A stretch of DNA of 64,000 bases from Alphaproteobacteria bacterium (GCA_965248835.1 CBDFLJ010000002.1:1312001-1376000), one strand, 5' to 3'; shown: positions 1 to 64,000, numbered from the stretch's first letter. Numbers and translations are program-made. The notes: generated by a model from the sequence alone, not told the origin.

Positions 1-595
1 CGGCCATCGCCCCGCCGAAGGCGACAGCCAGATAGCGGATGCCGATGACCGGATAGCCGATGGCATGCGCGGCATCGTGCGATTCCCCCACCGCGCGCAG
101 CACCAGTCCGCCACGGGTGTGATAGAGGAACCAGATCACGCCGCCGACCATGGCGAAGGACAGATAGACCAGGATGTCGTGGCCGAAGATCACCGGTCCG
201 ATGATCGGAATATCGCTGATGCCTGGTATGTCGAGCCTGTGCAGGGCACCGAGCGGCGTGCCGACATAGTCCTGGCCGATCAACGCGCTGAGCCCTATGC
301 CGAAGATGGTCAGCGCGAGTCCCGTCGCGACCTGGTTGGCGACCAGGCTCAGACTCAGCAGCCCGAACAGCAGCGACAGCACGGTCCCCGCCGCGGCCCC
401 GGCGAGGATACCGAGATAGAGGCTACCGGTTCCGGCCGCAGTGGCGAAAGCTGTCACCGCGCCTGCCAGCATCATCCCTTCGATGCCGAGGTTGAGGACA
501 CCGGCCTTCTCGGTGATCAGCTCGCCCAGCGCCGCGAACAGCAGCGGGGTCGCCGCGGCGATCATCGAGACCATGATGGCGGCCGCGGTATCCAT
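1..595 (-). CDS. ABC transporter permease 2 (nucleoside/purine, BMP-associated type); runs off the window start
   Basis: Manual translation from ATG at 595: MDTAAAIMVSMIAAATPLLFAALGELITEKAGVLNLGIEGMM, the typical motif of this permease family. Not in the ORF track because it is truncated. Confidence 0.88.
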   Translation of the reverse strand, partial: MDTAAAIMVSMIAAATPLLFAALGELITEKAGVLNLGIEGMMLAGAVTAFATAAGTGSLYLGILAGAAAGTVLSLLFGLLSLSLVANQVATGLALTIFGIGLSALIGQDYVGTPLGALHRLDIPGISDIPIIGPVIFGHDILVYLSFAMVGGVIWFLYHTRGGLVLRAVGESHDAAHAIGYPVIGIRYLAVAFGGAMA

Positions 596-596
596 C

Positions 597-1679
597 TCAG
601 GCCTTTGCCGCCTGCGCGGCCGGCCGGCCGAAGCGGATGCGGTAGCGGATCAGGACGTCACTCGCCAGCAGGAAGAACAGCAGCATGCCCTGGAAGACGC
701 CGGTCACCGCGAGCGGCAGCTTGAGCTCGATCTGGGCAAGCTCGCCGCCGATATAGCTGAGCGCGATCAGCAGCGCCGCAAACAGAATGCCGATCGGGTG
801 CAGGCGCCCGAGAAAGGCCACGATGATCGCGGTGAAGCCGTAGCCCGGCGACACGCTGGGCAAGAGTTGGCCGATCGGGCCGGCGACCTCGAAAACCCCG
901 GCGAGCCCGGCGAGCCCGCCGCTCATAAGCAAAGTCGTCCAGATCAGCCGGCGCTGCGAGAACCCGGCATAGCTCGCCGCCGCAGGCGACTGGCCGACCA
1001 CCTTGATCTGGAAACCGATGAAGGAGCGGCTGATCACCACCCAGCCGCCAAGGACGACCAGGAGCGCGATCGGGGCGCCGATGTTGAGCCTGGTCTCGTC
1101 GAGGATGATCGGCAGCAGCGACACGTCTTCGAACATGCGCGATTCGGGAAAGTTGAGTCCTTCGGGGTCGCGCCAAGGCCCATGGACCAGGAAGCTCAGG
1201 AACAGCGTTGCCACGTAGGTGAGCATCAGACTGGTCAGGATCTCGTTGGCGTTGTAGCGCACTCTGAGCCAGGCGGGGATCGCACCCCAGGCAAGCCCGC
1301 CCAGTGTTCCGGCGAGAACCATCGCCGGCAGGATCAGCACGCTGTCGCTGCCGTGGAAAGCAAGCGCCACTCCGCCGCCGCAGATCGCACCCAGGGTGAA
1401 CTGGCCCTCCGCGCCGATGTTCCAGACATTTGCCCGGAACCCCATGGCGAGGCCGATCGCGATCAGGGCAAGGGGCGTTGCCTTGACCACGAGCTCGGTC
1501 AGGCCGTAGAGGCTCGCGACCGGCTTGATGAAGAAGGTATAGAGCGAACGGCCGGGATCGAAGCCCAGGGCCGCGAACAGGATCACGCCCGCAACCAGCG
1601 TGAACGCCACCGCGATCACCGGCGTTGCCAGCAGCATCGCCGCCGAAGCGCCGCCGCGCGGCTCCAGCCTAGGCAGCAC
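597..1679 (-). CDS. ABC transporter permease 1 (nucleoside/purine type)
   Basis: Hydrophobic; motifs KATPL..WNIGAEGQ, NEILTSLML, GYGFTAIIVAFLGRLHP. Confidence 0.9.
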   Translation of the reverse strand: MLPRLEPRGGASAAMLLATPVIAVAFTLVAGVILFAALGFDPGRSLYTFFIKPVASLYGLTELVVKATPLALIAIGLAMGFRANVWNIGAEGQFTLGAICGGGVALAFHGSDSVLILPAMVLAGTLGGLAWGAIPAWLRVRYNANEILTSLMLTYVATLFLSFLVHGPWRDPEGLNFPESRMFEDVSLLPIILDETRLNIGAPIALLVVLGGWVVISRSFIGFQIKVVGQSPAAASYAGFSQRRLIWTTLLMSGGLAGLAGVFEVAGPIGQLLPSVSPGYGFTAIIVAFLGRLHPIGILFAALLIALSYIGGELAQIELKLPLAVTGVFQGMLLFFLLASDVLIRYRIRFGRPAAQAAKA

Positions 1680-3213
1680 GGTTCTCGATGATCTTGCCGT
1701 CCTCGTCGAACATGCCGCCCATCAGCAGACCCGCCTGCTCGACCGTCGTATCTTTGGTCGGCCGGCTGGCGGACAGCCTTCCCTCGCAGATCACCGCCAG
1801 GCGGTCGCTGATGGCGAACAGCTCGTCCAGGTCCTGTGAGACAACCAGGACTGCCGCCCCGCCCTTGGCGAGGTCGATCAGCGCCTGGTGGATCGCCGCG
1901 GCCGCTCCGGCATCGATCCCCCAGGTCGGGTGGGCGGCGATCAGGATCTCCGGCTGCTGCAAGATCTCCCGACCGATGATGAATTTCTGCAGGTTGCCGC
2001 CGGACAGGCTGCGCGCCTCGGCCGCCGGACCGGTGGTCATGACATTGTAGCCCTCTACGACGCCGGTGGCGAAGCTGCGGATCTTCGCCAGCTTGAGCAG
2101 GGCGTTCTGCAGCAGGCCCGCGCGGTCATAGGCGCTGAGGAGGCCGTTCTCGGCCAGCGACATCTCCGGCACCGTGCCCTGGCCGAGCCTTTCCTCGGGC
2201 ACGAAGCACAGCCCCATCGCACGGCGCTCGCGCGGACCCATCCGGCCGACCGGCTTGCCGTCGAGGCGGACGTTGCAGGCGTCCGGTGCCAGGGTCTCGC
2301 CGGCCAGAGCGGCCAGAAGCTCCGGCTGGCCGTTGCCGGCAACGCCTGCGATACCCAGGATCTCGCCGGCCCGGACGACGAGGCTGACGTTGCGGATCGG
2401 CGTGCCGAAGGGGTGCACGGAGACGAGGCTCAGGGCTTCGACCGCAAGCCTTTCCGCGCCAGCCTCCGGCCTCGGCCGGTGGGTGGGGGTGGGCAGCTCG
2501 GTCCCGATCATCATCTGGGCGAGGCTGCGCGCGGTCTCGATGCGCGGATCGCAGGTCGCGACCACCTTGCCGCCGCGCAGCACCGTCGCCTTCTCGCACA
2601 GCGCGCGGATTTCCTCCAGCTTATGGGAGATGTAGAGCACCGTGCAGCCTTCGCCGGCGAGCCTGCGCAGGGTCTCGAACAGGCGGTCCGCCTCCTGCGG
2701 GGTCAGGACCGAGGTCGGCTCGTCCATGATCAGCAGCCGCGGGTTCTGCAAGAGGCAGCGGACGATCTCGACCCGCTGGCGCTCGCCGACAGAGAGTGTA
2801 TGGACGTGGCGGCCGGGATCCAGCGCCAAGCCGTAGCGCCCGGAGACCTCGCCGATCCGCGTGGTCAGGTCGCGCATCGGCACCCGTTCATCGATGCCCA
2901 GCGCGATGTTCTCCGCGACCGTGAGCGAATCGAACAGCGAGAAATGCTGGAAAACCATGCCGATGCCCAGGCGCCGTGCCTGGGCCGGCGAGGCGATGAC
3001 GACCCGTGTGCCGTCCCAGTCCATCGTCCCCGTATCCGCGCGCAGCACGCCGTAGACGATCTTTACCAATGTCGATTTGCCGGCGCCGTTCTCGCCGAAG
3101 AGCGCGTGGATCTCACCCGGCATCAGGGTGAGCGAGATGTCATCGTTCGCGACCGTGCCCGGGAACGTCTTGCCGATCCCGCTCAGCGCGAGCCGTGGTG
3201 TTGCCTCGGCCAT
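1669..3213 (-). CDS. ABC transporter ATP-binding protein with tandem NBDs (CUT2/nucleoside type)
   Basis: Walker A GENGAGKST, LSVGERQRVEI, DEPT, and a second signature LSGGNLQK. Confidence 0.93.
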   Translation of the reverse strand: MAEATPRLALSGIGKTFPGTVANDDISLTLMPGEIHALFGENGAGKSTLVKIVYGVLRADTGTMDWDGTRVVIASPAQARRLGIGMVFQHFSLFDSLTVAENIALGIDERVPMRDLTTRIGEVSGRYGLALDPGRHVHTLSVGERQRVEIVRCLLQNPRLLIMDEPTSVLTPQEADRLFETLRRLAGEGCTVLYISHKLEEIRALCEKATVLRGGKVVATCDPRIETARSLAQMMIGTELPTPTHRPRPEAGAERLAVEALSLVSVHPFGTPIRNVSLVVRAGEILGIAGVAGNGQPELLAALAGETLAPDACNVRLDGKPVGRMGPRERRAMGLCFVPEERLGQGTVPEMSLAENGLLSAYDRAGLLQNALLKLAKIRSFATGVVEGYNVMTTGPAAEARSLSGGNLQKFIIGREILQQPEILIAAHPTWGIDAGAAAAIHQALIDLAKGGAAVLVVSQDLDELFAISDRLAVICEGRLSASRPTKDTTVEQAGLLMGGMFDEDGKIIENRAA

Positions 3214-3280
3214 GGGCGGGCCGTTCTCCCGTCAGATCCTCATCAGGCCCCGCGGGCTGCGGGCGGATTATCGCATAACC

Positions 3281-3814
3281 CTACACCGCTGCCCACGGCG
3301 GGCGAAGCTCCAGGATCCTGGCGTGCACCGGGCAGGTCCGGTCATGGGCGCCGGGCAAGTAGCCGGTGCTCATCAGAAACTCGCCGGTGATCTCCCCGCC
3401 AGTAAATTTGAAGGTCTTCTTGAAGAGCTTCACCCAGTCTTCCTTCGGCAGCGGATGCCGGGCGTCGAGCCAGCCGGCGAACGAGCCGTGCGCCTCGATC
3501 AGCGCGGCCAAGCGGCGCGCGTTCTCGATCACGGCATCGACCTTCAGCCGGTTGCGGATGATGCCGGCATCGGCCAGCAGCCGCGCCCGGTCCGCCTCGC
3601 CATAGGCGGCGACGGTGGCGACGTCAAAGCCCTCGAAGGCCCGGAAGAATGCGGCGCGCTTCTTGAGGATAGTGAGCCAGGAAAGCCCGGCCTGGTTGAT
3701 CTCCAGCGCGAAGCGCTCGAGCAGCACCGCATCGTCGCGGACGGGAAAGCCGTACTCGGTATCGTGGTAGGGTCCGTGAAACGGGTGGCCGGGGGCGATC
3801 TCGCAGTAGGACAT
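3281..3814 (-). CDS. tag: DNA-3-methyladenine glycosylase I
   Basis: YHDTEYG, LEINQAGLSWLTILKKR, GIIRNRLK, FKFTGGEI, C-terminal H..C. Confidence 0.93.
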   Translation of the reverse strand: MSYCEIAPGHPFHGPYHDTEYGFPVRDDAVLLERFALEINQAGLSWLTILKKRAAFFRAFEGFDVATVAAYGEADRARLLADAGIIRNRLKVDAVIENARRLAALIEAHGSFAGWLDARHPLPKEDWVKLFKKTFKFTGGEITGEFLMSTGYLPGAHDRTCPVHARILELRPPWAAV

Positions 3815-3906
3815 CTCGCTCAGCTCGGCCGAAAGGCGATCAGATCGTCGGCGATAGCGGCCGGAGTCACGAACCCGGAGGCCCTGTCCTCATGGCACAA
3901 CAGCGC

Positions 3907-5583
3907 TTAGATCCTGACCACATGGATGTCGGTGATCGGGCGCTTGCCGATTGCCTTGTGGACGGTCCGCCGGATGGCCCGGCGGGCGGCGTCCGCGACC
4001 GCCTGGTCGTCGCGGCTCGCGGCGTCGCTGAGCGCGTCGACCGCATCGATCACCGCATCGACCGCGTCGTCTTCCAGCCCGTCGTCGTCATCGGCCTCGA
4101 CCACGCCGTGCAGCGTCAGCCTGGGATCGTCGGTCAGCTCGCCGCGGGCGTTGATGAGCACGGTTGCCACCGCGCTTCCCGAGAAGCCGATCTGGTTGCG
4201 CGCGCGCAGCACCCCTCCGTCCATCGGCACCAGGCGAGTACCGTCGAGTGCGAGCCGGCCCGGCTCGATGCCGTCCTCGAGCCTCGTCGGGCCGGGGCAA
4301 AGCCTCACCAGGGTGCCGTTCTCGGCAACGACGGCTTCTTGTATGCCGGCCTGAAGCGCGAGCGCGACATGCTCCACCAGATGGCGGGTCTCGCCGTGGA
4401 TCGGGATCAATGCCCTGGGCCTGAGCCAGCCGTAAAGCGCCGTCAGTTCGTCGCGGCCGGGGTGGCCGGAGACGTGGACAAAGCGCGGGCCGTCGACGAT
4501 GACCTCGATCCCTTTACGCGCGAGCTGGTTCTGCACCCGGCCGATAGCGATCTCGTTGCCGGGGATCATGCGCGAGGAAAAGATCACCGTATCGCCCCGC
4601 CCCAGCGAGACCGCGGGGTGGTCGTTACCGGCTACCCGGGTCAACGCGGCGCGCGGCTCGCCTTGGCTGCCGGTGATGATAATCACGACCCGCTCCGGCG
4701 GCAGGTAGCCGGCGTCGTGCTCGGTGAGCAGCCGGGGGATATCTTGCAGATAGCCGGTCTCGCGCGCGGCCTCGACCATGCGCCAGAGCGAGCGGCCGAC
4801 CAGACAGGTCTGGCGATCGTTTGCCGCCGCAGCCCGCGCGATCGTGGCGATGCGCGCGATGTTGCTGGAAAAGCACGCGACCGCGACCCGGCCGGTGCAG
4901 CCGCCGATGACCTCCGCCAGGCTCGGGCCGAGCGCGGCTTCCGAGCCGGCACGTCCGTCGAGGAAAGCGTTGGTCGAATCGCACATCAAAGCCGCGACCC
5001 CTTCATCGCCGAGCGCCCGAAGCGCCGCCTCGTCGGTCGAGGAGCCCACAACCGGGCCTGGGTCGAGCTTCCAGTCGGTGGCGTGGACCAGCAGCCCCGC
5101 CGCACTGCGTATCGCGAGAATATGGCCCTCTGGGATCGAGTGGGCGGCAGCCACGAATTCCACCGAGAACGGACCCACATCGAAGGGCGTGCCGGGCGCG
5201 ATGACGTGCAGCGGGACTTCGGCAATCAACCCGGCATCGGTGAGCTTGCGGCGCAGCACCGCGGCCGCGAACGGCGAGGCATAGACGGGACAGCGCAGTC
5301 GGGGCCACAGGATCGCCACCGCGCCCAGATGGTCCTCGTGAGCATGGGTCAGAACGATCCCCGCGAGCGCGTCGCGTCGCCGGACGATGAAATCGGGATC
5401 GGCGACCATCACATCGACACCCGGCGCCTCGCTATCGCAGAAGCCGATGCCGAGGTCGACCATCATCCATCTTCCGTCGCTGCCGTAGAGGTTGAGATTC
5501 ATTCCGATCTCGCCCGAGCCGCCGAGCGGCAGGAACAGGATCTCGCCGGCCTTCGGGCGGAAGGGATCCTCGCCCGCGCTCAT
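3907..5583 (-). CDS. rnj: Ribonuclease J (metallo-beta-lactamase/beta-CASP)
   Basis: PLGGSGEIGMN, THAHEDH, HSIPE, GSQGEP, HVSGH, PIHGE. Confidence 0.95.
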   Translation of the reverse strand: MSAGEDPFRPKAGEILFLPLGGSGEIGMNLNLYGSDGRWMMVDLGIGFCDSEAPGVDVMVADPDFIVRRRDALAGIVLTHAHEDHLGAVAILWPRLRCPVYASPFAAAVLRRKLTDAGLIAEVPLHVIAPGTPFDVGPFSVEFVAAAHSIPEGHILAIRSAAGLLVHATDWKLDPGPVVGSSTDEAALRALGDEGVAALMCDSTNAFLDGRAGSEAALGPSLAEVIGGCTGRVAVACFSSNIARIATIARAAAANDRQTCLVGRSLWRMVEAARETGYLQDIPRLLTEHDAGYLPPERVVIIITGSQGEPRAALTRVAGNDHPAVSLGRGDTVIFSSRMIPGNEIAIGRVQNQLARKGIEVIVDGPRFVHVSGHPGRDELTALYGWLRPRALIPIHGETRHLVEHVALALQAGIQEAVVAENGTLVRLCPGPTRLEDGIEPGRLALDGTRLVPMDGGVLRARNQIGFSGSAVATVLINARGELTDDPRLTLHGVVEADDDDGLEDDAVDAVIDAVDALSDAASRDDQAVADAARRAIRRTVHKAIGKRPITDIHVVRI

Positions 5584-6353
5584 GGCTTTGTGTTCCGGCG
5601 ATGGATCGACGCGAGCCCGCGCAGGGTCATCTCCAGGTCCAAGGCATCGATTGCTTCGGTGCCCTCGGCGAACAGCGGCGCCAGCCCGCCGGTCGCGATC
5701 ACCTGCATCGGCTCCGCGAACTCCTCACGGATCCGCATGACCAAGCCTTCGATGAGTCCGATATAGCCCCAATAGACGCCCGAGAGCATCGCCGGCACGG
5801 TGCGCTTGCCGATGACCGTCTCGGGCCGGCGGACGGCCACGCGCGGAAGCTGGGCTGCGGCCATGTGGAGCGCATCGAGTGACAGGTTGATACCGGGAGC
5901 AATCGCCCCGCCGGCATAATTGCCCTCCCCATCGACGACGTCGAACGTGGTCGCGGTACCGAAGTCGATGACGATCAGCGGCCCGCCGAAGCGCTCGTGC
6001 GCGCCGACCGCGTTAACCAGCCGGTCGGCGCCGACCTCGGCCGGACTGTCGACCAGCGCGTCGATGCCAAGGTCGACCTCCGGCTCACCGATCACCAGCG
6101 GCTCGCAGCCGAAATAGATGCGGCACAGCATGCGCAGGCTGTAGAGGGCTTCCGGCACGACGGTCGCGATGATCGCCTCGTTGACGTCGGCGGCCCGGAA
6201 ATCGTGCAGCATCATGAGTTGGCTCAGCCACACGCCGTATTCGTCGGCGGTCCGCCGCGGGTCGTTGACACTGCGCCACACGCCGCGCTGTTCCTCGCCT
6301 TCGTAGAGAGCGAAGACGATGTTGGTGTTGCCTGAATCGATGGTCAGCAGCAT
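5580..6353 (-). CDS. coaX: Type III pantothenate kinase
   Basis: IDSGNT, VGADR, IDFGTATT, GGAIAPG, ATGG. Confidence 0.95.
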   Translation of the reverse strand: MLLTIDSGNTNIVFALYEGEEQRGVWRSVNDPRRTADEYGVWLSQLMMLHDFRAADVNEAIIATVVPEALYSLRMLCRIYFGCEPLVIGEPEVDLGIDALVDSPAEVGADRLVNAVGAHERFGGPLIVIDFGTATTFDVVDGEGNYAGGAIAPGINLSLDALHMAAAQLPRVAVRRPETVIGKRTVPAMLSGVYWGYIGLIEGLVMRIREEFAEPMQVIATGGLAPLFAEGTEAIDALDLEMTLRGLASIHRRNTKP

Positions 6354-7045
6354 GCCGGCTCTCCGAACAAGACCTCGCCGCCGGTGATCACGTGCGCGGT
6401 GCCGGAGCCGTCAACCAGGATCAGGCCGCCGTCCGCGTCGAGTCCGGCGAACCGGCCGGTCCGCCCGCCGGCGCCGAGGGGTGCATCGAGCCCCGCCGCG
6501 CGGTCGAGCCAGGCGGTGCGCACCGGTGCGAACCCCTCTTCGATCCAACGGCGATACCAGAGATCGAAGGCCTGGCACAGCGCTTCGGCGGCGGCGATTC
6601 GATCCAGCCGGCCGCCGAGATCGCCAGCCGTCGCGGCGAGCTCGTCCGGGGCCGCGATCAGGTTGACGCCGATGCCGATCGCGGCCGCGCCATGATCGGC
6701 CTCGATCAGGATTCCGGCAATCTTCCGGCCCGCAGACAAGATGTCGTTGGGCCATTTGAACATGATATCGGCGAAGTCGGCCAGGACCTCGCCCAGCGCG
6801 ACCGCAGCGACGAACGAAAGTTGCCCCGCCGTACGGGCGGCCGGGGGCCGCGCCAGAATGGTGATGAAGAGGTTGCCGGGGAGCGATGCCCAGGCACGGC
6901 CGCGCCGGCCGCGTCCGGCGCTCTGGGTCTCGGCAAGGATCACCGTGCCATGCGCAGCGCCGGCCGCGGCGCGGCGCAGCGCGATCGTGTTGGTGCTGTC
7001 GACCTCGGCGTGCCGCTCGAGCGTATATCCGTGCGGCAGGTCCAC
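6344..7045 (-). CDS. birA: Biotin--[acetyl-CoA carboxylase] ligase (no HTH domain)
   Basis: DSTN, QSAGRGRRGRAW, KWPND, KIAGIL. Start moved to GTG at 7045, just after the nuoN stop. Confidence 0.93.
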   Translation of the reverse strand: MDLPHGYTLERHAEVDSTNTIALRRAAAGAAHGTVILAETQSAGRGRRGRAWASLPGNLFITILARPPAARTAGQLSFVAAVALGEVLADFADIMFKWPNDILSAGRKIAGILIEADHGAAAIGIGVNLIAAPDELAATAGDLGGRLDRIAAAEALCQAFDLWYRRWIEEGFAPVRTAWLDRAAGLDAPLGAGGRTGRFAGLDADGGLILVDGSGTAHVITGGEVLFGEPACC

Positions 7046-7052
7046 CGGTTGC

Positions 7053-8495
7053 TCAGGGCAGAAACAGCACCGAGGCGGCGGCCCCGGCACTGTCGAGGAT
7101 GGGCGTCTGGAAGGCGACGAACAGAACGACGAACAGACAGGTCACTGTAAGGATCGTGCCGAGGTCCCGACCGATCGGGCGGTCGAAGGCTTCCGCCGGC
7201 TCGTCGAAATACATGATCTTGACGATCCGCAGGTAGTAGAAGGCCGCGACCACACTGGTCAACACCCCGATCACCACGAGCAGGTAGAGCCCGGCATCGA
7301 TCGCGGCAAGGAAGACGTAGAGCTTGCCGAAGAAACCCGCCAGCGGCGGGATGCCGGCCATCGAGAACATGAAGACCGCCAGGGCCAACGCCAGCAGGGG
7401 CGAGGTCCGGGACAGCCCGGCCAGATCCTCGATGTCCTCGAGCATGCGGCCCTGGTGGCGCATCGCCAGCACGCAGCAGAACGTGCCGACGTTCATCGCC
7501 AGATAGATCGTCATGTAGATCGCAACGCCGCGCACGCCCTCCGGCGTGCCGGCCGCAAGCCCGACCAGCGCGAAACCGACGTGACCGATGGAGCTGTAGG
7601 CCAGGAGCCGCTTGATGTTGGTCTGCCAGATCGCCGCCAGCGAGCCCAGCAACATCGACAGGATCGAGATGCAGATCACGATCTGCTGCCATTGCTGGAA
7701 CAGATCTGCGAAGGGGCCGACCATGGTGCGTATGAACAGCGCCATGGCGGCGATCTTGGGCGCCACGGCGAAGAAGGCGGTGACCGGCGTCGGCGCGCCC
7801 TCGTAGACATCGGGTGTCCACATGTGGAACGGGACCGCGGAGACCTTGAAGGCAAGACCGGCAATGACGAAGACCAGGCCGACGACGATGCCAATGCCCT
7901 GTGTGGCCGCCTCGCGGTTGAACAGCCCGGCCAGCGTCTCGAAGCTGGTTGAGCCGGCAAAACCGTAGACCATCGAGCAGCCGTAGAGCAGCATGCCTGA
8001 GGACAGCGCCCCGAGGACGAAATATTTCAGCCCGGCCTCGGTGGAGCGCGCCGAATCGCGGCGGAAGGCAGCGATGACATAGAGCGACAGGGACTGAAGC
8101 TCCAGCCCGACATAAAGCGAGATCAGGTCGTTGGCCGAGACCATCATCGCCATGCCCAGGGTGGCGAACAGGATCAGCACCGGATATTCGGGCCTGGCGA
8201 TGTCCTCACGCCGGTTGTAGTCGAGCGACATGATCAGCGCGAGCGCCGAGCCGATGAAGACCAGCCACTTCATGAAGTGTCCGAAGGAGTCGACGATGAA
8301 CTGATCGCCGAACAGGGTGGTGCGGATCTCCGTCGTTGCGGTGACTGCGACGCCGGCCAGGAGGATGACCGCGACGGCCGACCATGTGATTGCCCGAAAG
8401 GACCTCGGGCCCGAATAGACGCCGGCCATCAGAAGCGCCATCGCGCCCACCACCAGGATCAGCTCGGGCAGGATCAGGCTCATATCGGGCAGCAC
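7053..8495 (-). CDS. nuoN: NADH-quinone oxidoreductase subunit N
   Basis: [34 protein letters not shown]; operon position. Confidence 0.97.
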
Positions 8496-8511
8496 GTCTC
8501 CCTCCCCGCCC

Positions 8512-10026
8512 CTACCGGCCGGCTACCGCGGTATCGCTGATCGCGCGGAGCGCGACCTCGTGGTTGCGGACCAGTTGGCCTACCGATGCCTCCATCACAT
8601 CCAGGAACGGCTCCGGCCAAATGCCCATCCACAGCGTCGCCACGACCAGCGGCGCAAAGACCACGACCTCGCGCGGGCTGAGGTCGATCATCGACATCAG
8701 CTCCTGCTTGGTGAGCCTGCCGAAGATCACCCGGCGATAGAGGTAGAGCATGTAGGCGGCTCCGAGGATGATCCCGGTGGTCGCCAGCATCGCAACCCAG
8801 GTGTTGACCTGGAAGGCACCGACCAGGACCAGGAACTCGCCGATGAACCCGCTGGTCCCCGGCAGCCCGACCGAAGCCAGCACGAAGACCATGAAGACGA
8901 AGGCGTAGACCGGCATACGGTGGACCAGCCCGCCATAGCGCGCGATGTCGCGGGTGTGCAAGCGGTCGTAGACCACGCCGACGCACAGGAACAGGGCCGA
9001 AGAGATGATGCCGTGACTCAGCATCTGGACGATCGCGCCCTCGACGCCCTGGAAGGTGACGGTGAAGATGCCGATGGTGACAAACCCCATATGGGCGACC
9101 GAGGAATAGGCAATCAGCTTTTTCATGTCCTCCTGAGCCAGCGCCACCAGCGAGGTGTAGATGATTGCCACCACCGAAAGGGTGAAGACGAAGGGCGTGA
9201 AGAAATCGCTGGCGTAGGGCAGCATCGGCAGCGAGAAGCGCAGAAAGCCGTAGGCGCCCATCTTCAACAGCACCCCGGCCAGGATTACCGAGCCTGCGGT
9301 CGGCGCCTCGACATGGGCATCGGGCAGCCAGGTGTGCACCGGCCACATCGGGACCTTGACGGCGAAGCTGGCGAAGAAGGCGACCCATAGCCAGATTTGC
9401 AAGTCCGGATCGAACGTCTTGCCGAGCAGCGCGGTCACGTCGGTGGTCTGGGCATCGAAGTAGATCACCAGGATCGCGACCAGCATCAGCACAGAGCCGG
9501 TCAGCGTGAACAGAAAGAACTTGAACGCGGCGTAGACCCGGTTGCTGCCGCCCCACACCCCGATGATCAGGAACATCGGGATAAGGACGCCTTCGAAGAA
9601 GATGTAGAACAGGACGAAATCGAGCGCGCAGAACATCCCGACCATGAAGGTCTCGAGCAGCAGGAAGGCGATCATGTATTCCTTGACGCGGAGTTGAATC
9701 GCCTCCCAGCTCGCCAGGATGCATAGCGGCGTCAGGAAGGTGGACAGGATGACGAACAGCACCGAAATGCCGTCGACCCCCATGTGGTAGGAGATCCCCA
9801 TCGAGGGAATCCACGCGGCGCGCTCGACGAACTGGAAGCCGGGATTGGCGGTGTCGAAGTCGATCCACAGATAGAGCGACAGCACGAATGTGATCAGCGA
9901 GGTCCAAAGCGCCGTCATCCGTGCGTTACGCGCAACTGTCGGCGCATCGCCCCCGATCACCAGGATGAACAGCGCGCCGACCACCGGCAGGAACGTCACC
10001 AGGCTGAGGATGGGCCATTCGCTCAC
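8512..10026 (-). CDS. nuoM: NADH-quinone oxidoreductase subunit M
   Basis: [39 protein letters not shown]. Confidence 0.97.
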
Positions 10027-10038
10027 GCGCAGACGCTC

Positions 10039-11970
10039 CTAGATCCGGGCATATAGGTGCCAGGAGACGAAGACCGCGACCCCGATCAGCATCGCGAACG
10101 CGTAGTGGTAGACGTAGCCGGACTGGAAGCTGCTGATACGGCGCGCCAGAACGCGCGCGGCCGACGAGATGCCGTCGGGTCCCAGCCCGTCGATCAGGCT
10201 GCCGTCGCCTTCCTTCCATAGCCCGTGGCCCAACCGGCGCGCCGGACGGACGAAAGCCCAGTCGTAGAGCTCGTCGAAATACCACTTGTTGAGCAGGAAC
10301 AGGTAGAGAAGGCGCAGCCGCGCGGCCAGCATCCCCGGCAGGCCCGGTATCGCCATGTAGAACACATAGGCGAGCGCGATACCGCCCAGCCCCATGACGA
10401 TGGGCAGCACCTTTACCCAACTCGGCACATGGTGGGCATCGGCAAGCGCATTGTGGTCCGGCAAGACCTTGATGGACTCGCCCCAGAAGGCCTCGAGCCC
10501 GGAGCCGACGAAATAATCGTAGCCGAGATAGCCCGAGAACACCGCGCCGAGCGCCAGAACGATCAGCGGGACGGTCATCGATCTGGGCGATTCGTGGACG
10601 TGGGCCAGGGTCTTCTCATCAGCTCGCGGCGTGCCGTGGAAGGTCATGATCAGCAGCCGCCAGGAGTAGAACGCGGTCATCGCCGCGGCCAGGATGCCGA
10701 GCCAGAATGCGTAGGTCCCCGCCCCGGTATGGGCCGCGAACGCCGACTCCAGCACGATGTCCTTGGAGTAGTAGCCGGCGAACAGCGGCACGCCGGCAAG
10801 CGCCAGGCTGCCGATCCACATCAGGGCGTAGGTCAGTGGGATCATCCTCCAGATGCCGCCCATGTTGCGCATGTCCTGCTCCGATGACATCGCGTGGATC
10901 ACCGAGCCCGCGCCCAGGAACAGCAGCGCCTTGAAAAAGGCGTGGGTCATCAGGTGGAAGATGCCCGCCGAATAGGCCGACACCCCGCAGGCGAAGAACA
11001 TGTAGCCGAGCTGGCTGCAGGTCGAATACGCGATCACCCGTTTGATGTCGTTCTGGCACAACCCGATTGTCGCGGCAAAGAACGCCGTCGAGCCGCCGAT
11101 GACGACGACGACGGTCAACGCCACCGGCGAATGCTCGAACAGCGGCGACATACGGGCGACCATGAAAACGCCGGCGGTGACCATGGTCGCGGCGTGGATC
11201 AGCGCGGAGACCGGGGTCGGGCCCTCCATCGCATCCGGCAACCAGGTATGCAGGCCGAGCTGCGCGGATTTTCCCATCGCGCCGATGAACAGCAGGATGC
11301 ACAGGACCGTCAGTGCGTGCGCCTCGTAGCCGAGGAAAGCGATCGATTCGTCCGCCTTTTCCGGCGCGGCCGCGAAGATGGTTTCGAACTCGATCGAGCC
11401 GAAGATCAGGAACACCCCCATGATCCCCAGCGCAAAGCCGAAATCGCCCACCCGGTTGACGATGAAGGCTTTGATCGCCGCGGCGTTGGCGGCCGGGCGG
11501 TCGTACCAGAAGCCGATCAGGAAATAGGAGCACAGCCCGACGCCTTCCCAGCCGAAGAACATCTGGAGCAGGTTGTCGGCGCTCACCAGCATGAGCATGA
11601 AGAAGGTGAACAGGCTCAGATAGGCCATGAACCGCGGGATCGAGGGGTCGTGGTGCATGTAGCCGATGGAATAGATGTGGACCATCGCCGAGACGACGGA
11701 GACCACGAAGACCATCACCGCGGTGAGCTGATCGAAACGCAAGGACCAGACGACATCGAACGCGCCGGAGTTCATCCAGGTGAACAGCTCGACCGTTCGC
11801 GGCGCGCCGCCGAGTGCGACCTCGATAAGGATCACCACCGAAATCGCGGCCGAGCCCAGCATCGCTCCGCAGCTCACGAGCTGGGAGCCGGTGTCCTTCA
11901 GGATGCGGCCGAACAACCCGGCCAGCACGGCGCCGATCAGCGGCAGGAAGACCGCAAGCGAATACAGCAC
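10039..11970 (-). CDS. nuoL: NADH-quinone oxidoreductase subunit L
   Basis: GKSAQLGLHTWLPDAMEGPTPVSALIHAATMV, HAFFKALLFL. Confidence 0.97.
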   Translation of the reverse strand: MLYSLAVFLPLIGAVLAGLFGRILKDTGSQLVSCGAMLGSAAISVVILIEVALGGAPRTVELFTWMNSGAFDVVWSLRFDQLTAVMVFVVSVVSAMVHIYSIGYMHHDPSIPRFMAYLSLFTFFMLMLVSADNLLQMFFGWEGVGLCSYFLIGFWYDRPAANAAAIKAFIVNRVGDFGFALGIMGVFLIFGSIEFETIFAAAPEKADESIAFLGYEAHALTVLCILLFIGAMGKSAQLGLHTWLPDAMEGPTPVSALIHAATMVTAGVFMVARMSPLFEHSPVALTVVVVIGGSTAFFAATIGLCQNDIKRVIAYSTCSQLGYMFFACGVSAYSAGIFHLMTHAFFKALLFLGAGSVIHAMSSEQDMRNMGGIWRMIPLTYALMWIGSLALAGVPLFAGYYSKDIVLESAFAAHTGAGTYAFWLGILAAAMTAFYSWRLLIMTFHGTPRADEKTLAHVHESPRSMTVPLIVLALGAVFSGYLGYDYFVGSGLEAFWGESIKVLPDHNALADAHHVPSWVKVLPIVMGLGGIALAYVFYMAIPGLPGMLAARLRLLYLFLLNKWYFDELYDWAFVRPARRLGHGLWKEGDGSLIDGLGPDGISSAARVLARRISSFQSGYVYHYAFAMLIGVAVFVSWHLYARI

Positions 11971-11973
11971 GCC

Positions 11974-12279
11974 TCAGCCCCGCATCAGATTGATGTCCTC
12001 GACCGCGATCGTGCCGCGGTTCCGGAAATAGACGACGATGATCGCAAGCCCGATCGCGGCTTCCGCGGCCGCGATTGCCAGCACCAGCAGCGCGAAGACC
12101 TGTCCCACCAGGTCCTGATGGTGGACCGAGAACGCGACCAGGTTGATATTGACGGCAAGCAGGATGAGCTCGATCGACATCAGGATGATGATCACGTTCT
12201 TGCGGTTGAGGAAGATGCCAAAGATCCCCAGGGTGAACAGGATCGCCGCGACCGAGAGGTAGTGCGCCAGACCGATCAC
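11974..12279 (-). CDS. nuoK: NADH-quinone oxidoreductase subunit K
   Basis: GTG start at 12279 (VIGLAHYL); [25 protein letters not shown]. Confidence 0.96.
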
Positions 12280-12280
12280 C

Positions 12281-12895
12281 TCACACCCCGCTTCCGGGTT
12301 GGACCTTCTTGAGCTCGACCGTCTGGTCGCGCCGTCGCGCAAGCTGAGCCGCGACGCGCTGCTTGCGGACGCCCTCGCGCGCCCGCAAGGTGAGCACGAT
12401 TGCACCGACCATCGCGATCAGCAGGATCACCCCGACCGCCTGAAAGGCGTAGATGTAGTCGGTATAAAGGATCCGACCGATGGCGTGGGTGTTGGTGACC
12501 TCGCTCGCCGGCGGCATGGGCGCGGCGCGAACCAGCACGTCCTCCGGCGCGATCGCCCAGCTTGCGAAAATCAGCACGAGCTCGGCGAGCAGCACGATCC
12601 CGATCAGCGCACCGACCGGCAGGTATTGCAGGAAACCCTGGCGCAGCTCGACGAAGTTGATGTCGAGCATCATCACGACGAACAGGAACAACACCGCGAC
12701 CGCGCCGACATAGACGATCACCAGAGTCATGGCGATGAACTCGGCGCCCATCAGCACGAACAGCCCCGCCGCGTTGAAGAAGGCCAGGATCAGGAACAGT
12801 ACCGAATGGACGGGGTTGCGCGAGGAGATCACCATCACGCCCGCGGCGACCGCGACCGCGGCGAACAGGTAGAAGGCAATGCTTTGAATGATCAT
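12281..12895 (-). CDS. nuoJ: NADH-quinone oxidoreductase subunit J
   Basis: [30 protein letters not shown]. Confidence 0.96.
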
Positions 12896-12905
12896 CGCGG
12901 CGGGT

Positions 12906-13394
12906 TCAGCGGTAAGGGGCGTCTGCGCTCAGCCGGGCGGCCAGGTCGGCCTCCCACCGGTCGCCGTTATCGAGGAGCTTCTCCTTGTTGTACATCAGCT
13001 CCTCGCGGGTCTCGGTGGCGAACTCGAAGTTCGGCCCCTCGACGATCGCATCGACCGGGCAGGCCTCCTCGCAAAAACCGCAATAGATGCACTTGGTCAT
13101 GTCGATGTCGTAGCGGGTGGCTCGACGGCTGCCGTCGGCACGCGGCTCGGCCTCGATGGTAATCGCCTGGGCCGGGCAGATCGCCTCGCACAGCTTGCAG
13201 GCGATGCAGCGCTCCTCGCCGTTGGGATAGCGTCGAAGCGCGTGCTCGCCGCGGAAGCGCGGACTGAGTGGACCCTTCTCGAAGGGGTAGTTCACCGTCA
13301 CCTTGGGCTTGAAGAAATAGCGCAGCGTCAAGCTCATGCCCGAGATCAGTTCGGCCAGGAACAGAGCGCGTGCGGATCGATCGAGCAATGCCAT
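12906..13394 (-). CDS. nuoI: NADH-quinone oxidoreductase subunit I
   Basis: Two 4Fe-4S motifs, [12 protein letters not shown] and [12 protein letters not shown]. Confidence 0.98.
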
Positions 13395-13418
13395 GGCGGT
13401 CGAGCCTCCTCGCCCCGA

Positions 13419-14435
13419 TCAGGCCGTCACCGGCGCCCAGCCGAAAGCGACCAGGACGCCCGCGGTGAGCACCAGCCAGAACAGGGAGAGAGGCAGGAAC
13501 ACCTTCCATCCCAGCCGCATGAGCTGGTCGTAACGATAGCGCGGAAAAGTCGCACGCACCCACAGGAAGAAGAACAGACACAGCGCCAGCTTGGCGCCGA
13601 ACCAAATCGGACCGGGGATCCAGTTGAACGGCGCTACGTCGATGATCGGCAGCCACCCGCCCAGGAACAAGACGGTCGTCATGCCGCTCATCAGGATCAT
13701 GTTCGCGTACTCGCCGAGAAAGAACAGCGCAAACGTCATCGAGGAGTATTCGACGTTGTAGCCGGAGACCAGCTCCGCCTCGGCCTCGGGCAGGTCGAAC
13801 GGCGCGCGGTTGGTCTCGGCAAGCGTGCAGATGAAGAACATCACGAACATCGGCAGCAGCGGGATGCAGAACCACAGCCCCTCCTGCGCCTTGACCACCG
13901 CCGAGAGGTTGAGCGAGCCGACGCACAGCAGCACCGAGATGATCACGAAGCCGATCGCGACCTCGTAGGAGACCATCTGGGCCGCCGAGCGCAGCGCGCC
14001 GAGGAAGGCGTATTTCGAGTTCGACGCCCAGCCGGCCATGATGATGCCGTAGACGCCGAGCGAGGAGATCGCGAACAGGTAGAGCACCCCGACATTGATG
14101 TCGGCCAGCACCCAGCCCTCATCGAACGGGATCACCGCCCAGGCGACGACGGCCAGGATGAAGGTCAGCATCGGCGCCATCAGGAAGACCGCGCGGTTGG
14201 CGCCGCTGGGGATGATGGTCTCCTTGAACAGCAGCTTCAGCCCGTCGGCCACGGGCTGGAGCAAACCGAACGGACCGACCACGTTGGGCCCCTTGCGGAG
14301 CTGCATCGCCGCGATCACCTTGCGTTCGGCGAGCGTCAGGTAGGCGACCCCTCCGAGCAGCGGGATCAGGATCGCGATGATGTAGGCGACGATCAGGACC
14401 GCCGGCCAGACATATATCGTCCAGAGGCTATCCAT
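13419..14435 (-). CDS. nuoH: NADH-quinone oxidoreductase subunit H
   Basis: [38 protein letters not shown]. Confidence 0.98.
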
Positions 14436-16491
14436 CGGTGCCCGTCTTCCCGGCCGGTGCGCCGAGGAAGGTGCGCGTGCAGGCCGCCATGGTCTCCGAA
14501 GAACGGCTGATCGGATCGGTCATGTAGAAGTTCTCGATCGGCGAGGCGAACGGCGCAGCATCCATGCTGCCGGGCTCTCCGAAGGCGCCCCAGGCGGCGG
14601 GCGCGACACGGCCGATCGCGCCGAAGACCGGGTTGGCCTCGACCAGCCGGGTGCGCACCGCATCGAGGTCGTCATAGGGCAAGGTCCTGCCGAGGACCTC
14701 GGAGAGCGCGCGCAGGATCCGCCAGTCCTCGCGCGCCTCGCCAGGCGGGAAGACCGCGCGCGCGGTGCGCTGCGCTCGGCCTTCGAGGTTGACGTAGGTC
14801 GCGTCTTTCTCGGTATAGGCGGCGCCGGGCAGCACCACGTCGGCGCGCATCGCACCGGTATCGCCGTGATGGCCCTGGTAGACCACGAAGGCCTGGCCGA
14901 GCCGCCCGGTGTCGATCTCGTCGGCGCCCAGCAGAAAGACGAAATCGATCTCCCCTGTCTCGGCGCCGGCGAGGATCCCCGCGACATCCCGCCCGCCCGC
15001 ACCCGGAACCAGGGAGAGATCGAGCGCGCCGACGCGTGCGGCCGCAATGTGGAGCACGTTGAAGCCGTTCCAACCCTCGCCCACCATGGCGAAGCGCTCG
15101 GCGATCGCGTGTGCCGTCGCCAGGACCGCCGCCCCGTCGGGGCGGGCAAGCGGCCCCTGGCCGAGGACGATCATCGGCCTTTTGGCTGCCTCCAGATGCT
15201 CGCAGAAGAGGTGGCGGCCGTCTGCGATCTCCGACAATGTCTGACCGCCCATGCCCAGATGTTCGACCCGATAGGTCAGATCGACGGGCCGGCCGATCAG
15301 GCCGACCGGAAAGGCGCCCGCCAATGCGCGCTTGCGCAGCCTCGCATTGACCAGCGGCGCCTCCCAGCGCGGGTTTGTGCCCACCAGCAGGCATGCATCG
15401 GCATGCTCGATACCGGCGATGGCGGTGTTGAACAGATAGGCCGCGCGCGGAGCGGCCGGCAGCTTGGCGCCGTCCTGACGGCCATCGATACTGGCCGTAC
15501 CCAGACCGGAAAAAAGGTCCCTGAGGACGATCATGGCTTCGCAATCGGCCAGGTCGCCGGCGATCGCTGCGATCCGATCCGGCGTGGTCGCGGCGACCGC
15601 CGTCTCGATCGCAGCGAACGCCTCGGACCAGCTCACCGGACGCAGCCGCCCGTCGCGCCGGACATAGGGCCGGTCGAGTCTCTGGCGCCTGAGCCCGTCA
15701 TAGGAGAACCGCGTCTTGTCGGAGATCCACTCCTCGTTGATCTCCTCGTTGATCAGCGGCAAGACGCGCTGGACCTCCCCGCCCCTGGCATCGATGCGGA
15801 TGTTGCTGCCGAGTGCGTCCATGGCGTCGATCGACTCGGTCTTGGTCAGCTCCCAGGGCCGCGCGTTGAAGGCATAGGGCTTGGAGGTCAGCGCGCCGAC
15901 CGGGCAGAGATCGATGATGTTGCCGGACAGCTCGGACGTCAGCGCGCTTTGCAGCGTGGTATCGACCTCCATGTGCTCGCCACGACCGGTCGCGCCGAGC
16001 TCTTCGACGCCGGCGACTTCGGTGACGAACCGGATACAGCGTGTGCAATGGATGCAGCGCGTCATGTGGGTTTCGACCAGCGGGCCGAAATCCTTGTCCG
16101 GCACCGCGCGCTTGTTTTCCTCGAACCGCGACCGGTCGAAGCCATAGGCCATGGCCTGGTCCTGCAGGTCGCATTCCCCGCCCTGGTCGCAGATCGGGCA
16201 GTCGAGCGGGTGGTTGATCAGCAGGAACTCCATCACGCCCCGGCGCGCCTTGCGAACCGTCTCGGTGTTGGTGCGGATGACCATGCCGTTGCCGACCGGC
16301 ATCGCGCACGATGCGATCGGCTTGGGCGAGCGCTCCATCTCGACCAGGCACATCCGGCAATTGCCGGCGATCGACAACCGTTCGTGATAGCAGAACCGGG
16401 GGATCTCCTTGCCGGCGATCTCACAGGCCTGGAGGACGCTCAGCCCGTCCTCGACCTCGATCTCGACGCCGTCGATCGTCAGTTTCGCCAT
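14428..16491 (-). CDS. nuoG: NADH-quinone oxidoreductase subunit G
   Basis: [37 protein letters not shown]. Confidence 0.98.
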
Positions 16492-16515
16492 CGGGCGCCT
16501 CTCAACCCTCCGCGC

Positions 16516-17805
16516 TCATGCTGCCGCGACGCTATCGGTCTTGCGGGCAATGATGCGGGCCTCCACGTCGTCGCGGAAATGCCGCATCAGGCCTTGGATC
16601 GGCCAGGCAGAGGCATCGCCATGAGCACAGATCGTATGGCCCTCGATCTCGTAGCCCACCGCGAGCAGCATGTCGATGTCGGCGATCTCCGCATCACCGG
16701 TGACCAGGCGCTCCATGACGCGCCACATCCAGCCGGTGCCTTCGCGGCAGGGCGTGCACTGGCCGCAGGACTCGTGCATGTAGAATTTCGAAAGACGCGC
16801 GATCGCGGCGACCACATCGGTCGATTTGTCCATCACGATCACCGCCGCGGTGCCGAGACCGGACTGGACCTCGCGCAGGCCGTCAAAGTCCATGATCGCG
16901 CTGTCGCAGACCGAGCGCGGTATGATCGGAACCGAGGAGCCGCCGGGGATGACGGCCTTCAAATTGTCCCAGCCGCCGCGCACCCCGCCGGCATGTTTGT
17001 CGATCAGCTCGCGAAGGCCGATGCCCATCGTCTCTTCGACGTTGCACGGGCTGTTCACGTGGCCGGAGATGCAGAAAACCTTGGTGCCGGTGTTGTTCTC
17101 GCGCCCGAAGCTCGAGAACCAGGACGCGCCACGCTTGAGGATCGCCGGCACCACGGCGATGGTCTCGACGTTGTTGATCGTCGTCGGACAGCCATAGAGC
17201 CCGGTGTTGGCCGGGAACGGCGGCTTGATCCGCGGCATGCCCTTCTTGCCCTCCAGGCTTTCGAGCAAGCCCGTCTCCTCGCCGCAGATATAGGCCCCGG
17301 CGCCGCGATGGACGACGATGTCGAAGTCGAAGCCGGAGCCGCAGGCGTTGGCGCCGATCAGCCCGGCCTCGCGGGCTTCCTCGACAGCGGCCTCCAGCAC
17401 TTGGGCCTCGCGCACGAACTCGCCGCGGATGTAGATGAACGCCGTGTTCGCCCCCATTCCGAAGCTTGCCAGGAGCGCGCCTTCGATCAGCTTCTGCGGA
17501 TCGTGGCGAATGATATCGCGGTCCTTGCACGTCCCGGGCTCGCTCTCGTCGGCGTTGATCACCAGATAGGACGGGCGGGCGTCGGACTCCTTGGGCATGA
17601 ACGACCATTTGAGCCCGGTCGGAAACCCCGCCCCGCCGCGGCCGCGCAGGCCGGAGGACTTCACTTCCTCGACCACCCAGTCGCGGCCCTTGGCGATCAC
17701 CGCCTTGGTGCCGTCCCAGTCGCCGCGTCCCCGAGCGGCCGGCAGCCGCCAGTCGTGCTGGCCGTAGAGATTGGTAAAGATCCGGTCCTTGTCGGTCAGC
17801 GCCAT
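16516..17805 (-). CDS. nuoF: NADH-quinone oxidoreductase subunit F
   Basis: Likely start ATG at 17805 ([10 protein letters not shown]); [33 protein letters not shown]. Confidence 0.98.
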
Positions 17806-18455
17806 CAGGCCTGTTCCTCCTCGCCGGCCCCGGCCGCCGCGATCGGCTCCCGATCGGTATCGACGGACGGCATAGCGGCCGCGACGGCGGTCAGGGTCCG
17901 GGGCCCGCCGAGGGGCGCCGATTTCTGCCGGCCGATCTGGGGGCCGGGTGCGGGTCGCTCGCCGGCGCGCAAGTCCCTCAGGATCTCCCGGATCCGATCC
18001 GGCTCCAGATCCTCGTAATAATCGTCGTCGATCCAGACGACGGGCGCATTGACGCAGGCGCCCAGGCATTCGAACTCGGCGAGCGTGAACTTGTCGTCGG
18101 CGCTGGTCCCGCCGACCTCGATGCCGAGCTCGTCCTTGCAGGCAGCCAGGATCTCGGTGCTGCCGCGCAGCATGCAGGGCGTGGTCGTGCACACCCGCAC
18201 CATGTGCTCGCCGACGGGTTGGGAATTGAACATCTCGTAGAACGAGATCACCTCGTAGACCCGGATCAGCGGCATATCCAGCATCTCGGCGACCGTGGCG
18301 ACCGCCTGCGGCGACAGCCAGCCGCCGTTCTGGCGCTGGGCGAGGTCGAGCACCGGAAGGATTGCCGAGGCCTGGCGCCCTTCGGGGTAGCGCGCAATAG
18401 TGGCCCTCGCCTTGTCGAGATTCTCGGAGCTGAAGGCGAACGGCGCCTCGCTCAC
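17805..18455 (-). CDS. nuoE: NADH-quinone oxidoreductase subunit E
   Basis: GTG at 18455 overlaps the nuoD stop; 2Fe-2S motifs CTTTPC and ECLGAC. Confidence 0.96.
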
Positions 18456-19630
18456 CGATCGATCTCCCCGAAGACGATGTCCATCGAGCCGATGATGGCG
18501 ACCAGGTCGGCCAGCATGTGGCCCTTGCACATGAACTCGGCAGCCTGCAGGAAGGCGAAGCCCGGCGCGCGGATCTTGCAGCGATAGGGCTTGTTGGTGC
18601 CGTCCGCGACCAGGTAGACCCCGAACTCGCCCTTGGGCGCCTCGACGGCGGTATAGGTCTCGCCGGCCGGGACGTGATAGCCCTCGGTATAGAGCTTGAA
18701 GTGGTGAATCAGGGCTTCCATCGAGGTCTTCATCTCGCTGCGCCGCGGCGGGGTGATCTTGTGGTCCTCGGTCCGCACCGGGCCTTCCGGCAGCTCCGCC
18801 AGGCATTGCCCGATGATTCTCAGGCTCTGGCGCATCTCCTCGATGCGGACCAGATAGCGGTCGTAGCAGTCCCCGTTCCTGCCCACCGGAATATCGAAAT
18901 CCATCCCGGCATAGACGTCGTAGGGCTGGGACTTGCGCAGGTCCCAGGGCAGACCCGAGGCCCGCAGCATCGGCCCCGACAGACCCCAATCCAGCGCGTC
19001 CTCGATCGAAATGGCGCCGATGTCCACCGCACGCTGCTTGAAGATCCGGTTTTCCGTCAGCAGCGATTCCGTATCGTCGATGAACTTCGGCAACGTCTCG
19101 CAGAACGCCGCGATGTCTTCGGCCAGCCCCACCGGCAGGTCGCGGTGAACCCCGCCCGGGCGGAAATAGGCGGCATGCAGCCGCGCACCGCTCACCCTCT
19201 CATAGAACTCCATCATCTTCTCGCGTTCCTCGAACCCCCACAGGAACGGCGTCATCGCGCCGACATCGAGCGCGAAGCTGCAGATGTTGAGGATGTGGTT
19301 GAGCAACCGCGAGATCTCGCAGAACAGGACGCGCACATACTGGCCGCGCGCGGGCACCTCGATCCCCAGGAGCTTCTCGGTCGCCAGGGCGAAGGCATGC
19401 TCCTGGGACATCGGCGAGACGTAGTCCAGCCGGTCGAAATAGGGCACCGCCTGGATATAGGTCTTGTGCTCGATCAGCTTCTCGGTGCCGCGGTGCAGCA
19501 GGCCGATATGGGGGTCGGCGCGCTCGATCACCTCGCCGTCCATCTCGACCACTAGCCGCAAAACCCCATGTGCCGCAGGGTGTTGCGGGCCGAAGTTCAT
19601 CGTAAGGTTCTTGATTTCGGTCTCGGCCAA
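18452..19630 (-). CDS. nuoD: NADH-quinone oxidoreductase subunit D
   Basis: TTG start at 19630 (392 aa); [23 protein letters not shown], ends FGEIDR. Confidence 0.97.
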
Positions 19631-19634
19631 GGGT

Positions 19635-20252
19635 CTATTCCTTGGTCCCCGCGCCATCGGCCTTCTCGTCGCCGGGCAGGATATATTGCGCACCCTCCCA
19701 CGGGCTCATGAAGTCGAAGCTGCGGAAATCCTGAGTCAACTGGACTGGCTCATAGACCACCCGCTTCTGCTCCTCGTCGTAGCGTAGCTCGACATGGCCG
19801 GTCAGCGGGAAGTCCTTCCTCAGCGGGTGGCCCTCGAAGCCGTAATCGGTCATCAGCCGGCGCAGGTCGGGGTTGCCGGCGAAATAGATTCCGTAGAGGT
19901 CCCAGGCCTCGCGCTCGTACCAGCCGGCCGCGGAATAGACCTCGCAGACACTGGGCACCGGCGTCGTCTCGTCGACCGAGACCTTGACCCTGATGCGCTG
20001 ATTGTGGTGCAGGCTCAAGAGGTTGTAGACCACCTCGAACCGCTGTCCGCGCTCCGGATAGTCGACTCCGCAGAGATCGACCAGAACCTTGAACAGGCAG
20101 CTTGCGTCGTCGCGCAGGAAGCTCAGCACCGCGACGATGGATGCGGCGGGAACCTCGATCACCAGCTCGTCGTTGACGATCCGCCCGACGGTCCCGGCGA
20201 CCGGAATCGAAGAGGAAAGGTAATCGCCGAGATCGATGAGGGCCTGATTCAT
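19635..20252 (-). CDS. nuoC: NADH-quinone oxidoreductase subunit C
   Basis: [26 protein letters not shown]. Confidence 0.97.
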
Positions 20253-20291
20253 GGGGGACCTTGTCGTGCCCGGGCCGGTCCCGGGCCGCGT

Positions 20292-20810
20292 TCAGCGCGC
20301 GATGGTGCTGGTTCGCCGAATTTTCTTCTGGAGCTGGAGGATGCCGTAGAGCAGCGCCTCAGCCGTCGGTGGACAGCCGGGGACGTAGACGTCGACCGGC
20401 ACGATCCGATCGCAGCCGCGGACCACGGAATAGGAATAGTGGTAATAGCCGCCGCCATTGGCGCAACTGCCCATGGAGATGACCCAGCGCGGCTCGGCCA
20501 TCTGGTCATAGACCTTGCGCAGCGCGGGCGCCATCTTGTTGGTCAGCGTGCCGGCGACGATCATCACGTCGGATTGACGCGGGCTCGGTCGGAAGACCAC
20601 GCCGAACCGATCGAGGTCGTAGCGGCTGGCTGCGGTATGCATCATCTCGACCGCGCAGCAAGCAAGCCCGAAGGTCATCGGCCACAACGAGCCCGATTGC
20701 GCCCAGCCGACCAGCTTGTCGAGTTGGGCGATCACGAAGCCCTTGTCGGAGAGCTGCCGGCTGACCTGACCGACAACCGCGTCCTCGTCCGCGGTCCGGG
20801 TCACTCCCAT
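20292..20810 (-). CDS. nuoB: NADH-quinone oxidoreductase subunit B
   Basis: Likely start ATG at 20810; [27 protein letters not shown]. Confidence 0.97.
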
Positions 20811-21172
20811 TCCAGCGCCCCCTTCTTCCATTCGTAGACGAAACCGATCGTCAGCACGGCCAGGAACACCATCATCGACCAGAAGCCGAGCATGCCGATC
20901 GCGCTCAGCGAGATCGCCCACGGGAACAGGAAGGCGATCTCGATGTCGAAGATGATGAACAGGATCGCCACCAGGTAGAAGCGGACGTCGAACTGGCTGC
21001 GCGCGTCGTCGAAAGCCTCGAAGCCGCATTCGTAGGCCGAGAGCTTTTCGGTGTCGGGACGCTGCCGGGCAACGATATAGGACGCGGCGACCATGGCAAC
21101 CGCCAGCCCGGTGGCGATGCCGATGAAGATCAAGATCGGCAAATACTCGATCAGCAGTGCTTCGAGCGCCAT
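20801..21172 (-). CDS. nuoA: NADH-quinone oxidoreductase subunit A
   Basis: [19 protein letters not shown], ends [11 protein letters not shown]. Confidence 0.98.
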
Positions 21173-21252
21173 ATCCGCTCCATCCCCGTTCGCGCACGCC
21201 CGACGCGCGGCCGTCGGTGCGGCATCCCGAGCATGCCCACGATGCCGCGGGC

Positions 21253-21280
21253 TTTATAGGCCATGACGCCCCGAATTCAA
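21253..21280 (-). promoter_or_regulatory. Candidate sigma70 promoter of the nuo operon
   Basis: Minus strand TTGAAT-N16-TATAAA about 80 nt upstream of nuoA, followed by an inverted repeat GCGGCATC..GATGCCGC (21219-21248). Confidence 0.5.
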
Positions 21281-21420
21281 AGCTGTTGCGCGCGACGGCG
21301 TCGTTCCCCGGCCCGCCGCTTCGCCTCGGTTGACTCCGACTCCGAAGCGCGCCTAAATCGTGCTGCGGCCTGCCGCAGAGGCGGTGTTGGCACATATTCG
21401 AACGCAATCCGGAGCGAGGA

Positions 21421-22419
21421 ATGATGATCAGAGGAATAGCGGCCACCGCGATAGCCCTCGCGGTGGTCTGTGTGGGCCTTCCCCAGACGGGCGAAGCGGC
21501 CAGCAAGCGCACGTTCATAGCCATCGGCACCGGCGGGCCGACCGGCGTCTATTTCGTTGCCGGCAACGCGATCTGCCGGATGCTGCACAAGGAAGCCGCG
21601 GAAGGCCGCAAGAAGGGCCGCAAGCACGGCATCCGCTGCTCTGCGCCGTCGACCAACGGCTCGACCTACAACATCGCCCAGATCAAGGCCGGCGAGCTCG
21701 ATTTCGGCGTCGCGCAGTCGGATTGGCAGTATCACTCCTATAACGGATCCTCCAAAAAGGTTACCAGCTTCCCCAAGCTGCGGGCGGTCTTCTCGGTCCA
21801 TCCCGAGGCCTACCACCTTGTGGTCCACAAGAACTCCGGCATCAAGTCGTGGAAGGACCTGAAGGGCAAGCGGTTCAACATCGGCAATCCCGGCTCGGGT
21901 CAACGCCAGACGACCGAGCTTCTGATGCAGCTCTACAACACCCCGAGGAGCTATTTCGGGCTGGTGACCGAGCTGACCTCGACCGAGCACTCGACCGCGT
22001 TGTGTGACCGCAAAATCGACGCCTACGGTTATGTCGTGGGCGTTCCGAACTCCGGCGTCGCGGTGGCGACCGACGGCTGCTTTGCCAAGATCGTCACGCT
22101 CAACACCGACGTCGAAAAGAATCTGATCGCCAAGCGGCCCTATTACGCGCGCACGGTCGTCCCGCAGGGGACCTACAAATCGACCACTTCCGATGTGGTC
22201 ACGTTCGGCGGCATGGCGACCATCGTCACTTCCGCAGACGTCGCCGACAACACCGCCTTCGAGGTCACCCGTGCGGTGATGGAGAACATCAATGACTTCC
22301 GGCGGCTGCATCCTGCCTTCGCCAACCTCAAGCCCGAGAACATGATGAAGGACGGCCTGTCCGCGCCGCTTCATCCCGGTGCAGCGAAGTACTATCGCGA
22401 GAAGGGCTGGCTCAAATAG
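21421..22419 (+). CDS. TAXI-family TRAP substrate-binding protein
   Basis: Signal peptide; [39 protein letters not shown]. Confidence 0.93.
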
Positions 22420-22441
22420 AGCATGTTTCGAACAGGCTCTA
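22417..22441. repeat. Short palindromic REP-like element TAGAGC..GCTCTA; partial copy at 52432-52450
   Basis: TAGAGCATGTTTCGAACAGGCTCTA is an imperfect inverted repeat starting at a TAG stop. TAGAGCATGTTCGAA recurs at the lrp stop. Confidence 0.5.
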
Positions 22442-22466
22442 GGCTACGCCCCCGCGCATCGCGGAA

Positions 22467-24803
22467 TTGAGCACCAGGCCTGACGACCTGATCGAACGCC
22501 TCGAGTCCACCGGTGGTGGGCTCGTCACTTTTTGGGCGCGTATTCTTGCCGCGCTCGCGCTGATCTGGTCGCTGTTCCAGCTTTGGATCGCCTCCCCGCT
22601 GCCGTTCTCGACCGGGATCGCCATCTTCGTCGACATGCCGGCGCGCAGCGTCCACTTGGCGTTCGGGCTGCTGCTGTGTTTCCTCGCCTTTCCCTTCCGG
22701 CGCGGTACCCGCAGGACCAGGGTGCCGCCGTTCGACATCGTGCTGGCGGTGATTGCGTTTTTCTGCTCGGCCTATCTGTGGCTCGACTATGACGGGATCA
22801 CAGGGCGCGACGGCATCCTGCACACGCTCCAGTTCGCCGGCATCAAGGTGCCTTTCGAGGCGATCCTGGGAGGTGCCGGGATCGTGCTGCTGCTCGAGGC
22901 TACACGGCGGTCGGTCGGTTGGCCGCTGGTGATCGTGTGTGCGGTCTTCATCGGCTATTCGCTGGCCGGGCAGTCGATGCCGGAGTTGATCTCCCATAAG
23001 GGCGTCTCGCTGGAGCGGCTGATCGGCTATCAGTGGCTGACCGGCGAGGCGATCTTCGGCATCCCGATCAACGTCTCGGTAAGCTACGTCTTCCTGTTCG
23101 TTCTGTTCGGCGCCTTCATGGACCGGGCCGGCGCCGGGCGCTATTTCCTCGACCTCGCCTTCGCCATGGTCGGCAAGTACCGCGGCGGGCCGGCCAAGGG
23201 GGCGATCCTCGCCTCCGGCATGACCGGCATGGTCTCCGGCTCCTCGATCGCCAACACCGTGACCACCGGCACCTTCACCATCCCGATGATGAAGCGGATG
23301 GGCTTCACCTCGGTCAAGGCCGGGGCGATCGAGGTCGCGGCCTCGACCAACGGCCAGATCATGCCGCCGATCATGGGGGCGGCTGCCTTCATCATCGCCG
23401 AGTTCGTCGGCATCTCCTACTACGACGTGATCGTGCATGCCGCCCTGCCGGCGGTGATCAGCTACTGCGCGCTGTTCTATATCTCCCACCTGGAAGCGCT
23501 GAAGCTCGGGCTGAAGGGGCTTCCCAAGGCCGATCTGCCGGCGCTCAAGGCGACGTTCCTGGGCGGCGCCCATTTCCTGATACCGATCGGGGTCTTGATC
23601 TATTTGTTGGTGGTCGAGCGCTGGTCGCCGGCAAGCGCTGTCTTCTACTCGATCCTGCTGATGATGGCGATCATCCTGATAAATGCGGTCCGCAATGCCG
23701 GCAGTGTCGCCTCGGGCCTCGGGAACGGACTTGCCGTGATCCATAACGCCCTGGTCGCCGGCGCGCGCAACATGATCTCGGTGACCGCGGCGACCGGGTC
23801 GGCCGGACTGATCGTCGGCGTGGTTTCGGCGACCGGGCTCAACAACGCGATGCTGGGCGTGGTCGAGACGCTGAGCCAGGGTAACGTCTATATCCTGCTG
23901 CTCTTGACCGCGCTGGTGTGCATCGTGCTCGGCATGGGACTGCCGACGACGGCGAACTACATCGTCGTGGCGTCCCTGATGGCCGGCGTCATCGTCGAGC
24001 TCGGCAACGCCTCGGGGCTAGTCCTGCCGCTGATAGGCGTCCATATGTTCGTATTCTATTTCGGGCTGATGGCCGATTCGACGCCGCCGGTGTGCCTTGC
24101 CGCCTTTGCGGCCTCGGCGATCTCCGGCGCCGATCCGCTCAAGACCGGCGTGCAGTCTTTCATGTACGACATCCGGACGGCGATCCTGCCACTGGTCTTC
24201 ATCTTCAACCCCGCTCTCCTGCTGGTCGATGTCGACAGCGTGGGCGAAGGCGTGATGGTCTTCGTGGTCTCGCTGATCGCCATCCTGTCGTTCAGCGCGC
24301 TCACCCAGTGGTGGCTGTTCGTGCGGCTGCGGGTGTGGGAGGGGATCGTGCTGGTCGTGGTGATCGTCTGCCTGTTCCGGCCCGATTTCGTGCTCAACCA
24401 GGTCTTGCCGGACTTCGCTCCGGTCGACGCGGCGGAAGTTCAGGCCGCCCCATCCCCGGTCGAGCCCGGCCGCAAGATCCGCATCCGCATTGTCCGGCAG
24501 ACCGATTATGGCGACCGCTTCAAGCTGTTCGCCATCACGCCGGTCCCCGGCCGACCCGACCAGTCGCTGGCGGACGTACTGGGGCTCACGCTGGCGCCGC
24601 TCGACGACGGCCGGATCGAGATCGCCAACACCGCCTTCATGGGGCCGGGCGAGAAGGCGGGGCTCGCCTTCGGCGACATCATCACCGGCATCGAGGTCGA
24701 GCAGACCGGGCGGCCGCTCAAGGAGATCGTCTATCCCTTCGGGCTCGCCGCACTTGCCCTGGTGCTGGCGAGCCAGGCTCGGCGGCGGCGGCGCAGCGCA
24801 TGA
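22467..24803 (+). CDS. TAXI-TRAP fused permease (4TM/12TM) with a C-terminal soluble extension
   Basis: GGPAK, SGSSIANTVTTG, EVAASTNGQIMPPIMGA, LGMGLPTTANY, ADSTPPV. Confidence 0.93.
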   Translation: MSTRPDDLIERLESTGGGLVTFWARILAALALIWSLFQLWIASPLPFSTGIAIFVDMPARSVHLAFGLLLCFLAFPFRRGTRRTRVPPFDIVLAVIAFFCSAYLWLDYDGITGRDGILHTLQFAGIKVPFEAILGGAGIVLLLEATRRSVGWPLVIVCAVFIGYSLAGQSMPELISHKGVSLERLIGYQWLTGEAIFGIPINVSVSYVFLFVLFGAFMDRAGAGRYFLDLAFAMVGKYRGGPAKGAILASGMTGMVSGSSIANTVTTGTFTIPMMKRMGFTSVKAGAIEVAASTNGQIMPPIMGAAAFIIAEFVGISYYDVIVHAALPAVISYCALFYISHLEALKLGLKGLPKADLPALKATFLGGAHFLIPIGVLIYLLVVERWSPASAVFYSILLMMAIILINAVRNAGSVASGLGNGLAVIHNALVAGARNMISVTAATGSAGLIVGVVSATGLNNAMLGVVETLSQGNVYILLLLTALVCIVLGMGLPTTANYIVVASLMAGVIVELGNASGLVLPLIGVHMFVFYFGLMADSTPPVCLAAFAASAISGADPLKTGVQSFMYDIRTAILPLVFIFNPALLLVDVDSVGEGVMVFVVSLIAILSFSALTQWWLFVRLRVWEGIVLVVVIVCLFRPDFVLNQVLPDFAPVDAAEVQAAPSPVEPGRKIRIRIVRQTDYGDRFKLFAITPVPGRPDQSLADVLGLTLAPLDDGRIEIANTAFMGPGEKAGLAFGDIITGIEVEQTGRPLKEIVYPFGLAALALVLASQARRRRRSA

Positions 24804-26059
24804 GCGTTCGCGCGTTGCTGCGCCGGCGCGTGGCGGAATCGCGGGACCGGTTGATCGCCATGGCCGCCGGGTTGGTGCAGACTCCCAGCGCCAATCCGCC
24901 CGGCGATACCACGGCCATCGCCGCGGTCTGCGCCGACCTGCTCTCGGAGGTCGAGGGCATCGAGATCTCCTCCCATACGAAGGTCGAACCGATCACCAAC
25001 ATCGTTGCCGTCCTCAGGGGGGCCGCGCCGGGCCGGCGGTTGGTCTTCAATGGCCACCTGGACACCTACCCGGTGGGCGGTGCGGGCGGTTGGAGCGAGG
25101 ATCCTCTGTCCGGCGCGGTCCGCAGCGGCAGGCTCTACGGCCGCGGCGTCTCGGACATGAAGGGCGGGATCGCGTGCTCGATGCTCGCGCTGGCGCTGAT
25201 GGCCGAGTGCCGTGAGGCTTGGGCGGGCGAGCTGGTCATGACCTTGGCCGGCGACGAGGAGACCATGGGTACGGCGGGCAGCCAGTTTCTGATCGAGACG
25301 GTGCCTGAGGCGCGCGGGGATGCGGTGATCTGCGGCGATGCCGGCTCGCCGCGTGTGCTGCGCTTCGGCGAGAAGGGCATGTTGTGGCTCGATCTGGCGG
25401 CGGCCGGCAGGCCGGCGCACGGCGCCCACGTCCATCTCGGCAGCAACGCGATCGAGGCGCTGATGACCGGGCTCGCCCGCCTGCAGGCGCTGTCCGGAAT
25501 CGAGGTCGCGGCCCCGCCGGAGGTCACGGCGGCCATCGCGGCAGCCTCCTCGATCTCCGAGCCGATTTCCGGCACCGGCGAGACCGCGACCCTCGGCGCG
25601 GTGACGGTCAATATCGGCACCATCGAGGGCGGCCGCGCGGCCAATCTGGTCGCCGATGCGGCGTCCGCCCGGCTCGATCTGCGCATTCCGGCAGGGCTTA
25701 CCGCGGCTGCGCTGGAAGACCGGGTCGAGGCCGCGCTGGCGGATCTTCCGGGGATCAGCCACCGTGTCCGGCGGCGCTACGATCCGACCTGGACCGACCC
25801 CGGTCACGAGATCATCCGCCTGACCGCGGCCAGCGCCGCCGAGGTGCTGGGCACCGCGCCGGTGCTCACGATGCGCGTCGGCGCTTCGGACAGCCGGTTG
25901 TACAGGCTGGCCGGGATGCCTGCAGTGGTCTGCGGCCTCACCCCATACAACATGGGCGCCGCCGACGAGCACGTCACGCTCGACGAGTTGGAGGCGGTCG
26001 CCGCGATCCACACCCTGACAGCCTTCGACTTCCTGGCCGCTGATCAGAACAGCGTTTAA
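24800..26059 (+). CDS. M20/ArgE/DapE-family metallo-amidohydrolase
   Basis: ATG at 24800 overlaps the permease stop (ATGA); NGHLDT, GRGVSDMKGG, GDEE. Confidence 0.88.
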   Translation: MSVRALLRRRVAESRDRLIAMAAGLVQTPSANPPGDTTAIAAVCADLLSEVEGIEISSHTKVEPITNIVAVLRGAAPGRRLVFNGHLDTYPVGGAGGWSEDPLSGAVRSGRLYGRGVSDMKGGIACSMLALALMAECREAWAGELVMTLAGDEETMGTAGSQFLIETVPEARGDAVICGDAGSPRVLRFGEKGMLWLDLAAAGRPAHGAHVHLGSNAIEALMTGLARLQALSGIEVAAPPEVTAAIAAASSISEPISGTGETATLGAVTVNIGTIEGGRAANLVADAASARLDLRIPAGLTAAALEDRVEAALADLPGISHRVRRRYDPTWTDPGHEIIRLTAASAAEVLGTAPVLTMRVGASDSRLYRLAGMPAVVCGLTPYNMGAADEHVTLDELEAVAAIHTLTAFDFLAADQNSV

Positions 26060-26072
26060 TCGGAGGCGGGGC

Positions 26073-26500
26073 TCAGAAGCGGAACAGGATCTCCGGCAGG
26101 TAGGTCGCCGTCCACGGGACGAAGGCGACGAGCGCCAGCGTGAGGAGCTGGATGACGACGAACGGCGCGACGCCTTTATACATGTCGGTATAGCTCATCT
26201 CGGGCGGCGCGATGGCCCGCAGGTAAAAGATCGACGGTGCCATCGGCGGAGTCAGGTAGGAGGTCTGCAGCGCCACGCACACCATCACCCCGAACCATAC
26301 CGGATCGATCTGGAAGGACTGGACCAGAGGATCGAAGATCGGCAGCGCGATCAGGAGACCGAGATCCAGTCCAGGATGAACCCGAGGATGAAGATGATGA
26401 TGACGCCGTTCGCCGTCAGATCGAAATCCTTGACCATCGCCTCGACCAGCGAGTCGCCGCCGACGATGATGAACACGCTGGCGAACATCACGCCGCCCAT
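26073..26500 (-). pseudogene. Decayed second TRAP large permease (dctM), C-terminal part only
   Basis: Reads MGGVMFASVFII..FILGFILDWISV, then frameshifts near 26355 into LPIFDPLV..WFGVMVCVALQTSYLTPPMAPSIFYLR. It is paralogous to the adjacent dctM, with the N-terminal two-thirds missing. Confidence 0.85.
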
Positions 26501-26526
26501 CCGCGATCCGTATCCCAGGCGCGCCG

Positions 26527-27849
26527 TCAGAAACCGAAGAGGACCTCGGGCAGCCAAGTGGCCGTCGCCGGATAGAAAGCCACCATGCCGAGCGTCAGCA
26601 TCTGCGCCGCCACATAGGGCACCACCCCTCGATACATGTCTCCATAGGTCATTTCGCGAGGTGCGATCGATCGCAGATAGAAGATCGAGGGCGCCATCGG
26701 CGGGGTCAGATAAGACGTCTGCAAGACGATGCACACCATCACACCGAACCACAGCGGGTCGACGTCCGCGCCGCGAATAATGGGATCGGAGATGGGAAGC
26801 ACGATGATCAGAACCGAGATCCAGTCCAGGATGAAGCCCAGGATAAAGACCACCAGCAGGAACAGGAGGATGATCTCAAACTGGCCGAAATTGCGCCCCG
26901 ATATGAGGTCGGACACCAGGTCGCCGCCGCCGTGGATGATGAAGATACTGGCGAACAGAACACCGCCGACGACGATCAGCATGACCATCGAGGTGATCTT
27001 GATTGTCTGCGTCAGGGCTTTCAGAAGGACGTCGAAGGAAAACTTCCTGTAGACGATGCTCAACAGAACCGCGCCCGTCGCACCCACCGCCGCCGCCTCG
27101 GTCGGCGCCGCAATGCCGGCGAAAATGCTCCCGAGAACGGCGAGAACCAGGAGTGCGGCGGGGATCAACGCCGTCAGCGCGAGCCAAAGCTTTTCGCCGA
27201 TTGTGGCGTCGACCTCGGACGGATCGAGCCCGGGGCCCGCGTCCGGCTGGATCGCGCAGCGACCGATAATGTAGAGCAGGAACAGCGCGACCATGACGCC
27301 GGCGGGGATGACGATCCCGGCAAACAGGTCGCCGACGGACATTTCCGTGATCGAAGCGTAGACGATGATCACCACCGAGGGCGGGATCGTGGTGCCGAGC
27401 GAGCCGCCCGCGCACACTGTCCCCGCGGCCAGATCCTTGCGGTACCCCGCTTCCATCATCGCCGGCACGGCCATCAGCCCGACCACGATCTCCACCGCGC
27501 CGACGACGCCCGAAGAAGCCGCGAAGATGCCGCACATCACGATGGTGGTAATGGCGAGCCCGCCGCGGAACGCCCCGAACCAGACCTTGATGGCGTTGAA
27601 CAGCTGGGCCGCGATGCCGGCGCGCTCCAGCATCGCACCCATGAACACGAAGAGCGGGATCGCGGCCAGGATGAAGTTGGACGTAACGTCGTACATCCGG
27701 CTGTGAAACTGGATCGGCAGGTTCATCCCGTAGGCGAATATGCCAAAAATGAAGGCCGTCCCGATCAGGCTGAACGCTACCGGTATTCCCGCGAATACCA
27801 GCATGAACAGGAACGGGAACATGAAGACGGCGAGCGAGATGTCACCCAT
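26527..27849 (-). CDS. dctM: TRAP large permease DctM
   Basis: AIPLFVFMG, AASSGVVGA, GGSLGTTIPPS, QTSYLTPP. Confidence 0.92.
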   Translation of the reverse strand: MGDISLAVFMFPFLFMLVFAGIPVAFSLIGTAFIFGIFAYGMNLPIQFHSRMYDVTSNFILAAIPLFVFMGAMLERAGIAAQLFNAIKVWFGAFRGGLAITTIVMCGIFAASSGVVGAVEIVVGLMAVPAMMEAGYRKDLAAGTVCAGGSLGTTIPPSVVIIVYASITEMSVGDLFAGIVIPAGVMVALFLLYIIGRCAIQPDAGPGLDPSEVDATIGEKLWLALTALIPAALLVLAVLGSIFAGIAAPTEAAAVGATGAVLLSIVYRKFSFDVLLKALTQTIKITSMVMLIVVGGVLFASIFIIHGGGDLVSDLISGRNFGQFEIILLFLLVVFILGFILDWISVLIIVLPISDPIIRGADVDPLWFGVMVCIVLQTSYLTPPMAPSIFYLRSIAPREMTYGDMYRGVVPYVAAQMLTLGMVAFYPATATWLPEVLFGF

Positions 27850-28393
27850 GGGACGACGCCGGAATGTCTTCGGAGGGGTGCTCTAGCGGCGAGGGCCCCA
27901 GGTTCAGAACGCTACGCCAGTGGCGGATGAATTCCGCGATCGATTGAAGCGTCAATGAGGCAAAGCCGATCAGAATCCCGGCATAGAGCGGCCAGAGCAG
28001 CGGCTTCCAGGGACTGACCGGCTCAAGCTGTCCCGTCAGAAAGGCCTTCAGCCATCCGCTATAGGCGCCGATAATCAGGCAGATCAGCGCCGGAAAAACC
28101 AGGAACAGATAGACGAACAGGTTGATCAGATCCTGGTTCCTGCGCTTGAAGCGTGTCGACAAGAAGTCGATCCGGATATGGCCGTTTCGGCGCAGCGTGT
28201 AACCGGCAGCGAAAAGAAAGCCGGCGCCGTTCAACATGTAGGCGATGTCGTAAGCCCAAAGCGTCGGCGCCGAAAAAACCCGCCGCGAAACCACCTCGTA
28301 CAACATGTCGCCGATCATCACGACGAGAAACACCATCGCGATGCCGCCGAGGACATCGTTGATGCGATCGATCGCGCGCAGAACTGAGGTCAC
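27842..28393 (-). CDS. dctQ: TRAP small permease DctQ
   Basis: Four TM segments; YEVVSRRVFSAPTLW, HIRID. Confidence 0.9.
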   Translation of the reverse strand: MTSVLRAIDRINDVLGGIAMVFLVVMIGDMLYEVVSRRVFSAPTLWAYDIAYMLNGAGFLFAAGYTLRRNGHIRIDFLSTRFKRRNQDLINLFVYLFLVFPALICLIIGAYSGWLKAFLTGQLEPVSPWKPLLWPLYAGILIGFASLTLQSIAEFIRHWRSVLNLGPSPLEHPSEDIPASSHG

Positions 28394-28414
28394 GATGGAT
28401 TCGGGGCAGAAAGG

Positions 28415-28446
28415 GCGCGTGGGGCCGAGGATTCGCCCCCGCGCGC
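28415..28446. other. GC-rich hairpin between dctP and dctQ (possible mRNA stabiliser)
   Basis: Imperfect inverted repeat GCGCGTGGGGC..GCCCCCGCGCGC. Confidence 0.35.
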
Positions 28447-28465
28447 GCTCCCGTCTCCTGTCGGC

Positions 28466-29548
28466 CTAGTTATGCCGATAGATACCGTACTTCTGGAACC
28501 GGTCGTAGAAGCCCCAGTAGGAGCTCGAGGCCCGGGCCATCCAGGGATTACCCTTGGCGGTCTGCTTCTTGGCCTGCTGTTCCGACCACATGCGGCCAAG
28601 CTCCTCGATCTTCTTCTGGGCGGCCTCGTCGAGCGTGATCCAGGTATTCCTGCCCGCCTGCAGCTTCTTCATCGCATCGAGATCCTGGACGCCGAGCTGC
28701 AGCGCCGATTGAACGCCCGAATAAATGGCGGCCGCATTCATCTGCTCCCTGATCAGCTTGGGAAGCTTGTTCCAGACTTCCAGCTTGAAGACCGCTTCGT
28801 TCATGTGCGAGGGATTGTGGATCCCCGGCATGATGATGTACTTGGCGATCTTGTGGAACCCGACCTTGATGTTGGTCGCCGGCGTGATGAACTCGGTCGC
28901 GTCGATCACGCGCCGCTCGAGCGCCGTGTAGATGTCTGCGGGCGGAATCACCGTCGCCGAAGCCCCGACCATCTTGAGGATATCGGCCCAGGGGCCCGCG
29001 GTCCGGATCTTCATGCCTTTGAGGTCGGCGATGCTTCTGACCGGCTTGTGCGAATGCAGGAAGAACTCGGTCGAACCCATGCCGGTGACAAGCGGATGTA
29101 GCTGCTGGGTTTCGTGCCGGAAGTCCTCCAGGAGCTTGGTGCCGTCGGCGGCGATGTACCAATGCATGAACTCTTCCAACGGCATGCCGCCGACCATCCC
29201 GCCGAAAATTCCGTTCGCCGGGTCGGTGTTGACCGCGAAACCGGGATAGTTGTAGGCGACGTCGGCCGTACCCTTTTGCACGGCTTCCCAAGCGTCGAAG
29301 GGACCGGCGATGACACCGACGCTGAAGCCCTTGATCTTGACCTCGCCGCCGGTAAAGAGCGCCACCGCATCGACGAAACGCTGCATATAGTTGTTCCACG
29401 TCCCCGATTTGAGCGGGACGTAGGACGTCATCTTGAACGTGTATTTCTGCGCTTGCGCCGGGCTGACGACCTGCGGCGCCGTCATGCCGAGGGCAAGAAC
29501 CACGGCCGCGACACCGATCGCTCTCGTACGCCATCGTCTCAACATCAT
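28466..29548 (-). CDS. dctP: TRAP substrate-binding protein DctP (TakP-like)
   Basis: Likely start at 29548 (MMLRRW.. signal peptide); LKGMKIRTAG, DIYTALERRVIDATEF. Confidence 0.9.
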   Translation of the reverse strand: MMLRRWRTRAIGVAAVVLALGMTAPQVVSPAQAQKYTFKMTSYVPLKSGTWNNYMQRFVDAVALFTGGEVKIKGFSVGVIAGPFDAWEAVQKGTADVAYNYPGFAVNTDPANGIFGGMVGGMPLEEFMHWYIAADGTKLLEDFRHETQQLHPLVTGMGSTEFFLHSHKPVRSIADLKGMKIRTAGPWADILKMVGASATVIPPADIYTALERRVIDATEFITPATNIKVGFHKIAKYIIMPGIHNPSHMNEAVFKLEVWNKLPKLIREQMNAAAIYSGVQSALQLGVQDLDAMKKLQAGRNTWITLDEAAQKKIEELGRMWSEQQAKKQTAKGNPWMARASSSYWGFYDRFQKYGIYRHN

Positions 29549-29676
29549 CGAAAAGCCTCCCACTAGCGATATGCTGGTTCGTTGGTTCCGACCGATACTA
29601 GCCATGCGGCTCCGGTTGGCCAAGGGGAAGAATTCCCGACGCGGAGACCGCACCGCAACGCCGGCTCCACGCCCGC

Positions 29677-30990
29677 TCAGTCCATCAGGCGGGGCAGCCA
29701 GAGCACGATCGACGGGAAGGCGATCATCGCCGCCATCACAATGACGTTCAGCCCGACGAACGGCAGCGCCGCCCGGTAGATGTCGTTGATCGTGGTGCTG
29801 GCCGAGGCGATGCCTTTCATGACGAACAGCGACAGCCCGAACGGCGGCGAGATCGTCGCCATCTCCAGGTTGAGCACCATGATCGCGCCGAACCACACCG
29901 GGTCCCAACCCATCGCCGCGACGATCGGCATGAATATCGGGATGGTGACCATGACGATCGAGGTCTGTTCGATGAACATGCCGAGAAAGATCACGACGAG
30001 CTGCATCAGGATCAGCAGCATGATCGGATCGATCGCCGTGTCGATCGCAAGGCGGGTGATCGCCGGCGTCACGCCGGAGAAGCTCAGAAGCTGGCCGAAG
30101 GCGGCCGAGCCGGTCAGGATCACCAGCACCATCACCGACAACGAGGTCGCCGAGCCGATCGCCTTCTTCGCCACCTCCCAGCCCAGTTGCCCGTAGCACG
30201 CCGCGACCACGAAGCTCATCAGTGCACCCACTGCCGCGGCCTCGGTCGGCGTGGCGATGCCGAGAAACATCGTGCCGATCACCAACATGACGATCGACAG
30301 CGGCGGCAGCACGTAGCGCACGGTCTCGCGCAACCGGTTGACCAGCGGCACCGGCTCGACCACATAGGCCGGCGCGAGAGAGGGCTGCAGCCGGCAGCGG
30401 ATGACGATGTAGGTGACGTAGACCACAGCCAGCAGCAGCCCCGGCACGATGATGCCGATGAGAAGCTTGCCGACCGAGAACCGCCCGAGCGAGGCGACGA
30501 TCACCGCCAACGCGCTCGGCGGGATCAGGATCGCCAGCGAGCCGCTGGCGAGGATCGGCCCCAGCGACATCGACTTCGCATAGCCCCGCCGTTCCATGTC
30601 CGGAGCAAGGGTTGAGCCAAGCATGGCGACGCTGCCCATGGCAACACCGGTCAGCGTCGCAAACAGCGCACCGGCGCCCACCGCGAGCACGGCCAGACGC
30701 CCGGCGATGCGTCCGAGCCAGTGGTCGAGCACGTCGATCATCCGGTAGGCGACCCCGGAATGGAACATCACCGATCCCATGAGGATGAACATCGGCAGCG
30801 GCACCAGCACGAAGGTCGAGACCGAGCTGTCGACGCTTAGGACAAGCTGGTTCAGCCCCATCGCGCCGCCCCAGAACACATAGACGCCGACCAGGTTGAC
30901 CAGCATGAAGGCAAAGGCGACCGGCAGCCCGATCAGCAGCAGCACGCCGAGCCCGCCGAAGAAGAAGACCAGGTAGGCTGACCACTCCAT
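29677..30990 (-). CDS. dctM: TRAP large permease DctM
   Basis: PLPMFILMG, SGSLAILIPPS, ATPTEAA, DPVWFG, ISPPFG. Confidence 0.92.
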   Translation of the reverse strand: MEWSAYLVFFFGGLGVLLLIGLPVAFAFMLVNLVGVYVFWGGAMGLNQLVLSVDSSVSTFVLVPLPMFILMGSVMFHSGVAYRMIDVLDHWLGRIAGRLAVLAVGAGALFATLTGVAMGSVAMLGSTLAPDMERRGYAKSMSLGPILASGSLAILIPPSALAVIVASLGRFSVGKLLIGIIVPGLLLAVVYVTYIVIRCRLQPSLAPAYVVEPVPLVNRLRETVRYVLPPLSIVMLVIGTMFLGIATPTEAAAVGALMSFVVAACYGQLGWEVAKKAIGSATSLSVMVLVILTGSAAFGQLLSFSGVTPAITRLAIDTAIDPIMLLILMQLVVIFLGMFIEQTSIVMVTIPIFMPIVAAMGWDPVWFGAIMVLNLEMATISPPFGLSLFVMKGIASASTTINDIYRAALPFVGLNVIVMAAMIAFPSIVLWLPRLMD

Positions 30991-30996
30991 CGCCGC

Positions 30997-31533
30997 TCAG
31001 TCCCCGCCCGTGGCCGGCGCGGCATCGAGCGTGCGGACCAGCCTACGGATGAACTCCAGACCGAGGCAGAGGCAGCCGAGTGGAATGACCACGAGGTTGA
31101 TGGCCCTTGGCATCTCGATCTCGGCAGGAATGCGGATGCCGCGCTGGATCGAGGAGATCACCTCGAGCGTGCCGAACAAGGCCAGAACGAGGCAGACCGC
31201 GGCTCCCAGAAACGAGGTCAGGATCAACAAACGGCGGCGGACCGCCGGGCCAAGCCCGCCGACGACCAGATCGAGCGTGACGTGCTCGTCCCGGCGCAGA
31301 ACCCACGCCGCGCCGAGGAACGCGATATAGAGCAGCATCGTCCCGCTGATCTGGTCGATCCCGATCAGCCCTTCGCGGAAGCCGTAGCGGAAGACGACCT
31401 TGACCGTGGTCATCACCATCACCGCGATCAGCAGCGCAGCGGCGAGCACCGCCCCGGCGTTGACGGCGTGGTCGAAGACCGCCAACGCGCGCCGGCCAAG
31501 ACCGCGCGCTGGGATGCGGCGGTGCCGGCTCAT
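30997..31533 (-). CDS. dctQ: TRAP small permease DctQ
   Basis: VVFRY, FLGAAWVLRRDEHVTLD; four TM segments. Confidence 0.9.
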   Translation of the reverse strand: MSRHRRIPARGLGRRALAVFDHAVNAGAVLAAALLIAVMVMTTVKVVFRYGFREGLIGIDQISGTMLLYIAFLGAAWVLRRDEHVTLDLVVGGLGPAVRRRLLILTSFLGAAVCLVLALFGTLEVISSIQRGIRIPAEIEMPRAINLVVIPLGCLCLGLEFIRRLVRTLDAAPATGGD

Positions 31534-31589
31534 CGGTGATTTCCGCCGAACACGCGGACGAAGGTGCCGCCGGCACCTCGGCTCAGGGT

Positions 31590-32609
31590 CTAGTTGTGGC
31601 CCAGAAGGCGTCTCGCGGTCGCGTAGTCATCGGCCTTCATCACCGACTTGAAGTGCGCCCACAACGAATCGTTGGCGGTCGAACGCCAGCGCTTGGTCTC
31701 TTCGGGCGAGAACCTGACCAGCTTCATACCGCCCTTGAGCATGCCATTGAGCTGGGTCGCCTGGTAAGCGGAAACCCAGCCTTGCGACCAGGCCTGGGTC
31801 TTGGCCACCGCCTGATAGACCAACGTCTGCACTTCGCGCGGCAGCTTGTTCCATTTGGCGAGGTTCATCTTGACGCTGATGCCGTCGCGATAGAGCGGGT
31901 GATGGATGACGAACTTGGAGACCTTCTCCCAGCCGAAGGCGGTAAAGCCGTCATAGAACGGCCAGGTGAAGCCCTCCACGGTGCCGCGGTCGAGCGCCAG
32001 ATAGACCTCGCCCGGCGGCAGCGTAACCGGCTCGGCACCGATCGCCCTGACGAAGAAGCGGGTGAGCGGGGGAACGCGGATCTTCCTGCCCTTGAGGTCG
32101 CCGATCCCGGTGATCTTGCGCTGGGTGTACATGAAGTGGTTGCCGGTATGCGGCTCGCCCGAATAGTGGCCGAGATACTGCACGCCATGGCGCTTGAAGA
32201 TCTCGGCGATGAATGCGAACAGCTCGCTGCCCGGGCCGTTATCGGGGACCTCGTAGGGCGAGAGTTCGGAGAAATAGCCGCCCGGCACCACGCCGGCCCA
32301 ATAGTTGGGCGCGCCGTACCAGACGTCGAACAATCCGCGCACCAGCGCCTCGGGCTGATCGAAGGTCGGAATGACGTCGCGCGAACCCTTGAAGGTGATC
32401 GCCAGCTTGCCGGCGGCGAGCTTGTTGACGGTGTCCATGAACTTGATGCCGATGTCGGCCGCCGCCGACACCTTGGGCGGCCAGGAGCCGACCATCGTCT
32501 GCTTTACGGGATCGGCCGCCGCGGCGCTGTGCGCACCGCCGTGGGCCGCCAGCGAAAATGCCAGCAATCCGAACGCCATGCCACGCGCCAATCGCAGAAT
32601 GTCTCTCAT
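31590..32609 (-). CDS. dctP: TRAP substrate-binding protein DctP
   Basis: Start ATG at 32609 after GGGAGGG; signal peptide; LKGRKIRV, EVYLALDRGTVEG. Confidence 0.9.
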   Translation of the reverse strand: MRDILRLARGMAFGLLAFSLAAHGGAHSAAAADPVKQTMVGSWPPKVSAAADIGIKFMDTVNKLAAGKLAITFKGSRDVIPTFDQPEALVRGLFDVWYGAPNYWAGVVPGGYFSELSPYEVPDNGPGSELFAFIAEIFKRHGVQYLGHYSGEPHTGNHFMYTQRKITGIGDLKGRKIRVPPLTRFFVRAIGAEPVTLPPGEVYLALDRGTVEGFTWPFYDGFTAFGWEKVSKFVIHHPLYRDGISVKMNLAKWNKLPREVQTLVYQAVAKTQAWSQGWVSAYQATQLNGMLKGGMKLVRFSPEETKRWRSTANDSLWAHFKSVMKADDYATARRLLGHN

Positions 32610-32799
32610 CAAAGTTCCCCTCCCTTGAGGCACCCGTTATCGGATTCGAATGGGCGTCTCGGGCCGGGGCCGGCCCGAGACGGAAAGTGTAGGGATGCGG
32701 CCGTTCCCAGATCAAGCGAATTCCTCCGGCGGCCCGTTGCCCCTGCGCCGGATTCGGGCTTGTATGCTTCGGTCATCAAAGCAGCGCGAAAGACATTCG

Positions 32800-33324
32800 A
32801 TGGCTGACCGACAGGCGCGCGATGCGCCCCATCGTCCTTCGGAATTGCTGGCGAGCCTGAAAGATCTCCGGATCGAGGTGGCAGTCACGGTCCCCGACGG
32901 TTGGTTGGGTGAGCTGTTGGTCCGGATCGAGCACGAGGACTGGATCTCGCTGATCCGCGCAACGCACGAGGAAGAGGCCCTGGCGATCGCCTGCGGAGCA
33001 CGGCTGGGCGGCAAGCGCACCGTTCTGGTGATCCAGAATGTCGGGCTGCTCAGCATGGGCGCGGGCATGGTCTGCCTCGCCCAGCGCTATCAGTTCCCTT
33101 TGCTGATCCTCGCCTCCTACCGCGGCACGCCCGAGGATCCGGTCTTCTATCACATCCCCAAGGGACGGGTGACCGAGCCCGTCCTGCAGGGCTTCGGTCT
33201 GCGCTACGCCGTCGCCGATCCTGGCGCCCCGATCGGCCCGCAGGTCGAGCGGGCAGCAACCTATGCCGAGGAATCATCGGGACCCTTCGTGCTCCTTTTG
33301 GCTCAGGCGGACGTGCAGTGGTGA
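32800..33324 (+). CDS. TPP-dependent decarboxylase alpha subunit (ComD / phosphonopyruvate decarboxylase-like)
   Basis: Start ATG at 32800; VPD, THEEEALAIACGA..GG, QNVGL, SYRG. Confidence 0.8.
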   Translation: MADRQARDAPHRPSELLASLKDLRIEVAVTVPDGWLGELLVRIEHEDWISLIRATHEEEALAIACGARLGGKRTVLVIQNVGLLSMGAGMVCLAQRYQFPLLILASYRGTPEDPVFYHIPKGRVTEPVLQGFGLRYAVADPGAPIGPQVERAATYAEESSGPFVLLLAQADVQW

Positions 33325-33947
33325 AGGGCCGGTCGCCGACCCGGGAGGATTACTACGGCGCGCTCGCCGGGGCGCTGCCGCCGGCAACGCTGGTCGTCAC
33401 CTCGCTCGGCAATGCGTCCTATCTATGGGCGGTCGTCCGCGATGCGCCGGAGAACTTCTATCTCGAAGACGCGATGGGCCTCGCCCTTCCCCTGGCGCTC
33501 GGCCTTGCCGTGGCCCGGCCCGACCGCAAGGTGGTCGTGGTCGAAGGCGACGGCGGCATGCTGATGCATATGGGCGGTCTGGTGACGGTTGGCGCCGTTG
33601 CGCCGGAGAACCTGACCATCCTCCTGATCCAGAACGGTGTGCACGCCGCCTCGGGCGGGCAGGCATTGACCAAAGACGACCTCGACTTCGCCGCTCTGGC
33701 TGCGACTCTGGGCCTGAAAAGAGCGCGAAACATCGCTTCGCTCGATGGCTTCGCCGATCACTTCGCCTCGGCCATGGAGGGGCCGGGGCCGCAGCTCCTT
33801 GCGCTGTCGACGATGCCCGATCTCGAGGTCGTCGTCCCGCCGGCAAGCTTCGATCCCGTGGTCACCAAGCGCCGTTTCATGGACGCGATCCAGGCACCGC
33901 GCTACGTCCCCACCCTGTTCGGCGGCGGCCGGCTGGAACGGCAGTGA
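33318..33947 (+). CDS. TPP-dependent decarboxylase beta subunit (ComE-like)
   Basis: NFY..AMGLA, TPP motif EGDGG..QNG..SGGQ; overlaps the alpha gene. Confidence 0.8.
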   Translation: MVKGRSPTREDYYGALAGALPPATLVVTSLGNASYLWAVVRDAPENFYLEDAMGLALPLALGLAVARPDRKVVVVEGDGGMLMHMGGLVTVGAVAPENLTILLIQNGVHAASGGQALTKDDLDFAALAATLGLKRARNIASLDGFADHFASAMEGPGPQLLALSTMPDLEVVVPPASFDPVVTKRRFMDAIQAPRYVPTLFGGGRLERQ

Positions 33948-33963
33948 TCCCGGTCGGGCCGCC

Positions 33964-36900
33964 TCAGGCCCTGCCGTAGCCGCCGCCGCCAGGCGTTTCG
34001 ATGACGAATACGTCGCCCGGATGCATCTCGGTGCCGTCGGTGCCGGACAGCTCGCTCACCGTGCCGTCGGCGCGCTCGACGTAGTTGTGCCCGCACTGTC
34101 CGGGTTCGCCGCCGGCGGCTCCGAACGGCGCCACCCTGCGGTGGCCGGACACGATTGCCGCGGTCATGTCCTCTTCGAACCGGACCCGGCGGATAACCCC
34201 GTTGCCGCCGCGGTGCTTGCCCGCGCCGCCCGAGCCGGGACGGGCCTCGAACGATTCCACGACCACCGGGAAGCGCCACTCGAGGATCTCCGGGTCGGTC
34301 GCCAACGTGTTGGTCATGTGGGTGTGGACCGCGTCGGTGCCGTCGTAATCGGGGCCCGCGCCCGAGCCGCCGCAGATGGTCTCGTAGTTCTGGTAGCCGG
34401 CGTTGTTGCCGAAGGTGAAGTTGTTCATCGTCCCCTGCCCCGCCGCCATGATGCCGAGCGCGCCGATCAACGCGTTGGTGACGGCCTGGCTGGTCTCGAC
34501 ATTGCCCGCGACCACGGCAGCCGGGTATTTGGGCGCCAGCATGCAGCCCTCGGGGATGATGACCTTGAGCGGCTTGAGGCATCCCGCGTTCAGCGGGATG
34601 TCATCATCGACCATCAAGCGGAAGACATACAGCACGGCCGCCATGCACACCGATGACGGCGCGTTGAAGTTCGAGTTCTGCTGCTCCGAGGTGCCGGTGA
34701 AATCGATGACGGCCTCGCGCTTGTCGCGGTCGACGGAAATCTCAACCCGGATGCGCGCGCCCGAATCCATCTCGTAGTCGTAGGAGCCGTCGGTCAGCAC
34801 GCCGAGCACGCGCCGGACGCATTCCTCGGCATTGTCCTGGACGTGCTTCATGTAGGCGTGCACCACATCGAGCCCGAAATGGTCGACCATCTTGCGGAGC
34901 TCCTGGACCCCCTTCTCGTTGCCCGCGATGTGGGCCTTCAGGTCGGCCAGGTTGTGGCGGAAGTTGCGCGTCGGATAGGGCGCGGTGGTGAACAGCTTCT
35001 CGGTCTCCGCATCGAGCAGCCGGCCGCCGGAGACGAGCTGAAAGTTGTCGATCAGCACGCCCTCCTCGTCGATATGAGTCGAGTTGGGCGGCACCGATCC
35101 GGGCGTGATGCCCCCGATCTCGGCGTGATGGCCGCGCGCGGCGACATAGAACAGAATCTCCTTACCGGCCTGGTCGAACACCGGCGTGATCACCGTCACG
35201 TCGGGCAGATGCGTGCCGCCGTTATAGGGCGTGTTGAGCATGAACACGTCGCCCGGCACGATGGTGCCACGGCGTTGCTCGGCGACGGTCCTCACGCTTT
35301 CGCTCATCGAGCCGAGATGAACCGGGATATGCGGCGCGTTGGCCACCAGGCTGCCGTCGGGCGCGAAGATCGCACAACTGAAGTCGAGCCGCTCCTTGAT
35401 GTTGACCGAGTACGAGGTGTTGCGCAGCACCTCGCCCATCTGCTCGGCGATCGACATGAACAGGTTGTTGAACACTTCGAGCATGACCGGATCGGCCTCG
35501 GTGCCGATCGATGCCGCGCCGGGCCGCGGCACCACGCGGTCGAGGATCATCTGGTCGTATTTGTTGATTACCGCCGCCCAGCCGGGCTCGACCACGGTCG
35601 TTGCGATGTCCTCGATGATCACCGCCGGTCCGTCGACGCGGCAACCGGGGCGCATCGCGTTGCGCTCGTAAAGCCGGGTTCGGTGCCGGGCACCGGCCAT
35701 GTAGGTCTCGACCTCGGCGACGATTTCGGGGGGCTCTCCCGGCCCTATCTCGTGGGCGGGATCGGCGACCTCGACGGCGCTGGCGATCACCTCGACGTTG
35801 ACCGCCTCGACGATATGGCTCTTCTCCGGAGCGATGAAGCCGTATTGCTGGTGGTGGGCGGTCTCGAACTCGGCGATGACCGCCGCGCGGTCGGCATTTT
35901 CGATGATCAACGGCGAGTCGGTGCCCTCGTAGCGCAGGTGCAGCTTGTGCTGGGCGATGGTGCGCGCCGGATCGCCGCCCTGGCGCACCATCTCGGCCCG
36001 GCCGTCGGCCTCCATCTCGTCGAACACCTTGGCGAGATCGCCCATCAGCGCGTCGTCCAAGGTCGCCTCGATGGCGCGTTCGCGCATCACCCGGAGGTCG
36101 GCGAGCCCCATACCGTAGGCCGACAGCACGCCGGCGAACGGGTGGACGAACACCCGCGAGATGCCCAGCGAGTCGGCCACCAGGCAGGCGTGCTGGCCGC
36201 CGGCGCCGCCGAAGCAGTTCAGCGTGTATTCGGTGACGTCGTAGCCGCGCTGGATCGAGACCTGCTTGATCGCCTTGGCCATGTTCTCCACGGCGATCAT
36301 CAGGAAGCCCTCGGCGACCTCGACCGGGCTGCGGCTGTCGCCGGTCGCGGCCTCGATCTCGGCGGCGAGCGCGGCGAACTTCTCGCGCACGACATCCTCG
36401 TCGAGCGCCTGATCGGCGCCGGGACCGAACACCTTGGGAAAGAACCGCGCCTGGATCTTGCCCACCATCACGTTGGCATCGGTCACGCATAGCGGCCCGC
36501 CGCGGCGATAGCATGCAGGACCCGGGTTTGCACCTGCCGAATCCGGCCCGACGCGGTATCGGGTGCCATCGAAATGCAGGATCGAGCCGCCGCCGGCCGC
36601 CACGGTATGGATTCGCATCATCGGCGCACGCATGCGCACCCCCGCGACCAACGTCTCGAAGGCGCGCTCATACTCGCCGTCGTAATGCGCCACGTCGGTC
36701 GAGGTACCGCCCATGTCGAAGCTGATGATCTTGTCGTAGCCCGCCATCGCCGATGTCTGCACCGCACCGACGATGCCGCCGGCAGGCCCGGACAGAATGC
36801 TGTCCTTGCCGCGGAAGAACCGCGCATCGGCGAGCCCGCCGTTGGACTGCATGAACATCAGCCGAGCATCGCGGAGCTGGTTGCGGATCAAATCGACATA

Positions 36901-37593
36901 GCGCCGCAGAATCGGCGAGACATAGGCATCGACCACCGTGGTGTCGCCGCGCCCGACGATCTTCATCAGCGGGCTCACCTCGTGCGAGACCGAGACCTGG
37001 TCGAAGCCGATCTCGCGGGCGATCTCGCCCACTGCGATCTCGTGGTCGTGGTGGCGATAACCATGGACGAACACGACGGCCGCCGACTGGATGCCGTCAT
37101 CATAGGCTTGCTGAAGCGCGGCCCGCGCGCCCGCCCGGTCGAGCGGGATCAGCTCCTCGCCATCGGCCGAATGGCGCTGCTCGACCTCGATCACGCGCTC
37201 ATAGAGCAGTTCCGGCAGCACGATCTCGCGCGCAAACAGAGAAGGCCGGTTCTGGTAGCCGATCCTGAGCGCATCGCGGAATCCCTTGGTGATCACCAGC
37301 ACCGTGCGCTCGCCCTTGCGCTCCAGAAGCGCGTTGGTCGCCACCGTGGTGCCCATCTTGACGGTGTCGATCACACCGGCGGGGATCGACGCGCCGCCGT
37401 CGAGGCCGAGCAGCTCGCGGATGCCCTGCATCGCCGCATCCTCGTAGCGTTCGGGGTTTTCCGACAACAGCTTGTGGGCGATCAGCGCACCGTCGGGGGC
37501 CTGGGCGACGAAATCGGTGAACGTGCCGCCGCGGTCGATCCAGAATTGCCAACCCGATTTCAATTGCCCTGTGTTTTCAGGCGTTTCAGCCAT
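33964..37593 (-). CDS. 5-oxoprolinase (ATP-hydrolysing), fused hydantoinase A/B type
   Basis: [59 protein letters not shown]. Confidence 0.92.
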
Positions 37594-37657
37594 TCCCCAA
37601 CCCTATGTAAAGCTGATGCGAAATCCTCGTCCGACCGGTCCCCACCGGCCGAAGCGC

Positions 37658-38602
37658 TCATCCTATCCGTGGGATGATCTCCGCGGCAATCTGCTCGATC
37701 TGCTCCATGTCGAACCGATAGGGCACCAGCGTGATCTGCTGGACGCCGGCATCGAGATGGGCCTGGAGCTGCTCGAGGCAGTCATCGACGGTGCCGAGCA
37801 CCGCGCTTTCGGTGGTCGAATCGCTCCACCCGGCGAAGTCCCATTCGGTGGTCAGCCACTCGTGCATCGGCGCCTGGACCGCCTCGCGCGACTTGCCGAT
37901 ATAGATCGGAAGCTGGTTGATGCTGCGCAGCGTGTCGGGATCCTTGCCCGCCTCCTCGGCGAAGCGCCGGACCTTGCTCCAGGACTTCGTGAAGCCCTGG
38001 GCGGTGTAGTAGTAGGTCAGCCAGCCGTCGCCGACCACGCCGGCGCGCTTGAGCACCCGGTCGACATAGCCGCCGATCAGGATCGGCGGGCGCGGCTTCT
38101 GGACCGGCTTCGGCGACATGACGGCCGAGGAAAGATCGTAAGGCGGGTAGCTGCCGGTCACCGAGTCCTCCTGCCACAGCCGGGTCAGGATCTCGAGGTT
38201 CTGGTCCATGATGTCGCCGCGCTTGTTGAACGGCACGCCGATCGCATCGAACTCGCGCTTGTACCAGCCCGAGGCCATGCCGAGCGTCAGCCGCCCGCCG
38301 GAGATCTGATCGATGCTGGAAAGCTGCTTGGCAAGCACCACCGGGTTGCGCGCCGGCAGCACCAGGATGCCGGTGCCGAGACGGATGCGTTCGGTGCGCG
38401 CAGCGATCGCGGTCAGCACGGACAGCGAATCGAGGATCGGGAAATAAGGATCGACCCCGAGCAGGATGTGGTCCCATGTCCACAGCGATTCGTAGCCGAG
38501 TTCCTCCATGCGGATGCCGAAGTCGATCAGCGCCTTGGCGTTCGGCATGACTGGGGCCGCGGTGAAGTTCTGCATCGCGATGCCGATGATCTTGCTTGCC
38601 AT
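37658..38602 (-). CDS. Luciferase-like (LLM) oxidoreductase, probably F420-dependent (Rv2161c-like)
   Basis: SLWTWDH, AARTERIRLGTGILVLPARNPVVLAKQ..IDQISGGRL, PKPVQKPRPPILIGG. Confidence 0.85.
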   Translation of the reverse strand: MASKIIGIAMQNFTAAPVMPNAKALIDFGIRMEELGYESLWTWDHILLGVDPYFPILDSLSVLTAIAARTERIRLGTGILVLPARNPVVLAKQLSSIDQISGGRLTLGMASGWYKREFDAIGVPFNKRGDIMDQNLEILTRLWQEDSVTGSYPPYDLSSAVMSPKPVQKPRPPILIGGYVDRVLKRAGVVGDGWLTYYYTAQGFTKSWSKVRRFAEEAGKDPDTLRSINQLPIYIGKSREAVQAPMHEWLTTEWDFAGWSDSTTESAVLGTVDDCLEQLQAHLDAGVQQITLVPYRFDMEQIEQIAAEIIPRIG

Positions 38603-38644
38603 TAAGGTCCTCTTGTTCGTGCGGCCGCCTGCCCCGTCGGGCCG

Positions 38645-39415
38645 TCAGGAGATATAGACCCGATCGGGATCGAACTCGCGCAGCACGGCGAGCTCCTCAT
38701 CGGTCGGGGGCGCGATGGTCTGAATGTCGTCATCGAACAGGAGCTCGAAGCCGGTGGCCTCCTGAACCTGCCGGGCGCTCACGCCGTCATGGAGCGCCTC
38801 GACCTTCATCTGCCTGGTCTTGTCGTCGAAGCCCAGGATCGCGAGGTCGGTGACCACCTTCTCCGGGCCGCCGGTGATCAGGCCGGCGTCCGCCCTGCTC
38901 GATCCGCCGTGCCAGAACCCGGTGCTGGTCACGAAGTCCACCCTGTCCACGAACCGGCGCTTCTCGTGGATCATGGCAACGATCATCCGGGTCAGGCTCG
39001 CGATGTCGTTACCGCCGCCGGTGCCGGGCAGCCGGATCACCGGATTGTCCGCCTCGCCGATGAAAGACGAGTTGAGGTTGCCGTAACGATCGATCTGAGC
39101 CCCGCCCATGAAGCCGATGTCGACATAGCCGCGCTGCAGCAACAGCAGCACGTCGGTATTCGACATGACCATGTTTGCGCGGCGCGTGCAGCGCTGCTCG
39201 TTGGTCGAGGGCGGCAATTCGCCGGGCACGATGAACGGCCCCAGGGTGCCGCCCTCGAACAGGATCGTCAGGCCCGGCGCGTGCAGGCGCTGTGCCAGCG
39301 TGGCTGCGAGCAGCGGGATGCCGACGCCGGCGAACACCGTCTGGCCGTCTTCGAGCAGCCGCCCGCTCATCACCGCGAGCAGTTCGGAGGCGCTGTGTCG
39401 TGCGTTCTCAGTCAT
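38645..39415 (-). CDS. Family I CoA-transferase beta subunit (GctB/CatJ-like)
   Basis: Start ATG at 39415; FAGVGIP, LFEGG (catalytic Glu), GGAQIDRYGNLN, RLPGTGGGND. Confidence 0.88.
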   Translation of the reverse strand: MTENARHSASELLAVMSGRLLEDGQTVFAGVGIPLLAATLAQRLHAPGLTILFEGGTLGPFIVPGELPPSTNEQRCTRRANMVMSNTDVLLLLQRGYVDIGFMGGAQIDRYGNLNSSFIGEADNPVIRLPGTGGGNDIASLTRMIVAMIHEKRRFVDRVDFVTSTGFWHGGSSRADAGLITGGPEKVVTDLAILGFDDKTRQMKVEALHDGVSARQVQEATGFELLFDDDIQTIAPPTDEELAVLREFDPDRVYIS

Positions 39416-40361
39416 TGTAGACGCTCCTGCCGCGGATCGAGGCATCGATCACGTTGTCCATCCCGAGAAGCGCGAGATAGGCGTTCCAGTCCTTCGGCCC
39501 GTAGACAAAGCGCTCGAGATAGTCCTTCACGCCCGCTACCGGATCAGTCCTTGTGAGCTCGGCATAGGCATCGAGGTTGGAAAGGAACGGCTCGTAGATG
39601 CCATAGCATTCATGCGGCGCGCAGCCATAGGGCACCTCGACCACCGCGTCTACGGTGATGAACGGGATTCGGGTCTGGTCGGGCGCGCGTCGAATCTGGT
39701 CGTTGCTCACGATCCGCTCAGTCGTCAGGATCACCTTGTTCGCGGCCATGGCGATATCGGCGTCCATGAACGGCAGGCCGTCCATCTGGGCGTTGCCGTA
39801 TGGATCGCAGCGCTGGACATGGATAAGCGCGACATCGGGGTTGAGTGCGGGCACCAGCAGCAGCCGGTCGCCGGTGAACGGGCAGTCCATCTCGCGCGTA
39901 TCGGTAACGCGTGCGCCGACATCGGAACCCAGCATGGTGCGGACCGGCATGAAGGGCACGCCCATGGCGCCGGCGCGGTAGCGCAGCCCGATCGCCATGT
40001 GGCTCCACTCCTCGAACCGCGCGAGCTTGTTCTCGGTGTAGTGGCGCATCACCTTTGAGACGCCCCAGACGATCCCCTGGCTGAACCAACTCGTCAGGAT
40101 GTGCTGGCTGGCGCCCGAGCCGTAAAGCAGATCGCCCTCGGTCGAGGTGATGCTGCGCGAGACGCTCAGATGCTTTTTGCCGGCGCGTATCAGCGCCCAG
40201 ATCATCGCCATCGGCGTCCGAGACAGGGTACATCCGCCGAGCGCGACATGATCGCCGTCGGCAACCAGGGCAGCGGCGTCCTCCAGCGACATCACCCGCT
40301 CGCGCAGGCTGCGGTCGCGCGCTTCGGTCGCGCTGCGCAGCTCGAGATAGGATTTGCTCAC
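39408..40361 (-). CDS. Family I CoA-transferase alpha subunit (GctA/CatI-like)
   Basis: GG..SRTPMA, AGAMGVPFMP, PALNPDVALIHVQRCDPYGN. Confidence 0.88.
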   Translation of the reverse strand: MSKSYLELRSATEARDRSLRERVMSLEDAAALVADGDHVALGGCTLSRTPMAMIWALIRAGKKHLSVSRSITSTEGDLLYGSGASQHILTSWFSQGIVWGVSKVMRHYTENKLARFEEWSHMAIGLRYRAGAMGVPFMPVRTMLGSDVGARVTDTREMDCPFTGDRLLLVPALNPDVALIHVQRCDPYGNAQMDGLPFMDADIAMAANKVILTTERIVSNDQIRRAPDQTRIPFITVDAVVEVPYGCAPHECYGIYEPFLSNLDAYAELTRTDPVAGVKDYLERFVYGPKDWNAYLALLGMDNVIDASIRGRSVYND

Positions 40362-40400
40362 GGCGCAGTACTCCCCTTGCCGACGGCGCGGACCGCGCCG

Positions 40401-41888
40401 TCAGATCCCGGTTCTCGCATTGAAATCATCGATCATCTCGTCCCACACGGGAAGCACCTCGTGGAGGCCTTTCCAGAAGCGCTGGTCGGCGCGCCGATCA
40501 AAAGTCTCGATATCGACGCCGCGCTGCTCGACCCAGCTGAAGTAGCCGAGGTTGAAGATGCGGCGGCGGTCGCGGTGGCCGGTCTCCAGGAAATGGTCGG
40601 ACTCGACCCCGATCAGGTGGCGGGCAAAGGTCTCGGCCGCGGCAATGGTATCGAAACGGCCGGCGAAATCGCGCGCGATGGTCTTGTCCCGCTCGCTGTC
40701 ATAGAGCGCGGCGCTGTCGGTGGCGACGGTGAGGACCAGGTCCTTCTCGGTGAAATCGAAGTGGCGGGCGGTCTTGATAGCCGCCAGGACGTTGGCAATC
40801 CCCGACAGGCCGAGATGGCTGAGTGCTAGGATCGTGGCCGGGTCGATCCCCTGGCGGTCGGCGAGATAGGCGTGCCCCACCGCGGTGTTGAACAAGACGT
40901 TCAGCCGGTCGCAGCTCGCATCGGAGACACCGGCCACAGCATCGGTGTTCATGACGTTCTGGATCAGGGGGATATGCTTGTCGCCGATGCCCTGAATGTT
41001 ATGCGCGCCATAGCCGTTATAGAGCATCGTCGGGCATTCGGTCGGCTCGACGGCGACGATCCGCGCGCCGTAAACGGCCTTCAGGTGGTCACCCGCGGCC
41101 AGCGTCCCGCCCGAGCCGGTGCCGGCGACGAATGCCCCCAGCGCGAGGTCGGGATCGTTTTCGCCGAGATGGCCGAAGATGCGCCCCAACGCGGGCCCGG
41201 TGCAGCGGAAATGGGCGAGATAGTTGGCGAATTCGGAGAACTGGTTGAGGATCACGTTGGTTGGCTCGACCGCGAGCTCATCGCAGGTGTCGTAGATCTC
41301 CTTGACGTTGCTCTCCGAGCCGGGCGTGCGGATGATGTCCTCGGGCCGGTTGATCCAGCGGTGCAGCCACTCGAAGCGTTCCGCGCTCATGCCTTCCGGC
41401 AGCACCGCGACCGACCGGCAGCCGAGGATGCGCCCGATAGCCACGCCGCCACGGCAGTAGTTGCCGGTCGAGGGCCAGATCGCCCGGTCGCGCTCGGGAT
41501 CGAACCGGCCGGTGATCAGCCGCGAGACCAGGCAGGCGTAGGCGGCCAGCACCTTGTGGGCGCCGATCATCGGGAACCGGTCGCCCAGCGCTACCGCAAT
41601 CGGCGCCGCGACCCCGGTGATCGGGCGCCCGAGAAGGATGAAACCCGGCGTTACCACCGTGTCCCTGCCGCCCTCACCGTTGAACCAGTGGACCCGAAAA
41701 AGGTTGGCCGCGCCGGGTTCGGCCGGATCGAGCCGCGCCGCCTCGGCCGCCACGGAGGGGGGTATCAGCGCGGGATCGGCAAGCTCGCGAAAGCTCGGCA
41801 ACCGGACGCGCGCTGCGCGCAGATGGCGCACGGCAGCATCATAGGCCACCCGGTCGACGATTTCCGTGGGCAGGTCCTCCGCCTTCAT
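40401..41888 (-). CDS. PLP-dependent enzyme, fold type II (long cysteine-synthase-like), function unknown
   Basis: Schiff-base Lys in GAHKV, STGN, GTGSGGT phosphate loop, IQGIG. Confidence 0.8.
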   Translation of the reverse strand: MKAEDLPTEIVDRVAYDAAVRHLRAARVRLPSFRELADPALIPPSVAAEAARLDPAEPGAANLFRVHWFNGEGGRDTVVTPGFILLGRPITGVAAPIAVALGDRFPMIGAHKVLAAYACLVSRLITGRFDPERDRAIWPSTGNYCRGGVAIGRILGCRSVAVLPEGMSAERFEWLHRWINRPEDIIRTPGSESNVKEIYDTCDELAVEPTNVILNQFSEFANYLAHFRCTGPALGRIFGHLGENDPDLALGAFVAGTGSGGTLAAGDHLKAVYGARIVAVEPTECPTMLYNGYGAHNIQGIGDKHIPLIQNVMNTDAVAGVSDASCDRLNVLFNTAVGHAYLADRQGIDPATILALSHLGLSGIANVLAAIKTARHFDFTEKDLVLTVATDSAALYDSERDKTIARDFAGRFDTIAAAETFARHLIGVESDHFLETGHRDRRRIFNLGYFSWVEQRGVDIETFDRRADQRFWKGLHEVLPVWDEMIDDFNARTGI

Positions 41889-41964
41889 CCCTCCGCATCG
41901 CCCTTGCGCAAATTCCCGCCCAAAAACCGTACGTGGCGGGCCGGCCCGCCACGATCATCGCATC

Positions 41965-41993
41965 TTATAGTAAAGGCGCCCGCGCGGCCCAAG
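41965..41993 (-). promoter_or_regulatory. Candidate sigma70 promoter for the PLP-enzyme operon
   Basis: Minus strand CTTGGG-N17-CTATAA, resembling the rhizobial CTTGAC-N17-CTATAT consensus. Confidence 0.45.
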
Positions 41994-42084
41994 CAGAAAC
42001 GTGGCACCGTCGGACGCCTCGCTAGCACGGCGTGGACCGAAGAGTGAAATCCTCCGGCCCCGGTGCTGGACAGCCCCGGAGTAG

Positions 42085-42161
42085 TGGCGGGAGTGACGGG
42101 ACTCGAACCCGCGGCCTCTGGCGTGACAGGCCAGCGCTCTAACCAACTGAGCTACACCCCC
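42085..42161 (-). tRNA. tRNA-Asp(GTC)
   Basis: GGGGGTGTAGCTCAGTTGGTTAGAGCGCTGGCCT-GTC-ACGCCAGAGGCCGCGGGTTCGAGTCCCGTCACTCCCGCCA; cloverleaf with encoded CCA. Confidence 0.97.
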
Positions 42162-42261
42162 AGAATCGGGCAGGGGTGATGTAGAACGGCTGGCCGCGCG
42201 AAGTCAACAAGACCTTGGATGCGGTCCCGCCCGCCGGGCGCCCGGAACATGTCCGGGGTCG

Positions 42262-42337
42262 TGGTGGGCGGTGACGGGATCGAACCGCCGACATCCACGG
42301 TGTAAACGTGGCGCTCTACCGGCTGAGCTAACCGCCC
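42262..42337 (-). tRNA. tRNA-Val(TAC)
   Basis: GGGCGGTTAGCTCAGCCGGTAGAGCGCCACGTT-TAC-ACCGTGGATGTCGGCGGTTCGATCCCGTCACCGCCCACCA. Confidence 0.97.
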
Positions 42338-42379
42338 TGTTGCGTGATGCGGGCGGCACCCTATAGGAGTGGTGGCCCA

Positions 42380-42424
42380 CCGCCAAATCGAAAGCCGCCA
42401 AATCGAAAGCCGCCAAATCGAAAC
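42380..42424. repeat. Tandem repeat, 3 x 15 bp (CCGCCAAATCGAAAG)
   Basis: Two exact copies and a third differing only at the last base. Confidence 0.95.
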
Positions 42425-42447
42425 CGGCCGCCCGGAGGCGGCCGGTT
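42422..42447 (-). terminator. Intrinsic terminator candidate downstream of hupB
   Basis: Perfect stem AACCGGCCGCC-CGGA-GGCGGCCGGTT followed by a short T-rich tail on the minus strand. A second hairpin GTGCGCGG-TGTT-CCGCGCAC lies at 42480-42499. Confidence 0.6.
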
Positions 42448-42509
42448 GCCTGGGTCAGGAGCCGGGGATTGCAGGGTCTGTGCGCGGTGTTCCGCGCACG
42501 AAGGGCCGT

Positions 42510-42782
42510 CTAGTTGACGGCGTCCTTCAACCCCTTTCCGGCCTTGAACTTCGGCTGCATCGACGCCGGGATCTGCATCGTCGCCCCGGTCTGCGGGTTC
42601 CGCCCCGTCGTCGCTACCCGTTTGGAGACGCTGAAGGTTCCGAATCCAACCAGGCGAACCTCTTCGCCACTTTGAAGCGCAGAGGTGATGCTGTCGATCA
42701 CCGCATCGACCGCCTTCGCCGAGTCGGACTTCGAGATTCCAGCGTTCGAAGCCACGTTTGCGACAAGATCGTTCTTGTTCAC
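42510..42782 (-). CDS. hupB: DNA-binding protein HU
   Basis: MNKNDL, GFGTF, GRNPQTG, PKFKAGKGLKDAVN. Confidence 0.97.
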   Translation of the reverse strand: MNKNDLVANVASNAGISKSDSAKAVDAVIDSITSALQSGEEVRLVGFGTFSVSKRVATTGRNPQTGATMQIPASMQPKFKAGKGLKDAVN

Positions 42783-42887
42783 GTCATGCCCCCTTTGCGA
42801 TCAGGGATAATGGGTTTGGCCCGTCACAAACACGATCGGACCGCCGAGGCTCGCCGTACGGCATCTCTACCGTGCTGCGATGGCGGG

Positions 42888-42917
42888 AGTGTAGATCGCG
42901 TCAAAATTGAGCGTCAA
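42888..42917 (-). promoter_or_regulatory. Candidate sigma70 promoter of hupB
   Basis: Minus strand TTGACG-N18-TACACT. Confidence 0.4.
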
Positions 42918-43063
42918 TCGAGCAAACCCCGGGAATCCGGGCGATTCCGGGGTATTTTGCGAATCGGCAGCCCAATTTGGCAGCCCATCCCGGCCGATGA
43001 CACCGAACAAGCCCCGAAGGGCTCATCCGATCGATCGCCGCGGAGGGGGCGCGGTACGCCGGT

Positions 43064-45478
43064 TCAGTGGGTGATCACCTCACCCACGTCGCCCTCGCCC
43101 TTGGCGCCCGGCAGATTCTCGATCTCGTCCTGGTCCCATTCGATGGGCACCGGCCGGCGGACAAGGGACTGGCCGACGACCTCATCGACCGAAGAGACGG
43201 CGATGATCGTCAGGTTACGCTTGACGTTGTCGGGGATCTCGGCGAGGTCCTTCTCGTTCTCCTTGGGGATAATGACCGTCTTGATTCCGCCGCGCAGTGC
43301 CGCCAGCAGCTTTTCCTTCAGCCCGCCGATCGGCAGCACGCGGCCGCGCAGCGTCACCTCTCCGGTCATCGCCACGTCGCGGCGCACCGGGATCCCGGCC
43401 AGTGCCGAGACGATCGAGGTGCACATCGCAACCCCGGCCGAGGGGCCGTCCTTGGGCGTGGCGCCCTCCGGCACATGGACGTGGATATCGCGCTTCTCGA
43501 AGACCGTCGGCTTGATGCCGAAGGCGGTGCTGCGTGAGCGCACGTAGCTGCGCGCGGCCTGGACGGATTCCTGCATCACGTCGCCGAGCTTGCCGGTGTG
43601 CGCGATGGCGCCCTTGCCGGGCAGGATCACCGCCTCGACCGAAAGCAGCTCGCCGCCGACCTCGGTCCAGGCCAACCCGGTGCTCACGCCGACCAGGTCT
43701 TCCTCTTCCAGCTCGCCGAAGCGGTAGCGCGGAATTCCGGCATATTTCTCGAGCGTTCGGCGGGTGATGGCCACCTTCTTGCGCGCGGTCATCTGGACAT
43801 CCTTGACCGCCTTGCGCGAGAGGTTGGCCAGCTCGCGCTCGAGGTTCCGGACCCCCGCCTCGCGGGTATAGAGGCGGATCAGCTCACGCAACGCCTCATC
43901 GGAGATCGACCATTCGGTCTTCTTCAGCCCGTGAAGCTTTAGCTGCTTGGCGATCAGGTGGCGCTTGGCGATCTCAACCTTCTCGTCCTCGGTATAGCCC
44001 GCAAGACGGATGATCTCCATCCGGTCCATCAGCGGCTGGGGCATCCGCAGCGTGTTTGCCGTGGTGATGAACAGCACGTCCGACAGGTCGTAGTCGACCT
44101 CAAGGTAATGGTCGCTGAAGGTATTGTTCTGCTCGGGATCGAGCACCTCAAGCAGCGCCGAGGACGGATCGCCGCGCCAATCGGCGCCCAGCTTGTCGAC
44201 CTCGTCCAGCAGGAACAGCGGGTTGGAGGTTTTGGCCTTTTTCATGCCCTGAATGATTTTGCCCGGCATCGAGCCGATATAGGTCCGGCGGTGGCCGCGG
44301 ATCTCCGCCTCGTCGCGTACCCCGCCCAGCGACATGCGTACGAAGCTCCGCCCCGTCGCCCGCGCGATCGACTTGCCGAGCGAGGTCTTGCCGACGCCGG
44401 GCGGGCCGACCAGGCATAGAATTGGGCCGCGGATCTTGCGTACCCGCTGCTGGACCGCGAGGTACTCGACGATTCGCTCCTTGATCTTCTCCAGCCCGTA
44501 ATGGTCCTCGTCCAGCACCTGCTGGGCACGATTGAGGTCGCGGCGGACCTTCGAGCGCTTCTGCCAGGGGATGTTGAGCAGCCAATCGAGGTAGTTTCGC
44601 ACCACCGTCGCTTCGGCCGACATCGGGCTCATCGAGCGCAGCTTCTTGAGCTCCTGCTGGGCCTTCTCGCGCGCTTCCTTGCTGAGCTTGGTGGTGTTGA
44701 TCCGCTCCTCGATCTCGCCGGCCTCGTCGCGGCCGTCCTCGGTCTCGCCGAGCTCCTTCTGGATCGCCTTGAGCTGCTCGTTGAGATAGTACTCGCGCTG
44801 GGTCTTCTCCATCTGCCGCTTGACGCGGCTGCGGATGCGCTTTTCGACCTGCAGGACGCCGATCTCGGCCTCCATGAACGAATTGGCGCGCTCCAGCCGC
44901 TCGGTCACCGAGACCGTCTCCAGAAGCTCCTGCTTCTCGGAGATCTTCAGCGCAAGATGCGAGGCGACGGTATCGGCGAGCTTGCTGGTATCCTCAATTT
45001 GATTCAGCGAAACAAGAACTTCCGGAGGAATCTTCTTGTTCAGCTTTATATACTGCTCGAATTGGCTGATCACCGACCGGGCCAAGGGCTCGAGGTCCTT
45101 GGGATCCTGAGCCTCGTCCTCGATCAGCTCCGCCTCGGCCTGGAAGAAGTCCTCCGTGCGCACGAAGCTGATGATGCGCGCCCTGCGCGAGCCCTCCACC
45201 AGCACCTTGACGGTCCCGTCGGGCAGCTTGAGGAGTTGCAGCACCGTGCCGATCGTGCCGAGCTCATGGATGTCCTCGGGATTCGGGTCGTCCTGGCTCG
45301 CGTTGCGTTGAGCGACCAGCAGAATCTGCTTGTCGTCGTTCATGACGTCCTCGAGCGCGCGCACCGACTTCTCGCGGCCGACGAACAGCGGGACGATCAT
45401 GTGCGGAAAGACGACGATGTCCCGCAGCGGGAGGACCGGGAAGACTGGCAGCGCGGTATCGGAGGGCATATCGGACAT
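43064..45478 (-). CDS. lon: ATP-dependent protease La
   Basis: [33 protein letters not shown]. Confidence 0.98.
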
Positions 45479-45543
45479 AGCCTTTTGACCTGTTACGCGG
45501 CTGCGGAGCCGATCCGGCTCCGGAACACAAGGGGCACCGGGCT

Positions 45544-45572
45544 AAAATGGCCTCAACGCCGAAAAGTTCAAG
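45544..45572 (-). promoter_or_regulatory. Candidate RpoH (sigma32) promoter of lon
   Basis: Minus strand CTTGAA-N16-CCATTTT upstream of lon, a known heat-shock gene. Confidence 0.5.
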
Positions 45573-45584
45573 CCCGCCGAGGGC

Positions 45585-46850
45585 CTAGGCTGTCGAACCG
45601 CTTTCCTCGCGCCGGTCGGCATAGATGAACAGCGGCTTGATCCTGCCCTCGACGACCTCGCCGTTGATGGCGATCTCCTCGACATCCTCGAGCCCGGGCA
45701 ATTCGAACATGGTCTCGAGCAGGATGCTTTCGAGGATCGAGCGCAAGCCGCGCGCGCCTGTCTTGCGGCCGATCGCTTTGATCGCGACCGCGCGCAGCGC
45801 ATCGTCGGTGAAGTTGAGCTTCACCTCCTCCATCTCGAACAGCCGACCATATTGCTTGATCAGGGCATTTTTCGGGATGGTCAGGATCTGGACCAGAGCA
45901 TCCTCGCTGAGGTCCTCCAGCGTGGCGATAACCGGCAGGCGGCCGACAAACTCCGGGATCAAGCCGAACTTCAGCAAGTCCTCCGGCTCGACATCGCGCA
46001 GGACCTCGCCCGTCGCCCTGTCGTCGGGGCTGCGAACATCGGCGCCGAAGCCGATCGAGGTGCCCTTGCCGCGCTCGGAGATGATCTTCTCCAACCCGGA
46101 GAAGGCGCCGCCGCATACGAACAGAATGTTTGTGGTATCGACCTGCAGGAACTCCTGCTGCGGGTGCTTGCGCCCACCTTGCGGCGGCACGGAGGCGATG
46201 GTGCCCTCCATGATCTTGAGCAGCGCCTGCTGGACGCCTTCACCCGAAACGTCCCGTGTGATCGAGGGGTTGTCGGATTTGCGCGAGATCTTGTCGACCT
46301 CGTCGATATAGACGATGCCGCGCTGGGCGCGCTCGACGTTGTAATCGGCCGATTGGAGCAGCTTGAGAATAATATTCTCGACATCCTCGCCGACATAGCC
46401 CGCTTCTGTCAGCGTCGTGGCGTCGGCCATGGTGAAGGGCACATCGAGGATCCTGGCGAGCGTCTGGGCCAGCAGAGTCTTGCCGCAGCCGGTCGGGCCG
46501 ACCAGCAGGATGTTCGACTTGGCGATCTCGATCTCGTTGTTCTTGGTGCCGTGGGACAGCCGCTTATAGTGGTTGTGAACCGCGACCGAGAGCACCCGCT
46601 TGGCATGCTCCTGGCCGATGACATAGTCGTCCAGGACGGCGCAGATCTCGCGCGGCGTCGGCACGCCGTCACGCGACTTGACCATCGTGCTCTTGGACTC
46701 CTCACGGATGATATCCATGCAGAGCTCGACGCACTCGTCGCAGATGAAGACCGTCGGACCGGCGATAAGCTTGCGCACCTCATGCTGGCTTTTGCCGCAG
46801 AAGGAGCAGTACAGGACGTTCTTTGACTCGCCGTTACCAGACTTGTTCAT
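45585..46850 (-). CDS. clpX: ATP-dependent Clp protease ATP-binding subunit
   Basis: CSFC..CDEC zinc finger, [11 protein letters not shown] loop. Confidence 0.98.
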
Positions 46851-46879
46851 AGGAACCCCGTTTTCATAGGAACCCCGTT
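46846..46879. repeat. Perfect 17-bp tandem duplication of the clpX start region
   Basis: TTCATAGGAACCCCGTT at 46846-46862 and 46863-46879. Confidence 0.95.
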
Positions 46880-47017
46880 GGAATTCGGCCCTGGCGGCAC
46901 GATGTTAGCGGAGCCGCGGGCGAGCGTCCATTGGCAATGTCCGGCGCCGGGATGGTGAAAAGCGGTCCCGCATGCCGCCGTTCGAGCGACCCGGGCCGCT
47001 GAATTTACGGTTGGGTC

Positions 47018-47668
47018 TCAGCCCTCGCCGCCCGCCGCTGCGGCCGCGGACTCCGGTGCCGGCCGGCTCTCGACAACCTCGTCGATCAAGCCGAATTCCT
47101 TGGCGTCTTCCGGCGACAGGAACTTGTCGCGGTCCATCGCCTCCTCGATCACCCCGATATCCTGGCCGGTGTGACGGACGTAGATCTGGTTGAGCCGGGA
47201 GCGCAGGGTGAGAATCTCCCGCGCATGGATCTCGATGTCCGTAGCCTGGCCCTGGAAGCCGCCGGATGGCTGGTGGACCATGATTCGGGAATGCGGCAGC
47301 GAATAGCGCTTGCCCTTCGCGCCGGCGGCCAGAAGCAGCGAGCCCATCGAGGCGGCCTGGCCGATACATACCGTCGACATCTCCGGCCGGATGTACTGCA
47401 TGGTGTCGTAGATCGCCAGCCCCGCGCTCACCAGGCCGCCGGGCGAGTTGATGTAGAAGGAGATGTCCTTGGTCGGGTTCTCCGATTCAAGATAGAGCAA
47501 CTGCGCGCACACCAGGGCGGAGACCACGTCGCTGACCGGTCCGATCAGGAAGATGATGCGCTCCTTCAGGAGACGCGAGTAGATGTCATAGGCCCGCTCG
47601 CCGCGGTTGGACTGCTCCACTACCATCGGGACGAGGGTATTCATGGTCACATCGCCGGGGTCATGCAT
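47018..47668 (-). CDS. clpP: ATP-dependent Clp protease proteolytic subunit
   Basis: [30 protein letters not shown]; start chosen at MHDPGD. Confidence 0.98.
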
Positions 47669-47796
47669 ATGCGTCAATGCCCTTGTTTGGACTCATCGAT
47701 CGGACGGCCGGAGCCCGCCGACATCATCGCGCGCATTCCTTGAATCCTCATTGACGCGGGCGCTTCCCCCGTCGCTTGCGGCCGGTCCGGCGCGGT

Positions 47797-49128
47797 TTAC
47801 TCGGTTGCGTCTTCCGGTTCGGCAGTCAGTTCTTCGAGGTCAACCGAACGGTCGGTGACCTGAGCCATTTCGATGATGAAGTCAACCACCTTGTCTTCGA
47901 AGATCGGCGCCCGCAGTTCCTGGATCGCCTGCGGGTTCGACTGGAAGAACTCGAAGATCCGCGATTCCTGGCCGGGGAACCGCCGAGCCTGCTCCATCAT
48001 CGCGCGGTTGAGGTCCTCCTGGCTGACCTGGATGTTGTTGGTGCTGCCGACCTCGGACAGCAGCAGGCCAAGCCGGACTCGCCGTTCGGCGATCGCCCTG
48101 TAGCGCTCGCGCAGCGCGTCTTCGGAAAGCTCCTTGTCGTCCTCGTCAAGCTTGTCTTGTTCTTTGGCGCCCTCGATCTGCGACCAGATCGCCTCGAACT
48201 CCTGTTCGACCATGCCCGGCGGCAGCTCGAAGGAATGGCTGTCCGAGAGCGTATCCAGCAGCATGCGCTTGAGCCGGGCGCGCGAGATCTGCCCGTATTC
48301 GCGCTCGAGCTGCTCCTTGACCGCGCCCTTCAAGGCAACGAGATTCTCCATCCCCAGGCTTTCGGCGAACGCTTCGTCGATTTGGACCGGTACAGAGGCG
48401 GACACCTCTTTGACGGTGACCGCAAAGGAAGCCGCCTTGCCCTTTAGGTGCTCCGCCGGATAGTCATCGGGAAAGCTCACCTCGACGGTTTTCTCACCGC
48501 CCGGGGCGATGCCGACAAGCTGCTCGTCGAAGCCCGGAATGAACAGGCCGGCGCCGAGCTGCAGAACGAAATCTTCCGCCGAGCCGCCAGTGAACGCCTC
48601 GCCGTCGATGGAGCCGACGAAATCGATCTTGAGCTGATCGCCCTCGGTGGCCGCGCGGCCGTCCTCGACCGGTTTGAACACGGTGCGCTGTTCGGCCAGC
48701 CGCTGGATCGCCTCGGCCATTGACGCCTCGCTGGGATCGGCCACCATGCGCTCGAGGTCGAGCTTGGCGAAGTCCATCGGCTCGATCTCGGGCAACAGCT
48801 CGAGCGCTACGGTATATTCGAGATCTTCGCCATCCTCGAACTTCACCACGTCGACCTTGGGCTGCAAAGCCGGACGGATCCCCTCGTCGGTGAAGGCGTC
48901 CCGGGTCGCATCCTGGATCGTCGCCTCGAGGATCTCGCCGCGCACGGCATCGCCGAACCGTTTCTTCAGCAACCCCATGGGTACCTTGCCGGGGCGAAAC
49001 CCCGGGATGGCGACCGTCTGACCGATCTCGTTCAGCCGACCGTTCAGCTTGTCCTCTATATCGTTCGCCGGGATGTTGATCCGGTATTCGCGCTTCAGGC
49101 CGTCGGCGTGGGTCTGGGTAACTTGCAT
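47797..49128 (-). CDS. tig: Trigger factor
   Basis: GFRPGKVP ribosome-binding motif; FKBP domain FIPGFDEQL. Confidence 0.97.
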   Translation of the reverse strand: MQVTQTHADGLKREYRINIPANDIEDKLNGRLNEIGQTVAIPGFRPGKVPMGLLKKRFGDAVRGEILEATIQDATRDAFTDEGIRPALQPKVDVVKFEDGEDLEYTVALELLPEIEPMDFAKLDLERMVADPSEASMAEAIQRLAEQRTVFKPVEDGRAATEGDQLKIDFVGSIDGEAFTGGSAEDFVLQLGAGLFIPGFDEQLVGIAPGGEKTVEVSFPDDYPAEHLKGKAASFAVTVKEVSASVPVQIDEAFAESLGMENLVALKGAVKEQLEREYGQISRARLKRMLLDTLSDSHSFELPPGMVEQEFEAIWSQIEGAKEQDKLDEDDKELSEDALRERYRAIAERRVRLGLLLSEVGSTNNIQVSQEDLNRAMMEQARRFPGQESRIFEFFQSNPQAIQELRAPIFEDKVVDFIIEMAQVTDRSVDLEELTAEPEDATE

Positions 49129-49161
49129 TCGTATCTCGTCGTCTTAGCGGGCCATCGGCCC

Positions 49162-49246
49162 TGGTGCGGGCGGAGGGACTTGAACCCCCACGGCTTGCGC
49201 CACCAGATCCTAAATCTGGCGTGTCTACCATTTCCACCACGCCCGC
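49162..49246 (-). tRNA. tRNA-Leu(TAG)
   Basis: GCGGGCGTGGTGGAAATGGTAGACACGCCAGATT-TAG-GATCTGGTGGCGCAAGCCGTGGGGGTTCAAGTCCCTCCGCCCGCACCA; long variable arm. Confidence 0.97.
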
Positions 49247-49336
49247 AGCCTCGCCAGGCCCGATTCACACTGACGCGGGGATGGAGAAACCGCACCGCGA
49301 GCCTGCGCAGGGGCTCTCGGCCGGCGGCGGCGCAAC

Positions 49337-49365
49337 ATATAGTCTCCGCCCGTGCCCAGAGCAAG
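49337..49365 (-). promoter_or_regulatory. Candidate sigma70 promoter for tRNA-Leu/tig
   Basis: Minus strand CTTGCT-N17-CTATAT. Confidence 0.55.
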
Positions 49366-49400
49366 ACTGGCCCGGGCCGATCAGTGCCGATCAGCGCCGT

Positions 49401-51797
49401 TCAGTTCTGTGGCGGGCGGAAACGGCGTATGCAGGCCCGGGCCGCGGCATCGAGGATTGCATCGATGTCGATCCTGTAGGTCGCGTAGAGATCCGGGATA
49501 TCGCCGGATTGCCCGAACCGATCCACACCAAGCGGATAGATCCGGTGCCCGGCGACCGAGCCGAGCCAGGAAAGCGCAGCCGGGTGGCCGTCGAGCACGG
49601 TGACGATCGCTGCATCCGGCGACAGACCGCCCAACAGGCGCTCTATATGAGCAGCCGCCAGCGACTGTCCGGCGACGCGGGCCTGGCGCGCCGCGATCCA
49701 TTCGCCGTGCAGGCGGTCGGGCGAGGTGATCGCCAGCAGCCCTGCGCCGGGGATGTCCTCGCGGATCTGTGCGAGCGCAGCCTCGGCCTCCGGCGCAACG
49801 GCGCCCATGTAGGCAAGCGCGATCTCCGTGCCGTCGGGCGGCGCGGCGCCGCGCCAGTACGCGCCCGCGACCGCGCCTTCCCGCCACTCCTCGCCGACGG
49901 CGCGGTCGGGCTGATCGAGTACCCGAGTCGACAGCCTGAGGCAGACCGAACCGCCGTCATCGGCCTGCATATGGTGGAACCCCCATTTCATGATCTCCGC
50001 CAGCTCGTCGACAAAAGCCGGCTCGAAGGCGGCCAGGCCGGCCTGGCCGAGCGTGATCAGGGGAGTCTCCTGTGACTGATGCGCTCCGCCCTCCGGCGCC
50101 AGGGTCACGCCCGAGGGCGTGGCCACGACCATGAACCGGGCATCCTGGTAGCAGGCGTAGTGCAGCGCATCGAGCCCGCGGCGGATGAACGGGTCATAGA
50201 GCGTGCCGATCGGCAGCAGGCGGGTGCCGAAGATCGGCCCGGCGAGGCCGAAGGCGGACAGGGTGAGGAACAGGTTGTTCTCTGCGATGCCCAGTTCGAC
50301 ATGTTGGCCCTGGGGCAGCAGCGACCAGCGCTGGGGTGAAAGGACCTCCTCTTCGGCGAAGACGTCGGATGCGGCTTCGCGGTTGAAGATCCCCCGCCGA
50401 TTGACCCACGCTCCGAGATTGGTCGACACCGTCACGTCGGGTGAGCTGGTGACGATCCGGTCGGCGATTTCGGACTCGCTGCGGGCGATCTCGTTGAGGA
50501 TGCGGCCGAAACCGTCCTGGGTCGAGATCGCCGGACGCTTCGGCGGGTCCAGCGACTCCGGCACCGCGATCGCCGGCGGCGCGTGGCGGCGTCGGCCGCC
50601 GGCCGCGAACGGGACATCCCGAAGAAACTGCTCCAGCACCGCGGCGTCGACATCGAGCCCGGCAAAACGCGACCATTCCTCGTCCTCGCCGATCGCCATC
50701 TCCGCGCGGAAGATGTCCATCTGCTCCGGCGTCATCAGCCCGGCGTGGTTGTCCTTGTGCCCGGCGAACGGCAGACCGAACCCCTTGGTGGTGTAGCAGA
50801 TGAAGCAGGTCGGCCGGTCGTCGGTGACCGCACCGAACGCGGACCGCAGCGCATCCAGGTCGTTGCCGGCAAGGTTGGTCATCAGCGCATGGAGCGCCGC
50901 ATCATCCAGGGATTCGATCAGCCCGTGAACCTCAGGGTCGCCGCCGATGTCGCGGACCAGGCGCTCGCGCCAGCCCGCACCGCCCTTGAAGGTCAGCGCG
51001 GAGTAGAGTGAGTTCGGACAATGGTCGATCCAACGCTTGAGCGCCTCGCCGCCGGGCTCGGCGAAGGCCCGTTCCAGGGCGGTGCCGTATTTCAGCGCCT
51101 CGACCCGCCAGCCCACCGATCGGAACAGCGCGTCGATCCGGCCGAACAGGCGGTCGGAGACCACCGAATCGAGGCTCTGCCGATTGTAATCGACGATCCA
51201 CCAGATGTTGCGGATATCGTGCTTCCAGCTTTCCAGCAGGGCCTCGAAAATATTGCCCTCGTCGAGCTCGGCATCGCCCACCAGCGCGATCATCCGGCCG
51301 CACCGGTCGTCGTCGAGCAGGCCCTTCAGCGCCAGATAGTCCTGCACCAGGGCCGCGAAGACGGTCTGCGCCGCACCAAGACCGACCGAGCCGGTCGAGA
51401 AATCGACGTCGTCGTCGTCCTTGCTCCGCGAGGGATAAGCCTGCGCCCCGCCCAGGCTGCGGAACCGCTCCAGCCGCTCCCTGCTCTCGTTGCCCAGCAG
51501 GTACTGGATGGCATGGAACAGGGGCGCGGCGTGCGGCTTGACCGCCACCCGGTCTTCGGGTCGCAGGATGTCGAAATAGAGCGCCGTCATGATCGAGGCC
51601 ATCGAGGCGCAAGACGCCTGGTGGCCGCCCACCTTCAGGCCGTCACGCCTGGGCCGAATGTGGTTGGCATGATGGATCATCCACGAAGATAGCCACAGCA
51701 CTTTGCGTTCGAGCGCGGCCAGGCAGGCACGGTGATGCGCCTCCGTATCGGCCTCGATCGGGCCAGGATCGGCAATGTCGTGGACGTTCGATGCCAT
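49401..51797 (-). CDS. Homodimeric-type 2-oxoacid dehydrogenase E1-like / transketolase-fold TPP enzyme (AceE/MdeB-like)
   Basis: KVGGHQASCAS, FSTGSVGLG, TPP motif GDAELDEGN..NRQSLD, ELGIAE, EGGAHQS; start chosen at MASNVHD. Confidence 0.88.
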   Translation of the reverse strand: MASNVHDIADPGPIEADTEAHHRACLAALERKVLWLSSWMIHHANHIRPRRDGLKVGGHQASCASMASIMTALYFDILRPEDRVAVKPHAAPLFHAIQYLLGNESRERLERFRSLGGAQAYPSRSKDDDDVDFSTGSVGLGAAQTVFAALVQDYLALKGLLDDDRCGRMIALVGDAELDEGNIFEALLESWKHDIRNIWWIVDYNRQSLDSVVSDRLFGRIDALFRSVGWRVEALKYGTALERAFAEPGGEALKRWIDHCPNSLYSALTFKGGAGWRERLVRDIGGDPEVHGLIESLDDAALHALMTNLAGNDLDALRSAFGAVTDDRPTCFICYTTKGFGLPFAGHKDNHAGLMTPEQMDIFRAEMAIGEDEEWSRFAGLDVDAAVLEQFLRDVPFAAGGRRRHAPPAIAVPESLDPPKRPAISTQDGFGRILNEIARSESEIADRIVTSSPDVTVSTNLGAWVNRRGIFNREAASDVFAEEEVLSPQRWSLLPQGQHVELGIAENNLFLTLSAFGLAGPIFGTRLLPIGTLYDPFIRRGLDALHYACYQDARFMVVATPSGVTLAPEGGAHQSQETPLITLGQAGLAAFEPAFVDELAEIMKWGFHHMQADDGGSVCLRLSTRVLDQPDRAVGEEWREGAVAGAYWRGAAPPDGTEIALAYMGAVAPEAEAALAQIREDIPGAGLLAITSPDRLHGEWIAARQARVAGQSLAAAHIERLLGGLSPDAAIVTVLDGHPAALSWLGSVAGHRIYPLGVDRFGQSGDIPDLYATYRIDIDAILDAAARACIRRFRPPQN

Positions 51798-51933
51798 GGG
51801 TCCATCCCGAGACGGGCGCGCTATGGAAATCATACGAACGTGAACGAAGATTTATCTTGCCATTTTGCGCTCGCTCTCCACAATTTTAGCAATGATCGTT
51901 CAAAATTTGATAACTTTTGGAGTGTTTCTGCCA
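51798..51933. promoter_or_regulatory. AT-rich divergent control region between the E1-like gene and lrp
   Basis: Conspicuously AT-rich (CAAAATTTGATAACTTTTG) in a GC-rich window; typical of an Lrp-bound region. Confidence 0.5.
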
Positions 51934-52434
51934 ATGACCCGCCCAGACGATATCGACCGGAGAATTCTGGCCACGCTTCAGGTCAACGCGCGGATCTCCA
52001 ATGCGGAGCTTGCCGAGAGGGTGGGGCTGTCGCCCTCGCCCTGCCTGCGCCGGGTCCGCGCCATGGAGGACACCGGCGTGATCAAGCGCTACGCGACGCT
52101 GTTGGAGCCCGCCACGCTCGGCCTGCCGATCTCGGTCTTCGTGCAGGTCAGCCTCGAACGCCAGGTCGAACACGCCCTGGACACCTTCGAGAAAGCAATG
52201 CTGAACCGTCCCGAGGTGATGGAATGCTATCTGATGACCGGTGATGCGGACTATCTGCTGCGCGTGGTGGTCTCGGATCTGACGGCCTATGAGCGTTTCC
52301 TGAAGGACCACCTCACCCGGGTTCCCGACGTCGCCTCGATCAAGTCGAGCTTCGCATTGAACCAGGTCAAGTACTCGACCGCCTTGCCGCTCGACCCGGA
52401 GCCTGCCGCCGCCGCCGGCGCATCGGACACATAG
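51934..52434 (+). CDS. Lrp/AsnC-family transcriptional regulator
   Basis: [40 protein letters not shown]. Confidence 0.95.
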
Positions 52435-52457
52435 AGCATGTTCGAAGTGGGCGCGCC

Positions 52458-53246
52458 TTAGGCGGCCTTCTCGGCCAGGGTGTAGTCGAAGGGGATCGGC
52501 TCGATATCACCGGCGAAAATCTCTTCGATCCGGCGCTCGGAAACCGGTTCGCCAAACTGGCCGTTGCGCATTTGGACGCGGTAGCGTAGCTGGCTTACGA
52601 CCAGTTCCCGGGCGAGCGCCCAGTCGGTCTGTTCGGGCGGCAGTCCGCCGAAGCCGGTGACACCCTTGAGCATGTGGCCGACCTCGTCGTCATAGACCCG
52701 CTGGCAGGCCGCGGCGATCCGGTCGTCGGTCCCGCCGTGACCGGCAAGCTTCGCACCCTCCGAATAGAGCGTGCAGTAACCGCCCTCGGTGAAGCTCAGC
52801 GCAGCCTGGCCCAGTGCGCCATGGGTTTGGCGCATCCGGTGGCGGTAGTCGTCGAGCGCTTTGCCCTCGGTCCAGTTCTCCAGCATGTTGGGCGTAAGCT
52901 TCGGATCGCCGGGCGCGCCGAGGCTGTCGTAGATGTCGGCGAACAGGCAATAGTGGTGGTATTCGGTATAGAGCGTCTCGACCAGGTCGAGCAGTTCGTG
53001 CCGATCCAGCCCGCGGTCGAGTTCCGCCCGTTGAGCGATCATCTGCTGGCCCAGTTCGACTATATGGCCGTGCTCGGGCTCGCCGAAGCCGGAGCCGAAG
53101 AACTCCTTGAAGCACTGGCGCTTGAGCCAGACGCGGTCGGTCTCGGCAGTACGCCCGGGTGCGTTGAAGTAGGTCCGCACCACCTCGGCCTCGCCGGCCC
53201 AGAGCGGCGCGCTGGCTTCGATAAGGTCCCTGAGGTGATCGTTCAT
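52458..53246 (-). CDS. Hypothetical protein, ferritin-like diiron candidate
   Basis: RBS (AGGGAGG); ligand-like pattern E48 / E95xxH98 / E154 / E188xxH191. Confidence 0.65.
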   Translation of the reverse strand: MNDHLRDLIEASAPLWAGEAEVVRTYFNAPGRTAETDRVWLKRQCFKEFFGSGFGEPEHGHIVELGQQMIAQRAELDRGLDRHELLDLVETLYTEYHHYCLFADIYDSLGAPGDPKLTPNMLENWTEGKALDDYRHRMRQTHGALGQAALSFTEGGYCTLYSEGAKLAGHGGTDDRIAAACQRVYDDEVGHMLKGVTGFGGLPPEQTDWALARELVVSQLRYRVQMRNGQFGEPVSERRIEEIFAGDIEPIPFDYTLAEKAA

Positions 53247-53341
53247 CGGCCCGGCCTCCCTTTGTCCGCACCCAGTCTACTCTCAACGGCGCCTCGCCTT
53301 AAACTGTCGGGCCGCGCCGCAATTCACGGAGGCCACGGAAC

Positions 53342-54013
53342 ATGTATGTCGAGCACCGGACCTATTCGATCACGCCCGGCCGGGTCGGCGATTATCTGGC
53401 CGGCTACGGCCCCAAGGGCTATCCGATCCAGAAACGCTACCTGGGCGATTGCTGCATCGGCTCCTACGTCACCGAGATCGGCACCATCCAGGAGATCACG
53501 ATGATGTGGCGCTTCGATTCGCTCGACCAGCGGATGGAGCGCAAGGCCGCCAACGACCGCGATCTGGACTGGCAGCGGCTGATGGCCGACGGGCTGACCC
53601 CGTTCGTCGACCGGGTGGTCACCAAGGTGGTCGTCCCGGCCCCGTTCTGGCAAGACACCGCGGTCGACGGTTCACGCTACCCGTATGTCGAACAGCGCAC
53701 CTATGCGGTCAAACCGGGCCGGGTCGGCGCCTATCTTGCAGCCTATGGCGAGCGCGGCTTCGCGCTGCAGCGGCGCCACTTCGAGGACGCGAGCCTCGGT
53801 GTGTGGACCTCCGAGGTCGGCACCATCCAGGAGGTGACGATGTTCTGGGGCTTCGGCTCGCTCGATGAGCGGATGGAGCGCCGGCGGGCCAACGACGCCG
53901 ATCCCGAATGGGCCGAGCTCAACCGCGACGTGCTGGCGCCCAATATCGAGCGCGTCGTGACCAAGGTGATGTCGCCCACCCCCTATTGGGTGGCTGACCG
54001 GGCGGTGCCATAG
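53342..54013 (+). CDS. NIPSNAP-family protein with two tandem domains
   Basis: Two repeats of YVE.RTY...PGRV..YL..YG...EIGT.QE.T..W.F.SLD.RMER; GGAGG RBS. Confidence 0.85.
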   Translation: MYVEHRTYSITPGRVGDYLAGYGPKGYPIQKRYLGDCCIGSYVTEIGTIQEITMMWRFDSLDQRMERKAANDRDLDWQRLMADGLTPFVDRVVTKVVVPAPFWQDTAVDGSRYPYVEQRTYAVKPGRVGAYLAAYGERGFALQRRHFEDASLGVWTSEVGTIQEVTMFWGFGSLDERMERRRANDADPEWAELNRDVLAPNIERVVTKVMSPTPYWVADRAVP

Positions 54014-55473
54014 AGCAAGCTCCGCAAGACCGACGGGATCAGCCCCGGCAGGTCGTCCGCCACAAGCCCGGGACCAAAAGCAGCCGCGGCCTCGCCGTGG
54101 ATCCAGGCCGCGGCACATCCGGCATCGAACGGGCCGAGCCCCTGCGCCATCAGCCCCGTCGCGATCCCCGCCAGCACGTCGCCGGCACCGGCGGTGGCAA
54201 GGCTCGGCGGCGCATTGACGTTGACCGCCACCCGGCCGTCGGGGGCCGTGATGACCGTGTCGCTCCCCTTCAGGAGGACCGCCGAGCCCGAAACGGCGGC
54301 CGCCGAACGCGCCCTGGCGAGTTTGTCGCCGGAGGCCTCGAACAGGCGGGAGAACTCGCCCTCGTGCGGGGTCATCAGCACCGGCACGCCGGCGATGGCC
54401 GCGAACAGCGCCGCCGGGTCGCCGGCGAAGACGCTGAGCGCATCGGCATCCAGCACCAGGGGTTTTCCGGTGCCTGCGGCGCTCAGGACCGTTCGGCGGG
54501 TCGCCTCGCCCAACCCGGCGCCCGGCCCGATCAGCGCCGCATCCCGCCTGCGGTCGGCAAGATAGGCCGCGAGATCGCCCGGGGCCGCCGCCGGCACAAC
54601 CAGCAGGCTTGCCATGTCGGCCGCGTAGATCGGCACCGCCTCGGGCGGGCAGACCACGCTGGTCAATCCGGCCCCGATCCGCATAGCCGCGCGCGCGGCA
54701 AGCCGGGCCGCCCCGGTCATCGTCCCGCCGCCGGCGATCACCGCATGCCCGCGGCTGTATTTCTGATCGCCCGGCCGCGGCCAGCGCAGCGCGGAGCGCC
54801 ACAGCGCCGGGCCGTTCTCCCACGCCTTCGGCCGGATCTCATCGAGGACGTTCCCGGGAATGCCGATGTCGGCGCAATGGATCTCGCCCATGAGCGCGCG
54901 GCCGGGCATCAGCACGTGGCCGGGCTTCTTGCGGAAAAACGTTACCGTCATCATCGCTTCGGCAGCGGCACCGAGGATCGCCCCGCTATTGCCGTCGACG
55001 CCCGAGGGGACATCGACGGCGACGCAAGGGATGGCCGCACCGGCCAGCGCCTCGATCACCGCGCGTGCGGCGCCGTCGACCTCTCGCACCAGACCGGCAC
55101 CGAAGATCGCATCGACGGCAAGCCTCGCCCCGGCCAGCGCCGCGGGGCTGAGCGGGACGATCGGCCCGGTCCAGCGCCCGGCGTTGAGCGCGGCATCGCC
55201 CTTCAGCGCCGCCCGCTCGCCGAGCAGCGCCACGGTGACCGGCCAGCCGTGCTCGGCCAGCAGGCGGGCGATCACGAAACCGTCGCCGCCATTGTTGCCG
55301 GGCCCGCACAGAATCGCCGTCGGGCGCGGGTCCCAGCGGGCCCGGATGCGATCGGCGACCGCACGGCCGGCGGCCTCCATCAGCGCCTCGCCCGGAATGC
55401 CCGCCGCGATCGCCGCGCGATCGGCGGCATACATCTCATCGACGCTCAGCAACGCCAACTCGTCGCACATCAC
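53983..55473 (-). CDS. nnr: Bifunctional NAD(P)H-hydrate epimerase/dehydratase (YjeF)
   Basis: LMEAAG, CGPGNNGGDG, DVPSG, KYSRG, DADAL, TPHEGE, LATAGAGDVLAG. Confidence 0.95.
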   Translation of the reverse strand: MMCDELALLSVDEMYAADRAAIAAGIPGEALMEAAGRAVADRIRARWDPRPTAILCGPGNNGGDGFVIARLLAEHGWPVTVALLGERAALKGDAALNAGRWTGPIVPLSPAALAGARLAVDAIFGAGLVREVDGAARAVIEALAGAAIPCVAVDVPSGVDGNSGAILGAAAEAMMTVTFFRKKPGHVLMPGRALMGEIHCADIGIPGNVLDEIRPKAWENGPALWRSALRWPRPGDQKYSRGHAVIAGGGTMTGAARLAARAAMRIGAGLTSVVCPPEAVPIYAADMASLLVVPAAAPGDLAAYLADRRRDAALIGPGAGLGEATRRTVLSAAGTGKPLVLDADALSVFAGDPAALFAAIAGVPVLMTPHEGEFSRLFEASGDKLARARSAAAVSGSAVLLKGSDTVITAPDGRVAVNVNAPPSLATAGAGDVLAGIATGLMAQGLGPFDAGCAAAWIHGEAAAAFGPGLVADDLPGLIPSVLRSLLYGTARSATQ

Positions 55474-55516
55474 GCCGATCTCCGGTGGCGGCCGCCGCGG
55501 TGGGGTTTCAACCCCT

Positions 55517-56212
55517 TCAGGCTGCGGAATTGCGCCGCTCGCGTGCCTCGAGCTCGGCGATCACCTCTTCGAGGCCCATCACGTCGGCGTATTTGTGGTG
55601 CAGGTCGAACAGGCTGATCTTGTGGATCAAATCGGCCCGGTCGTAGACGCATTCCTCGACCACGGTGGCGTGATAGCCGTTCGAATAGGCATCCACGGTC
55701 GAGGCGCGGACGCAGCCCGAGGTGCTCTCGCCGCAGATGATGAGGCTGTCGATCCCTCGCCGGGTGAGCTGGGCGACCAAGGGCGTGCCGTAGAACGCGC
55801 TGGCGCGCTCCTTCTCGATCACCAGGTCGCCGGGCTCCGGCGCGAAGGCCTCATGGATTGCATAGTCGTCGTCGCGGCCCTGGCCGATCTGCCGGTTGGT
55901 GGCGACGACGCTGCCATCCTTCTGCGCGGCGGTGGTGTAGACCACCGGCAAGCCCGCCATGCGGGCGGCCGCAAACAGCCGCCGGGTCGGCTCGATCGCC
56001 GTCCAGGCGTTGACCCCGCACGCGCTGGGATGGCGGTCGATCAGTTCGATCACCGGCTCGCTGCCGCCGCGATAGGCGAGGTTATAGAGGTCGATCGCCA
56101 GCAGCGCCGGGGACCGCCCGACATGGACGTCGCGCCGGTAGGCGGCATAGATCCTGAGCACGTCCTCGGGAATGACATCGCGCCAGCAATGGTCTTCGAA
56201 ATCACGCGCCAT
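55517..56212 (-). CDS. Isochorismatase-family cysteine hydrolase (NicF / N-carbamoylsarcosine amidase-like)
   Basis: Start ATG at 56212; D-K-C triad in AIDLY, EKERASAF and GESTSGCVRAS. Confidence 0.88.
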   Translation of the reverse strand: MARDFEDHCWRDVIPEDVLRIYAAYRRDVHVGRSPALLAIDLYNLAYRGGSEPVIELIDRHPSACGVNAWTAIEPTRRLFAAARMAGLPVVYTTAAQKDGSVVATNRQIGQGRDDDYAIHEAFAPEPGDLVIEKERASAFYGTPLVAQLTRRGIDSLIICGESTSGCVRASTVDAYSNGYHATVVEECVYDRADLIHKISLFDLHHKYADVMGLEEVIAELEARERRNSAA

Positions 56213-56334
56213 CCTTCGGTCTCCCTCAACCGGAGTGCTGCCATGGGCCAGTTTCCCAGATCCGCCCGCGTTGGTCGAGCGCAGCCCTTGCGCGGCCGGC
56301 CGGTTTCGCGATAGGCCAGACCGGCAGGGAGGAG

Positions 56335-57510
56335 ATGATGACGACGGCAATCGAGAACATCGAGGTCATCCACGTCGCGCTGCCGACCCGGCGCGAGCAC
56401 AAGTGGGCCGGCCTGACCGAGCCGATCGGCGGCTATGTCCTGGTCAAGATGACCGGCGCAAACGGCGTGACGGGATGGGGCGAAGCGCCGGCGCTGAAGG
56501 ATTGGGGCGGCGACTTCGGCCGATATTTCGGCGAATCGCCGGCCACGACCCGGCTCGTCGTCGAGCGCTATCTGGCGCCGGTCGTGATCGGGCTCGACCC
56601 GGCCCAGCCGGTGGCCCTCCACCGGGCGATGGATGCGATGATCAAGGGCTACCCCTACGCCAAGGCGGCGGTCGAGATGGCGGCCTACGATCTGGCCGGG
56701 CGCACGCTGGGTGTGCCGGTCCATGTGCTGTTGGGCGGGCTGGTGCGCGCAACGGTCCCGATCACCCATTCGATCGGGCTGCTGGATATCGAGCAAGCGG
56801 TCCAGGAGTGCCGCAAGGTCACCGCCGAGGGTATCCGGACCATCAAGATCAAAGTCGGGATCGATCCCGAGCGCGACGTCGAGATCGTCCGCCGAGTCCG
56901 CGAGGCCGTCGGTCCGGCTACCGATTTGTGCGCGGATGCGAACCAGGGCTATCGGACCCCGCATGAAGCGATCCGCACCATCCGCGCGATGGAGCCGGAA
57001 AGGCTGATCTACGCCGAGCAGCCGGTCGAGGGGATCGACCGCATGGCCGAGGTCGCCCGCGGCGTCGGTGTGCCCCTGATGGCCGACGAGAGCGCCTGGA
57101 ACGCCCGCGACGTCTTCGAGATCGCCGAGCGGCGGGCTGCGGAGATCGTCTCGATCTATGCCACCAAGCCCGGCGGGCTCTACCGTGCGATGCAGGTCGC
57201 CGCCGTCGCCAAGGCGGCAGGGTTGATCTGCAACGTCAACGGCTCGGTCGAGACCGGGATCGGCAATCTCGCCAACATTCACCTCGCAGCCGCTGCCGAA
57301 CCGGTGAGCCTGAGCTGCGTTGTGCCGATCTCCACCCCGGCCGGGCACCGCACCGACCAGGTCGGCGGGATCTACTACACCGACGACCTGATCGCCGCCC
57401 CGTTCACGGTCAGGGATGGCGCGGTCGTCGTGCCGACCGGCCCCGGCATGGGTATCGACGTCGACCCGGAGAAGATTGAACGCTACCGGGTGCGCGAGGA
57501 GCGCCCATGA
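56335..57510 (+). CDS. Enolase superfamily enzyme, MLE subgroup
   Basis: GWGE, KIKVG, metal ligands DAN / EQP / DES, PTGPGMG. Confidence 0.9.
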   Translation: MMTTAIENIEVIHVALPTRREHKWAGLTEPIGGYVLVKMTGANGVTGWGEAPALKDWGGDFGRYFGESPATTRLVVERYLAPVVIGLDPAQPVALHRAMDAMIKGYPYAKAAVEMAAYDLAGRTLGVPVHVLLGGLVRATVPITHSIGLLDIEQAVQECRKVTAEGIRTIKIKVGIDPERDVEIVRRVREAVGPATDLCADANQGYRTPHEAIRTIRAMEPERLIYAEQPVEGIDRMAEVARGVGVPLMADESAWNARDVFEIAERRAAEIVSIYATKPGGLYRAMQVAAVAKAAGLICNVNGSVETGIGNLANIHLAAAAEPVSLSCVVPISTPAGHRTDQVGGIYYTDDLIAAPFTVRDGAVVVPTGPGMGIDVDPEKIERYRVREERP

Positions 57511-57531
57511 CGCCGTGTGCGTTGCACCCGA

Positions 57532-58668
57532 ATGACACGGGAAACTTGGATGCGCGCGGAGATCGTTAGACGCCTGACGGAAGCGATGAGCCCGGCTGGG
57601 CTCGACGCGGTGATCGCCGTCTCGCCGGAGAACTTCGCCTACATCGCCGGGTTCGTCGTCCCCTCCCAGCCGTTGATGCGCTGGCGCCACGCGATGGCGA
57701 TCCTGACGGCAAGCGGCGCCGGATCGATTGTCTGCGTGGACATGGAAGAGACCACGGTCACCGGCCACGCGGACGGCGTGCCGGTCCGCGCCTGGGGCGA
57801 GTTCACCGACGATGCGATGGCGGTGCTGGCCGATGAGCTCCAGCGCCTGGGGCTCGGCACGGCGCGGATCGGGATCGAGCTCGACTATCTGCCGGCGCGC
57901 GACTTCGGCAAGCTCGATGCGGCCCTGCCCAACGCGCGGTTTGCCACGATCGATGCCATGCTGGATGAGATGCGCCAGCGCAAGACCGACGACGAGATCA
58001 CCCTGTTGCGCCGGCTGTCGCGAATCGCCGACAAGGCGATCGGCGATGCCTTCGCCGCGGTCTCTCCGGGCGATACCGAGATGGACATCGCCGCCGCGCT
58101 GACCCGCAGCGTCTACGCGCAGGGGGCGGAGCAGTTCCGCCTGATGATCGTCGCCACCGGCGAGCGCAGCCAGCTTCCCAATGTCGGGCCCACGGAGCGG
58201 GTGTTAGAGCCGGGCGATGTCTGCCGGGTCGAAATCTTCCCGATGATCGGCGGCTATCATGCCGGCGTCTGCCGCACCGCCGTGGTCGGCGCGCCGCCCG
58301 AGGGCGCCGAGCGGATCTGGCGAAATCTGGTCTCGTGCAAGCACATGCTGATGGAGATGATCTGCCCCGGTGCGGCCGCGCGGGCGATCTACGACGCCTT
58401 CCTAGGCCGCTTCGGCGAGCTCGGCCTGCCGCCGATCGCCTTCGTCGGCCACGGCATCGGCTTGCACCTGCACGAGGCGCCGTACCTCGCCGCGCACGAA
58501 ACCGCCAGCCTCGCGCCCGGCATGGTTCTGGGGGTCGAGCCCCTGGTCTACCGGACCGGCCTCGGATACGGCATGCAGCTCAAGGACATGATCGCAGTGA
58601 CCGAGGACGGCCCGGCCGACCTGCTGTCTGATGCGACGGACAACGACAGCCTGATCGTGGTCGAATAA
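57532..58668 (+). CDS. M24 (pita-bread fold) family protein with an atypical metal site
   Basis: Creatinase/prolidase-type N-domain, RQRKTDDEI, GHGIGLHLHE, VEP. Confidence 0.85.
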   Translation: MTRETWMRAEIVRRLTEAMSPAGLDAVIAVSPENFAYIAGFVVPSQPLMRWRHAMAILTASGAGSIVCVDMEETTVTGHADGVPVRAWGEFTDDAMAVLADELQRLGLGTARIGIELDYLPARDFGKLDAALPNARFATIDAMLDEMRQRKTDDEITLLRRLSRIADKAIGDAFAAVSPGDTEMDIAAALTRSVYAQGAEQFRLMIVATGERSQLPNVGPTERVLEPGDVCRVEIFPMIGGYHAGVCRTAVVGAPPEGAERIWRNLVSCKHMLMEMICPGAAARAIYDAFLGRFGELGLPPIAFVGHGIGLHLHEAPYLAAHETASLAPGMVLGVEPLVYRTGLGYGMQLKDMIAVTEDGPADLLSDATDNDSLIVVE

Positions 58669-58705
58669 GCTCGGGGACGCATTCAGCGGCGCGGCAGCGC
58701 ACTGA

Positions 58706-59692
58706 TCAGGTCGAGCGGACCAGATCGAGCGCTGCCCGCTCGCCGGCCGCATCGCCGACAACCAGCAGGACCGGCTCGTCGATTCCAGCCTCTTGATAGG
58801 CGGCGATGCGCTGCCGGCACGCCTCGGCCGGTCCGCACACGCCGAACGCCTCGACCGCGTCGTCGGGGATAAGCGATGCGGCCTGGTCCATGTCGCGGCG
58901 GGCGATCGCGGCCTTGACCGCGTCACGGTCGACGGAGATGCCCGATGCAGCCACGCTTTCGGCGACGAAATCGTTGCGCATCATGAAGGCGATCTTGGGC
59001 CTCAGCCGGTCGAGCGCGGCGCGGCGGTCCTCATCGACCGCGGTGTAGAGATAGCCCGCGCGGCGGATCCGCGCCGGGTCGCGGCCCGCGCGCACGGCCC
59101 CCTCGGCAACCCGGGCGAGCGAGAGCGCGGCATGTTCGACCGTCAGCCCGGCCGACAGCACCACCCCGTCGGCCCGCTCGCCGGTCAGGCGGAGCATCAT
59201 CGGTCCCATCGCCGCGACATAGATCGGGATCGGCTCGGCCGGACGGAAGGCCATCCGCATACCGGCCAGGCGAAAGACCTCGCCCTCGTAGGTCCCGCCC
59301 TCGCCGGACCAGAGCCGGCGCAGGCAGTCGATGAACTCGCCCATCGCGCGCAACGGATTTTCGAGCTTCGCTCCGGCTTCGGCGAGGAACATCGGGTTGC
59401 CCGAGCCCAGCGCGATCGCCGCCCGGCCCGGGGCGGCCTCGGCGATGGTCGCCATCGCCATCGCGACCGGGACGGGGTGCCAAAGATACGGGCTGATCGC
59501 CGTCGGGATGACCGTCGCGCGCTCGGTCGACAATGCGAAGGCGGTGCACGAGACCATAGACTGGCGGTAGCCCAGATGCTCGGCCATCCACAGGTTCCGC
59601 ACCCCGGCCGCCTCGGCGCGGCGGGCGAGCGCCAGCGCGTCCTGGAAGGTCGCGAACCCGTCGAAGCTCACCCCGAATGCCGGCGCGTTCAC
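58706..59692 (-). CDS. LLM-family oxidoreductase, Mer-like, probably F420-dependent
   Basis: LWMAEH, HPV..AMA.AT, GRAAIALGSG, IPIYVAAMGPMMLRLTGERADG. Confidence 0.85.
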   Translation of the reverse strand: MNAPAFGVSFDGFATFQDALALARRAEAAGVRNLWMAEHLGYRQSMVSCTAFALSTERATVIPTAISPYLWHPVPVAMAMATIAEAAPGRAAIALGSGNPMFLAEAGAKLENPLRAMGEFIDCLRRLWSGEGGTYEGEVFRLAGMRMAFRPAEPIPIYVAAMGPMMLRLTGERADGVVLSAGLTVEHAALSLARVAEGAVRAGRDPARIRRAGYLYTAVDEDRRAALDRLRPKIAFMMRNDFVAESVAASGISVDRDAVKAAIARRDMDQAASLIPDDAVEAFGVCGPAEACRQRIAAYQEAGIDEPVLLVVGDAAGERAALDLVRST

Positions 59693-60798
59693 CGCCCCTC
59701 CCCCTCGGTCACCAGGCGGTGCAGCGCGGCCGACTCCAGGCCGGCGATGCCCATGCGTTCCAGGCTTAGCCCGGTTGCGGCGTAGTCAATGCCGGTCGCC
59801 GCCGATAGCAGAGCGATGTGAGCATCGATCGTCGGTGTCGGAACGCCGGCCAGCCTGCCGAATGCCGCGATCGGCACCAGGCCGTAGCCGACATCCTCAT
59901 GGACATAGCGATGGTCGAGCGAGGACGGGCTGCGCAGCGTCGCGTTGGGTGCGCTTTCGCGACACGCGCGGGCGACCGAACCGCTGTCGGCGGCCTCTCT
60001 CGTCGTCAACCCGGCGTTGAAGAAAATCTCAAGGAACGGCTTCGCAGGCACGCCAAGCGCTTGGGCGACCGCCATGCGTTCGGCGTCGATCGCGCCGACC
60101 ACGCGGCCGACCGCCTCGGTCATCCCTTCCTTGTAGAACAGGAAATCACCGTCGGTGTCCTCGATCCAGCCGGCATTCATCAGCATGCCCGGCGGGTGAA
60201 AGATCGCGTTGATGTTGGCAAGTCCGGTCTCGAGCACGCTGGAGGCTGCCCGGATTTCCGGGAACAGCGGCTGCACCTCGGCGTGCAGCCGGGCGGTGGC
60301 GCTGCCCGGCAGGGCCGCGAACATGAGCCGCTTGGTGTAGGAATAGATCCCCACCGTCGCCGGTCCTTCCATCCGGGCGATATAGGTCAACGTGACCGTC
60401 TCGCAGGTCTCGAGCGGCGCGGTGTGACCTGCGCGGCGGAGTTCCGTGCGGAAATGGAGGCCGCCCCCGGTATGGCCCGGATCGAGGAAGACCGGCACGC
60501 CCGGCGCCAGCACGCCCGCCAGGGCTTCGGCGTAGTAGGCATGCGCCACCGCGGGGACGACCAGCATCACCAGGTCGGCGCCATCGACAGCCGCCGCGAC
60601 ATCGGTGGTCAGCAACGCCGGCATCCCGGTGCCCTCGAAGATGCCGCGCGCGGTGATCCCGCCGTGCGCGCGGATCGGGGCCAGGCGCTCCTCGCTCCTG
60701 GCATGCAGCCGGACCTCGAAGCCGCGGCGGGTCAGGTCCGCCGCCGCGGCATGGCCCCCATGACCCGCCCCCAGTACCGCGACCGATGTGATAGCCAT
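59689..60798 (-). CDS. NAD(P)-dependent opine (octopine/nopaline) dehydrogenase family protein
   Basis: GAGHGG Rossmann motif, LANINAIFHPPG, FLFY.EG, D.ER, HRYVHEDVGYGL. Confidence 0.9.
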   Translation of the reverse strand: MAITSVAVLGAGHGGHAAAADLTRRGFEVRLHARSEERLAPIRAHGGITARGIFEGTGMPALLTTDVAAAVDGADLVMLVVPAVAHAYYAEALAGVLAPGVPVFLDPGHTGGGLHFRTELRRAGHTAPLETCETVTLTYIARMEGPATVGIYSYTKRLMFAALPGSATARLHAEVQPLFPEIRAASSVLETGLANINAIFHPPGMLMNAGWIEDTDGDFLFYKEGMTEAVGRVVGAIDAERMAVAQALGVPAKPFLEIFFNAGLTTREAADSGSVARACRESAPNATLRSPSSLDHRYVHEDVGYGLVPIAAFGRLAGVPTPTIDAHIALLSAATGIDYAATGLSLERMGIAGLESAALHRLVTEGEGR

Positions 60799-60927
60799 CG
60801 CCTCCCCCGCCTGGCTGCGGATTTCGCGCGGCGATCTTGATCGGACCGGCCCGAACGGGCAAGACGTGACACCGGTGCCCGTTTGCGGCTATGTCCTGGG
60901 CAGGAACGCGAGGAGGCGATAAGGACG

Positions 60928-63282
60928 ATGAGGCGCGGACTGCCAGAGAGAGCGCGCTTGCGCACGCGGTTGCTCGAGACCTCGGTGGAGGCGTTGTGCG
61001 CCGAGGCTGCGGAAATCCGCGATGCCGGTCACGGCGAGGTCATCACCTGGTCACGCAAGGTGTTCATCCCGCTGACCCGGCTGTGCCGCGATGTCTGCCA
61101 CTACTGCACCTTTGCCGCCCCGCCGAAGAAAGGGGTCGACGCCTATCTGAGCGCGGAAGAGGTTCTGGCGATCGCACGCGCCGGTGCTGCGGCCGGCTGC
61201 AAGGAGGCGCTGTTCACGCTGGGCGACAAGCCCGAGCTGCGCTATCGCGCCGCGCGCGAGGCGCTGGCGGAGCTCGGCTTCGCCACCACCATCGATTATC
61301 TCGTCCATGCCGCGCGCCTGGTCTTCGAAGAAACCGGACTGCTGCCGCACGCCAACCCGGGCGTCCTCGGCGCCGGGGACGTGGCTGCCTTGCGCCCGGT
61401 CTCGGTCTCGCAGGGGTTGATGCTGGAGAGTCTCTCGCCCCGGCTCGCCGCGCGCGGGATGGCCCATCACGGCTCGCCCGACAAACGTCCCGCAGCGCGG
61501 CTTGCGACCCTCCGCCACGCCGGTGCGCAGTCTGTCCCATTCACCACCGGGATTCTCATCGGCATCGGCGAGACCCGCGGCGAACGGCTGGACGACCTGT
61601 TCACCATCGCCGACCTGCACGCGCGCTACGGTCACGTCCAGGAAGTGATCGTCCAGAACTTCCGCGCCAAGCCCGGCACCAGGATGGAAGCGGCGCCGGA
61701 GCCGGACATCGACGACCTCGCCTGGACGATCGCCGCGGCCCGGATCGTGCTGGGTCCGACCATGAACATCCAGGCCCCGCCCAACCTCAGCGCCGAAAGC
61801 TGGCCCGACCTGATCGATGCCGGGCTCAACGACTGGGGCGGGATCTCTCCGGTGACGCCCGACCACGTCAACCCGGAGGCGCCGTGGCCGCAGATTCCGG
61901 CACTGGCCACGGGCACCGCCGCCAAGGGAAAGGTCCTGGTAGAGCGGCTCGCGGTCTATCCCGAATATGCCCGCGAGCCCGGACGCTGGCTCGATGCCGC
62001 CCTGGCACCGGCGGTGCTGCGGATGAGCGATGCCGAAGGAAGGGCGCGCGAGGACGCGTGGGCGCCGGGCATGCCGGACGCGCTTCCGGTCCTGCCGGCG
62101 GCGGCGCTCAGGACATCGCCCGGGATCGCGCGCATCCTGGACCGCGCTGGCGACGGCGCCCGGCTCGAGGTCGGTGAGATCGCTGCGTTGTTCGGCGTGC
62201 GCGAAGGCGGCTTCACCGCGGTCTGCGAGGCCGCCGACGACCTGCGGCGAAGCGCCGTCGGCGATCGCGTCACCTACGTGGTCAACCGCAACATCAACTA
62301 CACCAATATCTGTTCCTACGCCTGCCGCTTCTGCGCCTTCTCCAAGGGCCGCGCGAGCGCCGGGCTGCGCGGGACGCCTTACGACCTGGGTCTGGACGAG
62401 ATCAGCCGGCGAGTGGCCGAGGCCTGGGACCGCGGCGCGACCGAGGTGTGCCTGCAAGGCGGCATCCATCCCGACTACACGGGCGAGACCTATCTCGCGA
62501 TCACCCGCGCCGTGAAGGAGGCCGCACCCGACATCCATGTCCATGCTTTCTCGCCCCTGGAGATCAGTCAGGGTGCGGCAAGCCTCGGGCTCGGCGTCGC
62601 TGACTTTCTCGAACGCCTGATCGAGGCCGGGCTCGGCTCGCTGCCGGGCACGGCGGCGGAGATCCTCGATCCACCGATCCGTAAGATCCTCTGTCCCGAC
62701 AAGGTCACGACCGCGCAATGGCTGTCGGTCATCGGGACGGCGCATCGTCTTGGTCTGCGCACCACCGCAACGATCATGTTCGGCAGCGTCGAGGGTCCGG
62801 AGTCCTGGGCCCGGCATCTCAACCACGTCCGCGACTTGCAGGCGGAGACCGGCGGCTTCACCGAGTTCGTCCCGCTGCCCTTCGTCCACATGGAGGCGCC
62901 GATCTACCTGCGCGGTCAGGCGCGCAAGGGGCCGACCTGGCGCGAAGCCGTGTTGATGCACGCCGTTGCCCGGCTCGCGCTCAACCCGCTGATCGACAAC
63001 ATCCAGACCTCCTGGGTCAAGATGGGGCGCAACGGCGCTGCGGCGTGCCTCGATGCCGGGGTCAACGACCTGGGCGGCACGCTGATGAACGAAAGCATTT
63101 CGCGCGCGGCCGGCACCACCCACGGCCAGGAGCTGCCGCCGGCGGAGATCGAAGCCCTCGCCCGCTCCGCCGGCCGGCACGCCGCTCAGCGCTCGACGCT
63201 CTACGGCCCGGTCGATGAACGGCGGACGGCCGCCTCGTACCAGGCAGGGCCGCTTGCGCCCATAATGACCGCGGCACAATGA
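60928..63282 (+). CDS. fbiC: Bifunctional FO synthase CofG-CofH
   Basis: Two radical-SAM motifs, SRKVFIPLTRLCRDVCHYC and NRNINYTNICSYACRFC; DHVNPEAPWP, PGTAAEIL, NIQTSWVK. Confidence 0.95.
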   Translation: MRRGLPERARLRTRLLETSVEALCAEAAEIRDAGHGEVITWSRKVFIPLTRLCRDVCHYCTFAAPPKKGVDAYLSAEEVLAIARAGAAAGCKEALFTLGDKPELRYRAAREALAELGFATTIDYLVHAARLVFEETGLLPHANPGVLGAGDVAALRPVSVSQGLMLESLSPRLAARGMAHHGSPDKRPAARLATLRHAGAQSVPFTTGILIGIGETRGERLDDLFTIADLHARYGHVQEVIVQNFRAKPGTRMEAAPEPDIDDLAWTIAAARIVLGPTMNIQAPPNLSAESWPDLIDAGLNDWGGISPVTPDHVNPEAPWPQIPALATGTAAKGKVLVERLAVYPEYAREPGRWLDAALAPAVLRMSDAEGRAREDAWAPGMPDALPVLPAAALRTSPGIARILDRAGDGARLEVGEIAALFGVREGGFTAVCEAADDLRRSAVGDRVTYVVNRNINYTNICSYACRFCAFSKGRASAGLRGTPYDLGLDEISRRVAEAWDRGATEVCLQGGIHPDYTGETYLAITRAVKEAAPDIHVHAFSPLEISQGAASLGLGVADFLERLIEAGLGSLPGTAAEILDPPIRKILCPDKVTTAQWLSVIGTAHRLGLRTTATIMFGSVEGPESWARHLNHVRDLQAETGGFTEFVPLPFVHMEAPIYLRGQARKGPTWREAVLMHAVARLALNPLIDNIQTSWVKMGRNGAAACLDAGVNDLGGTLMNESISRAAGTTHGQELPPAEIEALARSAGRHAAQRSTLYGPVDERRTAASYQAGPLAPIMTAAQ

Positions 63283-63953
63283 ACGGGCCGCTGCCGGTCA
63301 TCGCGATCGTCGGCGGCACCGGTGCCGAGGGCACGGGCCTGGCGGTGCGCTGGGCGCGCGCCGGCTATCGGGTGGTGATCGGCTCGCGTTCGGCCGACCG
63401 TGCCGCCGAGACCGCCGCCGGGCTCGCCAGACACGGCAGTGTCGAGGGCGCGGCCAACGCCGATGCGGCGGCGGCGGCGGACATTGTCGTGGTCACCGTC
63501 CCCTACGCCGCACAGCGGCCGACCCTGGAGGACATCAAGCACGCGCTGGCCGGCAAGATCGTCGTCGATGTGACCGTCCCGCTGGTGCCGCCGCGCGTCG
63601 CGCGGGTGCAGCTCCCCGAGGAGGGATCGGCCGCGCTGATCGCCCGGTCGATCCTGGGCAAGGATGTCCGCCTGGTCTCCGCCTTCCAGAACGTCGCCGC
63701 CGACCACCTGGCCGATCCGAGCCACGAGACCGATTGCGACGTTTTGGTGTGCGGCGACGACAGGGAAGCGCGCGCCGAGGTGGTGCGGTTGATCGAGGCC
63801 ACGGGGCTGCGCGGGCTGGAGGCCGGCCCGCTGGACAACGCCGTCGCCGCCGAGGCGCTGACCTCGGTGCTGATCTGGATGAACCGGCGCTACAAGTCGC
63901 CGGGTGCGGGTATCCGGATCACCGGGCTGCCCGGTGAGGACGCGGCCGATTGA
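63279..63953 (+). CDS. npdG: NADPH-dependent F420 reductase (Fno)
   Basis: GGTGAEG..LAVRW, IGSR, VTVPY, EGSAA, SAFQNV, MNRRYK..GAGIRITG; ATGA overlap with fbiC. Confidence 0.93.
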   Translation: MNGPLPVIAIVGGTGAEGTGLAVRWARAGYRVVIGSRSADRAAETAAGLARHGSVEGAANADAAAAADIVVVTVPYAAQRPTLEDIKHALAGKIVVDVTVPLVPPRVARVQLPEEGSAALIARSILGKDVRLVSAFQNVAADHLADPSHETDCDVLVCGDDREARAEVVRLIEATGLRGLEAGPLDNAVAAEALTSVLIWMNRRYKSPGAGIRITGLPGEDAAD

Positions 63954-64000
63954 CCCGCGGCTCGCCGCGGCTCGTGATCTCCGCGCCGTCCGGTATCGGC
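63950..64000 (+). CDS. 5' end of the next gene, possibly F420-0:gamma-glutamyl ligase (CofE); truncated by the window
   Basis: TTG overlaps the npdG stop. The frame reads MTRGSPRLVISAPSGIG, resembling the CofE N-terminus that precedes PGDDL. Only 17 codons are visible. Confidence 0.4.
   Translation, partial: MTRGSPRLVISAPSGIG

Follow-up and report, generated by a model that had tools for sequence, protein, structure and literature searches.

A conserved opine dehydrogenase and Mer-like LLM gene set beside an F420 biosynthesis operon in an alphaproteobacterium, a candidate for F420-linked catabolism

The use that Proteobacteria make of the cofactor F420 is the question raised by the locus described here. 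Section 23 of a 2021 review (PMC8498797) states that no F420-dependent enzyme has been studied from bacteria outside methanogens/Actinobacteria, and the trace amounts of F420 in two Alphaproteobacteria are taken there to point to a niche-specific role. The locus lies at the end of a 64,000-nucleotide stretch of alphaproteobacterial DNA (the window in what follows), where the genes for F420 biosynthesis are found beside those for an opine dehydrogenase (OpDH), a luciferase-like oxidoreductase (LLM), an M24-fold protein and an MLE-type protein of the enolase superfamily, referred to here as the module. On balance, we consider it probable that these genes constitute one functional unit, coupled to the F420 supply of the cell, by which an imported carboxylic acid containing nitrogen is used in an F420-dependent way. 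No description of such a set of genes turned up in literature searches. The module represents a concrete and testable candidate for F420 use in some Proteobacteria: a defined enzyme set tied physically and phylogenetically to the F420 biosynthesis operon, with two subfamilies of conserved unusual active sites, characterised by a Lys/Tyr pair in the enolase-superfamily protein and by loss of the dinuclear site in the M24 protein.

Locus layout and F420 biosynthesis genes

The first-pass annotation had described an fbiC-npdG pair, probably continued by cofE, as divergent across about 130 bp from a translationally coupled OpDH and Mer-like LLM pair, and this arrangement is borne out by the gene calls (Table 1). 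With FbiC starting at ATG 60928 the divergent gap to OpDH measures 129 bp, and the OpDH stop and the LLM start share 4 nt (GTGA), with a GGGGGAGGGG site upstream of the LLM start, the two genes being translationally coupled. The same annotation had the pair converging on the MLE and M24 genes. Both are present, but the M24 gene is the one that faces the LLM gene, and the MLE gene adjoins the gene of an isochorismatase-family protein, divergent from the MLE/M24 pair. ORF, Pfam and NCBIfam searches put all the genes named in that annotation where it had placed them. The likely start of the isochorismatase gene is ATG 56212, preceded by GAGGGAGA, and that of the M24 gene is ATG 57550. The OpDH-fbiC gap is conserved within the genus, with 89% mean column identity across 3 genomes. 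An Rfam scan of positions 55000-64000 returned only two sub-threshold snoRNA-like chance matches, none of them in this gap, and a promoter and terminator scan gave nothing usable, the 122-bp isochorismatase-MLE gap being without a sigma-70-like site.

Table 1. Features at the end of the window (window coordinate = L007 coordinate + 54999)
Feature	Position	Strand	Remarks
Isochorismatase-family hydrolase	55517..56212	-	about 231 aa from ATG 56212; ORF open to 56350
Intergenic, isochorismatase gene and MLE-type gene, divergent	56213..56334	.	122 bp
Enolase-superfamily MLE-subgroup-like (MR/MLE) enzyme	56335..57510	+	PF13378 + PF02746
M24 'pita-bread' fold protein with creatinase/prolidase N domain	57517..58668	+	PF00557 + PF01321
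Luciferase-like (LLM/LLHT) oxidoreductase, putative F420 class, nearest Mer	58706..59692	-	PF00296
Opine dehydrogenase (OpDH), Octopine_DH family	59689..60798	-	PF02317 E=7.6e-45
Divergent control region, OpDH and fbiC	60799..60927	.	129 bp
FbiC (fused CofG-CofH), FO synthase	60928..63282	+	NF006687; ORF open from TTG 60883
NpdG/Fno, NADPH-dependent F420 reductase	63279..63953	+	TIGR01915
cofE 5' end	63950..64000	+	gene runs on past the window

The F420 biosynthesis genes score above their family cut-offs. FbiC reaches 1132.7 bits (NF006687 cut-off, 1018), with the CofG and CofH domain models both above cut-off as well, and NpdG/Fno scores 208.8 bits against the 149.8 of TIGR01915. The presence of cofC, cofD and cofE downstream had been left to be confirmed; the three genes are indeed there, contiguous and directly 3' of npdG in the order cofE, cofD, cofC, and all of them exceed their family cut-offs (CofE 256 bits vs 180.65, CofD 297 vs 257.45, CofC 143.3 vs 105). 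This CofE is a stand-alone protein of 254 aa. Beyond the window, 3' of cofE, lie cofD and cofC and then the genes of an ABC importer of the PAAT family and of a PuuE-like protein. In the genome of this bacterium no Fgd or FDOR family member above cut-off was found, so that the recognisable F420 enzymes there are Fno and the Mer-like LLMs. The PF04075 (DDN/FDOR-A) search of the same genome gave no match, and its control was without a match anywhere too.

Enzymes of the module

OpDH carries the Octopine_DH helical domain (153 bits; Pfam cut-off, 30) and an N-terminal Rossmann domain with a GAGHGG motif. Its nearest PDB entry is CENDH, the N-(1-D-carboxyethyl)-L-norvaline dehydrogenase of Arthrobacter (1bg6), matched over the full length with E=1.9e-58. 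His201, Arg297 and Asp302 of OpDH, invariant across 26 orthologs, align with His202, Arg292 and Asp297 of CENDH, which we take to be the catalytic residues of that enzyme. Unlike OpDH, CENDH is a stand-alone enzyme without a known F420 partner. In three relatives the OpDH match carried a '1 TGA inside' flag; the codon concerned is simply the natural stop of a 366-aa protein.

To judge from its sequence, the LLM is a Mer-like enzyme of the F420 class, as had been proposed, but not Mer itself, whose own reaction reduces an iminium/aminal carbon adjacent to nitrogen. Its 14 best NCBIfam matches are all F420-class LLM families, headed by Mer (172 bits, E=2e-50), with the best FMN-class family appearing only at E=1.1e-16. 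The nearest PDB entry is likewise Mer (1z69, 1.5e-40), the protein being closer to Mer than to fHMAD, Adf or FGD, and Mer is also the best NCBIfam match of 13/13 LLMs encoded next to distant OpDH loci. Both Mer models are missed, with 171.9 bits vs 276 for PRK02271 and 156.1 vs 348.7 for TIGR03555 (LLM scores in the module span 146-205 bits, vs cut-offs of 276 and 349), and no curated F420 LLM family cut-off in NCBIfam is reached, so that the LLM is a member of no named F420 family. In Mascotti 2021 (PMC8518648), Mer defines the 'reductase' type A of F420 LLMs.

The catalytic residues of the MLE and M24 proteins had been described as altered, and these changes prove to be both real and conserved. 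Aligned to 3i4k, 2p88 and 3ct2, the MLE-type protein retains the KxK motif (K171, K173) and the metal ligands D201, E228 and D251, like the enzymes of the MLE subgroup (muconate cycloisomerase, N-succinylamino acid racemase, dipeptide epimerase, cis-3-hydroxy-L-proline dehydratase). Unlike them, it has a tyrosine, Tyr275, at the position of the strand-6 catalytic lysine, presumably Lys273 of MLE in P. putida numbering; the whole pattern is found in 48/48 homologs. The best family matches are the muconate/chloromuconate cycloisomerase TIGR02534, missed at 245.1 bits vs a cut-off of 334.95, and then the hydroxyproline dehydratase NF043002, every family score being below cut-off.

The M24 protein combines the pita-bread domain (PF00557, 129.9 bits) with the creatinase/prolidase N domain (PF01321, 58 bits). 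At the five metal-ligand positions it displays E239, G250, H312, E341 and K356, vs D209, D220, H284, E313 and E327 in the prolidase 1pv9 (Pfu); three of the five prolidase ligands are lost in 43/43 orthologs, all of which retain the pattern N-E-(G/A)-H-E-K, reading N-E-G-H-E-K in the protein of this genome. As read from this alignment the dinuclear metal site is degenerate, in likeness to creatinase (1chm) and the ectoine hydrolase DoeA (6twk), metal-independent or atypical M24 hydrolases with the same two-domain fold. In profile searches, however, prolidases come first (4.5e-47), followed by creatinase (3.8e-32) and DoeA (1.2e-23), the likeness to these two being one of whole-profile comparison. 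A protein Atlas look-up for the M24 protein returned generic M24 clusters only.

Recurrence of the gene set and its tie to F420 supply

The first-pass annotation had named a lack of co-location elsewhere as grounds for refuting its reading; homologs of the module do lie together in numerous other genomes, across many phyla. OpDH, LLM, M24 and MLE are all present in 12/12 stretches around LLM orthologs of related genomes (58-90% identity), and fbiC lies inside 11 of these stretches and just past the edge of the twelfth. Counting related genomes that are not independent, so that locus numbers overstate the number of independent events, the 79 OpDH loci found in GTDB species genomes have an LLM gene within reach in 65 cases, M24 in 61, MLE in 47 and fbiC in 28, and the 58 loci with at least 5 kb on both sides, which cover several phyla, have them nearby in 52, 48, 39 and 22 cases, respectively. 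The corresponding chance levels, for a random 21-kb segment of the genome under study, are 3.8%, 2.5%, 1.3% and 0.4%. The clustering is far beyond chance.

These loci belong to Alphaproteobacteria (Defluviicoccus, Rhodoplanes, Pseudolabrys), Nitrospinota, Binatia, Chloroflexota, Methylomirabilota and Pseudonocardia. The genes form one co-directional operon, MLE-M24-OpDH-LLM, in L066, L092, L099, L112, L113 and L115, two tandem LLMs are found in some relatives (L046, L049, L051-L054), and Rhodoplanes has OpDH and LLM without M24 or MLE genes, arranged in R. azumiensis as a compact OpDH-LLM-TctC-TctB-TctA-TctC unit. The conserved core is OpDH and the Mer-type LLM, joined in most lineages by M24 and MLE. 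The module is present in the cultured strains Rhodoplanes elegans, R. roseus, R. azumiensis and Pseudonocardia bannensis, which makes the question of its F420 role directly testable. At class level it is rare, an ortholog being found in only 1 of 300 other genomes sampled (6 best candidates per genome scored), and it cannot therefore explain F420 in Alphaproteobacteria at large.

Concerning the F420 genes, fbiC is divergent from OpDH at a distance of 77-330 bp in about 15 loci of other lineages, and adjacency to cof genes occurs in three OpDH clades, for which at least 5 changes are needed on the tree. At 26 loci with at least 8 kb of flank no cof gene lies by the module. Among the 43 genomes with an OpDH locus lacking cof genes, cofE is encoded elsewhere in 39 (36 intact and above cut-off, 3 broken), vs 42/301 genomes in the class sample; the three genomes with a broken cofE constitute one clade, in which OpDH stands alone. 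No cofE, cofH or npdG was found in three module-bearing MAGs (G062, G069, G077) and in the small MAG G058. As a single operon holds the cof genes, this may reflect a binning gap; alternatively, the module may be able to work without home-made F420. Within the order of this bacterium fbiC is found in 39/41 genomes and OpDH orthologs in 28/41, F420 biosynthesis being near-universal regardless of OpDH, so that co-occurrence at this level says little. One family, f5, has F420 genes in 4 of the 5 genomes searched and OpDH in none of the 5.

The isochorismatase-family protein is assigned by its Pfam domain only (PF00857, E=2e-30, 106.6 bits): its best NCBIfam matches, RutB, PRK11440 and BiuH, all fall far under cut-off (RutB 60 bits vs 378; BiuH 44 vs 370), and no equivalog cut-off is reached among RutB, BiuH, CSHase and PncA. 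Its gene adjoins the module in 8/58 loci, in the near family only, and is a steadier partner of an Nnr gene than of the module, so that the earlier grouping of four C-N-acting enzyme types into one route overstates the case; we regard it as an accessory or uncertain member. Together with the PuuE-like hydrolase encoded 3' of the ABC transporter, which misses the allantoinase PuuE cut-off (TIGR03212, 174.9 bits vs 424.6), and with the ABC importer itself, it is a lineage-specific addition. This importer belongs to the His/Glu/Gln/Arg/opine permease family and has a binding protein nearest the Lys/Arg/Orn type. Across loci, the importers beside the module are of the PAAT ABC (this genome, L092, L099), TTT (TctC in 17 loci) or TRAP kind, and GntR/FCD regulators are also found there. 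Other neighbours, which include OCD/mu-crystallin (OCD genes adjoin the module in L073 and L112), hydantoinase B/oxoprolinase, AtzD/TrzD, a D-glutamate cyclase-like gene, Mo-hydroxylases and a PuuE-like gene, suggest an imino-acid/heterocycle theme. These accessory genes vary by lineage and fail to narrow the substrate, and versions of the module may accordingly act on different substrates.

Proposed function and alternative explanations

From family resemblance we infer all the steps of the following putative route. Fno would transfer hydride from NADPH to F420, and the LLM, which resembles the 'reductase' F420 LLMs (Mer, fPKR, LxmJ), would pass it on to the substrate or an intermediate, at a C=N or an activated C=C bond. 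OpDH, with NAD(P)(H), would reduce or oxidatively cleave the adjoining 2-imino acid or secondary amine, the MLE-type enzyme might perform alpha-proton chemistry at the carboxylate (epimerisation, or beta-elimination to an enamine/imine), and hydrolysis of an amide or amidine C-N bond, with no dinuclear metal centre involved, might fall to the M24 protein. The substrate would most likely be a cyclic imino acid/N-heterocyclic 2-carboxylate or an opine-type N-carboxyalkyl amino acid.

A possible, though rather unlikely, alternative is that the module serves the catabolism of acyclic opines (N-carboxyalkyl amino acids), by analogy with the occ/noc regions of Ti plasmids. The PAAT importer would then bring in an opine, perhaps arginine-derived, from which the creatinase-like M24 protein would remove the amidino group, the MLE-type enzyme would epimerise the stereocentre and OpDH would cleave the opine into a keto acid and an amino acid, leaving the LLM merely to dispose of one product. 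This would agree with the closeness of OpDH to CENDH and its conserved triad, with the opine-type permease family and Lys/Arg/Orn-type binding protein of the importer, with the creatinase match of the M24 profile and with the OCD genes of L073 and L112, since OCD genes occur in Ti-plasmid occ/noc regions. However, F420 would not be needed in such a route, although no gene accompanies OpDH more constantly than that of the LLM (52/58 loci); TTT or TRAP carboxylate importers, not PAAT ABC, are found at many loci; and M24 and MLE genes are missing beside the Rhodoplanes OpDH and LLM. The octopine/nopaline regions of Agrobacterium use FAD opine oxidases and arginase, whereas the module has an NAD(P) opine dehydrogenase, a putative F420 LLM and M24-fold and enolase-superfamily proteins. 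It is improbable that the module is biosynthetic, yielding an opine-type product (metallophore/osmolyte) or serving F420 biosynthesis itself; the latter variant, for instance with OpDH or the LLM as the missing dehydro-F420-0 reductase of bacteria that have a CofE without the nitroreductase domain, is ranked low. The equilibrium of OpDH-family enzymes is generally known to favour synthesis, OpDH stands back-to-back with fbiC in three clades, and the CofE encoded here is a stand-alone protein. In addition, according to PMC8764529, the choice between PEP and 2-phospholactate as CofC substrate is unsettled in Gram-negatives such as P. denitrificans. Against these points, the module is often distant from the cof genes (the 26 loci mentioned above), is found in Pseudonocardia, and has binding-protein-dependent importers and GntR/FCD regulators at its flanks instead of exporters or synthetases; M24 and MLE would have no place in F420 synthesis, and of the 5 family f5 genomes searched 4 have F420 genes and none has OpDH.

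The position of the LLM under every curated F420 family cut-off and the three or four module-bearing MAGs without F420 genes would also fit an FMN enzyme that lies near the cof operon through inherited synteny and has no functional link to F420. We judge this quite improbable, given that all 14 best matches are F420-class (FMN-class 1.1e-16 vs Mer 2e-50), that the distant partner LLMs are Mer-like too, that cofE is so frequent in module genomes (39/43 vs 42/301) and that cof adjacency appears in three clades. Very little credence is due to the genes being neighbours by descent only, with no common pathway: many loci do come from related Alphaproteobacteria, but membership is kept while order and orientation vary (co-directional operons elsewhere, divergent and convergent genes here), the set is met again, at 28-60% identity, in Binatia, Nitrospinota, Chloroflexota and Actinomycetota, and OpDH and LLM are translationally coupled.

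Besides the preferred reading of one F420-dependent catabolic unit, a bolder proposal, unlikely as it stands, is that OpDH and the Mer-type LLM carry out the F420H2-driven reduction of unsaturated/heteroaromatic N-heterocyclic 2-carboxylates to ordinary imino/amino acids. Pyrrole-2-carboxylate, picolinate, dipicolinate or their lactams would be candidate substrates. Hydride addition to their ring by the LLM, or by both LLMs where two occur in tandem, would resemble the picrate pathway, and OpDH would then reduce the resulting cyclic 2-imino acid. If true, this would be a ring-reducing catabolism of a new kind, and F420 would have its first assigned physiological role in Proteobacteria. The known system for comparison is the npd picrate/2,4-dinitrophenol degradation cluster of Rhodococcus, which, as reportedly described by Heiss in 2002, encodes NpdG and the F420-dependent hydride transferases NpdI/NpdC. 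The module differs from it in its partners (OpDH, an MLE-type enolase and an M24-fold hydrolase), in having a whole F420 biosynthesis operon attached, in its mainly proteobacterial hosts and in being without nitroaromatic-specific genes. Like the npd cluster, it combines, in a presumably catabolic setting, an NADPH:F420 reductase of the NpdG family with hydride transferases of the Mer-like LLM kind, and the tandem LLMs of some relatives parallel the two hydride transferases of npd.

Gene organization and the F420 operon

Seven genes occupy the final 8.5 kb of the window, G000:C2:1312001-1376000, as called from open reading frames, Pfam and NCBIfam. These calls bore out the gene description that the first-pass annotation had given for 55517..64000, except that the MLE-type gene of the enolase superfamily actually precedes the M24/creatinase-N gene. 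The cofE gene expected there after npdG is present and directly followed by cofD and cofC, each over its cut-off. Since these three genes are contiguous with fbiC-npdG, one operon encodes the full F420 biosynthesis pathway. The stop codon of the opine dehydrogenase family gene (OpDH) overlaps the start of the Mer-like luciferase-like gene (LLM) in the motif GTGA, with a strong ribosome-binding site ahead. OpDH and fbiC are separated by 129 bp, a gap conserved within the genus; this region holds a GGGCA...TGCCC inverted repeat (60860-60885), a possible operator or hairpin.

Genes in the final 8.5 kb of the window
Gene	Position	Strand	Likely start	Call
Isochorismatase family	55517-56350	-	ATG 56212, behind GAGGGAGA	
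MR/MLE, enolase superfamily (MLE)	56335-57510	+		Pfam/NCBIfam
M24/creatinase-N (M24)	57517-58668	+	ATG 57550	
Luciferase-like (LLM)	58706-59692	-		Pfam/NCBIfam
Octopine_DH family (OpDH)	59689-60798	-		Pfam/NCBIfam
fbiC	60883-63282	+	60928	over curated cut-off (NCBIfam)
npdG/fno	63279-63953	+		over curated cut-off (NCBIfam)

Elsewhere in the window, 49401-51833 (-) encodes an 810-aa transketolase/pyruvate-dehydrogenase-E1-like protein that falls far under all equivalog cut-offs (aceE, 159 bits vs 860), and a stretch at about 38009-38536 (-), upstream of the feature, weakly matches the LLM family (34 bits to the Fgd model).

Conservation of the gene set and its neighbours

Eighteen stretches were fetched around LLM matches in related genomes. 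OpDH, LLM, M24 and MLE were all present in each of the 12 stretches around orthologs (58-90% identity), with fbiC inside 11 of them and just outside the twelfth; the six stretches around paralogs held the full set in two cases, a second OpDH in one and the LLM alone in three. An OpDH scan with one genome per GTDB species yielded 116 relatives, and 79 loci were kept. The nearest loci belong to Defluviicoccus MAGs, and further ones to Rhodoplanes, Pseudolabrys, other Alphaproteobacteria, two Burkholderiales MAGs, Nitrospinota, Binatia, Chloroflexota, Methylomirabilota and Pseudonocardia. Neighbours were counted by tblastn (E ≤1e-10, at least half of the query covered), and the co-location in other genomes that had been proposed as a check was found for LLM, M24, MLE and fbiC.

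Neighbours of OpDH; these counts are not probabilities, because related genomes are non-independent
Neighbour	All 79 loci	58 loci with flanks of at least 5 kb each	Chance expectation in a random 21-kb stretch of the own genome
LLM	65/79	52/58	3.8%
M24	61/79	48/58	2.5%
MLE	47/79	39/58	1.3%
fbiC	28/79	22/58	0.4%
Isochorismatase	8/79	8/58	3.8%
PuuE-like gene	8/79	8/58	5.8%

Membership of the module (OpDH and LLM, usually with M24 and MLE) is kept while gene order varies between lineages. A co-directional MLE-M24-OpDH-LLM operon is found in loci L066, L092 and L099 and in three Binatia loci, Rhodoplanes azumiensis shows the order OpDH-LLM-TctC-TctB-TctA-TctC, and both the OpDH and the LLM gene are present twice in L046, L049 and L051-L054. 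Divergent fbiC and OpDH genes, 77-330 bp apart, occur in about 15 loci from other lineages. An AMP-binding (acyl-CoA synthetase-like) gene of ~560 aa, absent from the window, lies between fbiC and OpDH in 12 loci of a Defluviicoccus-like genus-level group (including L039-L044, L048, L050, L093 and L104).

The neighbours of the module point to a role in uptake and breakdown. Three kinds of binding-protein-dependent importer adjoin it, namely PAAT ABC (own locus, L092 and L099), TTT (TctC in 17 loci) and TRAP, together with GntR/FCD regulators. In the own genome, cofC is followed by a polar-amino-acid ('HEQRo') PAAT importer, with a binding protein most similar to the Lys/Arg/Orn type, and then by a polysaccharide-deacetylase-fold gene nearest the allantoinase PuuE, far under the PuuE cut-off. 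This importer (L007:11327-15647, in the stretch covering the own locus; window-equivalent 66326-70646) occupies that position in the own genome only, and in relatives the PuuE-like gene comes directly after cofC. The distant loci L092 and L099 carry an importer ~80% identical to it next to OpDH-LLM, and their enzymes share only 46-65% identity; this higher similarity of the importer hints at its transfer together with the module. Mo-hydroxylases lie near the module in 14 loci, and further recurrent neighbours are OCD/mu-crystallin, hydantoinase B/oxoprolinase, the AtzD/TrzD ring-opening amidohydrolase, a D-glutamate-cyclase-like protein, an M20 amidohydrolase and amine oxidases. The predicted substrates of these accessory proteins are cyclic nitrogen compounds or imino acids.

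The first-pass annotation had proposed an F420-linked catabolic locus in which four C-N-acting enzyme types form one route. This interpretation is largely right, and it was overstated for the isochorismatase, which adjoins OpDH in 8/58 loci and in relatives is always followed by an Nnr gene; only in near families is the isochorismatase linked to the module. In the window, the gene after the isochorismatase (55517-56212, -) encodes a bifunctional Nnr (NAD(P)HX epimerase/dehydratase) at 53983-55473 (-), and the two may belong to NAD metabolism and not to the module.

Altered active sites and family placement

The altered catalytic residues that had been noted in the M24 and MLE proteins were upheld by alignments and by their retention among homologs. 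Against Pyrococcus prolidase 1pv9, the metal ligands D209, D220, H284, E313 and E327 (a numbering that matches the expected residues in the alignment) correspond in M24 to E239, G250, H312, E341 and K356. Among 69 M24 homologs beside OpDH loci, N-E-(G/A)-H-E-K is found in all 43 with at least 53% identity to the window's protein, a paralogous set of 15 shows N-E-N-H-E-E, and the canonical N-D-D-H-E-E and other patterns account for 7/69 and 4/69, respectively. In a profile search with the M24 orthologs, the family falls between prolidases (4.5e-47), creatinase (3.8e-32) and the ectoine hydrolase DoeA (1.2e-23). MLE-subgroup enzymes have as their second acid/base a Lys located where strand 6 ends. 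The MLE-type protein retains KxK and the Asp/Glu/Asp metal ligands, and this Lys aligns with Tyr275; the pattern, including the Tyr, is kept in 48/48 homologs (43-100% identity).

OpDH matches CENDH (1bg6) over its full length (1.9e-58) and retains the equivalents of CENDH His202, Arg292 and Asp297, which are invariant across 26 orthologs. The top matches of the LLM are Mer (PRK02271, 172 bits; PDB 1z69, 1.5e-40), and its 14 best NCBIfam matches are all F420-class LLM families, with no NCBIfam family cut-off reached. Mer is also the top match for 13/13 LLMs adjoining distant OpDH loci, which share 28-56% identity with the LLM of the window.

Probable F420 dependence and proposed catabolic role

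The OpDH tree comprises 76 rows, 4 of 80 having been dropped for short or interrupted matches. Adjacency of F420 biosynthesis (cof) genes could be scored in 58 rows, the flanks of the other 18 being too short, and was present in 32 and absent in 26. It occurs in three OpDH clades and requires five or more changes, and well-supported branches force three of these. Among 43 genomes with OpDH loci and no nearby cof gene, cofE was found elsewhere in 39 (36 intact and over cut-off, 3 broken); in a class sample of 301 genomes, it was over cut-off in 42. An OpDH ortholog was found in two of these 301 genomes (the own and one other, with the best 6 candidates per genome scored), both with cofE. The three broken-cofE genomes (G051, G059 and G060; loci L074, L084 and L085) are related MAGs of one clade in which cofE is split or has an in-frame stop, and in all three OpDH is without LLM, M24 and MLE neighbours, which may represent joint decay of cofactor and module.

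Counting against the F420 link, cofE, cofH and npdG were not found in four genomes, G058 (2.3 Mb), G062, G069 and G077, the last three of which carry full-length Mer-like LLMs. Because cof genes form a single operon, one unbinned contig could explain their absence from these four. Within the order, fbiC occurs in 39/41 genomes and OpDH orthologs in 28/41; fbiC is nearly universal with or without OpDH, and therefore F420 also has other uses there. No member of the Fgd or FDOR-B families was detected at cut-off in the own genome.

The module is probably an F420-dependent catabolic cluster. Fno would hold F420 in its reduced state, and the LLM may pass a hydride to a C=N or an activated C=C in an N-containing carboxylate taken up by the cell. 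A 2-imino acid or secondary amine would be handled by OpDH, the Lys/Tyr enolase could perform alpha-proton chemistry, and the metal-poor M24 protein would open an amide or amidine bond. The substrate is slightly more likely to be a cyclic imino acid or heterocycle than an acyclic opine. The module makes a role of F420 in Proteobacteria testable, and its carriers include the cultured Rhodoplanes elegans, R. roseus, R. azumiensis and Pseudonocardia bannensis.

The nearest described system is the Rhodococcus npd picrate cluster, where NpdG is paired with Mer-like hydride transferases. A literature search over freely readable full texts returned no paper on the module's gene combination. According to section 23 of a 2021 review on F420, no F420 enzyme had been studied in Proteobacteria; a figure legend of the same review already describes LLHT genes drawn beside F420 genes, and the word 'opine' is absent from it (PMC8498797). 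In the scheme of Mascotti et al. (2021), F420 LLMs of the 'reductase' type are defined by Mer and also include a ketoreductase and a dehydroalanine reductase, and a separate type reduces alkylproline cyclic imines (PMC8518648).

A second locus in the own genome, outside the window (L034, G000:C2:971900-991800), encodes an OpDH and a Mer-like LLM (44% and 52% identical, respectively), two Mo-hydroxylases with FAD and 2Fe-2S subunits, a glyoxalase-fold protein, a DAO-family oxidase and an SDR, a composition suggestive of a related pathway acting on an N-heterocycle.
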